A DNA stretch of 64,000 bases, taken from the NCBI GenBank assembly GCA_033442325.1, contig JAWQFM010000012.1, positions 436,122-500,121 of the forward strand. Direction: 5' to 3'. Within the stretch, counting starts at the first letter, position 1; each line of letters starts with the position of its first letter. Below the pieces are notes generated by a model that saw only the letters and a list, made by a program, of their open reading frames with translations, searched no databases and had not been told where the DNA came from. Of the stretch, positions 1-64,000 are shown one piece after another. Origin of the DNA: Salpingoeca rosetta (Eukaryota > Protista > Choanoflagellata). The position numbers were made by a program, and so were the translations under genes.

Positions 1-128
1 ACACACACACACACACGCTCACACACGCTCACACACACACACACACGCTCACACACGCTCACACACACACACACGCTCACACACACACACACACACGCTC
101 ACACGCTCACACACACACACACACTCAC

Positions 129-857
129 TCAACCCAGTGTTCGCACGCATACACAAGGCCCTCACCTTCAGCGCAGCTACAAGGTGCTCCACCAAACCGC
201 TCTGTGATGAGGTTGTGCTGTGGAAAGCGAGGCAGCACCCAATACACCGTGTAGCTGGTGTTGTGTCGAAAGGGCATCACATGGAGTTGCCAGAAGCATG
301 GGAGTGAGGCATGGAAGCTGGCGAAGCGCACGACTGCGAGACCACGCATCGACAAGCGAGCAAGAGGGGCAAGTACGCGCAAGTACGTGTGCACAACAAC
401 ACACACACATACGCACATACGCACACACACACATACGCACATACACTCACACTAGGTTGGCGATGGTGGTGTGGATGAGGAATCGGCGGGACTGGACACG
501 GTACATGCGATGGAGGACCATGACAAGCAGCACCCACAAGCACGAGAGGATGCTGATGGAGGCGGAGACACTCAGTGCAGCTGCCAGCCCTGTCTGCACG
601 CTGTCCTTGTAGGTCGAGTTGGGTGGTGGTCGCTCTGACACGCGGCCCTCATCCAAGCGGACAGGCTCATCTTGCCATCCTCTGCTGGCATCTTCGCTTT
701 GTTCGTACCTTGTCCCTGCCGCCACTGTAGCTACTGTTGATGCTGCTATGATGGCGTACAGGATGCCCCACAGCAAGCAGCCTCTCCTCGCCCTCACCGC
801 CACCACCCCACTGCCCTTCCCAACAGCGCGTCTCCTCCATGTCAATCGTCCAACCAT
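129..857 (-). CDS. Putative 7TM GPCR, GPR157/cAMP-receptor-like; first two exons (857-451, 317-129), continues past the window start
   Basis: ATG at 857 followed by a signal-like hydrophobic segment (LLWGILYAIIAASTVATVAAG) and an N-glycosylation sequon (NST). TM1-ICL1-TM2 reads ALSVSASISILSCLWVLLVMVLHRMYRVQSRRFLIHTTIANL|VFHASLPCFW, like the GPR157/CAR-type pattern. GTGAGT donors at 450 and 128. A Cys precedes the putative TM3 (CSCAEGEGLVYAC). Confidence 0.55.
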
Positions 858-1329
858 GTGTGGATGTGTGTGTGGATGTGTGTGGTGAATGTGTGTCGTT
901 TGGCAGCCGCTCGTCCAGTGGGGCGATCTATCTCCCGCTCTCCCTGAATGGTGAGCTTGGCTTGCCGAGTCGGAAGCTCCCTCGCTTGCCAGTTCAGCTC
1001 GCAGCTGTGCCTTCCGTGTGTGTTGTTCACACAGTCACACCAGCACCCTCCTCCAGCTCCAACAAAGACTTGCTGTGTTGTTGCTCTGCCTCAACGTCGT
1101 TTTTTTCTGCACACACACACACACACGTGCAAGAACGCAGGCAGGACTTCTTGTGCTCAGGCACATCACGCACGCAAACCGCACGCACGCAGTGCCTTGC
1201 AAGCAACGTTTCTTCTTCCTCCGCTTTCATTCTCTTCCTCGTCTTGCAGCCTCACCTGTCCTGGCTGCGACACAGTGTCTGCATCTTTGTCGACGACTAG
1301 TTAGGAAGGAAGCAAGGGGTACAGACAGG

Positions 1330-4349
<3,020 letters not shown>

Positions 4350-5296
4350 TTGATACGGGATGGGGGTGTGCGTGTATATTGGTGGTGTGCACTTGTATGT
4401 ATTTGTGTTCTTGTGCGTGTGAGTATCGGATGGTGCGTACGTATGTATGCGTGCGTGTGTATTTGAGTTCTGTGTGTCGGGTGTATGTGTGTGTCGGGTG
4501 TACGTGTGTGCTATTTGCTGTAAACCGTGTGCCTGCCGTCTGTCCAGTGGCATGTGCGCCTGTGGCTAATCAACCCAGTAATTTGTTGGTGCTGACCTGA
4601 TCATTGTGTTGCTGTGGATGTGTACGTGCGTACTTAGCTTTCATGTAAAGGTTTTTGTGTTTTCCCAACCAACCAGCGCAGAGGGAGAGAGCGTGTGTGT
4701 GTGTGTGAGTGACATGAGTGAGGGAGTGTGTGCGTGGGTGAGAATGTGAGCGCGAGTGAGGGAGTGAGTGACATGTGTGAGTGACAAGAGTGAGGGAGTG
4801 ATGAATGGCATGAGAGAGTGCGAGCTGCTTATCACCATCTCATGGCGATTGTGTGCATTTTTGGCAAACTCACAAAAAACGGCCAAAACGAACGAATACA
4901 GGCAGGTGGTGTTGTGGGGTTGCAGCAGCAGGTGTCGTGGAAGGTGTTGTGGATGAGTGGCTGTGTTGTGGATGTATGCATGGATGTGTTTTCGTGCTTC
5001 TTGTATCTGTCTGTCTGTCTGGTTGCTTCTGTCTTGATCTTGTGTTGCTGGATGACATGTACCACCACGAACGCACAACGTCTTTCCCACCGTCGCCTTT
5101 CAGGTTCTCTTTGCTGCTCCCTTCACCCACGCGTGCTGACAAACAACACTGCACACCACACATGCAACACAACACACAACACACACAACACAAAACACCA
5201 TTGCTTCAGGGTCAGTTCTTTGCACTGGTGAATGCGATTGACGCCGACTGTCAGAGGGTCCGTTGCTTCCACTTGTTGTTGCAGCAACCAGCGTGA

Positions 5297-8200
5297 ATGG
5301 GGTCGCGCGCCCCATTCCCACCACCGGGCTTCCAAGGCCTCGCCGGTGACCAAGCAGCACCAACACAGAGCAGTCAGTCTCGCCCACACTACTACTTCCA
5401 ACACGACTACAATAATGGTCGCAATCCAGCCACCACTGCTCAGCAGCAGCAGCAGCACCGCCACCACCACCACCAGCAACACCTGCGTGCGAATGGTGGA
5501 GGTTTGGCGTCCGACCAGCACTCCAACCCTTCCGCGTCGTCCACCTCCATCCCTTCCTACTCCGGCCTGCTGCAGCCCAAGACCCCAACAGCAGATTCAG
5601 CTGCAGCACCATCCACAGACCCCAGACTTAGCGATATCAAAGCTCGCCTCTCCAAAGTGCGTGTGCGCATCTGTGCGTGTATGCGTGTTTGTGCGTGTGC
5701 GTGCGTGTGTGTCAGTACCTGTTTGTGTGTGCGAATGTGTTCCTACACCTTGCTCGTGAACATACATGGCTTGGTTGGTGTGATGTCAACTCGTTACGAC
5801 AACGATGACCACAGCATGTGATGTCATGTGGCTGCACTCGTTGTCATGCCCCACAGCTGCCTGCACTGGCAACTGCTTGTACAAATCACGCACAACCACA
5901 CACAACCACACACAACCACAAGTTCACGAGTGACTTGCACCCCCTCCCCTCAACACACACAACACACACATACATGCCACGAACCGTCCACGTGCTCAGG
6001 TGAATGTGGACGAAGGGCAGGAACCCGGCATGTCGCGGTTCGATGCTTTGTTGCGCAGCTTTTCCGAGCGCCCGCCAAACCTGTCGTCGTTTGATGTCCC
6101 CATGTCGCAACTCGGCAGCTTCCTCGACGATCGGCAGAAGCAAGACGCCGACGCGTTCCTGAGCAACCGCTATGGCGCAGACACAAGCGGTCGGCGACAT
6201 GAAGGCGGTAGCAGTGGCAACCACGCAAGTGATGATGACGACGAAGATGGTGATGATCAACGGGATGGCGAGGACGACGAGCAGCGCATGTCGTTCAGCG
6301 GGCTTCGTGATTTGCCAGATCCACACGCTGCTGCACCAGAACCAGAACTCTCTGCGCTTCAAAAACAACAGCAGCAGCAGCAACAGCGACAGCGACAGCA
6401 GCCATCCAGTGACAGCACTCAGCAGCGTCACCACCACTTATCCACCCTGTTGTCGTCAGATGTGAGTTGGCAGCAACACGCTGGTGGTGCTGATGGCCAC
6501 GCCAACACATCACGGGACCTTGGTGCAAACCTCGCTCGCTCCATGCACGCGTTTCTCTCCGGCCAGGACTCCGTGGATGGGCTGCTGCGTAGCATGGTGA
6601 ACAACACCAACGACAACACGGCTGTGAGCGACGCTGTTCACGCAAGTGCTGCCTCTGATGTCGTGCATTCATCGCGCCGGTCACAACAGCACATGCAGCG
6701 CCAGCAGGAACTCGCCGATGCTTCCAGCAACACGCTTCGCCACAACAACCAAGACAGTGACATTAATGGCGGTGGCGATGATGGTGACGATGGTGGTGAC
6801 GATGACGATGACGGAATGTCGTGGCAGCGCTTGCTGGCTGATGAGCAGGAGGAGTCAACAACAGCTGGCTCCCGACGGACAGAGGGCGAGTTGACAGCAA
6901 GTATCGCCAGCCTTCACTTTCCACGCTCGCTCGAACAGGAAACGATGTGGCTTAGCCGACACCTTGGCGAGCTTGGTGAGGGACAGGACAGCCTGACCGC
7001 TGCTGCCTCCATGTTCTCCACGGCACAACGCACACGAACGCAAACACACACCACACGCGCGTTGATATCAGCATCTGCCTCGTCGCAGCACCACCAGCGC
7101 GGCGGTGGGTTTGGGCACGAGGTCACCCACGATGATGATGATGATGATGATGATGAGGAGGAGGAGGAGAGGGAGAGGGACGAAGAAGAAGGAAGAAAAG
7201 GAAAACAACAACAACAACACCAACAACAACAACAACAACAACAACAGCAACCACAGAGACATCGCCACAATGAACGGGAACATGACAGTACTGGTGGTGG
7301 TGATGATCGCAACAATGGCCAGGGCTTCTTCTTTGACGCCCCGCTCTCGGTGCTCTCCGAGAAACCACTCTCCTCCGCTCTCTCCACGGCTTCAAGCCAC
7401 TCTGTATCCCACCAGGTACGACACGCGTGTGCATGAGCCTATGTTTGTGTGCGCGTGTTTGTGAACATGTGTACATGTGCGCGCCTTCCGCTCGTTTCAT
7501 ACCCATTACGCTTTGAAGGATTGGAAGCACCCTCTTCTTTCATACGTTTCACCTTCACCTCCATCACTCATTGGCACCTTTGCTCGCCACATCTTTACTC
7601 ACCGCATCCTTACTCGCCACCCCTCACCACCTCCGCCGACGATGGCGCTGTGCAGGATGCGAGCGGGTCCCGCAACTACTCTGCACAGGCAAGCACGATT
7701 GTGCGTCGACTGCTGGATCAGACGGCCCAGCGCGATGTGCAGCGCCAGCGCAGGTCCTCCCAGCAGCTGCGACACGATCTCCTTGAGGAGTCCATTCCCT
7801 GGTCTGACACGCACCACGACAGCAACAACAGTAGCACGCACAACAATGACGACGACGATGACAGCAACAACACGCCGTCGCCAAGCGCCACATCGCCACT
7901 GCACACGCCTCGTGGTGGGCGCGGGAGTGGCGGTCGTGGCGTTCGCACGCCTGACAGCGCAACGCACGCGCACATGACACCACAGCAGCACCACTATGAC
8001 CATCAGCAGGACAAGCACTTTGGATTCAATGACAGCCAGACATTCAACGACACGCAATACGGGTTTCAGTCGTTGCTGGACATGACAGACCGGTCAGCGG
8101 CTTCCTCGCATCCAACATCAATGCTCTCTGCCATTGCAGAGGGTGTGCCCTCACCAACAAGCGCTGTATCGCCATCGTCGCCTGCTAAGGCACGAGCACA

Positions 8201-9577
8201 CCGCGACCACCAAGACGGAGACGAGCAAGCAAGGAGCCGCAGCCGTGGAAAGCGAGATGCGGACATGGGTGTGCCAGCACACAGCAGCTCACAGAGCACG
8301 CTGCAGCAGCAGGCCCTCTCACCGCCGTACCAGCACGATCCCATCTCGGACGCTGACACATACGCCAGTACGGCGCAGCACTATGACGGCAGCACCACCG
8401 ACGACGTCAACAGCGGCAGAGACACGGCAGCTGCAGGCGGCATGCGCCCCCATATGCAACAGTCGCACCAACAACAACAGCAGCAACGGCAACACGAAGC
8501 AAGCGCGGATGGCAACGTGAGCGACCGTCGGTTTGAGTCTGCGCTGAGCTTCCGTGAAAGCATGCTGCAGTTCCCGAGCATGTCACTGTCCAGCCTCTCC
8601 GATGACTACCTCATGCACCTGCCCGCCTCAAAGCACCACCGCTACCATGCCACTGGGCAGCAGCACCAGCAACACCAGCAACAACAGCGCCACCGCAGCG
8701 GTGAGCAGAGCGAGTCACATAGCGCACGGCGGCGCGAGCAGCGAGAGCAGCGTGGCGGTGGTGATGGTGAGCGCAGCCGCGTGCAACCGTGGTTGACGGA
8801 GGAGGAGCGGGAGCGCTTGCGACAGGATGAAGAGGTGGAGAGGCTCCTCCGCCAGCTGCAGCAGCGCCAGGGCCTCACACGTGACGATGACGCTGACGCT
8901 GACAGCACCCCACAGCAGCAGCAGCATCAGCAGCAGCAGCAGCAACAAGAACAACAACAAGGGCAGCTGCAACATGATGGCGGCGCTGGTGGTGAGATGG
9001 ATGAGGGCGATCCCAACGTGACTGCGGCGTCCGGCATGTTTGGGTTTCTACATCGCGACGGAGATGGAGACGGCAGCCGTGTGGCGAGTCAAGTTACATC
9101 GCCGCACAAACAACCGCACGCACGCAGTCCACAGCGCAGCAGCCAGAGCACAGTCGCGGCCACGCCAAGCAACAGCCTCTTCGTGTCCGGCGTGCATGAT
9201 TCTCTGGACGATGACAGTCAGGTGTCCCCGCTTGGATATTTTGCTGGTGTTGCACGCACGCACACCACAAGTGGCTCGCTGTCGACGTTTGCAACCACAA
9301 CCGATTCGATGAACGACACGAGTGTGCGATCGAGCAGGCTGCGTGTGCACAGCGCTGTGCTCGATATGCACCAGCGTGCACGTGGCAGTGCCACCGCCAC
9401 GACGGAAACGGGCACGGCAACCACCACAACATCTGTGTCACCGCCGCGCACCACTACAACAACGACCCCTATGACCACAATAACATCAGCGACCACGGGC
9501 ATATCCAAGACGGAGCAGGAGCGCATGATCACGTCTGGCCGTGCGGTGGAGGCGAAGACCAACGCGCCCACGCCCTC

Positions 9578-9616
<39 letters not shown>

Positions 9617-12600
9617 ACAGGGAACGCGCTCGCTGTTGCGCGACCCCGCTGCGCTTCATGCGTTGCTTGCAAGCACGGACGACGCAGATCAGCTGCGGCA
9701 AGCATTGAGTGACCTGCTGCAACAGCTCGACAAGGAAAAGCAGCACGCACAATCAAGTGCTGCGGCTGCACGTGAGCGTGGACAGCAGCTGGAGTACATG
9801 GACACGGCTGTCGCCGGCAGCCGGGGAGGAGCCATGCTGACGACCCCACGAACAGACGGGAGGTATAGGGACGGCGTTGGAAGGAACGCAGAATCATCGC
9901 AGCAGTCCTCATCCTCATCCCCCGCACGTCGAGGTGCAGGCGGCGGTGGTGATCGCGCGACCACAATGACGACAATGATGACAACAGATACGCTGCACTC
10001 CTCTGGTGGTCGGGCGAATGCAAGCGCACCTGCCCCGGATTCGCTTCTCGTCTCGTCTTCCGCTTCCCGCCAGCGCTACGCCACGCGGCAGGAGCAACAC
10101 GAGCAGCAACGGCACGAACAGCAGCGGCGGGGGCACCACGCTGACGTGGGCGGCCCTGTTCCGCTGGAGCTGGGCGGGATGGATGCAACCGACAGTCGCC
10201 AACTGCAGCCGCTTGCACCAACTGCCCATGCCGGCGCTGCTGGCAGCAGTGAGCGAATCACCTCGCAGTGGCACTCGCTCGAGAGCCGGCACACAGGAAC
10301 AACAACGTCCTCCGTGCTGGGGCCAGCAGGTGCCACTGATGACAGCCCCCACACACGACGCAGCGACGCAAAGGACACGCTTGCCGGCGTTGATGCTCCA
10401 GACAAACACGCGTCTGAATCGATGGACATGACGGCATCGCACCGGCGCCCGGTTGACAGCCTCTACGACACGACAAGTGCTCGCCGTGTACATGAAGATA
10501 TGCCCGCTGCGGGCACTGAGGAAGACAACAAAGCAGCAGCGAACAACACCGACAACAACAACGGCAACGGTGATGGGCGTGGTCACAGCATCGCACACGA
10601 ACAGCAACAACAGCAGCAGCGACAGGAAGAGGCCGGCATGTTGTTGCTCGTTGGCGCGAATCGCGAGTACCAAGAGGACGACGATGGGGATGACGATGAT
10701 GATGATGCTGATGCTGATGCTGAATTGCACGCCATCCACCACAGCCGCCGCCGTCATCACGGTGACAGTCATGCGAGGGCTGACGATGCTGAGCTCAGTC
10801 TCGTGGCTGGTGGCATCAGTGGGTATGCACGCCACGGCCGCACTACCGGCGGCCAGCACATGCGCAGTGGTGGCGGCAGCACATCCCGTGCATCCAGCCA
10901 GCAGTCGTCGGCCGCTGTGCAGTCCAACGACTCACTCGAGGACGCACATGTGCGCAGCGCGGCTGCCGCTGCAAAGGACGCGGCTGACCTCGGTGAAGGT
11001 CGTGGCGATGATGGTGACGGTAGCAGTGATGCGCGTGCTGCACTCTCGCCGCTCGTCGTTTCCACGTCTGGCGTGTCAGCATTCCCGCTGCAAGACTCCA
11101 TGCGTGCACGCCAGCGCGGGTCTGCGCAAGGGTGGAGCCGGGAGATTGACTTGGCGGAAGGCGAACGGGCAGACGCGGTGGCGCTGCGCGAGACAGATGA
11201 ACTGCGGTACAATGAACAGCACGATGACCCTCGTGGTGATGCTGGCCATGATCATGATGATGATGAGGATGCCATGGCTGACAATGACGATGACAACATG
11301 CTGCACCGCCGGCACCACCATGCCAGTGATCACGATGCACAGGGCGCACCCTCCATCGGCGCGGCATCGCAGCGAAGCCACGCCGCCGACTCCCTGGCAG
11401 GCTCCTTGCAGTCGACGGCTGATGTCGCACACGCAGCGGAAGCGAGAAGAGCTGCTGGCGCACGCCAATCTGCAACAACAAAGACTGCAAGCCGTGGCAC
11501 AGTTGTGGACGACAACAACACCAATAGCGCCAACCCCACCAGCGACACGGCCCGTGTCGATATGACGCCTGCACAGCGTGCTGGAGATGCGGCAGATGTG
11601 CAGCAACAGTCACCACGGCGCACCCCACGCAAGCGGTGGGATCTGCGCGGAAAGGACCAGATGCCCACGCCGCGCGCCGGTGTTGCGGGACCAGCCTACG
11701 GCTCCAGTGGCGATGCGATGGCACAGTCGCCAGCCCCTGTTAGTGGTGCGTCAGGCAGTGGTGGCGGCGGTGGCGGTGATGGTGCGATGGCGCTGGTTGC
11801 CATGAGCAGTTTCATTGACCTGGGCGTGGTGTGTGTGAAGACGACCACAACACACGCGGTGCATGTGCAGAGCAACAGCGATGACTGGGTGCAGCTGCGA
11901 CTGCAGGTGACGTCCACGCCATGCTTCTTTGTTCCGAGTGAGGAGACGGTGCTGCTGCCGCCCCACCGCGAGTCCAGCATCACTCTCCACGTCACGTGTG
12001 CAGAGGCAAAGGTGCATCGCAGCTTCCTGTTTGTGTACTGCACGCGCGTGGATGAGCGTGGGCGTGAGGTTGCCGACAGCAGGCCAGAACGCATCATCTG
12101 CTCTGTGCGTGCTGTGGGCGAGGACGCTAACATTGTCGTCACAGGCGACCTGGCTGGCTCGCTGCTTGATGTTGGCGCTGCGTGCTTTGACGGCAGCACG
12201 TCAGCGCTCGTACAGCTGGAGAATCGTGGGCGCTGCGAAGTCCCGCTGCTGCTGCGCATTGGCGCTCCACTTGACGCCAGCAAGCACGCAGCCGACCAGC
12301 CAGGACAGGCGCGTGCACACGCGCGCGATGGCCGCAGCCCTGCTCACCAACAGCAGCAGCAGCAGCAAGACGAGGAAGAGGAAGCGGCGTTTCCGTTCAC
12401 CATCTGCCAGCACCAGCCAAGGGAGGGTGATGTTGGCACAGCGCAACTTCGCTTGACGTTGCACCCCTCGCAGGCGCCCATCAGCCTCTGGGTGGCCTTC
12501 AAGCCTGTTCCGGGCGTGCACGTTCCGGAGGATATGCTGCAGTGCCGCGATACGAGGTTTGCTGCCTCGCTGGTGGTGGCTGTTGCGTCGCAGCACGACC

Positions 12601-13479
12601 CCACAGGCAGTCGTGGCCAGGGTGCTGGTACGGCGAGTGTGGTGCTTCAGCGGCTGGATGTGCAAGGCGTGTGCAGCGTGCCTCGTCTGGAGGTGCCTCG
12701 GGTGATGCAGGCCATGGTGTTTCGTGCAAAGACGCCCGGCGACGTGATTGAGCGAGACGTACCCATCCGCAACCGCAGCCTGCTTGGCTGCCATGTGAAC
12801 GTGTCTGTGCGGGAGGACGATGCCGCTTCGTCGTCCGCTCGTGGCGGCGGCTCGTCGCTCGGCCTGCCGCCCTCCAGGGCATTCTCCGTCTTCCCGCCCC
12901 TGCTGTATATGCAAGCAGGTGAGCAGTCGCTGGTGCGGGTCAAGTTCTTCCCGAGCGAAGGCGACGTGCACGTTGGTGCGCGCCTGTGCTTGTACATCCA
13001 ACCCCGCGGCCCCACGTACCGGCTTGCTCTCAACGGCGTTCTCGATGGCCCTTCAAAGCCGCCGCGAGCAACATCCACCGCAGCAGCGGCAGCAGCAGCA
13101 GCAACATCAACAACATCAACTGCAACCTCACAGCACCGGCAGGAGAGTCACAGAAGGCGTGGTCAGCAGCAACGTGCTGTGGAAGGGAGACGTGCGGAGC
13201 AGCAAGCTGCAGCTGCAGACACATCGGCGTCCCTCGATGACCGAGGTGGTGAGGCGGCAGCAGCCACGGCGCAACGGCTTGGGGTGTTGCCCAACGTGTC
13301 AGGGACATCGTACGGGTCCAAGCACTACTCAACGACTTCTGTTGAGGACACGAGCGCCGTTGGCGGAGACACGAGTCTGCTGCCACACATCTATTCGCCC
13401 AAAGGTCGCACTGGGCGCCAAGAACAGCAACAACAACTCCCAGGAGATGCGGAGAACTATCAGCGGCAGCAGCAGCAGC

Positions 13480-13529
<50 letters not shown>

Positions 13530-16224
13530 AAACAACAACAACAAAAACAACAACAACAACAACGAAACCAAGAGTGGCAGCAGCAGAGGCAGCCAGGACG
13601 CGCACGGGAACAAGAGCAGGAGCAAGCAGGGCGCGGAAAACCGGCAGACATTCTGCTGCTGTCTGACCAGGCAGCGCTGCACTTTGGCGGCGTTGAAGTT
13701 GGACAGATGACATGTCGACCGCTCAAGCTGCGCGTTCGCTCGCCTGTGGACGCCCCAATTGAGGTGGAGTTGAGCGTGGACGGTGCGCACGCAAGCTGCT
13801 TCTCCATCGTGGAGAACGCAACCGTATCAATCAAACCCACCAGCACACGCAGCACTGGTCTGCGCTGGGTGACGGTGCTGACCGCTGGCACGGACGCTAC
13901 AATCCAGGTGCTGTTCACGCCACAACGCAACCTCCTGTACGACTGCACGCTGCTGATGCGTACGCGCGTGCAAGGAGCACCAAAATACACGTGCCGGTTC
14001 CGCATTCCACTGCTTGGGTACGGTGGCATCTCGCGCCTTGACGTCACAGAGGCTCGCGGTGGGCAGAGCACAGCAACCACTGGTGGTGGTGGTGGTGGTG
14101 GAGGCAAGGCTGCCCCGCCAGCACTGCTGTTTGCTGAGCCGCGTGTGCTGAGTCTTCGTCGTGTTGCCCCGGGCCAGGTTGTCACTGTTGAGCTGCAGGT
14201 GCGGAATGTCGGCTCGCGCGCTGCGTATGTGCTCGGGCGGTGTGCCGACCACTGGGGAAAGCCCATGCGTGCTGAGCGGGCAAGTGTGTCACCTGCTGGG
14301 CTTGTCATCCCACCAAACCTGAGCAAAACGCTTCGCGTGAGTCTGGCGCCAACCTTCAAGGACATGGACGAACTGAAGAAGCTGAGCGAGCGCGCGCAAC
14401 GGGACGGGCAGGCACGGCCGCCGTTTGTCACGCTGTCACTGTTCACGGGCGACGAGGTTCTGCGGCGGCGGCTGCGAATGCACCAGCGCAAGGAGCGTGA
14501 CAGCGATGAGCGGCCTGTGGAGGACGCGCTGAACGAGAGCAACAGCACCGTGCATGCGACGTGGTTCATGAAGCACTTTGCCAATGAGGAGAGGGTGGTT
14601 GACAGAGAGCCCGTGGACATGGTTGACCCAAAGCATGCTGCGCTTGACGCACGCTGCTTCCTCGACAGCATGGCGTGTGTTCGCCTCAACATCACCGCCA
14701 GCGCCATCGCAACACTCCCGTCTGACCGCCGGGTGGACCTGCACAACATCCACAGCGACAGCGCGCGTCGTCGCTCGAGTGCGCAGCAGCACAGCGCCCG
14801 CCGCGGCGATGCAGCCAGGGGCGAAGACAGCGGTGGCCACCATGGTGGTGGTGGTGGTGGTGGTGGTAGTGGCCATGGTGATGACGACACTGGGGAGAAT
14901 GGTGGTGCTGCTGCTGCTGGACATGGGGATACAGGCAGTGGCAGGAGGAAGAAGAAGGGTGCTGCCGCTGGTGGCGCGCGAGTAGCCAAGCACGGTGGTG
15001 TCGCTGCCGGGAACAACTCGAACGCTGCCGAAGCAGCAATGGCAATGTCTCCCGCTGGTACAGAATCATCGAGAAGGGACCGGCGGCGCCGAAGCGGTGG
15101 TCGTGGCGGTCGGCGTGATGGCGACAACGGCACAACCTCTCACCAGCACCAACAGCGTGCAGAAAGTCAACCCTCTGCTGCTCCACTTGCACCACCGCCG
15201 CGATCGTCATCATCCAAGGCTACGAAAGGACAGCAGCCATCTGTATCCGCATCATCGCAGCCGCAGGGCCACCCCAAGCGCGTCCGTCGCAAGCGCAGAA
15301 CAACAGGTTCCACCAGCGCTGGCGGCACTGGGGGCACTGGTGGTGGTGATGGTGGGGTGCCGTCATGGAGTGTCGTGCCGGCAATGGTGCAGGTTGGCCT
15401 TGCCGATTCTGCCACCGTCTTCATCAACAACCATCAGAACAAGCGCTTTGAGTTTGATGTGACGTGGTCCGCGTACGCACTGGATGTCCGCCCAGCGTCA
15501 GGTGTGTGGGTATGTATGTGGGTGGTTGGATGCGTCTGTCTGTCTGTGGGTGTGTGGGTGCGTCTGTCTGTCTGTGGGTGGGTGTGGGTGTGATGTGTGG
15601 GTGTGATGTGTGGGTGTGGGTGTGATATGTTTATCGAACACTTGTGAGCATGCCTGTTGTTGGTGTGTTGGTTGCACTTGTGTGTGGTCGCGTGCCTGGT
15701 GTGTCTGTGTGAAAACAATGCCCTCTCGCAACCCTGTGCGTTGCGTGCAGAAGCTCACAGCAATGTTCTCCCTTCTCCCGGCATTGCCTGTTGCTGGCTG
15801 CAGGGTACCTTGAACCGAAGGAACGTATTGCTCTTCGCATTCGCCCGCGCAAGTCGTGTCCGTTCTTTGCCTCTCGTCGCCACACGCCAGACGTGCACGT
15901 GGAGAAAGTGTATGTGCTGTGTGATGGGCACCAGCAGTGTATTGACGTGCATATCCACATGGTGGACTCGCTCGTGTCCCCAACAGCGACCATGTCCACC
16001 AACGTCGGCAACGCCGAGCGCAGTTACAACACGAGCTCCACCGAGCTCAAGCCGCGTGACGATTTGTCGCTTGCGGACCTATCTTCCACCCCGGCGCCAC
16101 CAAACGGCCACAACCCGTCCGACCTCGACTGGACGCCAGCACGTGAGGATTTCGTGCATATGTCTGTGACTGTGCCTGTATGTATGTATGTATGTATGTA
16201 TGTATGTATGTATGTATGTATGTA

Positions 16225-16261
<37 letters not shown>

Positions 16262-17103
16262 GCGCGTCTGTCTGTCTGTCTGTCTGCGCGTGCGTGTCTG
16301 TCTATGTATTTGTGTCTGTGTGCACACCGTCTACTCCTTGACAATTCCTTGACTTGACTGCACCCTTACACGTTTCGAATCGTCAATCCAAATGCGTCAC
16401 TACCATGCGTCCATTCAGCTGTGGGCGGGAGCAATGCGCCACTTGTGATGCAGCCAAGCCGTGTTGCCTTCGGGCCGGTGAGACGAACACGAAGAAGTTC
16501 ATGCTCACACTGTGTTGTGTGCTGTGCCAACCATGCACTGGCATGTCCTCAGCCCCCGCTGTGTGTGTGTGTGTGTTCACGCGCTGCGAGGTGCGCATGG
16601 CACACCTGTTTCGCCTGTGTCTCGGATCTTTCTCAACATGTCTTGTATCTCTCATCACCTCACCATTTGGTCTTGCTTCCGTGCCCTTGACTGTGCGTTT
16701 GCAGACTGAGAAAGGCACACGGGAGGATCAGTTCTTGTTCATGCACAACACAACGCAGGAGGTGTTGACGTGGGTTGCATCATCCGTTCGCCAAGCTTAC
16801 GTCAAGGTCAGAAGCATGGAGTTGCGCGTGTGTGGTCGTGCGAATATGAATGTGTGTGTGTGCGTGTGTGTATGTTAGAGAGAGAGAGTGTGTGTGTGTG
16901 TGTGTGTGTGGTTGCTTGCTGGTCATCTTCAAGTTGCGTGCACTCCTCCATGGGCTCACTCCGCAAGCGTGGTGCGTTGGGGACAGGTGGATGATGACAA
17001 CGGCAACTACGTGGCCAACTACCCGGCCTTTGTGTTTGAGCGCCAGAGTGGATCCATCCAGAATGGATGTAGTTTGCGGTGAGCAGCATGCTGCCTTGTG
17101 TGC

Positions 17104-17173
<70 letters not shown>

Positions 17174-18919
17174 GTGTGTGTGTGTGCGTGCGTGCGTGTG
17201 TGTGTGTGCGTGTATTGCGTATTGCTTGGGGTTTCCATTCGTCTATCTGTGGCTGCGTGTCCACGACCATTGTATCACTTTGTCGCCTCTTCGAAGTGCC
17301 CAACTGACTTGCATGTGCACATGTATGGATCTATTTCCCTCGTCAGCCTTCGCATCAAGTTTGCACCGCGTCACGCCGGCGTCTTCACGCAGCTGTGGAA
17401 CATTCAGTACTCCGTGGCAGGAGTAAGGAGCTCCCTTGTCGTGTGACTCGTTACTGGTCGTGCTTGTGTGTGCATGTGTATGTGTATGTGTGTGTGTTGT
17501 GTTGTGTTGATCCGCATGTTGGTACACGCGTTTTCATTTGGCAAAGCAGAGCAACAGCAGTAGCACCTATCAACCCTCTCATCACACTTGTGGCCAACAA
17601 CACACGTGTGCAGTCGACGGAGCGCATGAAGGTGCCGCTCCAGCTGCGCGGAACCGCTACGCAGTCGACTCTGCATCCGTTCGCTCGCGGATTCACTGCC
17701 GCTGCTGCTGCCACCAACGGCGCTCATGCAGACATCAGCACCACTGACGCAAACACATCGGAGCACCACAGCCACGGTGTGTGTGTGGGGGGGGGGGTGG
17801 GTGGGGGCGGGTGTATGCCTTTGGAGCTGGAACAAGCCGTTAGTCCCAGTCGCCAACCCTAATTCTGCTGTCTGCATGTGTGTGTGTTTGCGCGTGTGTG
17901 TGTGTGTATGTGTGTGTGCGTGTGCGTGTGCGTGTGCAGAGACGACACCGAGTCGTGGCGGTGATTCGCGCACGCGGTACGACGCGACCTCAGACACGCA
18001 ATCCACGTCGAGCAAGGTGCGATGGATGCGACAAACAACACCATTGAAGGGGTGGTGATTGATGATGGGTGATGCTGCGAAGTGTGGATTGTGCACAATG
18101 AATGTTGCGTCGTCCCAGGCACCTTTATCACATCGACTCTCATCCTCATGTGTGTGTGTGTGTGTGTGTGTGCAGCGAGTGAAGAAGCAGCGCGGGCTGC
18201 GCGTCATTCCGACGCGCGTCGACTTTGGCGCTACGCGAGTTGGCGAAGAGATGCGCATTCGTGTCAAGGTGAGCTGTCATGGCAGACGCAGAGAGACTGA
18301 GACTACGAGATTGATGCATCGTGCGCACGCAAGGACGCAGGCAACGGTGTGCACAGCGTGAAAGGATATTTCGACATGTTCGCATTCTCATGTGTGTGTG
18401 TGTGTGTGTGTGATTTGCGTGTATTGTGCATGTATTGTGCATGTGCATTGATGTGCGTCTGTGTGCAGGTGTGCAATGAGAGCGCCAAATCGAGCCTTGT
18501 CGGGTTCATGACAACCGGTGCTGCGTTTATGCTGCGGCACGTCAGCGTGGAACTCCGGCCCTTCTCCTACGTCGAGGTGTGGGTGTGTGCGTTGTGTACA
18601 TGCGCGTGTGCATGCGCGCGTGCGCGTTGTGTGCATGCGCATGTGGGTGTGCGTGTGTCTGTCTATCTCTTCGTGAGGTGTGCATGATTGTGGACCAGGC
18701 GATGAACCCGACAGCAACCACTTGCTGGGCGTGTAGTCGCTACGGCGTCACCCCCCCCCCCCAACGCATCGCTCACCATCAGTTCATCCACCACCCTGTC
18801 TGCAGCTGCCAATCACGTTTGTGCCGCGCACAGCGGGTGTGCACGAAGGAAACCTTGTCGTCACACACGAAAGCGGCGCCAAGACCGTTCGTGTCAAACT
18901 CAAAGGACAGGCCCTGTAG
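5297..18919 (+). CDS. CEP192: Centrosomal protein CEP192/SPD-2 orthologue: long disordered N-terminus plus tandem ASH/PapD-like domains; multi-exon, including one ~7.8 kb exon (7656-15501)
   Basis: SPD-2 domain signatures: LHFGGVEVG, RIPLLGYGGISRL (human IPLSGYGGTSNL), VRNVGSRAAYV (VRNTGSRAAFV), LFTGDEVLRRRL (LFGGDEISRQQY), CFLDSMACVRL. The last exon LPITFVPRTAGVHEGNLVVTHESGAKTVRVKLKGQAL* (TAG 18917-18919) matches the CEP192 C-terminus. The start codon and first exon (5297-5656) are less certain. Confidence 0.88.
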
Positions 18920-18926
18920 CTCCTCC

Positions 18927-19036
<110 letters not shown>

Positions 19037-19445
19037 CTGTAGGGGTATGGGAAGGTGTTCATATCCCTGCTTTCCTATTATGTCTCCTGCCCCTCCTATT
19101 TTGGCATCGGCATCGGCCTCTCCGCCTCTGTTGTAGTCATGGTGTGCTTCTGTGGCTTTAACCACATGTCATATCACATTACATCCCTAGCTTCTTGTTC
19201 GATTCGTGTTTGTTCATGTTTTGTTTTCCTCCCAGCGTCGCGTGTCTCTCGTATCGTATTGACCCTCTTTGATTGCCATCGCTGCTTGTGGCGTTGGTGG
19301 CGGGCGCACTGTGCATACAAAACAACCATCCGTACATGTCTCGCTGGTGTGAAGAGGGGTGGAGTGAGCCCTCAAACACCTCATCAAGGACGACAACGCA
19401 GACCGCACACACACACACACACACACACAACCACTGCGTGCTCCT

Positions 19446-20675
19446 TCAGCAGCCCGGGTCGAGGCCCAGCACCTCCTGCCCGCTGTATGGGATGCCGTAG
19501 ATGCCGCCGGTCTTTGCCAACACGCCGCCAAACCACGCCAGTGCCGGGACATCGATGTCCGTGATGGGGGTGGTGCCGGCCGTGCGGGTGATTGGATCGA
19601 CAATCAGGATGGCCGCGGTGCTGACGGGGATCATGTACACGAGCCCGTTGGGCGCGAGCACGGCGCTGGTCCATCGTGGTATTGTGCCTGACAGGCCCGT
19701 GATGGAGGTGGTGTCGGTGGTGTTGGTGTTAGTGTCGATGATGAGCACATTGGACGCCGTGTACGGGGCGGCGAAGATGAGGCCGTTTGGTGCCAACACC
19801 CCGCCCTGCCACGATTTTTCGCCCAGGTCAGACCCAAAGAAGGAGACGGTGTGCGTGTTGGTGTCAATGACGAGCACGTGATCTGCGTTGCGCGGGATGC
19901 AGTAGATGAGGCCGTTGTCTGTGAGGGCGCCGCTGTGCCACTTCAAATCGCCCTGCTCCAGCCCCTTGATGGTGGTGGCGTCGGCGGTGTTGGTTTCGGG
20001 GTCAATGATGAGCACGCTGGTGGCGGAGGCGGGGATGGCGTAGATGAGCCCGTTCTGCGCCAGGACCCCGCCAATGTACTTGTCGCCCTGTGGCGGGCTG
20101 GGGTCCGCGAAGGAGGTTGCCTCTGCCGTGTTTGTGTTTGTGTTGATGACCAAAATGGTCTGGGCGTTGCGTGGTATGCCGTAGATGACGCCGTTCTTGG
20201 GCGAGAAGACGCCCCAGTTCCACTTGTTTAGGATGCTGGCGACGTTGGGGATGGAGATGGTGGAGATGGTGGAGCCTGCGTGTGGGTTGATGACCAGCAC
20301 TTCCTGCGCAAAGCCTGGGATGCTGTAGATCAAGCCGTTGTCTGCCAGCACGCCGCCAACCCACTTGCCTTCGATTGAGGTGAGGGAGCCAAAGGAGGTA
20401 GTGTCCAGCGTAGCGAAGCGGCAGGTTATGTGCTCCAGCATGCTGATCTGGTCTTGCTGCTGCTCCAGCAGCGCCTGCTGCGCCTCGATGGTGCTCTGCT
20501 GTGCGACAATGTCCACGCCGTTGATCAATATGCGCTGCTCGCTGTCTGTAGTGAAGATGTGGAAGGTGCCATTCCCGTCTTCCTCCAGGACAACCTCGGC
20601 ACGAGCGTGGCCGGCAGCGAGGAGACCCAGCACCGCCACTACGGCAGTGGCAGCCATTAAGGTCGGGGGTGCCAT
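19446..20675 (-). CDS. Intronless secreted protein: signal peptide, short N-terminal module, coiled coil, then seven ~45-aa beta-propeller repeats
   Basis: ATG 20675 (MAPPTLMAATAVVAVLGLLAAGHARA|EVV). Q-rich heptads (QQSTIEAQQALLEQQQDQISMLE). Seven copies of (K/R)WxGGVLAxNGLIYxIPxxAxxVLxIDP; stop after ...LDPGC. Confidence 0.85.
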   Translation of the reverse strand: MAPPTLMAATAVVAVLGLLAAGHARAEVVLEEDGNGTFHIFTTDSEQRILINGVDIVAQQSTIEAQQALLEQQQDQISMLEHITCRFATLDTTSFGSLTSIEGKWVGGVLADNGLIYSIPGFAQEVLVINPHAGSTISTISIPNVASILNKWNWGVFSPKNGVIYGIPRNAQTILVINTNTNTAEATSFADPSPPQGDKYIGGVLAQNGLIYAIPASATSVLIIDPETNTADATTIKGLEQGDLKWHSGALTDNGLIYCIPRNADHVLVIDTNTHTVSFFGSDLGEKSWQGGVLAPNGLIFAAPYTASNVLIIDTNTNTTDTTSITGLSGTIPRWTSAVLAPNGLVYMIPVSTAAILIVDPITRTAGTTPITDIDVPALAWFGGVLAKTGGIYGIPYSGQEVLGLDPGC

Positions 20676-20819
20676 CGTGCGGTGCGGTAGGTGTTCCTGG
20701 TGTTCAGGCAGTTGGGAGGGAGTTGCTGAGAGAAGGAGATAGAAATGAAATGGCAACCAGTGGTCTATCGGTGCTGCGGGTCGTCTGGTTGTTGGTTACA
20801 AGGTTACAAGTTGTTCTGT

Positions 20820-20895
<76 letters not shown>

Positions 20896-21211
20896 GTTGC
20901 AGTCACAGTGTGTCGCTGCACAGCTTGCATGTGGCCTGTACACCCGCACAGCAGCAGAACAGGTCAGCGGGAGGGAAATGGATTGGAGCAGAAAGAGCAG
21001 CGTGACGATTGAGGGAAATGCGAGAACGGAACAAGCGAAACTTGTTGGCGTTTGCGAGTGGGTGTGACGTCAAGGAAGTGACGTTGGTACAATTGAAACG
21101 CAAGGCGGTGGTGCATGTGTGCCTGTGTGCCTGTTTCCCTTGCACCACCACCAGCCAGCCAGCCAGTTTGCACGTCGCATGGCTTGCTTTTTCTTTTGTG
21201 TGTGCGTATGT

Positions 21212-22970
21212 TTAATCTTCATCGTCATCATCAGAGTCTGAACCGTCACTCTCATCATCGTCATCGTCGGCCAGCTCTCTTCGGGCAAACTGCACAGAGG
21301 GGTTGTTGAAGTGAGATGGCAGTCAGTGGCCTTCCGAGGTTTTTAGCAACACACACACACACACGTACACAAATATAAAAACAAATACAACAAATACAAC
21401 CAGATGCACGCCCACTCTGACACTACCTCACGCACACACCCTCATTCTCACGCACGCACACACACATGCTTACCTTGATGTTAGTCTTCTGCTTTGTTTG
21501 TTGGGCGACTTGGCCAAGGAGCCGCTTCAGCTCACGCTCGTCAACCTGAGAGGCGCACGAGCACGGTGCAGGGCATCGACGTGGCGTGTGTGAGTCGAGA
21601 ATGACGAGAATGACGACAGCTCGGAGAAAGGGGAGGTAGAGGAGGGATGGCCGAACACAATACAAGGTGTGACAATGCAAGCAGAGCAGCTACAGCACAT
21701 TTAATGGCCACGTTACACGGCTGCACACGCTCAAACACTGGCACACGCACACATACGCGCAACAAGTCTGCGTGCATTCATGTACTCGCTCACAAACGCA
21801 CATGCACCCGCGCACACGTAGCACACACGCACACACCAAAAAAAAAAAAAAACATACACACATAACACACGCACATAACATATGCACGCACACACGCAGA
21901 CAAGAGCATGACCTTGCCGTGGATTTGACCGTTCTGCGCCATGCGGATGAGGAGGTTTTCAACAAGGGCAGCGGTTTCGGGCTTCACAACAGCAATGCTG
22001 TTCACTGACGAAACAAGGTCGAGCATGGGCCAGCAGCAAGGAAAGAAAGAAAGGAAGGTAAGTCAGCACACGGTACAGTCCACGCAAATGGTGTGCACAC
22101 GCAACAAGGAATATAACGCAACTCATACACACACACACAAACACATACACACGCACACACACACAACAACAACTTAAACAACAACAACTAAAACAACTTA
22201 AACAGCAACAACAACAACTTAAACGACAACAAACAATACTGTGCGCAGTTAGGGGTTGCTTACGTCGTGCGCGTGCTGATTGTGTCATGATGGAGCCAAG
22301 CATTTGATTCTTCATCTCCTCCATTTGCCTACAAAGTGGCGAATGCGAGGTGTTGTGTGTGAGTGTGTGTGGGTGTGTGTGAGTGTGTGTGTGAGTGAGT
22401 GTGTGAGTGTGAGTGTGTGTGTGTGTGTGAGTGTGTGTGTGAGTGTGTGTGTGAGTGTGGGTAGTGAGTGGAGTATGGATGAGTTGTGTGCACAGATACC
22501 GATGACCAATCAAGTGCGCTGCAATATGTACACGCGACGACAAGGCGTCCAACGCAACCACGCACCGCTTCTGCTCCTCTTGCTGCTGACGCTGCTTCTG
22601 TAAGCCCGTGTCGGTATGTTGGCAGTGCGCACATGGTTACGGTGTGAGTGTTGTTGACTCAAGTGGGAGTCGGGATGCAAGCGCACACAAACCAAGAACA
22701 TGTGTATAGCGAGGATATACCAAAGCAAACACACATCGCAAACACACACACACACAGCAAACACAAACACATAAAACAAACACGCACACACACACGCACA
22801 CGCATACACACGCGCACAAACACGCGCGCACAGAGCAATCACACAGCAAACACACACACACATACACAAACACACCAAACACAAACAAACACCAGGCATA
22901 ATACCCTTTGCGCCTGCATCTGGGCAAGGCGCGGGTCCTGTTGCTGTTCCTCTTCTCCTGGACGCTCCAT
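21212..22970 (-). CDS. PDCD5: Programmed cell death protein 5 (TFAR19 family), ~6 exons
   Basis: Spliced translation: MERPGEEEQQQDPRLAQMQAQR / KQRQQQEEQKR / QMEEMKNQMLGSIMTQSARAR / LNSIAVVKPETAALVENLLIRMAQNGQIHGK / VDERELKRLLGQVAQQTKQKTNIK / FARRELADDDDDESDGSDSDDDDED*. This is the typical PDCD5 core with an acidic tail. Confidence 0.9.
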
Positions 22971-23753
22971 GACTGACGATTACGGTTTGTCTGTTTGTGT
23001 GTCGGTGATGAACGTCGTGCAGTGTGGTGTGGTGTCGTTGTTGCGATAGCACAGTGTCACATCATGTCGTCACAACATCAAATGCCAATCATCACGTCGT
23101 CGTCGTCGCACTCACATCATCACGTCACACACACACACACACACACACACACACCACATCGCATCTGTCCGCCCTTCCACCACTTTCAGCCCACAACGCT
23201 TACTCTTGCAGCTGTTGTCTCTGCTCTTGCGCACTTGCTCCTTGGCAAATGTCTGTGGACAATTACAAGAAGATATTCGAAAATTCTCTACACGCCGCAT
23301 TTCTTGTGCCTCGATGCATGCTGCACACCAACAACAACCTACCTTCCTTCCTTCAACACACACGACGCACACTTCTTCCTCACCCCTCATTGCCGTGCCA
23401 TCGCCGTTGGGAGTTGGTGCGTTTGATAAATGCATGCACAAAGGGAGGTGGGGGAGGAGGCACACAGCACGCACCCCCTGCCCACGCTCCTGTTTCCCCG
23501 GCTTGCACGGGCCAGCTTTTCAGACACGGCTGAGTCGTTGTCCATCACAGAGCCCTGTTTCCTCACCTTCGTTCCGCCCCTGACCACCCATCTCGCTGTG
23601 TTTTGATTTTGATCGTGCGCGCGCTCGCAGGCCTTTTTGGCTTTGTCGTGATCGGAGCACGCACACTCACATACGGAGAGGCTCAACAACAAGCGCCATC
23701 CTCATTCCCGTCGTGAGCCGTCGCCCTTCTCTGGCAGCCCGGCATATTCTTGA

Positions 23754-23793
23754 GCGCGTACCGAAAGCTTGTACTCAAGCTTTTGGTACACGC
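23754..23793. promoter_or_regulatory. 40-nt imperfect inverted repeat (18-bp stem, TACT loop)
   Basis: GCGCGTACCGAAAGCTTG-TACT-CAAGCTTTTGGTACACGC; one C:A mismatch and one G:U pair. Confidence 0.5.
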
Positions 23794-23815
23794 CACCGCC
23801 CTCTTGCTTCCTACA

Positions 23816-23860
23816 ATGCTGGACGTTTTCACACTCGCGTGTCCTCCCGGAGTTAGCTGA
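23816..23860 (+). promoter_or_regulatory. Candidate upstream ORF (14 aa, MLDVFTLACPPGVS*) in the ATP13A leader
   Basis: ACAATGC start context; the only plus-strand ATG I found between ~23437 and the ATP13A ATG at 24417. Confidence 0.4.
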
Positions 23861-24416
23861 CACCCGCTCAACGCCAACGTTCAACCCCTCCGCTCTTCTT
23901 CTTCCGTCCCTCTCGCTCCATCTTCTTCTTCTTCTTCGACCATCGTCCCCTGTTTTTCTTCAAACGAAGGCCGAGTCCCGCTCAGGAACATTCCTAAGAA
24001 CCCCCTCCCTGTCTCACCCTTCCACTCCCCTCGACGTTTGCGCACTCATAGCGTTCACCGCCATCCTCCTCCCCTTTTCGCATTGTAGCGTGTGCTGTTA
24101 ACCTTCTTCCTTGTTGATCGTACTCGCTGTTTTCAAGCGGTTGCTTCTTGTTCTCAAGCATCCTGGTCTGCGTGTGGTTTTGTGTTCACATCACACGCCA
24201 AAACGCAGTGACACAGCACATCACACACATTGTGACTCAACTTTCACAGCTAGTCTCTTTCCCCCTGCATCACACACGTGTGTGCACAACTACTTGTTCT
24301 TCCTTCCCTCCTTCACGTCGAGGCTTGCCACTGAGCGGCCCATCTCGCTCACACGCCTTGACCCCTTTGCCTTCACTTTACTGCGACAACTACTGCTCTC
24401 CCGCTTGCTCCCCCAT

Positions 24417-26064
24417 ATGGCCAAGTCGTATGGCACGGCGCACGCGCCGCTGGTTGGCAGCTCACCAGATCCAGCCGACTCTGTGTGGAGGCGCCCCTAT
24501 CGGGTTGCGTGCGACGTTCTCCCGCACGCTGACTTTGAAGACGATGACCCGCCCATCTACGTGAGTCCACCCGGCACTGTATGGTGTGTGTGTGTGTGTG
24601 TGCGTATTGTGTTGTGTTGTGTTGTGTTGTGGTGTGGTGTGGTGTGGTGTGGTGTGGTGTGGTGTGGTGTGGTGTGGTGTGGTGTGGTGTGGTGTGTCTG
24701 TGTGTATTGTGTCTGTGTCCGCGGGTCTGCTTGCAGAGCTTGCTCCCCCCCCCCTCTCATCCCATGCCCACTCTTCTGATCTCTCTCCAGTGCATGTGGG
24801 AGACCATGACGTGGCTGTCTCTTGCCCCCCCCCTGCCCCTCAACCTTGATCCCCCAGCTCACACCTGCCGCCCAATACCCCACTCACTGCCTCAACCCCT
24901 GCTGCCTCTGCCCTCCATCCCAGGTTGACTGCCGGCGGTATGTGACCGGCAAGCAGCTGTTGTACTGGCTGCTGACGCTGCTCACCGTTGGGCTGTTGCC
25001 GCTCGTGTGCAAGTGGAAGCCGACGTGGTCTGCGATGCTGCAGACCACCTGCTGCCGTGTTGGCCGCGCGGACGTGCTGGTGGTCACCCGCCGCAGCAAA
25101 GGCCAGGGCGTGGAACGCGTGCGCACATACACACCGGCAGCACCCAACGCCGCCAAGATGATTGCCTTTGAGCATCGCCATGTGCGGTTTGTGCTGGACA
25201 TGGACACGTCGACGTTTGTGCGCGTGGTCGATCTCTCGCAGCACACGACCATTGCCAAGCTGCACGCCCTTGTACACAAGCCGAGGTGGGCGGCTTACCA
25301 GCCAGGAGGGGGAAGAGGGTGGTGATGTTGTTGGTGTTGAGGCTGTTGCTTCCGGACTTTTACGGACTGCACACGCTTGCCGCTCGCTGCCGCTGCTTCA
25401 ATCATTCGAAGCACACGCCCTGACGCACCTGCGCTTCCACACACCAACTCACTTCACCCACTCACTCAACACGTGGATACATGCATGTGCGTGCGTGTGT
25501 GTGTGTGCGTGGCCAGGGATGTGGAGGTGTCTGAAGACGAGTTTCTGCACGGTGCAAACAGCATCGATGTTGAGGTCAGCGCTGCTGCACATACAGTGGG
25601 CGATCGTGCGCTGCACCATGGCGTTCATGTGCATGGCATTCCGCACCATTGCGCTTCTGATCCGTCCGCGTTTGTCTTTGTTTGCCCATCCAAACGCACG
25701 GGCGTGCACATGCAACATTGCGCGCACGCACAACCACACAACCGCCCTCACTCACGTACTGATTTGCATACATTCGCGGGCGCAGGTCAAGTCGTACTTT
25801 GCGCTGCTGATTGACGAAGTGCTGACGCCGTTCTATCTGTTCCAAGCGTTTGCAATTGGGCTGTGGTGCATTGACGAGTACTACTACTACGCCGGTTGCA
25901 TCTTCTTCATCTCGCTCGTCTCGGTTGTCCTCACGTTGGTGGAGACGCGGCGAAACGCAGAGAAACTGCACGACATGGCCGCATTTCACGCGCGCATCAA
26001 GCGCATCCACCCCTCGCACGACCCCAACACCGACGTTCTCACAGAGGTATGCGTGTGAGCGTGT

Positions 26065-26115
<51 letters not shown>

Positions 26116-27910
26116 GGGGGGGCGAGTGAATGGGTGTGTGCCTCTTGCGTACGTCTGTTTGCCCTTGATTTTGAATCGGCTGGTCATGCTTTGAGGCCGC
26201 GTATTCTCATCCAACCTTCCTTGCTTCCTTCCTTGCTTCCTTTCCTCCCTTTCCTCCCTTTCCATCCTTTCCATCCTTTGCTTCCAACAGGAGGTGGATG
26301 CGACGCAGCTGCTGCCTGGCGACATGGTTGAGATTGAGGAGGGTGCCGAGATGCCGTGTGACGCCGCCATTGTGCTGGGCGGGTGTCTTGTCAATGAGTC
26401 CATGCTCACCGGCGAGAGCGTGCCTGTCACCAAGACATGTCTGCCAACAGATGCTGTTGAAGTGGAGCATGAGTACGCACCGACGACACACAGGGCGCAC
26501 ACGCTCTTCCGCGGCACATTTGTCATGCAGCGCCGCACCCCTGTTGTGCGGGCGATTGTTGTTCGCACGGGGTTCAACACGAGCAAAGGACAGCTCGTGC
26601 GGTCTATCTTGTACCCGAAAGGAACGCGGTTCCGCTTCTACGAGGACGGCCTCAAGTTCCTGATGGTGCTGGGCGTGCTTGCGCTGGCCGGGTTTGCGTA
26701 CACGATTGTCGTGCTGCAACGTCACGGCGTCTCTGTCGACCACATTGTCGTCCGGGGCCTCGACCTCATCACCACCGTACGCCAGCACCTGCTGGCGCTT
26801 GTGTGTGTGTGTGTGTGTCTGTGTCTGTGTCTGTGTCTGTGTCTGTGTCTGTGTCTGGGTTATGTCTGCTAGTTGTGTGCCTGAACTTGTGTCTGTGTGT
26901 CTGCATTTCGTGTGCGGTTTTGCACACTTCTTCGCTCGCGCGCTCGCTCACACCAACTGCAACCTCCTTCCTCTCCTCCTCCTTCTCTCTCCTTCTCTCT
27001 GTCAGGTTGTTCCCCCTGCACTCCCTGCTGCAATGACGATTGGGACCATGTACGCGCTCGCCCGCCTCAAGAAACAGAAGATCTTCTGCATCTCCCCGCC
27101 CCGCGTCAACGTACGAACCGCACTCACCACGCACATGTTGTGCGGTGTGGTGGCCACTGTCATCACACAACTCGCTTTTACACACACTCACACACTCACA
27201 CACTCACACTCACTCTCACTCTCACTCTCTCACACACTCACACATCCACACCCGCATGTCGACAGGTGGCCGGCAAGCTGAAGCTGTTCTGCTTTGACAA
27301 GACGGGCACGCTGACCGAGGACGGGCTGCACCTGTGGGGCATGCGCGATGTCGACACGACCACGCGCCGATTCGAGGCCCTCAACCAGTCTGGCACGCTG
27401 TACGGTGCACCCTCGGCGCTGGGCATGCTCGGAGCGTGTGCATCGTGCCACTCGCTGGCGGTGCTGAAGAAGAGCGCCGACACGACGATGCCTGAGCTGC
27501 TGTCGATGCTGGAAGAGGCAGACCCAACGCCTGGGCACCGCACGCTGCGAGACGGCGCACCCGCGTGGTCGCGCAACGCCAGCACAACGGGCAGCAGCGC
27601 TGGGAGCGCCGTCGGCAGCAGTGTCGGCAGCACGCGCAGCAGCCGGAGCGGCAGCGGCCGCGGGTCGTCGCCGGCAAACGCATCGGCACACGTGCACACG
27701 AACCACGCGCTGCCGCGGCAGGACCTTGTTGGCGATCCGCTTGAAGTGCAGCTGTTTGAGGCAACGAGGTGGCGGCTGTCTGAGCCTGGCGACGCAGAGC
27801 ACGCGTACGTGCCGTCCATCGCTGCGCCGTACACGTATGTGCACCCGCCCGATGACCACGACGCCGCGTTTGTGCTGCAGTCGCGCAAGAACAAAGGCAA
27901 CGGCAAGGAC

Positions 27911-27946
<36 letters not shown>

Positions 27947-30355
27947 CACACGCGAGGACGACGCCATGCGCGATACACCGAATCCTCCGCTGATGGCTGC
28001 AGCCACAACGACATCGGTGCCTGTGACGATGATGGTGATAGCGATATCTGGGGCAACGGCCATAGCGGCACAAAACGGACAACAGCCTGGTCGGATTCCA
28101 CAGCGCCAACCAGCGGGCACGGCAGCACCAGCGGTGACGTCAACAACGACAACAGCGGCGCTGATGGCGATGGTGCGGAGGAGCATGCTGCCAACGCGGG
28201 CAGCACCGCCACCAACAGCCCTGCGTCACGCGTGCATCCGTGGAACCAAATGACGTCGTCTGGCCTGGCTGTGCTGAAGCATTACACCTTTTCCAGTCGC
28301 AACCAGCGCATGGCTGTGCTCGTTGGCTCGTGTGTGAGCACGCCAGCGCACGGGGTGCAGGAAGGCCCCGTGTACTGTTACGTCAAGGGCGCCCCAGAGC
28401 GCGTGGCCAAGCTGTGCGACCCGGCCACCGTGCCCACGGACTTCCACGAGCAGCTGCGCACATACACGCAGCAGGGCCTGCGGGTGCTCGCTGTTGCTGG
28501 GCGGGAGGTGCCTGGGTCGTGGGCCGAGGCCAAGGCGCTGACACGAGACGTGATTGAGAGCAAGCTCACGCTACTTGGCTTCACCATCTTTGAGAACCGA
28601 GTGAAGCCGCGCACGGCGGCCACCATTGAGAAGCTGTCCAACGCGTGCATCCGCTCCCTCATGATCACGGGGGACAACATCCTCACGGCGTGCAGCGTGG
28701 CCAAGACGTGCGGCATGGTGCCGGAGCAGGGCGTGCTGGTGCAGGCGCACGTGATTGACGCGCGCGATTCGCAGTGGCGCATGCTGCACAGGCCAGCAGA
28801 GGCGCCCCTGCAGCTGTGCATGAACGGCAGTAGCACTGGTGGTGGTGATGGCAGCCGACACGGACACAGCAGCGCTGCTGCTGACAGGCGTGATGACGAT
28901 GCTGGCGATGATGACTCATACGATGACGACGACGACGACGATGATGATGTCGCCTATGGTGGAAGCAGCAGCAGCAGCAGCAGCAGCAACCGAGACAAGA
29001 ACAAGAGGCGGGGCAAGAACGGGGCAGCAAAGACATCATCGTCCTCATCATCGCAATCGTCATCATCGTGCACGTCGTCCAGCGACAGCCGCTACAAGCT
29101 GGTGCTGGAGCTGATTGACACTGACGCTCGCGTGGACGTTGGCATGGAGCCGGATGGCCTGCAGTTCGTGCGCTTCACCAAGCTTGCAGGGCAGCCACCG
29201 GCTTCCACGTGGCGCAGCAAGCACCATGCGCGCGCGCCCAAGATCTCCATTGCCGTGTCTGGCGCCGAGCTTGCCATGCTGCGCAAGCACTGCTTTGAGG
29301 ACTACCAGCGGCTGATTGTGAGCGGCACGGTGTTTGCGCGCATGTCGCCTGACCAGAAGACGCAGCTCATTGAGGACCTGATTGAGCTCGGGTACTGTGT
29401 CGGCATGTGTGGTGACGGCGCCAACGACTGCGGGGCGCTCAAGGCCGCGCACGTTGGCGTGTCGCTCTCGGAGGCGGAGGCGTCTGTTGCGGCGCCGTTC
29501 ACCTCCACGGTGCCGGACATTGACTGCGTGCAGACGCTGATTCGCGAGGGTCGGTGTGCGCTGGTGACGTCGTTCAGCTGCTTCAAGTTTATGGCGCTGT
29601 ACAGCTTCGTTGAGTTTACGAGCGTGCTCATCCTGTATTGGATTGACAGCAACCTGGGCGACTTTGAGTACCTGTATGTGGATCTGTTTGTGATTCTGTC
29701 GCTTGCGGTGAGCATGGGTCGCACTGGCCCGTACACCAAGCTCTCCAAGCGCCGCCCTGCCGGCTCGCTCGTCACCGCCATCATCATTGTGTCGCTGCTG
29801 ATGCAGATCAGCGTGCACATGCTGTTCCAGGCTGGCGCGTCCATCCTCCTGCAGCAGCAGTCGTGGTTTGTTCCGCTCAAGCCCGATGCCCACAAGGACA
29901 ACATTGAGGGCTTTGAGAACACGGTTGTGTTTCTCGTCGCCAACTTCCAGTACGTGTGGGTGTCGATTGCATTCAGCATCTCCAAACCGTTCCGCGCGGG
30001 CTTGGCGTCCAACCTGTGGTATCTTGGCGTCGTGGTTGTGCTGCTTGCACTGGACGCGTTCCTCGTGCTGCACCCGTCCGGGTGGCTCGCCGATGTGCTG
30101 CAGATTGTGCACCTGCCCAGCCCGCGGTTCCGGCTGTGGCTGCTGGCGCTCGCTGTGGGCAACTTCATTGTGAGCTACTCGCTTGAGCGGCTGGTGGTGA
30201 TGAGCAGTGTGTTCCGCCAGGCTGTGCGGGCGCTGCGACGAAAGCGCGCGTACAAGAACAAGTACAAGGAGGTGGCCAAGGAGGTGATTGTCTCGGATTG
30301 GGCCGTGGGCAAGGTCGCCATGCGCATGGACAGCGGCACAGACAGCACCGCATGA
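24417..30355 (+). CDS. ATP13A: P5B-type ATPase (ATP13A2/ATP13A3-like, probable polyamine transporter), ~7 exons
   Basis: N-terminal [26 protein letters not shown]-domain LTGES, P5B-specific TM4 VVPPALPAA, phosphorylation site [39 protein letters not shown], six C-terminal TMs; stop at 30355. Confidence 0.95.
24630..24692 (+). repeat. (TGTGG)n pentanucleotide microsatellite in ATP13A intron 1
   Basis: Tandem GGTGT units. Confidence 0.9.
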
Positions 30356-30906
30356 TGATCTCTCTGTGTACTTTGTGTGTGTGTGTGTGCGTGTGTGTGT
30401 GTGTGTGCACTTTGTGTGTGCGTGTGTGTGTGTGTGTGCACTTTGTGTGTACATTCGTCGTGCATACGTATGTGTACACTTTGTGTGTACACGTATGCGC
30501 ATATGTTGTTGGCTCGTTACACGCCATGTGTTTGTTGTCCATCTTTGCTCTTGTCGACCGCATCATAGATGCGTGTGTGCGCGCCCGCGTACAAATGTCT
30601 TAAAAACAGCGGTTGTTTCGGTCTCATCGTGTCTTTGTGGTTTTGAGCTTGCACGTTTCCTTCTTTTGTTCGTGCGTGTATGTGCGGAGTAGTAAATGCA
30701 GTGGCAGCACCAAGCAAGATGCGCGTCAATGCGACACCAGTTGACAAGTTGTTGGGGGGGGGGGTGAAGGGAAGGAGAACAAGAGACATCAGCAGCAATA
30801 ACAGCAGCAGCAGCGTCAGCGCTAGCGATAACGAACCAACGAACGCGAGCGAGACACAGGCAACAGATGAGGAGGGCCCCGATTGAGAGTGAGGTCTGCA
30901 TGATCA

Positions 30907-31405
30907 TCAGCCGCTCTGCCAGTGTGCAAACAGCTCACGCGCGCGAGTTTTGTTGTGGCCATGGAATTCTGGCACAAACTCAACCTTGATCACCTCATCA
31001 AACCCTTCGCCCGCGCTCGGTGCCTTGTACTTGCTCCTGCGCAAAGTTTAGGGGGGGCGTGTGTGATGGTTGCGGGAGGGGGCGAGCGTCTGATGGGGAC
31101 ATACGGCTGCAAGCTGAACAAACAAACACACAACACACAAAACACCACACACAACACACACACAACAAGCAACAAGCAACACACACACAACACAACACAC
31201 CCGCTGCACACCCATGCGACAACACGTGCAACGCACCTGAAGGAGTTGAATGCGACGTCTGGAATGCGGCGCCGCTTTCCGTCTGTGAGGATTGCGCGAA
31301 AGTAATTGAGGTGTGACGCAACATCGCGCGGTGTCGTCAACTCAACGCAGCGCACAGGAACCTGGTCACCATGTAAAGGCCGGGTGGTGTTGACATGCGT
31401 TGTGA

Positions 31406-31451
<46 letters not shown>

Positions 31452-31516
31452 TGAGCAGTGTGTGCGTTGTGAGCAGTGTGTGTTTGTGAGCAGTGTGTGT
31501 GTGTGTGTGTTTGTGA

Positions 31517-31555
<39 letters not shown>

Positions 31556-32601
31556 GTGTGTGTGTGTCATGCAGCACCATAATAAGTTGGCAACAAGGGC
31601 AGGTAAGCCAAAAAAAGGCAAACGCACAACCCCAGATACAAAAACGATTACCGAGTGCTTGGTTGCGATTTGGATGAACTTGGCTCTGCTGGCTGGGTCT
31701 GGGTTTGTGTTGTCCACCACCACACTCTGTCCGTCCTCCAGCGCCTTGGCCGCCGCCTTTTCACACTTTGCCATAGTGCCCAGCGTGTCCCGGTTCACAA
31801 TCACATATCCGTGTGGTTTGAGGTGGCGCTCTGCAAACGTGGACTTGCCAGACGCGGGCGAGCCAACAAGTACAATCTGGTGACAGCGAGTGGTGGGGGG
31901 GGGCGGTGAAAAAGAGAGAGAGAGAGAGAGGGGTGCACAGACAGAGGGAGGGACGAGAGTGGGGCGGAATTGAGGAGTGAGGGAGGGAGAGGCAGGCAGG
32001 CAGGCAGGCAGACACACACACATACACACACACCATCTCTGTGGGCGGGGCCTTCTTGGTGATGTGTGACATGTCGCGCGGTGAGGATACAGACGCTGCC
32101 AGCAGCTTGCCCGGATCAGCAGCCCGCCACTCGTACTTTGTCGCCTTGGGCTCGTCCAAGAAGAACTGACGCAGTGGCGCGTGGATGTGTATTTGGATGA
32201 GTGTGTGTGTAGTGTAGTGTGTGTGTGTGTGTGTGTGTGTGTGAACAAGTGAGGGGAAGCAAAACAGCCATGCGCAGGCAACACCATCATCTGCAACGTT
32301 ATGCCCCACCTCCTCCGGTGTGTGGAATGGAACACCAATGTTGGCTGCAAACATGCGGTCGGTGCAGCTGAAATCCTACTTGGCGATTATGGTGGTGGAA
32401 GCAGCACAGGCGAGCACGTGAGCACAAAACCCACAGCCACAGCTGTTAATGCAGCCACACCCACAAATGCTCTACATTCACTCGCTACCCACAACCACGG
32501 CCGCAGCCACATGCTGCACGCACCTTCTTCATGCCCGGCTTCCAGTCCTTGGAGCGGCCAGCAGCATCACCCACAAACACGGACTGTGCGTGTGTGTGTG
32601 T

Positions 32602-32647
<46 letters not shown>

Positions 32648-32747
32648 NNNNNNNNNNNNNNNNNNNNNNNNNNNNNNNNNNNNNNNNNNNNNNNNNNNNN
32701 NNNNNNNNNNNNNNNNNNNNNNNNNNNNNNNNNNNNNNNNNNNNNNN

Positions 32748-32812
<65 letters not shown>

Positions 32813-33674
32813 AGTGTGTCAGTGTGAGTTGGCAGAGGTTGTTCACGCTGCAACGCAACCACGACGTTTCCAAAGCAGCAGAGCGCACGTGCACCTCACT
32901 TCACTTTGACTTCACCGCACCCTCTGCAGGTCGATTTCGCCACCGTCGTTGCAGTGCTCTGCAAAATACTCCCAGAGGCGAATGCTCGGCTTGCGGTAGT
33001 GGTTGTGACCAGTGCACACCAACACCGTCACGGGGAAGCCAAGCGTCTCCAGAATGTCCTCTGCGAATGACACGAGGCAAGGAAAGCGTGCGTATTTGTG
33101 TGTGTGAGTGTGTGTGTTTGTGTCAATGTGTTTGTGTCAGTGTGTGCACGTGTGTGAGTGGGGGGGGGGGCATATTCCGTGTCAAGCGCGTGCATTTACA
33201 CACTCACGCACACACAAACACACACACATACACACACATACACACACATACACACAAACACACCACAGCACCACCACCACCACCACGTGTCATACCAATC
33301 TTGGAGGTGATGGAGGAGACGGAGGTGTTCTTCTTCTCAATACCGGCCTGGTTGGTGAAGAAGACAATCTTGGTGTTGTTGCTGTGCAAGTCCCGCAGCT
33401 TCTTGATCACGGCGTCGTCCCAGAACACCCAATCCGAAGGGCCTGTTGGGAAACGGCGCCCAGATTTGGTCTTGATGATGGTGCCATCCATGTCAAACCC
33501 CGCCACAACAGAGCTCTTCAACGCGTCCTCGCCATCATACACCAGGAGCGGAGCCACGCCTTTGATCTTGGCTCCCCCGGCCTCTTCCCAGCTCATCTTC
33601 CAGCCATCGCTGAGCTTGCTCTTCTTCGCCTCTTCCTCCTCTTTCTCAGCCTGCCTCTTGCTCCGACGCGGCAT
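30907..33674 (-). CDS. PNKP: Bifunctional polynucleotide kinase 3'-phosphatase, 8 exons, no FHA domain visible
   Basis: HAD motif FDMDGTIIKTKSGRRF, FTNQAG, YRKP, FVGDAAGR, DFSCTDRMFA, PFHTPEEFF; kinase P-loop GSPASGKST, VVDNTNPD; ends ...EGFDEVIKVEFVPEF...WQSG* (30907). Confidence 0.95.
32648..32747. other. Assembly gap (100 N) within a (GT)n tract in a PNKP intron
   Basis: Run of 100 N. Confidence 0.99.
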
Positions 33675-34160
33675 CGTTCCTCTCCTCCCTTCTTTGTTGT
33701 TCTCTCTTTGCAGTGGGCCTCAAACGCCTGTGTTTCTCCTAAGTCACTGTTGTCGTCTGTCGCTGCTGTTGGTTGGTGTCGCCAGAAATGAGCGTGGACT
33801 GTAAACGATGATGGCTGCTCAAACGCCTCCCGGCTGGTCCAGTGAGCAAGCTTCGGCTTGCCTGAGCTGTTGTCTGTTTGCCGCGCGAAAATCAAAACCT
33901 TGGCTAGAAATTTGGTTGAAGGTTTACACCAATTCGCTACAATCACCGTGTCCAAATTCGCCCACACGACAACGACGAGAAATACCTGTGGTGCTTCTGC
34001 GGGAGCACGTTTGTTTTGGCTGTTCTGCTGCACCAACGCAAGTACAACAGCGCAGAAAGAAACCCTGGTCGCTGACACCATCAAGGACAACGGTGACAGC
34101 ATCGTCTCCTCGCTGCCCCCGTGATACACTGTCCTTCCCGAACAAGAAGGCAGAAGAAGC

Positions 34161-35308
34161 ATGTCTGGCCGTCGCCGTGGCGGTTTTGGCGGCATGGGAT
34201 CGTCGTCGCGGTCTGCGGCACGCGCCTTTGATGCCGTAATGAGCACCAGCACCAGCAACAACAGCAGCAGCGCAAAGGCCACCTCCACCACCAATGGAGA
34301 AACGGTCAAGAAGGAGCGAGCCACGACGGCTGCGTCTGCGACGCGGGCGGCATCCACTGCGCTTTCAGGCGCCTTTCGCCGATCCACGGCAACCCATGGT
34401 ACCAACGGCACCACCAGCAACAGAACCACCAGCAAATTCCATGCACAGGGTGGCAAGGTCGCTGGCACTGTCAAGAAAGGACGCGGTTCAAGCCCAACTC
34501 CAGCCGCAATTGCAAGCAGCCAAGGAAGAGCTCCACGAAAGCAAGCCACAGCGCAAACAGCATCATCAGCAACTGCAGCATCATCAGCAACAGCAAAGGT
34601 TGGTGGTCGACAGGGCAACTTTCAGAAGAGCACTGCAAGCAGCAGTGACGGCGAGCCGCTGAAGAAGCGGCCAAAGCCGCGATTGCTGTCATCGTTTCGG
34701 CGGTCTGCGGTCAGCAAGGACGACTCTGCGCCGCACGACCTCTCGCCGCAGCTGTCGCCAGCCATTGTGGCCGACAGCCTGGAAGATGGCAGTGGCCACA
34801 GCAGCTCAGCATCAGCATCGCCGCGCCGGCATAGCCCAGGCGTCGCCAACGCCAAAGCAAGCTCGACCAGCAAGCCAGGCAGCAAGCGCACTGGCAATAC
34901 CAACAGCAGTAACAGCAGTAGCAGCAGTAGCAGCAGTAGTCGGAGCAACAGCACGCCGGCGTCACCAACGCGACAACTTCGACAACCGCGCTCGCCACAG
35001 CGCCAAGCCCGTGCCAGTGGTGCACACAGGTTGTCATCGCAGCCACCCCACTCGCCTCTGCGCCGCCGCCAAGACAGGTCGCCTGACGCCAGACCTGTGG
35101 GCCGCACCGCCAGCCTGCCGGTGTCATCGACCCCATCGACCACATCGACGACAAACTTGCGAACGGCATCGCCAAAGCGAGGCGCTAAGGCGCTCCACCT
35201 CCGCCAGCAGCAACAGCAGCAGTCAACAAGGACACGGCGCGGCCTCACACGCGCATCCACCGATCCAGTCAAGGGCTCTCCCCGCGAAGGCTTTGTACGT
35301 GTGCTGTT

Positions 35309-35348
<40 letters not shown>

Positions 35349-35360
35349 TGTCTGTCTGTC

Positions 35361-35403
<43 letters not shown>

Positions 35404-35922
35404 CTTGCAGGTCATCTCTTTCTCTTTTCTTACTCTTCCTCCTCCTCTCACCACCTTCCGTGCTGCGCTGCAGGTGGAGCTACGGAATGTCACAGACGTG
35501 TACGCTTCTCGACAGGCCGGCAAGAACCAGCAGGTGTGTTGCTGCTTGCGCTTTGCTCGTTCGAGTCACTTTCGTCACCTACCACACACACACACACACA
35601 CATACACACGTACACATGCGCACGCACACACGTGACTTGGTTGTATGCCTGTTTCTTTTTAAACCACCTCACCTCACCTCACCACCACACTGCCTGCGCT
35701 GTGCGTTCCCGATCTCAAACCATCAGTACAAGGACGACGTGGACTACTTGTTTGAGTCGCTCGCCTCCAGCACGAGCAATGATGTGAAGGCCATTGCATT
35801 GTGTCAGCTCACGGACATGTGTCGCCATCGTGATGTGCGTCAATATCTGCGCGCGCACGACCGAATTCGCCCCCTCCTCGCCTCCATCCTCGCCATCCCA
35901 CGCCCCTCCACGGTGCGCATTG

Positions 35923-36008
<86 letters not shown>

Positions 36009-36761
36009 GCCATACCTCTGTGTAAATGCTCATGTGCGCTTCCAAACAACACCATGTTTCTGATACGTGACTGTACCCTCTCCCACCATCCTGTCTCACC
36101 ACCTGTCTCATTGTGCACCACCACCGCCATCAGTCGCTGCGTGCTGCTGCGCTGTGTCTGCTGTTTACACTCCGCAAAGACTCGCTCGCTGGTCACATTG
36201 GCGACTCTCTTCTCGGTACAACCCACCACCTTCTCCTGAGCCATTGCGTGTCCCTCTTCGTGTTGAGATGTTCTTGTTCGTTTGTCACTTCCACGCCCAC
36301 CCTCATATTTTTTGCGTGCGTATGTGCATGTAAATGTGCGTTTGTGTGAATGTGTGCGTGTATGCTATTGTGCCTTAGTGTTTCTGGAGGCGAGCTGCCA
36401 CACGTCTGCACCAGCACAGGCGCCGACAGCAAAGACTGCGAAGAAGAAGGCGTTTCTCAACCTTCTCAAGAAGAAGAAACCAACCAAGGCGCCATCATCA
36501 TCATCATCATCATCATCATCGTCGTCGTCGTCGTCGTCGTCGTCGTCAGAGCAGAGTGGAGAGATCCATCCGCGTGTCAAGTGAGTGGCTGGACACAGTC
36601 AACGGAGTGATGATTGCTGTTGTGACTGCTGTTCACCGTTCTTTACTCTGACGGTTTGATTCCCCATCTACACCACTACCACCACCATCGCTTCGTCAGG
36701 GACTGCATGGCGCGGTGTAAGCACCTCCTCTCTTTCACCATCAACAACATGACGGTATATA

Positions 36762-36826
<65 letters not shown>

Positions 36827-37708
36827 ACGTGTTGCTGGCTTCCTCGCTGTAAAGGTTCCAAGAACTCTGCTCCCCCATTCCCCATTTCCTTCCCATCTGA
36901 CATGTCCTCTTCTTCTATTTTGTTTTAATTCCTCTCCCCTTCAGCCACGCCTGCTTGCTCTGGAAGTGCTTGCAAGCATCCTCAAACCAAGAAAAGGTTT
37001 GGTTTCTCTGTCTGTTCTTGTTTTCTCGTCGATTGTTCGCTCGGCCGGTTTGTGTGCGTGTGTGTGTGTGTCTGTGTGTCTGTGTCTGTGTCTGTGTCTG
37101 TGTCTGCGCGTGCCTCGCGTGCCATACTACTGCTCATCTGCATCGAATCTGCCTCATGTCCGCCGTTTCAGAGCACGTGCAACTCCTGTATCAGCGCAGC
37201 AACGCCCTGCACGGCATCATCACAGCACGTGCGTCACGCGCAAATACACTCACACTCACATACCACAGTCTCGTTTTCCACCCGTTTCCCCTGTGTTCGC
37301 ACCCAACCACACACACACACGCACACGCACGTACACACACGCACACGCACACCGCACACACACGCAAAATGCACCCACGTTCACCGTTGATGCCCCCAAT
37401 GCATGCAAACGCACCGCCAGTGCGGGCCAATATCCAGGCCACGCGTCGCAGCACAATGGCCGCGTCGTCACCCCACAGCGCGGGCGCATATGTGCAGGAT
37501 TGCGCGGAGTTGAGTCTTCGCCTGCGCATTTTGCAACGCGCCGTGTTTTTGCATGCAAGCAACCAGAAGTTTGTGTGCGGCATTGAAGACAGCGTCGTTC
37601 TCGATCACCTCGCAAAGTGAGCGCTTTGAGGGCAAACTGATGGCCCGTGCGCTCGTTGTGGGGGGGGGGGGCGAGGCTTTGCCTGCAGTGAATGCCGCAC
37701 ACATTCAT

Positions 37709-37754
<46 letters not shown>

Positions 37755-37947
37755 TTTCATGCATGCGTGCGACCACGTTCATCTGTCTCCCCCTCCCATG
37801 CTCACACATGTCTGTGCTTGCTGCTGTTCAGTATCATCGACTTTGTGTTCTGGTTCCTTCTCCGCAACCCGCGGCAACCAACACAACAGCGGCAGCAGCA
37901 TACAGCGGCGGCGCACAAGAAGAAGAACAGCAAGAGGCGGCAACTTC

Positions 37948-37994
<47 letters not shown>

Positions 37995-39828
37995 CTTAAA
38001 CAACAACAACAACAACAACACGGTGGTGGTGATGGGGAAGGGGATATATCGCGCGTTCGGTTTGAGGAGCAGTCGACGACATTTGATCCAGAAACGCAGC
38101 AGGAAGACGAGGCGGACACACAGGAGCCCGACACGCTCCACAGCACACGGGGCAATGACGGCAGCATGGATACTGCTGGTGACGATGATGGTGGTGATGA
38201 CGATGATGATGGCACCGATGAGTCGAGTGATGCAAACGCGTTGTCTACAAGTGAGCGTGCTGATGCCAACAGCCCACCAGCACTGCACACCACCCTCAAC
38301 CGCTGCCTCTGCGATGCACTCCGCGTCCTCCTCAGTCTCACCAACGACAACAGTGAGTGATTGGTGCCTCTGACATTGTGTGTGTATTGTGTGTGTGTGT
38401 GTGTTACATGTTTGATTGCGTGGTTGATTGGTATTGCTTGCTTCACGAACCATACTCACCACCAACGACACGCCAACACGCTCAAACACTGACACACGCA
38501 CACGTTTGCGCCCAGACCGCGTGTGCGACATGGTTGGGCGCATGGCGTGTGTTTCCTCCGTCACGAAGCTCCTCCTCCTCTACCCAACGCTCATTGAACC
38601 CGAATTTAGACACGACGTCTTTGTCCTCGTACGCCCTCATTTGTTTGTTCGTTTGTTTGTTTGTTTGTTTGTTTGTTTGTTTGTTTGTTTGTTTGTTTGT
38701 TTGTTTGTTTGTTTGTTTGTTTGTACGTATGTGTCTGTGTCTGCTTATCTGTCTGTCTGTCAACGTGACTCTCGCACCCTCGCTCGTTCACACCTGCACA
38801 CCACTGCACTGCACTTCTCTGCGCGCGACGCGTGTCTTCTTGACCCAAGGGCCTCTCTCTCCTGGCCAACCTCTCAGAACATGTCCTCGATAACCGGAAG
38901 GTGTGTGTGTGTGTGCTGTGCTCCACTTCTTAGGCATCCCTTTTGATTGATTGCACGCCTCACTCACACACTCACTGACTTACTCACACACTCACTCACT
39001 GACTTACTCACACACTCACTCACTGACTTACTCACACACTCACTCACTGACTTACTCACACACTCACTCACTCACACACTCACACACACACACACTCACT
39101 CACTCACACACACACACACACACACTCACTCACTCACTCACTCACACACACACACACACACACTCACTCACGTACACCGTGCAGACGATCCTGGCTGTGG
39201 ACTTGTCGCAGCAGACGGCGGCGGAGCGGCAGTCCTCCGTGGCGATGGCGATTCAGGACGACGAGCGCGTGCTGCGCTGTCTTGCTCGCTTGTACACCGA
39301 CCGCATTGTGGGCCGCACAGCCACGCCGGCAACAGCGGCAGTCAACGCAGCAGCCAGCAGCGCCCAGGGCGAGACCAGTGACAGCACCAACAGCACCAAC
39401 AGCACCAGCGACGGCGGTGATGGCGACACTGGGAGCATTAACAGCGGTGGCAGTTGCGATTCCTCCCGCCAGATTCAAATGCCGCGGCGAAATGAATCCA
39501 TTTCTGAATTGCAGCAGGCCCGAGAGCAGCGCGACGCAGACCAGGAGACGTCGGACAATGTCGTGGCAGCGTACACGGGCATCTTGATCGGTTGTCTCTG
39601 CAGAGACAACAAGGTGTGTTTCTTGTGTTTGTTTTGGTTCGGGTGTGTGTATCCGTATGCGCTTCCTTCTTGCTTTGTGCCTTTGTTTCCTTCTTTCTTA
39701 CACCACAATCACCACCACTCTCCACCGCCACAGGCTGGCGAAGACGAGCTGCGTGCGTGTGCAACACCGGAGCTGCTGACGGCGATGGTTGGCCACCTCA
39801 AGGAGTTTCTCGTCTACCAGCAGCGAGC

Positions 39829-39883
<55 letters not shown>

Positions 39884-40177
39884 GTGTGTCTGTGTGTCTG
39901 TGTGTGTGTGTGTGTGTGTCTGTGTTTGTGTGTGTCTGTGTGTGTGTCTGTGTGTCTGTGTGTCTGTGTCTGTGTGTGTGTTGTTGTTGTTGTTGTTGTT
40001 GTTGTTGTGTTTTCGCGTTTGCTTCTTCTCACTCAACCACCCACTTTTTATTCATTCAATCATCCCCACACATACCTCCACCAGGGAGTGAATCGGGATC
40101 AAGACAAGAGCAGCATTCAGGACATAATCACACAGCTCGAAGCAATTGCTGCCGGCGCTTCCCCAGCTTCACAATAG
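34161..40177 (+). CDS. WAPL: Wings apart-like cohesin release factor, multi-exon
   Basis: S/T/R-rich disordered N-terminus, then WAPL-domain motifs: GKNQQYKDDVDYLFESL (human GENQEFTDDIEYLLSGL), RQYLRAHD (RMHLRAHG), LRVLLSLTNDN (VLLNLTNDN), RHDVFVLGLSLLANLSEH (RFDIRVLGLGLLINLVEY), VVAAYTGILIGCLC (IVASYTALLLGCLC). Confidence 0.88.
38641..38722 (+). repeat. (GTTT)n tetranucleotide microsatellite in a WAPL intron
   Basis: Tandem TTTG units. Confidence 0.9.
38960..39170 (+). repeat. 24-bp minisatellite (CACTCACTCACTGACTTACTCACA x4) merging into (CTCA)n/(CA)n, WAPL intron
   Basis: CTGAC cores at 38975, 38999, 39023 and 39047 (period 24). Confidence 0.85.
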
Positions 40178-41159
40178 CATTCGCATGCACACACGCACGC
40201 ACGCACTCGCATTCGCGCACGTCACGACAGTCTCTCAAGTGCAGCGTCAATTAAACGCCTTGCTTCTCTGCCCTTTGTGGCATCTTGATTGATGTGGGGG
40301 TTTTGTTTGTCTATACTCCCCGCTTTGCACGGACGTCGTTGCGACACGAAACGGCAGTTGGGTGTTCAATGAACCCTTGGTTGGCGACGTGAAATCAAGC
40401 CATAGAAGCCACACTACTCAACACAGGGCGATGATAATGACACCACACGAGCGTACACCAACAACGCAACACAACACGCAAAACCGCACACTCTCGGCAG
40501 CGGGGCTGTTGTGATGCGCATTTAATCGTGAGAGAAAACAGGGAATAGAGAAGGAAGAAGAGGAGGGGGAGGGGATTGAGGCAATTGGGGGCACGCAATG
40601 GGAGCGAAACGGTGGAGGCAGCAGGGAGCAAAAAGTGAATACAACAGCGGCAACAAACAGGCAATCAAATTGGGAAAGAACAAAGCAAAAAGGCATCAGG
40701 GAAGCATATGCAGCAGCGGTCATCAAAGGCAGAGAGAAGCCACCATTCACGTGTGTTGACACGAGGCGACATAGGGAGACATGTTGAAGGGCGAGAACAA
40801 CACACAAGCTAGCCTCTATGCAACACAATCAGCAGCACCGTCAACAACAGCAAAACGGCTGCACAACCCAGCACACGAGACGGCAAACACAAGAAGGTCC
40901 TCAGCAAGACCACCAAACGCGGTAAGGGAAACAAACCTCGAAACAGCAAAGACGGGAGGAGGTCGAAAACACAAACGCACAAATGCAAAACCGCACAACG
41001 TACGAAAGGAGCACTTAAAAGTGTGCATGCTTGAAATATAATGGTGCGACGTGCTTGGAGTCGACCCGGAACAAGCAAAAGTGGCCAGCAAAATCAGCTC
41101 AGCTCGCGTGGTCCAGATGGCAGTAGCCGCCACAGCAGCACGCACGCGTCCACATTCAC

Positions 41160-44100
41160 TTAGTAGTTGTTGCGACGGAAGCCGCCACCACGACCGCCAC
41201 CACGACCACCACCGCGTCCACCGCCACGACGGAAACCGCCACGTCCACCGCCACGTCCGCCGCCACGGCCGCCGCTGCGGAACCCGCCGTTCCTGTTGCC
41301 GTTGTAGCCGCCGCCACGATATGAGCCGTTGTTGCGGAACCCACCGCGACCAAAGCCCTGCTCCTCCTGCAGCTCAGGCAACTTCTCGGCGACTGTCAGC
41401 CGCAGGTTGGGGGTATCGCTCCAGTTGTCCTTGATCGTCTTCATCATGCTCGATGGCCTACCAAGGGCCAGGGGGACAACAAGAACAGCAATAGCGCACA
41501 GGAAGGGGGAAACGTCGTGTCGCGTGAGTGGCAGCGGTGGCGGTGAAAGCAAAGTAAACAGCACAGCAGCTGGAAGGGGGAAGTACACATGTATGTACAC
41601 ACATCCACAAATCTGCACAACAGACAAAAATACAACGCATAACACACATACACACAACAGACAGCAGCGTGTGGACTCACAGGTCAAAGACAGCGCCCAT
41701 GCGGTCCTTCTGGAGACGAATACCGCGAACGGCCTCGCGCACCTCCCGCGGCAGGTGGTGGCCCAGCACGCTGAACCTGTCCACGCACAAACACACACAC
41801 ACATGCATGCACACGGCAAGGAAGCGTGAATGAGTATTGTCGGGAGGGCAGTGTTGGTTGGAATGACATGTGCTGTCTGTGACATGAATCCAAACACACG
41901 CACACACACGCAACGACGAAAGCACAGGCCAGACATTGGAGAGCGATGCACAAATTGAACGTACACAAATGCCTTTCCGCGAATCTCCGTGTCTGTGGTG
42001 AGGTGGAAGGCGGTGAATCCCTCGAGGGAGGAGAGAAGACTGCGGCCCTTGATGGTCGTCGATCCGCTGATGTGTGCGAGCGCGGCTGCCAGCGCGTCAA
42101 CAGCGTTGCCCTTCTCCTCAATAAACGCCTGAAGCGGTGATCATTTATCGCAGCAGCAGCAACGGTGGTGGTGATAGCAGCGCGTGAGGAATTGTGTACG
42201 CGGTTCGAGGCGTGCATATGGGGGAAGCGTTTGAACAGCGGCAGCTGCAGTTCCGCTTTTGAACGCACACTAAATGTCCGCACTTGCGCTAAGAAACCAA
42301 ACACAAGGCACAAACACAAACACGAAGCACAATCACAGTCGGGCAGCGCACCTGTGCGGCCTCCTGGAAGTAGACGAGCACGTCGTTTGTGACGCTGTCG
42401 AGGAAGCGCGTGGCATCGCGTGCACTGGCTTTGATAATGTCCGCCGGCTGCGGCGCACCAATGCGCGTGAAGCTGATGCCTGCACGGCGCTCCACCTCCC
42501 GCAGCTGCTGCTCCTGGTTTGGCTTGTAGAAGCAGATGCACGTGCCCTTGCGGCCGGCGCGGCCTGTGCGGCCAGAGCGGTGGATGTACGACTCAACGTC
42601 CTTGGGCGGTTCGCACTGCACCACAAGGTCAACCTCGGGGATGTCAATGCCTCTGCAATAGAGGAGGAGACAAACAAGATGGGGGATTACGAGGAAACAA
42701 GAAAGGATGGCGGAAATCACACGTGTGAGTGAAGTGGCATGAGGGGGAAGGACAAGCAACGAGGAACAATTCAGCGGATACAAAGTGACAGCGACGACAT
42801 GTGCGCGCGTATGTGTGTATGTGTGTGTATGTGTGTGTATGTGTGTGTATGTGTGTGAATGTGGTGTGGTCGTGACCATCCATCCCACCTTGCAGCGACG
42901 TCTGTGGCGACAAGGCAGCGGACTTTGCCGTCGCGGAAGCACTGGAGTGACAGCTCGCGCTGTGCAGAGACCGAACAAAGAAACAAACAAGCAACGACAA
43001 TAGACATGTGAGCACGACAGGCGGCTGATATGCAGAAGCACGCAGCAACATACGACACACGCGCGCATGCACACACACACGCGCACGCACGCACGCACAC
43101 ACCTGCTTCTGTGCAATGTCGCCGTGGAGGACCTGGACTTCCTGCTTGAGTGTGTCGTTGAGGGCGAGCTCATTGGCGTCGCGCTTCGTCTGCGTGAAGA
43201 TCATCGTGCGGCCGTGCGCGCCAGAGTACACCTGCACAACGTCGGCAATCACCGTGTTGCGCGCCTGCCAGGGGCACCGCAGCGCAAGATGCTGCACGCT
43301 GTTTGGGACAGCGTAACAGCGAGGGGTATGTGTGGTGCACATGTAGAGGGGAATGCGAGAAGGTGGCATGCGATACCGGAGGTGGGTTGGGTTAGGGGCA
43401 GGAGGGCGCGTGCAATTCAACAAACTGTTGCACAGCACACAAAAATGCACGGTGCACACAAACCACAACACGCACAACACGCACAACACGCACAACACAC
43501 ACACCACACACACCACACACACAACGCACACAACACACGCACAACCCACAAACCCCACAAAACCCACAATACACTGAGAGTGACACAAGCTGACTGACCC
43601 GGTGCTTGTACGGTTCATCTCCTTGCCGACCGTGTCGACGACCTTGTGCTCGGGCATGTACTTGGTGAGGGTGGACTTGATAAAAGGGGGCATGGTAGCG
43701 CTGAAGAGAATCATCTGCGGCTTCTGACCAGCCTGCTCCACAGCCATGCTCAGCATCTTCTCGACCGTGTCCACAAACCCGACTTCAAGCATGCGATCAG
43801 CCTCGTCCAGCACAAGATACCTGCACCGAAAAAAAAAAGCGCGTGGCGAGGGCGCAGGGGGTGAGCGAGTGGACAACAAAACGGGGTGCAAAGGCATGAA
43901 TCTGTGACGAGAGAGGGGAGGGGGACGAGAGAACGGAGAAGAACGACAACAGCAACAGCAGCGGTAACAGTGACAGCGATAGGAATGTGGAACGCACTGG
44001 AGGTTGGTGAGCTGGAGGGCGCCAGACTCCATGTGGTCCATGAGGCGGCCCGGTGTGCCAACAACCACGTCAAGTCCGTTGCGGAATGCGCGGCCTGGTG

Positions 44101-45572
44101 ATAACAACACGTGGCGTATGCACGGAGGTGGTGTGAGATGTTGATGGGCATTGTGATGAAGGGAAATGTGCGCATACATGTTAGCATGCAAACTGGAATT
44201 TACACACACTGAAATTGACACACACCAACACGCAAACGAACACGCAAACAAACACGCACGCAAACAAACACGCACGAACACACGCACACGCATGCAGTTC
44301 GCTGAACGTACGCTGGGGCTCGTAGTCTGTGCCACCGTAGATGCATGTGCTGGCGAGGGAAGGGCCAACCTTCTGGAACTCGCGCCACACCTGCGAGGCG
44401 AGCTCACGGGTCGGGGCCATGACGAGGACGCGTGGGCGGCGGCCGCGGGTGGTGTCGGGCGAAGCAAGCAGCTTCTCAATGACGGGCAGCGCAAAGGACA
44501 GCGTCTTGCCTTCGCCAGTGCGGGCCTTGCCGAAGATGTCGTTGCCGGCCATAATCAGGTCAAACGTCTCTGTCAGAGGGGAAAATTGTGGTGGTGTTGG
44601 TTGGAGGAGAAGGAAGGAGGAACAGAGTTAGTGTGGGTGTTGGGTGAGGGTCAGCAATTGGTTGCAGCACATGAAGTCAGTGCCAGCACATCACAAAGCA
44701 GCCAGCCTTGGAAGCAAAGAGTGCAGCACTCGTAACACTCGCAACATATCATGTGGTCACGTTCAACGCACTGGCTTGGATGGGGAAGAGGTACTTGTAG
44801 CCGTGCTTCTCAAGGTTGTTGCGGGACTTGTCGGAGATGTCAAAGTTGTCCAGGGCACCCTCCTTCTGAACCTGAGACATCTGCAAAACGCGCACCAAGT
44901 ACACAACACCGAGAGTACACATGGCATGAGGATGCACACAGGTGAGGGAATGCACAGTGCAATGGGAAAGTAGTGATGTGTATTGATCAAGCACGCGAGG
45001 TACAGTGCTTGAGGGCAATGTGAGTGCTGGCCTACCTCTTCGTCTTGGTCATCAGAATCGTCGTCCTTGACTGTGCTCTTGGCCTTCTTGGTGGGGTGGT
45101 CTGCGTAGGGCGACAAGGGAATGAGCAGGAGATTAGATGAGCAGAGGAAATTGGATGAGCACATTGGAACCTTCGGCCAGGCAGACCACAGCAATACGAT
45201 GGCACAACCGAAGCACAGGGATCGCCAAGGCAATGACAAAGCCGATCGCAAACCGTATCAACACAAACACACACACAACATACCGATACACACAGCAAAC
45301 AAAGGTGGCTTACTCTCTGCATCGGAGTCGTCGTGGGCTGCACCGTTGATTGCAGAGTGTTCTGATTCCTGATCGCTGACGGCAGACTCGCCCTCGTCGG
45401 TGGAATGCCTGCGCTTGGAGCTCTTAGACTTCTTGCTCTTCTTCTTCTTGTCCTTCTTCTCCTTCTTGGACTTCTTCTTCTTCTTGGGAGAGGAAGAGTC
45501 CTTGACTGGGGACTCGACGATCGCCTCCTGCGGCTGCTCGTCTTCCTCGAGGCTGTGTGCAACCATCGTCAT
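41160..45572 (-). CDS. DDX21: Nucleolar DEAD-box RNA helicase 2 (DDX21/DDX50, Gu) with GUCT domain and RGG tail
   Basis: Lys-rich N-terminus; Q-motif [65 protein letters not shown]; [15 protein letters not shown] and GAVFDL (GUCT); C-terminal GGFR/RGG repeats. Confidence 0.92.
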
Positions 45573-45852
45573 TTGTGTGGTAGTGTGTGCTCGGAGGGTG
45601 TGTAGTGGAGTGATGCGGGATCAAGCGGTGAAGGATGGATCAAAGTTGAGTCGCGTGCACGTGGCTTGGCTTGATTGGCTTGGAGTGTGTGTCGTGGCTG
45701 GGAAATGGCCTGCGCGTGTGCTGCTGTGAGGACTTTGCTGCTGGGCTTTGTGTTTTTCTGCGATCGCGCGTGCACGTGGGATTGTTGAGAAACGTTTTAT
45801 GATGTCGTCAACCGGTAATGGGCGGGTCGACTGAAATCAGTCGTGCTGGATT

Positions 45853-45876
45853 GTCTGTCTGTGTCTGTGTCTGTGT

Positions 45877-45937
<61 letters not shown>

Positions 45938-46280
45938 TGTGTGTCTGTGTGTCTGTGTGTGTGTCTGTGTGTGTGTGTGTGTATGTGTGTATGTCTGTCT
46001 GTCTGTCTGTCTGTGTCTGTCTGTCTGTGTGTGTCTGTGTCTGTGTCTGTGTGTCTGTGTCTGTGTCTGTCTGTGTGTGTCTGTCTGTCTGTGTGTGTGT
46101 CTGTCTGTGTCTGTCTGTCTGTGTGTGTCTGTGTCTGTGTCTGTGTGTCTGTGTCTGTGTCTGTCTGTGTGTGTCTGTCTGTCTGTGTGTGTGTGTGTCT
46201 GTGTCTGTGTCTGTCTGTGTGTGTGTGTGTGTATGTGTGTATGTCTGTCTGTCTGTCTGTCTGTGTCTGTCTGTCTGTTT
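45853..46280. repeat. Compound (GT)n/(GTCT)n/(GTGTCT)n microsatellite, ~430 bp, intergenic
   Basis: Continuous GT/CT low-complexity tract between the NENF stop and the DDX21 start. Confidence 0.95.
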
Positions 46281-46370
46281 GTGCTTTGAGTGCACGCTTG
46301 CGCACGCTGTTGCCGATCAGTGTCGCGCTGTCAACGCAACACCGCACGGCTTGTCAGGCTTGCGCGTGTG

Positions 46371-48136
46371 CTAGAGTTCGTCGTGTGTCTTGACGAAGCG
46401 GCCCACCACAGGATACTTGGCCTTGTACACGGTCTCAATCACCTGGACAAAAGAACACGTGCACCAGACAAGGGGACACGGCGGGCAAATACATGCATGG
46501 TTGGTTGAATTGATGGGGTGGGGTTGGCTGGATTTCAAGGGAAAGGTTTGTGTAAAGTGAAGTAGCAAGCGTGGTGACGTGCTTTGTGCACATCCTCACT
46601 GCGCACCAAACGACAATTCAAGCAACACTAAGAAACAACCAAACAAGACAAGAAACGCGCGTGTACCTCATTCAAACCAGCAAGTTGCTCCTCGGTAAAG
46701 TCCGACTGTGACAGCAGAAAATGACACAAGACGCAACAAAGAAGCACAGGGCCTTGCATGAACGACATGACAGAAGGGAACGAGCACTGCACAAACACAA
46801 CACACACCGACACACACCGACATACACATCGACGCACACACACCGACACACACACACACGCAAATCATCACCCTCAGCACCAATCACCACAATCAGCATC
46901 ATACAATGTCGTCTGTAAGGTCCTTCTCGTCCAATGACCAGAGCCCCACAGCACGCGTGCTGTCCTTGCCAACCAGCTATGGAAACGGGAAAAGGGTGTG
47001 GTGTGGTGTGTGGTGTGTGTGTGTGTGGTGTGGTGTGGTGTGGTGTGGTGTGGTGTGGTGTGGTGTGGTGTGGTGTGTGGTGTGGTGTGGTGTGTGGTGT
47101 GGTGTGGTGTGTGGTGTGGTGTGGTGTGGTGTGGTGTGGTGTGGTGTGGTGTGTGTGCGTCAATATGACACCGATTGTGAGAGTAAGGGAGATGTGCGGA
47201 GTCGTGGTGGTCAAGCATACGAGGTGCGAACACATGCAGGGCATCAACGGCGCAGCAGCAGCATAACCAAGAGATGAGCAGCTCAACAAGTAGGCAGCGT
47301 GTCTCAAGCACAAAGAGAAAAAAAAAAGCAGCACACGTACCGCGTTGTAGGAAGCACCAGGGCCATAAAACCCTGGTTGCATGATGTAATGTGTGACGCA
47401 ACAGCCAAAGAACGTGAATGATTTGTGCATATGCAGGTGACAGCAACCAATGAGTGCACACACACACGCGCGCGCGCGCCATAGCTTGACAAGTATCATG
47501 CAACGCTAAATGGAGGCAAAAGATGCCTCCTTGCGTGCACGTAACAATGGAGACAATTTGAGACAACGTGTCTCCTCAACTGCAACCAACACGCACACGA
47601 CGCACACGACGCACACGACGCACACACGCACGCGGCACACACGCGCACACGGCACGCACGCAGCACAACACACGAGCGAGAACTGGCGTACGCACGTTTG
47701 CCTGCGGTGACGTCGTACACGATGCCCTTGAGCGAGATTAAGATTGGCAGCTCCGGCTGCAAACAACCAAGAGCAAGACGTAGAGAAAACGAGGTTTCGT
47801 CCAATGAGCACGCTCAGGGTCTCCATCAACGTCGTGGACCACGCAAACAAAGCACGTGCTACACAATGATGTGATGTGACATGACTTCACGCCTTGACTG
47901 CACAAACACAACCAGATCCAACAACACAACAGTACAACACAACAGTACAACACAGCCACACACAACACAACACAACACCGGCTCACATCACGTCCGTCGT
48001 ATTTCTTCAAGTCCTCTGCGGTGAAGGCTGTCTGCGGAAGCGTGTCCTCTCCGGCTTGCTCTGCACCGACTGCTACTGCCGCTCCCGCAGCAACAGCGAC
48101 AGCGAGCACCACACCAATCAACAACACTGATCGCAT
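46371..48136 (-). CDS. NENF: Neudesin (MAPR family, cytochrome b5-like heme/steroid-binding), 6 exons, C-terminal HDEL
   Basis: Signal peptide [25 protein letters not shown], then [13 protein letters not shown] / [20 protein letters not shown] / [11 protein letters not shown] / [24 protein letters not shown] / [13 protein letters not shown] / [29 protein letters not shown] and VYKAKYP are neudesin-type signatures. Confidence 0.88.
46997..47150. repeat. (TGTGG)n pentanucleotide microsatellite in a NENF intron
   Basis: Tandem GGTGT units on the plus strand (CCACA in the pre-mRNA). Confidence 0.9.
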
Positions 48137-48248
48137 CTCCTTGCTTGTTGTTGGTCCTTCTTGTTGGAATGTTTATGCAAATCATAGATACTTTTCTGCA
48201 AACCAGGCGGACCACTCTCGCACACTGATGCTTTCTGCCTGAAGACAT

Positions 48249-48408
48249 TCACTCACTCACTCACTCACGCACTCACGCACTCACTCACTCACTCACTCAC
48301 TCACTCACTCACTCACTCACTCACTCACCCGCTCACTCACTCACTCACTCACTCACCCGCTCACTCACTCACTCACTCACTCACTCACCCGCTCACTCAC
48401 CCGCTCAC

Positions 48409-48412
<4 letters not shown>
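48249..48412. repeat. (TCAC)n tetranucleotide array filling most of the intergenic gap
   Basis: About 40 CTCA units with occasional CGCA/CCCG interruptions. Confidence 0.95.
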
Positions 48413-59119
<10,707 letters not shown>

Positions 59120-59573
59120 CCTCTCCTACCTATCTATCTGTCTTCTCTCCTGTCTTTGCTTCTAAGTTCGCTTCGATGCTTCGACGTTGTGCTGTTGGCT
59201 TGTTGTGATGTGTACGCGCTTACGTGTGAGTAGGTGTGTGGATGACTGGATGAGCAGAGGCGGATCGTTCAGTGGTTCAAAGTGGCTCGGCTGTTGCTTC
59301 GTGTCCTTGTTTGTGTGCTCTCTGTTGCGCTGTCACGCTGTTGTGCCTCTGTCTCGTCTTGTGGTGTGGTGAGTGCTTGAGTGACAGGAGCGCAGAGTGA
59401 AACTACGCACTGCCTGTCTCTGTTGCTTGCTGCTGTGCTGCTTGGGGTGAGGGGGTGGCTTGTTGTGCAGCACGAGAGAGAAGACGTTGCTGTGTGTTGT
59501 GGTGTTGTGTTGTTGTTGTTGGGGCGGGGTGTATTTTGTATGAGGCAAAATTTCGTGCAGAAGCAATTGAGAT

Positions 59574-59647
59574 GGCCGTGTGGCCCAATTGGATAAGGCG
59601 CCTGACTACGGATCAGGAGATTCGGGGTTCGAGTCCCTGCATGGTCA
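59574..59647 (+). tRNA. trnR-ACG: tRNA-Arg (anticodon ACG)
   Basis: Acceptor stem GGCCGTG/CATGGTC, D arm with A-box TGGCCCAATTGG, anticodon arm CCTGA-CTACGGA-TCAGG, T arm GGTTCGAGTCC. Confidence 0.95.
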
Positions 59648-59651
59648 CATC

Positions 59652-59659
59652 TTTTTTTT
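59652..59659 (+). terminator. RNA polymerase III terminator (T8)
   Basis: Oligo-T run 4 nt downstream of the tRNA. Confidence 0.8.
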
Positions 59660-60182
59660 CTTTTGCTTTTTTTTTCCCATGTTCCGTTGCTCCTCTGTTT
59701 TCTTTTCCTCGCTCGCTGCTCTGCTTTCCTTCTTTCCTTGCTTCACTTCTTGTCTGACAAAGCACTTGCCGGTCGCGGCTTGCTGCTCACATTCCACACT
59801 CCACACTCCCCACTCACGCGCTCATGAACACTCAACACTCTTGAAGGTCGCATGCACTCGTTCGCATCACAGCAGTGTCACACCCTCTCTCCTTCTCTCT
59901 CTCTTGCTCTGCAAACACTCCACAACGAATACGCAACGAACACGCAACTGCACAGTACACACACCTTACCTGACTGCAAACAAGCAACTGCTGCAAGCTA
60001 CTGCAAATAAGCAGCCATGCCGTCAAAGGCGCCCTCCAACACACAGAGTCCACAAAGGCACAAGGAAAGACTGTTCATGATGAGTGTTGATCTGATCTTC
60101 CATGCATGGTTTCATCACTTTCGATTCCTTACTCTTCTGAACATACTTCGACTACCGTGCCTACCACCACCACCACTACCAC

Positions 60183-60352
<170 letters not shown>

Positions 60353-60463
60353 GAGAAACAAGGCATGCGAGCAGCAACACAGGGGCAAACCCAAAGAACA
60401 TCACAGCCGCGCAAACTGCACCAATCAAACACATCAAAACCCTTCCTTCCAACACGCTATGCA

Positions 60464-60510
<47 letters not shown>

Positions 60511-60523
60511 AGGCGTCAGATGA

Positions 60524-63175
60524 CTAGATGGTTGTATCTGGGGATGTCTTGAGCAAGTCGTGCAGTTTTGCACGGATGGACATGTCAGCCAGACGGCCCC
60601 GCCGCGCTTCCTGCTCCTCATCAGCCAGTTGGCGGTAGTCCTCGAGCGTCGCCTGTGCCTGCGCCTGCACGCTCTCCACCACCTTGGCCGAGAATGACAT
60701 GGCCAGCATGCAGCGCTCGAGCTGTTCACGCGCACGTGCCAGCTCGTCGCGGGCAGCGTCCAGGTCCTGCTGCAGTTGCGCCGTCGACTGCACACTTGAT
60801 GAGGAGGCAGCGACAACAGCAGCGCTCTGCGTTGCTTGCCCTCCCTGCTGTTGCTCGTTGCTGTCTTGCTGTTGGGCGGCAGCCAAGTCAATGTCAATGA
60901 CGCCAGCAGACGACACGTGGACGGCAACACAGGGTGCCCGAATCCGCTTGCGCGACTCTGCAACGATGTTGGCACGTGCCGCCTTTGCAAACAGCGGCAG
61001 CCGCTGCAGGTAGTCCCCATCAAGCACCGTCAGGTCGAGGTTGGACAGGAGAAGACTGATTTCAGGGCCGCATGTGGAGGGCGGGAAGGCGTCAAGCGGG
61101 TCGGCATCCGCGTTGTTCAGCACCTCTGCAATGTTCTGCAGCGGCACCTGGTCAAGCGTTGCCATCAGCGAACGCACGCGCGCCGTCACCGTGACGGGTG
61201 GGATATCTGGCTCGGGGATGAACTCAAGCACCTCCCCGCTCGTCAGCTCAGGTGGAGAGGGCAGGGTTACCACCTCCTGGCTGGCGCTGGTGAAGACAGA
61301 CGCGTACGACGAGGCAAGGAAGGCGTCCACGTCGTCGAGAATGTGCGCCTCGTGCTGGCTGTCGCCCTCGCCAGTCCAAAACTCGGCCTGCTGCCAGCTG
61401 TGCTGGTCGATGCGTTCTGTGATGGCAAAGTCCTCCGAGCCAACGAACGACCGATCATCGTCGCTGGCGATGGACGTGGTGTCCGAATCGTAGTCCTCGT
61501 CCACAGCGCTCGCCTCCTCCGCAGCCGTTGTTGCCCGCCTGTTGCTGCCCGCGCTCTTCGTCTCCGCGTCCATCATCTCCATCGCCTTCTTCAGCTGCTG
61601 CGGGCTCACGCTCGTGCCACGCCGCACGCTCCCCGACCACGAGCGGGCGAGGTGGTGCTGTGCGCGCCGCGCTTGCTCGTATCGCTCCTGGAACGTATCG
61701 TACTGCAGGCACCGCTCTTTGCCGGAGACAAGGGGAATGTGCACTCGGCACAGCACCTGCGGCTCAACAATGTGCTCAATGTCGAGCGTGGTCGCGTCAA
61801 TGGCGCCGGCTGGGTGGGGCGTGTTGTCGCGGACAACCTGTCCACTCGGGCTGCTCAGGTTTTGCGTCAGGATGAGTTCCTGCACGGCAGCGCGGGCAAG
61901 CTGGTGGTCCTTGTGCTCTGTCAGCGACAACTGCGTGTCGTACGCACAGGCGTGGATCAAGTCATCGCGCCCGTTGTTCACAGCAAAGGTCACCGCCCGC
62001 ACCATCACAAACAAATGGCTCGGCTTCTCATCGTCATCGTCATCGTCATCACGACCGCCATCGCCATCATCACGACCGCCATCGCCGTCGTCCTTGTCGT
62101 TCGTCTTGAACTTCTTCAAACCCTCTGTGATCACGTGGAACGGCAGCGCTGTGACGATGTTGAACATGTTCATGATGTACACATAAAGCTCGTGCGTTAA
62201 GTGCACATACAGCTGGTCCGCAATCTCCAGCAGCAGGTAGCTTGCCGTATCGTCCTCGCGTGTGCGCACGATAATGGACGTGTGGTTCAGCACCCGCGCC
62301 TTCTCGGAACAGCGGCCATCCTTGCTCTCGTTCACAACAGCAGTCAGACCATCCACCGTGATGTACATTCCTGCTGCCGCATCCATGTCGCGTTCGTCGC
62401 CATCACCACTGTCGCCATCGCCGCCGCCATCCCGCCCGCTCAGATCAACACCTTCGTAGTCGGGGTTGGTGTTGCGCAGCACAGGGTCCTGCACCAGGCC
62501 AGCAATTTCCGTGACGGGCGGGAGGAACTGTGTTCCACCTTCCGATTCGGGAAAGGCGTGCGCGCGCCTGTATAGCCAGCCGTTGTAGAAGTGTGACGTG
62601 CGCAGCAGGGTGTTGGCGTTCTTGCACGCGGTCGGGGTGTTGGTGAGCGTGACAGAGTCGATGGTTGCTGTGAGGAAGATGCTGCGATCGGGCTCCTTCA
62701 TGGTGGCGAGAACAGGCGGAAGCTGCACCTCGAGGTTACGGCACTGCACCATCAGTGACGCCGGCAGCGTGCTGGCTCGACTCTCGCTGTCACCGCCATC
62801 ATCATCATCGCCGTCATGACCCCCAGCTGTTGGGGCTGAGGTGCCCCCCTTCTTGCCTGCTGTTGCTGTTGCTGCTTTCGCGGATGCTGTCTTTGCCGTT
62901 GCGGGGCTGAGCACGGGATCAAGAGACTCCACGAGGAAGCGGCCAACCTCAAACCCAGCAGCAATGTCCGCTGTCACCTTCATGTTGCACACCTGCACGA
63001 AGCGCTGGGCGGGTGGCAGGCGGAAGTCGGGGTGTGGTTCGCCAATCAGCAGACGTGCGGCTGCTGGGGGCTCCGAGAAGGACGCAAGCGCAATCATGAT
63101 CATTGGCTGGGCGCTGCCTTCCTCTGTTGGCTGCAGGAGAATCACGCGCGGTCGCGGACCAGCCGACGCCGCAGC

Positions 63176-63211
<36 letters not shown>

Positions 63212-64000
63212 GACGCGCTTGAGTGGGGATGCGTCGACCACCATAAGAAGGCGACGGACCATGAGCGATGTTGATGACACGCGGACGTGGTCCAGGTTGT
63301 CGTAGATGTCCGCTGGCGTGAGGTGCTCGGCCCACGTCGTGTGCGCCTGCCAGAACGAGTCGAGGGCTTCCGTGTGTGGCACGCGCGCACCAAAGGCGTG
63401 CTTGTAGTAGTGGTGTAGGACAATGTTGTTGACGGTGACCGTCATGAGGAGGTGGCGGTGCTGGTTCGCTTTGAGCAAGGCGGCCTGTTCTTCCGGTGTT
63501 CCCTCCAGCTTTGAGAGCCGCAGCAACACCTTTTCCACGTGCACGTGCAAGCTGTTGACCTTCTCTGGCAGCAAGTCGTTGAAGCTTTTGTACAGGACAA
63601 ATCCTCCGGCACTGCCGCTGCTGGCCTTGCGCAACGCCTTCTTCTTCTGAAGACGCTTCTTCCTGTGCTTTCGCCACTGTTTGATCTTTCGCAACCGGTC
63701 ATTCTTCTTCTTTTTCTTCTTGTTTGCTGTCTTGTCATCACCATCATCACCACCATCACCTTCCTCGTCTTCGTCCGGAATCCCTTCCATCACATCCGCC
63801 CCATCGTCACCACCATCACCATCCTCATCGTCGTCGTCGTCACCGTCATCGTCAACGATCTTCTGCTTGTGGATGTGGTCAAACCACTGTTCGAGCAGTG
63901 CCGGCATGGTGGAGCCAATGCTCACAAGAAACGCCTCCAAGCACCGCAGCTGTCCGCGCGTCAGCGTCAGGTGAAGCGTGTTCAACAGGAATTGCAGATG
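60524..64000 (-). CDS. Bridge-like lipid transfer protein BLTP3 (UHRF1BP1/SHIP164)-like, 3' part in one long exon; 5' end lies beyond the window
   Basis: Ordered motif resemblance to BLTP3: LLNTLHLTLTRGQLRC (LLDDLLWVLTDSQLKA), SLHVHVEKVLLRL, IVLHHYYKH...HTTWAEHL (LTIDYYPYH...WANEL), VSSTSLMVR, DFRLPPAQRFVQV (DFPIPSPNLYSQL), VTLTNT...AFPES; C-terminal coiled coil. Confidence 0.65.

What the first reader, a model, noticed from the sequence alone, without database searches (positions are those of the whole stretch)
23816..24419. Candidate polyamine/eIF5A-sensing uORF in the leader of a P5B polyamine-transporting ATPase
Seen: from ~23437 to the ATP13A start (24417) the plus strand has only one ATG, at 23816, in good context (A at -3). 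It encodes MLDVFTLACPPGVS* and is followed by ~555 pyrimidine-rich ATG-free bases. Known: P5B ATPases (ATP13A2/3, yeast Ypk9) transport polyamines. Polyamine-pathway mRNAs are often controlled by short stalling uORFs (fungal HOL1 MLLLPS*, mammalian AMD1 MAGDIS*, the AZIN1 PPW motif), and Pro-Pro-Gly is an eIF5A-dependent motif. Inference: this uORF, with PPG followed by a terminal S-stop, may be a polyamine-responsive translational switch on an ATP13A gene, which I do not know to have been described.
Basis: partly seen in the sequence, partly recalled or inferred. Interest (0 to 1): 0.72.

Follow-up and report, generated by a model that had tools for sequence, protein, structure and literature searches.

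The report
Conserved MAGDIS-like uORF before polyamine transporter

Summary
On the + strand, 23437-24416 has one ATG (23816, A at -3), encoding MLDVFTLACPPGVS*, followed by 556 ATG-free, 68% pyrimidine bases. The gene is S. rosetta's only P5B ATPase (PTSG_07173).

RNA from four runs in three studies shows a 5' end near 23347-23373, a leader intron (23417-23630) that removes the ATGs at 23430 and 23434, and a continuous leader to the start codon. The uORF is therefore the only uATG in a mature leader of about 856 nt.

P5B leaders of three other choanoflagellate-clade loci, not otherwise alignable, each carry a short uORF with the same ending:
- TARA relative: ...RGVS* TAG-CAC
- Monosiga brevicollis: ...PSIS* TGA-CAC
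- L105: MEGDVS*

An unplaced eukaryote has MEADVS* TGA-CAC. Only 0.125% of control short ORFs end [DGS][VI]S. Codons differ while residues are kept. PPG is not conserved.

The ending resembles AMD1's MAGDIS*, which stalls ribosomes at termination in response to spermidine. I read this as a new member of that class, on a polyamine transporter. The polyamine response itself was not tested, and only the S. rosetta leader has transcript evidence. An earlier scan note (s1-436006) reports another conserved choanoflagellate uORF, before the PRL phosphatase gene, elsewhere in this genome.

The parts
23347..23416 (+). Leader exon 1 of the P5B ATPase mRNA. The 5' end is approximate; the exon holds no ATG.
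   Evidence: the contig of run X4 starts at 23347, and that of X9 at 23373 with adapter sequence at its end. The exon is joined to 23630/23631 in X4, X9, X21 and X22. ATGs at 23314 and 23318 lie 29-33 nt upstream of the earliest contig end.
23417..23630 (+). Intron in the 5' UTR (GT..AG). It removes the ATGs at 23430 and 23434.
   Evidence: joint 23415>23630 (cut +1), with 12 reads in X22 and one contig each in X4 and X9. One search shows the splice sites gagttG|GTGCGT ... CTCGCAG|gcct. Depth inside the intron is about 3% of the leader depth in X22.
23631..24416 (+). Non-coding part of leader exon 2. Coverage is continuous up to the start codon.
   Evidence: contig pieces run 23630-24560 without gaps in X4 and X9, and stranded raw reads (X22) give depth 9-43 across it; ten runs X4-X13 of three studies hold 0.82-0.83 of the query words, which is the share left when 23437-23629 is missing.
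23816..23860 (+). The uORF: ATG, 13 further codons and TGA, encoding MLDVFTLACPPGVS*. It is the only uATG of the mature leader and sits about 256 nt from the 5' end.
   Evidence: A at -3 is at 23813.
23843..23851 (+). Pro-Pro-Gly codons. This is an eIF5A-dependent pause motif in yeast, but it is not conserved in relatives.
   Evidence: PPG is listed as a pause motif in PMC5499558. It is absent from the uORFs of L103, L003, L105 and L078.
23849..23863 (+). Conserved core: Gly-Val-Ser, the TGA stop, then CAC. This gives a stop with C at +4, the weakest termination context.
   Evidence: The stop-anchored alignment A5. The UGAC context is described in PMC7089771.
23861..24416 (+). ATG-free, pyrimidine-rich spacer of 556 nt between the uORF stop and the main AUG.
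   Evidence: Equivalent ATG-free spacers measure 330 nt in L103 and 261 nt in L003.
24417..24560 (+). First coding stretch of the P5B ATPase (48 codons, ending ..EDDDPPIY).
   Evidence: N-terminus of P0001. One search shows the joint 24560>24924.
24561..24923 (+). First intron within the CDS (GT..AG), containing a GT-rich microsatellite.
24924..25286 (+). Coding exon carrying the P5-ATPase N-terminal domain.
   Evidence: PF12409, E = 1.9e-10; contig pieces run to 25286 and then continue into the next exon; this is the only PF12409 match in the genome.
26897..30352 (+). Large open frame holding most of the ATPase core. Its 3' end (30352) is the gene's stop codon; where the exon begins was not mapped.
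   Evidence: best matches are solved ATP13A2 structures (E = 2.6e-130); 100% identity over 90% of the query to PTSG_07173.

Best explanation
Shown: the 14-codon ORF at 23816-23860 is a genuine uORF of the mRNA for S. rosetta's single P5B (ATP13A2/3-type) polyamine-transporting ATPase. It is the only AUG in a spliced leader of about 856 nt, and it has A at -3. Its C-terminal tripeptide and stop context are conserved at the amino-acid level in the P5B leaders of other choanoflagellates.

Inferred mechanism: most scanning 40S subunits start at this AUG. The nascent chain ending x-Val/Ile-Ser, together with a weak stop (C at +4), slows peptide release. This parallels the AMD1 uORF MAGDIS*, where spermidine prolongs a termination stall and Ile-5 is essential. 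A ribosome held at the stop blocks following scanners and loses the ability to resume scanning, so fewer ribosomes reach the main AUG 556 nt downstream. When polyamines are low, release is fast and the long ATG-free spacer allows efficient reinitiation. The result would be negative feedback of cytosolic polyamines on synthesis of their own transporter.

My odds for each step:
- A conserved, functional uORF: about 0.8.
- It acts through the nascent peptide at termination: about 0.55.
- The signal is polyamine: about 0.45.
For: 1. Transcription. Stranded raw reads and contigs from four runs in three studies place the 5' end near 23347-23373. They splice out 23417-23630 and cover 23631-24560 without a break. 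Ten runs hold exactly the word share expected for the spliced leader.

2. ATG depletion. The S. rosetta leader has 1 ATG against 4.7 expected (P = 0.03), and the M. brevicollis upstream stretch has 1 against 4.35 (P = 0.03).

3. Conservation.
- L103/L104 (marine metagenome, closest relative; its exon 1 ends [12 protein letters not shown]): MHLAFTPTISFARGVS* TAG-CAC, 330 nt before the start.
- M. brevicollis L003: MSSQLLCGVFHPSIS* TGA-CAC. It is the only ATG in the 493 nt before the true start at 5669.
- L105: MEGDVS*. The gene sits inside the choanoflagellate P5B clade (SH-aLRT 96 and 91).
- L078 (unplaced P5B): MEADVS* TGA-CAC.

4. Background rates. Among control short ORFs, 8 of 6380 (0.125%) end [DGS][VI]S, and none of these lies in a P5B leader. 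Of 12,448 ORFs on both strands, only two fit M-x-x-D-[VI]-S*, and both sit just upstream of a P5B start. Stop followed by CAC occurs in 1.4% of 3066 control short ORFs.

5. Peptide-level selection. The leaders share no alignable nucleotide sequence. Codons differ while residues are kept: GGA/GGT, GTT/GTG/ATT, and Ser as AGC/AGT/TCC.

6. Precedent in the literature.
- MAGDIS directs spermidine-dependent stalling. It still does so when fused behind a long N-terminal tag and in a plant extract, and the I5L change abolishes it (PMC7038982).
- Ribosomes stall at the MAGDIS stop codon in cells (PMC7089771).
- UGAC is the most readthrough-prone stop context.
- The yeast polyamine importer HOL1 is controlled by a stalling uORF (PMC11550727).
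Against: - There is no functional or ribosome-profiling evidence for any of these uORFs.
- Transcript evidence exists only for S. rosetta. The TSS is unknown for L003, L103, L105 and L078, and L078 and L105 have further uATGs upstream.
- S. rosetta, the TARA relative and M. brevicollis have Gly or Ser, not Asp, at -3. From memory of Mize et al. 1998, which I did not check here, Asp is critical in MAGDIS.
- The uORF lies about 256 nt from the cap, not 14 nt as in AMD1.
- One further leader from an unplaced organism (L107) has two uATG ORFs without the motif.
- About 40 fungal P5B loci show no such uORF. In that scan the plain [VI]S ending was at background rate, so the significance rests on the more specific patterns, which were partly recognised after the fact.
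- The RNA around the uORF has no unusual fold (z = 0.74).
Confidence: 0.45

Rival explanations
1. The uORF is conserved and functional but is not a polyamine sensor. It would act as a constitutive brake, or as a reinitiation gate responding to eIF2 or general translation status, or it would couple the mRNA to nonsense-mediated decay. On this reading the conserved ending tunes termination and reinitiation efficiency, or senses another ligand.
For: A short uORF followed by a long ATG-free spacer (261-556 nt) is the classical layout for reinitiation control. The uORF stop lies far upstream of exon junctions, which is a typical NMD trigger. Asp at -3 is missing in three of the five uORFs.
Against: Generic brakes do not need a conserved peptide ending, yet residues are kept here through synonymous and codon-family changes. 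The ending matches the one class of peptide known to respond to spermidine. The gene product handles polyamines.
Confidence: 0.25
2. One reading: Pro-Pro-Gly in the uORF causes an eIF5A-dependent elongation stall that reports polyamine/hypusine status.
For: PPG is present at 23843-23851 and is an eIF5A-dependent pause motif in yeast (PMC5499558). Only 0.5% of composition-matched random short ORFs contain PPG.
Against: PPG, and any diprolyl motif, is absent from the equivalent uORFs of the TARA relative, M. brevicollis, L105 and L078. In this C-rich leader 16% of random short ORFs carry some 'polyamine-like' feature. PPG could still add a lineage-specific pause.
Confidence: 0.07
3. A tolerated, neutral uORF. 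Its presence and its resemblance to the uORFs of relatives are chance products of pyrimidine-rich leaders.
For: ATG depletion is only moderate under a dinucleotide null (P = 0.03). The motif definitions were refined after seeing the data. One unplaced relative lacks it.
Against: The background for the shared ending is 0.125% per short ORF, and 1.4% for stop+CAC. Four further leaders with few candidate uORFs each show the ending. Untuned global and C-anchored alignment scores already put S. rosetta versus the TARA relative in the top 0.4-0.7% of controls, and versus M. brevicollis in the top 2%.
Confidence: 0.1
4. The uORF encodes a 14-residue micropeptide that acts in trans.
For: Conservation is at the peptide level.
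Against: Only the last three residues and the stop context are kept. Length varies from 6 to 16 codons and the N-terminal parts are unrelated, which fits a nascent-chain effect inside the ribosome and not a folded or binding peptide.
Confidence: 0.03

Closest known systems
AMD1 (S-adenosylmethionine decarboxylase) uORF MAGDIS*
   Same: Both are AUG-started short uORFs on a polyamine-pathway mRNA. Both end in a beta-branched residue followed by Ser and stop. The L105 and L078 versions are hexapeptides, ME[GA]DVS*, with the same Asp-(Ile/Val)-Ser ending. In MAGDIS only the C-terminal residues matter: it stalls even behind a long N-terminal fusion, and I5L abolishes stalling (PMC7038982). This fits the variable N-terminal parts seen here.
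   Different: The S. rosetta, TARA and M. brevicollis versions have Gly or Ser instead of Asp at -3 and are 14-16 codons long. The uORF lies about 256 nt from the cap rather than 14 nt. The regulated gene is a transporter, not a biosynthetic enzyme. No stalling has been shown.
Yeast HOL1 polyamine importer uORF (MLLLPS*)
   Same: A short stalling uORF gives polyamine feedback on a polyamine transporter, and the terminal residue is Ser before the stop (PMC11550727).
   Different: HOL1 is an MFS transporter, not a P-type ATPase. Its conserved motif is Pro-Ser-stop, which is absent here.
AZIN1/ODC upstream conserved coding region (uCC, PPW/PS endings)
   Same: The polyamine-responsive pause lies near the end of an upstream frame. 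S. rosetta has two adjacent prolines near the C-terminus, as most uCCs do (PMC2811004).
   Different: uCCs start at near-cognate codons and are longer. Here the diproline is not conserved in relatives.
Conserved-peptide uORFs in general (e.g. plant AdoMetDC S-uORF, fungal arginine attenuator peptide)
   Same: Peptide-level conservation across species whose leaders are otherwise unalignable, and action presumed to be in cis.
   Different: Those peptides are longer and engage the exit-tunnel constriction. Here only the last three residues and the stop context are kept, as in MAGDIS.

Membership tests
P5B polyamine-transporting P-type ATPase (ATP13A2/3, Ypk9) - the downstream gene | P5-ATPase N-terminal domain (PF12409) | tested here: met
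   (E = 1.9e-10 in exon 24924-25286); the only such match in the genome.
P5B polyamine-transporting P-type ATPase (ATP13A2/3, Ypk9) - the downstream gene | Closest solved structures are ATP13A2/P5B, far ahead of P5A | tested here: met
   ATP13A2 at 2.6e-130, fungal P5B at 1e-120, P5A at 3e-55.
P5B polyamine-transporting P-type ATPase (ATP13A2/3, Ypk9) - the downstream gene | P-type core motifs TGES, DKTGT and GDGAND, and the TM4 motif PPALP (P5B) rather than PPELP (P5A). The assignment of the TM4 signature is from memory. | tested here: met
   in P0001, TGES at 315, PPALP at 440, DKTGT at 483, GDGAND at 1188; no PPELP.
P5B polyamine-transporting P-type ATPase (ATP13A2/3, Ypk9) - the downstream gene | Polyamine transport activity | not testable with these tools
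   Requires a biochemical assay.
MAGDIS-type polyamine-responsive termination-stalling uORF (AMD1) | AUG-initiated short uORF present in the mature mRNA of a polyamine-pathway gene | tested here: met
MAGDIS-type polyamine-responsive termination-stalling uORF (AMD1) | Ile (or Val) at -2 and Ser at -1 directly before the stop | tested here: met
   The five uORFs end V-S*, V-S*, I-S*, V-S* and V-S*. Leu is not tolerated in MAGDIS (PMC7038982).
MAGDIS-type polyamine-responsive termination-stalling uORF (AMD1) | Asp at -3 | tested here: not met
   S. rosetta and the TARA relative have Gly, and M. brevicollis has Ser. Asp is present only in L105 (MEGDVS*) and L078 (MEADVS*).
MAGDIS-type polyamine-responsive termination-stalling uORF (AMD1) | Cap-proximal position (about 14 nt from the 5' end) | tested here: not met
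   About 256 nt from the mapped 5' end.
MAGDIS-type polyamine-responsive termination-stalling uORF (AMD1) | Peptide sequence, not nucleotide sequence, conserved among species | tested here: met
MAGDIS-type polyamine-responsive termination-stalling uORF (AMD1) | Spermidine-dependent accumulation of peptidyl-tRNA / ribosome stall at the stop | not testable with these tools
   Needs in vitro translation, toeprinting or ribosome profiling.
HOL1-type uORF | Conserved Pro-Ser-stop ending | tested here: not met
   The endings are GVS*, GVS*, SIS*, DVS* and DVS*.
AZIN1/ODC uCC | Near-cognate (non-AUG) start and conserved adjacent prolines near the C-terminus | tested here: not met
   The start is AUG. 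PP occurs only in S. rosetta.

The most novel reading that the evidence does not exclude
P5B (ATP13A2/3-type) polyamine transporters and the biosynthetic enzyme AMD1 are governed by the same kind of minimal ribosome-arrest peptide (x-Asp/Gly/Ser-Val/Ile-Ser-stop). On the transporter this sensor predates the split of choanoflagellate lineages. The hexapeptide ME[GA]DVS* may be its ancestral form, and it may persist in animal ATP13A2/3 mRNAs. This would give a direct translational link between cytosolic polyamine level and lysosomal polyamine export.
Probability: 0.3. Interest if true: 0.75.

Novelty: new member of a known kind. Interest (0 to 1): 0.6.

Why it matters
ATP13A2 (PARK9) and ATP13A3 are the main known routes by which endocytosed polyamines reach the cytosol, and how their synthesis is matched to polyamine level is not established. 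A conserved MAGDIS-like uORF on the orthologue in the closest living relatives of animals would extend uORF-based polyamine feedback, known for AMD1, AZIN1/ODC and yeast HOL1, to P5B transporters. It would show that a three-residue arrest signal can be reused on unrelated mRNAs. It also gives a directly testable element in S. rosetta, a genetically tractable organism, and suggests looking for the same ending in animal ATP13A2/3 leaders.

Tried and rejected
- **C-terminal contigs.** The contigs of the close relatives P0002, P0003, P0006 and P0007 (L001, L002, L004, L005) hold only the 3' half of the gene and no leader.
- **EukProt orthologues.** The choanoflagellate orthologues P0099, P0005 and P0118 are EukProt entries with no nucleotide record.
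- **Word search.** A word search with an N-terminal alignment returned 8 hits, none of them an identifiable choanoflagellate. The contigs fetched from them were an arthropod-like and a mollusc-like animal (L006-L009), an unplaced intron-rich eukaryote (L091/L092) and a fungus (L093).
- **Metagenome scan.** It gave 80 loci, almost all distant and fungus-like. None has the uORF.
- **Big protein search.** It yielded L103, L105 and L107.
- **L107.** This unplaced locus has uATG ORFs ending ...SASS* and ...FVLF*, without the motif.
- **L032.** Its ...LDIS* ORF lies inside the fungal CDS out of frame, so it is not a uORF.
- **S. rosetta ODC leaders.** The two ODC-like gene leaders show no related uORF.
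- **RNA families and fold.** Rfam gave only sub-threshold noise in the leader, and there is no unusual fold around the uORF.
- **MAFFT on the peptides.** MAFFT does not anchor the peptides at the stop, so that alignment is uninformative (A4).
- **Tool and library failures.** The genome search failed twice with a protein query. The HOL1 paper PMC8500938 is not held.
- **Joined sequences.** These were used only inside local scripts: leader exon 1 plus exon 2 for ATG counts, and the two L105 ORF products for a placement tree. Searches used single exons by reference or the database record P0001.
Full report
**What is in the window**

The + strand between 23437 and 24416 holds a single ATG, at 23816, in the context cctacaATGC. 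It encodes MLDVFTLACPPGVS followed by TGA. After the stop come 556 bases with no ATG and 68% pyrimidines, up to the ATG at 24417.

Shuffling gives 8.7 ATGs expected for 23437-24416 under a mononucleotide null (P about 0.001). For the mature leader, a dinucleotide-preserving null gives 4.7 expected (P = 0.03). The depletion is real but moderate once the pyrimidine bias is allowed for.

**The gene**

- The exon at 24924-25286 carries the P5-ATPase N-terminal domain PF12409.
- The large open frame 26897-30352 matches solved ATP13A2 structures at E = 2.6e-130, with P5A ATPases far behind.
- The protein database identifies the gene as PTSG_07173 of Salpingoeca rosetta, 1501 residues, starting MAKSYGTAH at 24417.
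- It has TGES, DKTGT, GDGAND and the PPALP motif.
- It is the only PF12409 gene in the assembly.

**Is the uORF in the mRNA?**

Yes. I laid two stranded raw-read RNA runs of 2026 and RNA-derived contigs of 2017 and 2024 on 22800-25300.
- The contigs begin at 23347 (X4) and at 23373 (X9, with adapter sequence at the end).
- They join 23415/6 to 23630/1 across a GT..AG intron, then run unbroken from 23630 to 24560.
- From there they splice to 24924.
- In X22 the junction is supported by 12 reads, and the intron body has about 3% of the leader's depth.

Ten runs (X4-X13) from three studies hold 0.82-0.83 of the words of 23437-24561. That is the share left when the intronic part is absent.

The intron removes the ATGs at 23430 and 23434, and leader exon 1 has none. 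The mature leader is therefore about 856 nt, with one uAUG about 256 nt from the 5' end.

On the other strand, a PDCD5-like gene (PF01984) starts at 22970. It has its own 5' UTR intron (22991-23203), and its transcripts end at about 23234-23240. The two genes thus share a bidirectional promoter of about 100 bp.

**Reaching relatives**

This was the hard part. Contigs of close relatives held only the 3' half of the gene, and three choanoflagellate orthologues exist only as EukProt proteins.

Monosiga brevicollis could be fetched (L003). Its annotated model lacks the first coding exon. The true start is the ATG at 5669/5678, in an exon ending DEDPVVTV|gt. This aligns with the EDDDPPIYV|gt end of S. 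rosetta exon 1.

It gave N-terminal fragments whose contigs I fetched with the remaining look-ups.

**What the relatives show**

- **L103/L104.** Two marine metagenome contigs of one organism, the closest relative of S. rosetta found. Exon 1 ends [12 protein letters not shown]|gt and exon 2 begins VDCRQFVG. There are two ATGs between the preceding gene and the start at 888. One is an 89-codon ORF far upstream. The other, at 507, reads MHLAFTPTISFARGVS* TAG-CAC, has A at -3, and is followed by 330 ATG-free bases.
- **M. brevicollis.** The only ATG in the 493 bases before the start is at 5360, with A at -3. It encodes MSSQLLCGVFHPSIS* TGA-CAC.
- **L105/L106.** Logan contigs of a GC-rich organism whose P5B sequence falls inside the choanoflagellate clade (SH-aLRT 96 for the clade, 91 for the subclade with S. 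rosetta). MEGDVS* lies about 100 nt before a plausible start codon.
- **L078.** An AT-rich metagenome contig with a P5B gene (PF12409 and E1-E2 ATPase) on a long, unplaced branch. MEADVS* TGA-CAC lies 129 nt before the start.

Anchored at the stop, the five uORFs end G-V-S, G-V-S, S-I-S, D-V-S and D-V-S. Four of the five stops are followed by CAC.

**Is that chance?**

- The leaders themselves cannot be aligned. The only significant nucleotide match between S. rosetta and L103 is in the coding end of exon 1.
- The shared residues are written with different codons: Gly GGA/GGT, Val GTT/GTG, Ile ATT, and Ser AGC/AGT/TCC.
- With untuned scores, S. rosetta against the TARA relative is in the top 0.4% (global) and 0.65% (C-anchored) of 3066 control short ORFs. 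Against M. brevicollis the figures are 2.3% and 1.9%.
- Among 6380 control ORFs of 5-25 codons, drawn from all fetched loci and the window on both strands, 8 (0.125%) end [DGS][VI]S. None of these lies in a P5B leader.
- Stop followed by CAC occurs in 1.4% of 3066 control short ORFs.
- Of 12,448 ORFs, only two fit M-x-x-D-[VI]-S*, and both are the uORFs just described.

Some of these patterns were defined after seeing the data, so the nominal probabilities are too small. Even a generous correction leaves the shared ending well beyond chance.

**Limits of the comparative evidence**

- In the scan of 48 mostly fungal P5B leaders, the plain [VI]S ending occurred at background rate (3 of 283). The element is therefore not general to P5B genes.
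- One further unplaced leader (L107) lacks it.
- Transcript evidence exists only for S. rosetta.

The Pro-Pro-Gly motif is a genuine eIF5A-dependent pause motif in yeast (PMC5499558). It is also rare by composition, at 0.5% of matched random ORFs. But none of the four other uORFs has it or any diproline. HOL1's Pro-Ser-stop (PMC11550727) is absent too.

What is kept is a beta-branched residue, then Ser, then a stop with C at +4. This is the ending of MAGDIS*, the AMD1 uORF that stalls ribosomes at its stop codon in response to spermidine (PMC2811004; PMC7089771). Three published observations fit:
- MAGDIS still stalls when placed behind a long N-terminal fusion, and it does so in a plant extract.
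- Changing Ile-5 to Leu abolishes stalling (PMC7038982). This matches both the variable N-terminal parts and the strict V/I seen here.
- C at +4, and UGAC in particular, is the least efficient termination context (PMC7089771).

The hexapeptides ME[GA]DVS* match MAGDIS in length and in its Asp-(Ile/Val)-Ser ending. The S. rosetta form departs from it by having Gly for Asp at -3 and by lying about 256 nt from the cap.

**Most likely mechanism (inferred, not shown)**

Most scanning subunits initiate at the uAUG. Release of the chain ending Val-Ser at the weak stop is slow, and slower still at high polyamine. The stalled ribosome blocks following scanners and cannot resume scanning, so less transporter is made. 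At low polyamine, release is fast and the long ATG-free spacer allows reinitiation at 24417. PPG may add a lineage-specific pause.

The main rival is a conserved uORF that gates reinitiation or NMD without sensing polyamines.

**Literature**

No paper in the held library links a uORF to ATP13A2 or ATP13A3 regulation, and none discusses uORFs in S. rosetta.

I used it only as a hint that relatives' leaders could be reached, and did not test its claim.

Joined exon sequences were used only in local scripts: ATG counts on the spliced leader, and a placement tree for L105. No joined model went to a search tool.

Noticed in passing
window 21200-23240 (- strand): A PDCD5-like gene (PF01984 dsDNA_bind) is transcribed divergently from the P5B gene. 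Its start codon is at 22970-22968, its 5' UTR intron spans 22991-23203, and its transcripts end at about 23234-23240. That leaves a shared promoter of about 100 bp. In the TARA relative (L103:1-152) the PDCD5-like last exon lies upstream on the same strand as the P5B gene, so the pair has been inverted in one lineage.
   Followed up: partly
L003:5669-5812 (Monosiga brevicollis): The public model MONBRDRAFT_25515 (P0100) starts at an internal Met (L003:6001) and misses the first coding exon (MERMALHNKSQ...DEDPVVTV|gt).
   Followed up: partly
L098, reverse strand (G000:C19, about 229000-229400): The S. rosetta AdoMetDC gene (first exon MDNNDFFEGQEKLLEVWFKPP) is preceded by two short ATG ORFs, ...WKVPR* and ...SIGPA*. 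Both have a penultimate proline, the feature that PMC2811004 reports for non-vertebrate AdoMetDC uORFs. There is no MAGDIS-like uORF, and the TSS is unknown.
   Followed up: no
L105:447-467 and L078:160-180: In both hexapeptide uORFs the Asp-Val codons GAT-GTG create an internal out-of-frame ATG. In L078 it reads M* directly; in L105 it opens a 26-codon frame.
   Followed up: no
window 23808-24311: In run X21 the depth is low over 23808-24143 (0.8-2.9) and high at 24228-24311 (24.6), while X22 is even (9-43). This may be sampling noise at low coverage, or a shorter-leader isoform that skips the uORF.
   Followed up: no
window 26897-30352 (P0001 residues about 560-780 and 1010-1100): The S. rosetta P5B protein is about 300 residues longer than its relatives because of low-complexity inserts (poly-Ala, poly-Ser, poly-Asp, Gly/Ser-rich) in the cytosolic domains.
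   Followed up: no
window 24111-24416: The main reading frame stays open for 102 codons upstream of the ATG at 24417. In this stop-poor, pyrimidine-rich sequence that is not evidence for an N-terminal extension. The annotated protein (P0001) starts at 24417, but the RNA data cannot show which start is used.
   Followed up: no
window 24575-24702, 23119-23163, 20820-20895, 22340-22460: Long GT/AC-type microsatellites, including (GGTGT)n in the first CDS intron. Reads were cut there by the repeat filter.
   Followed up: no
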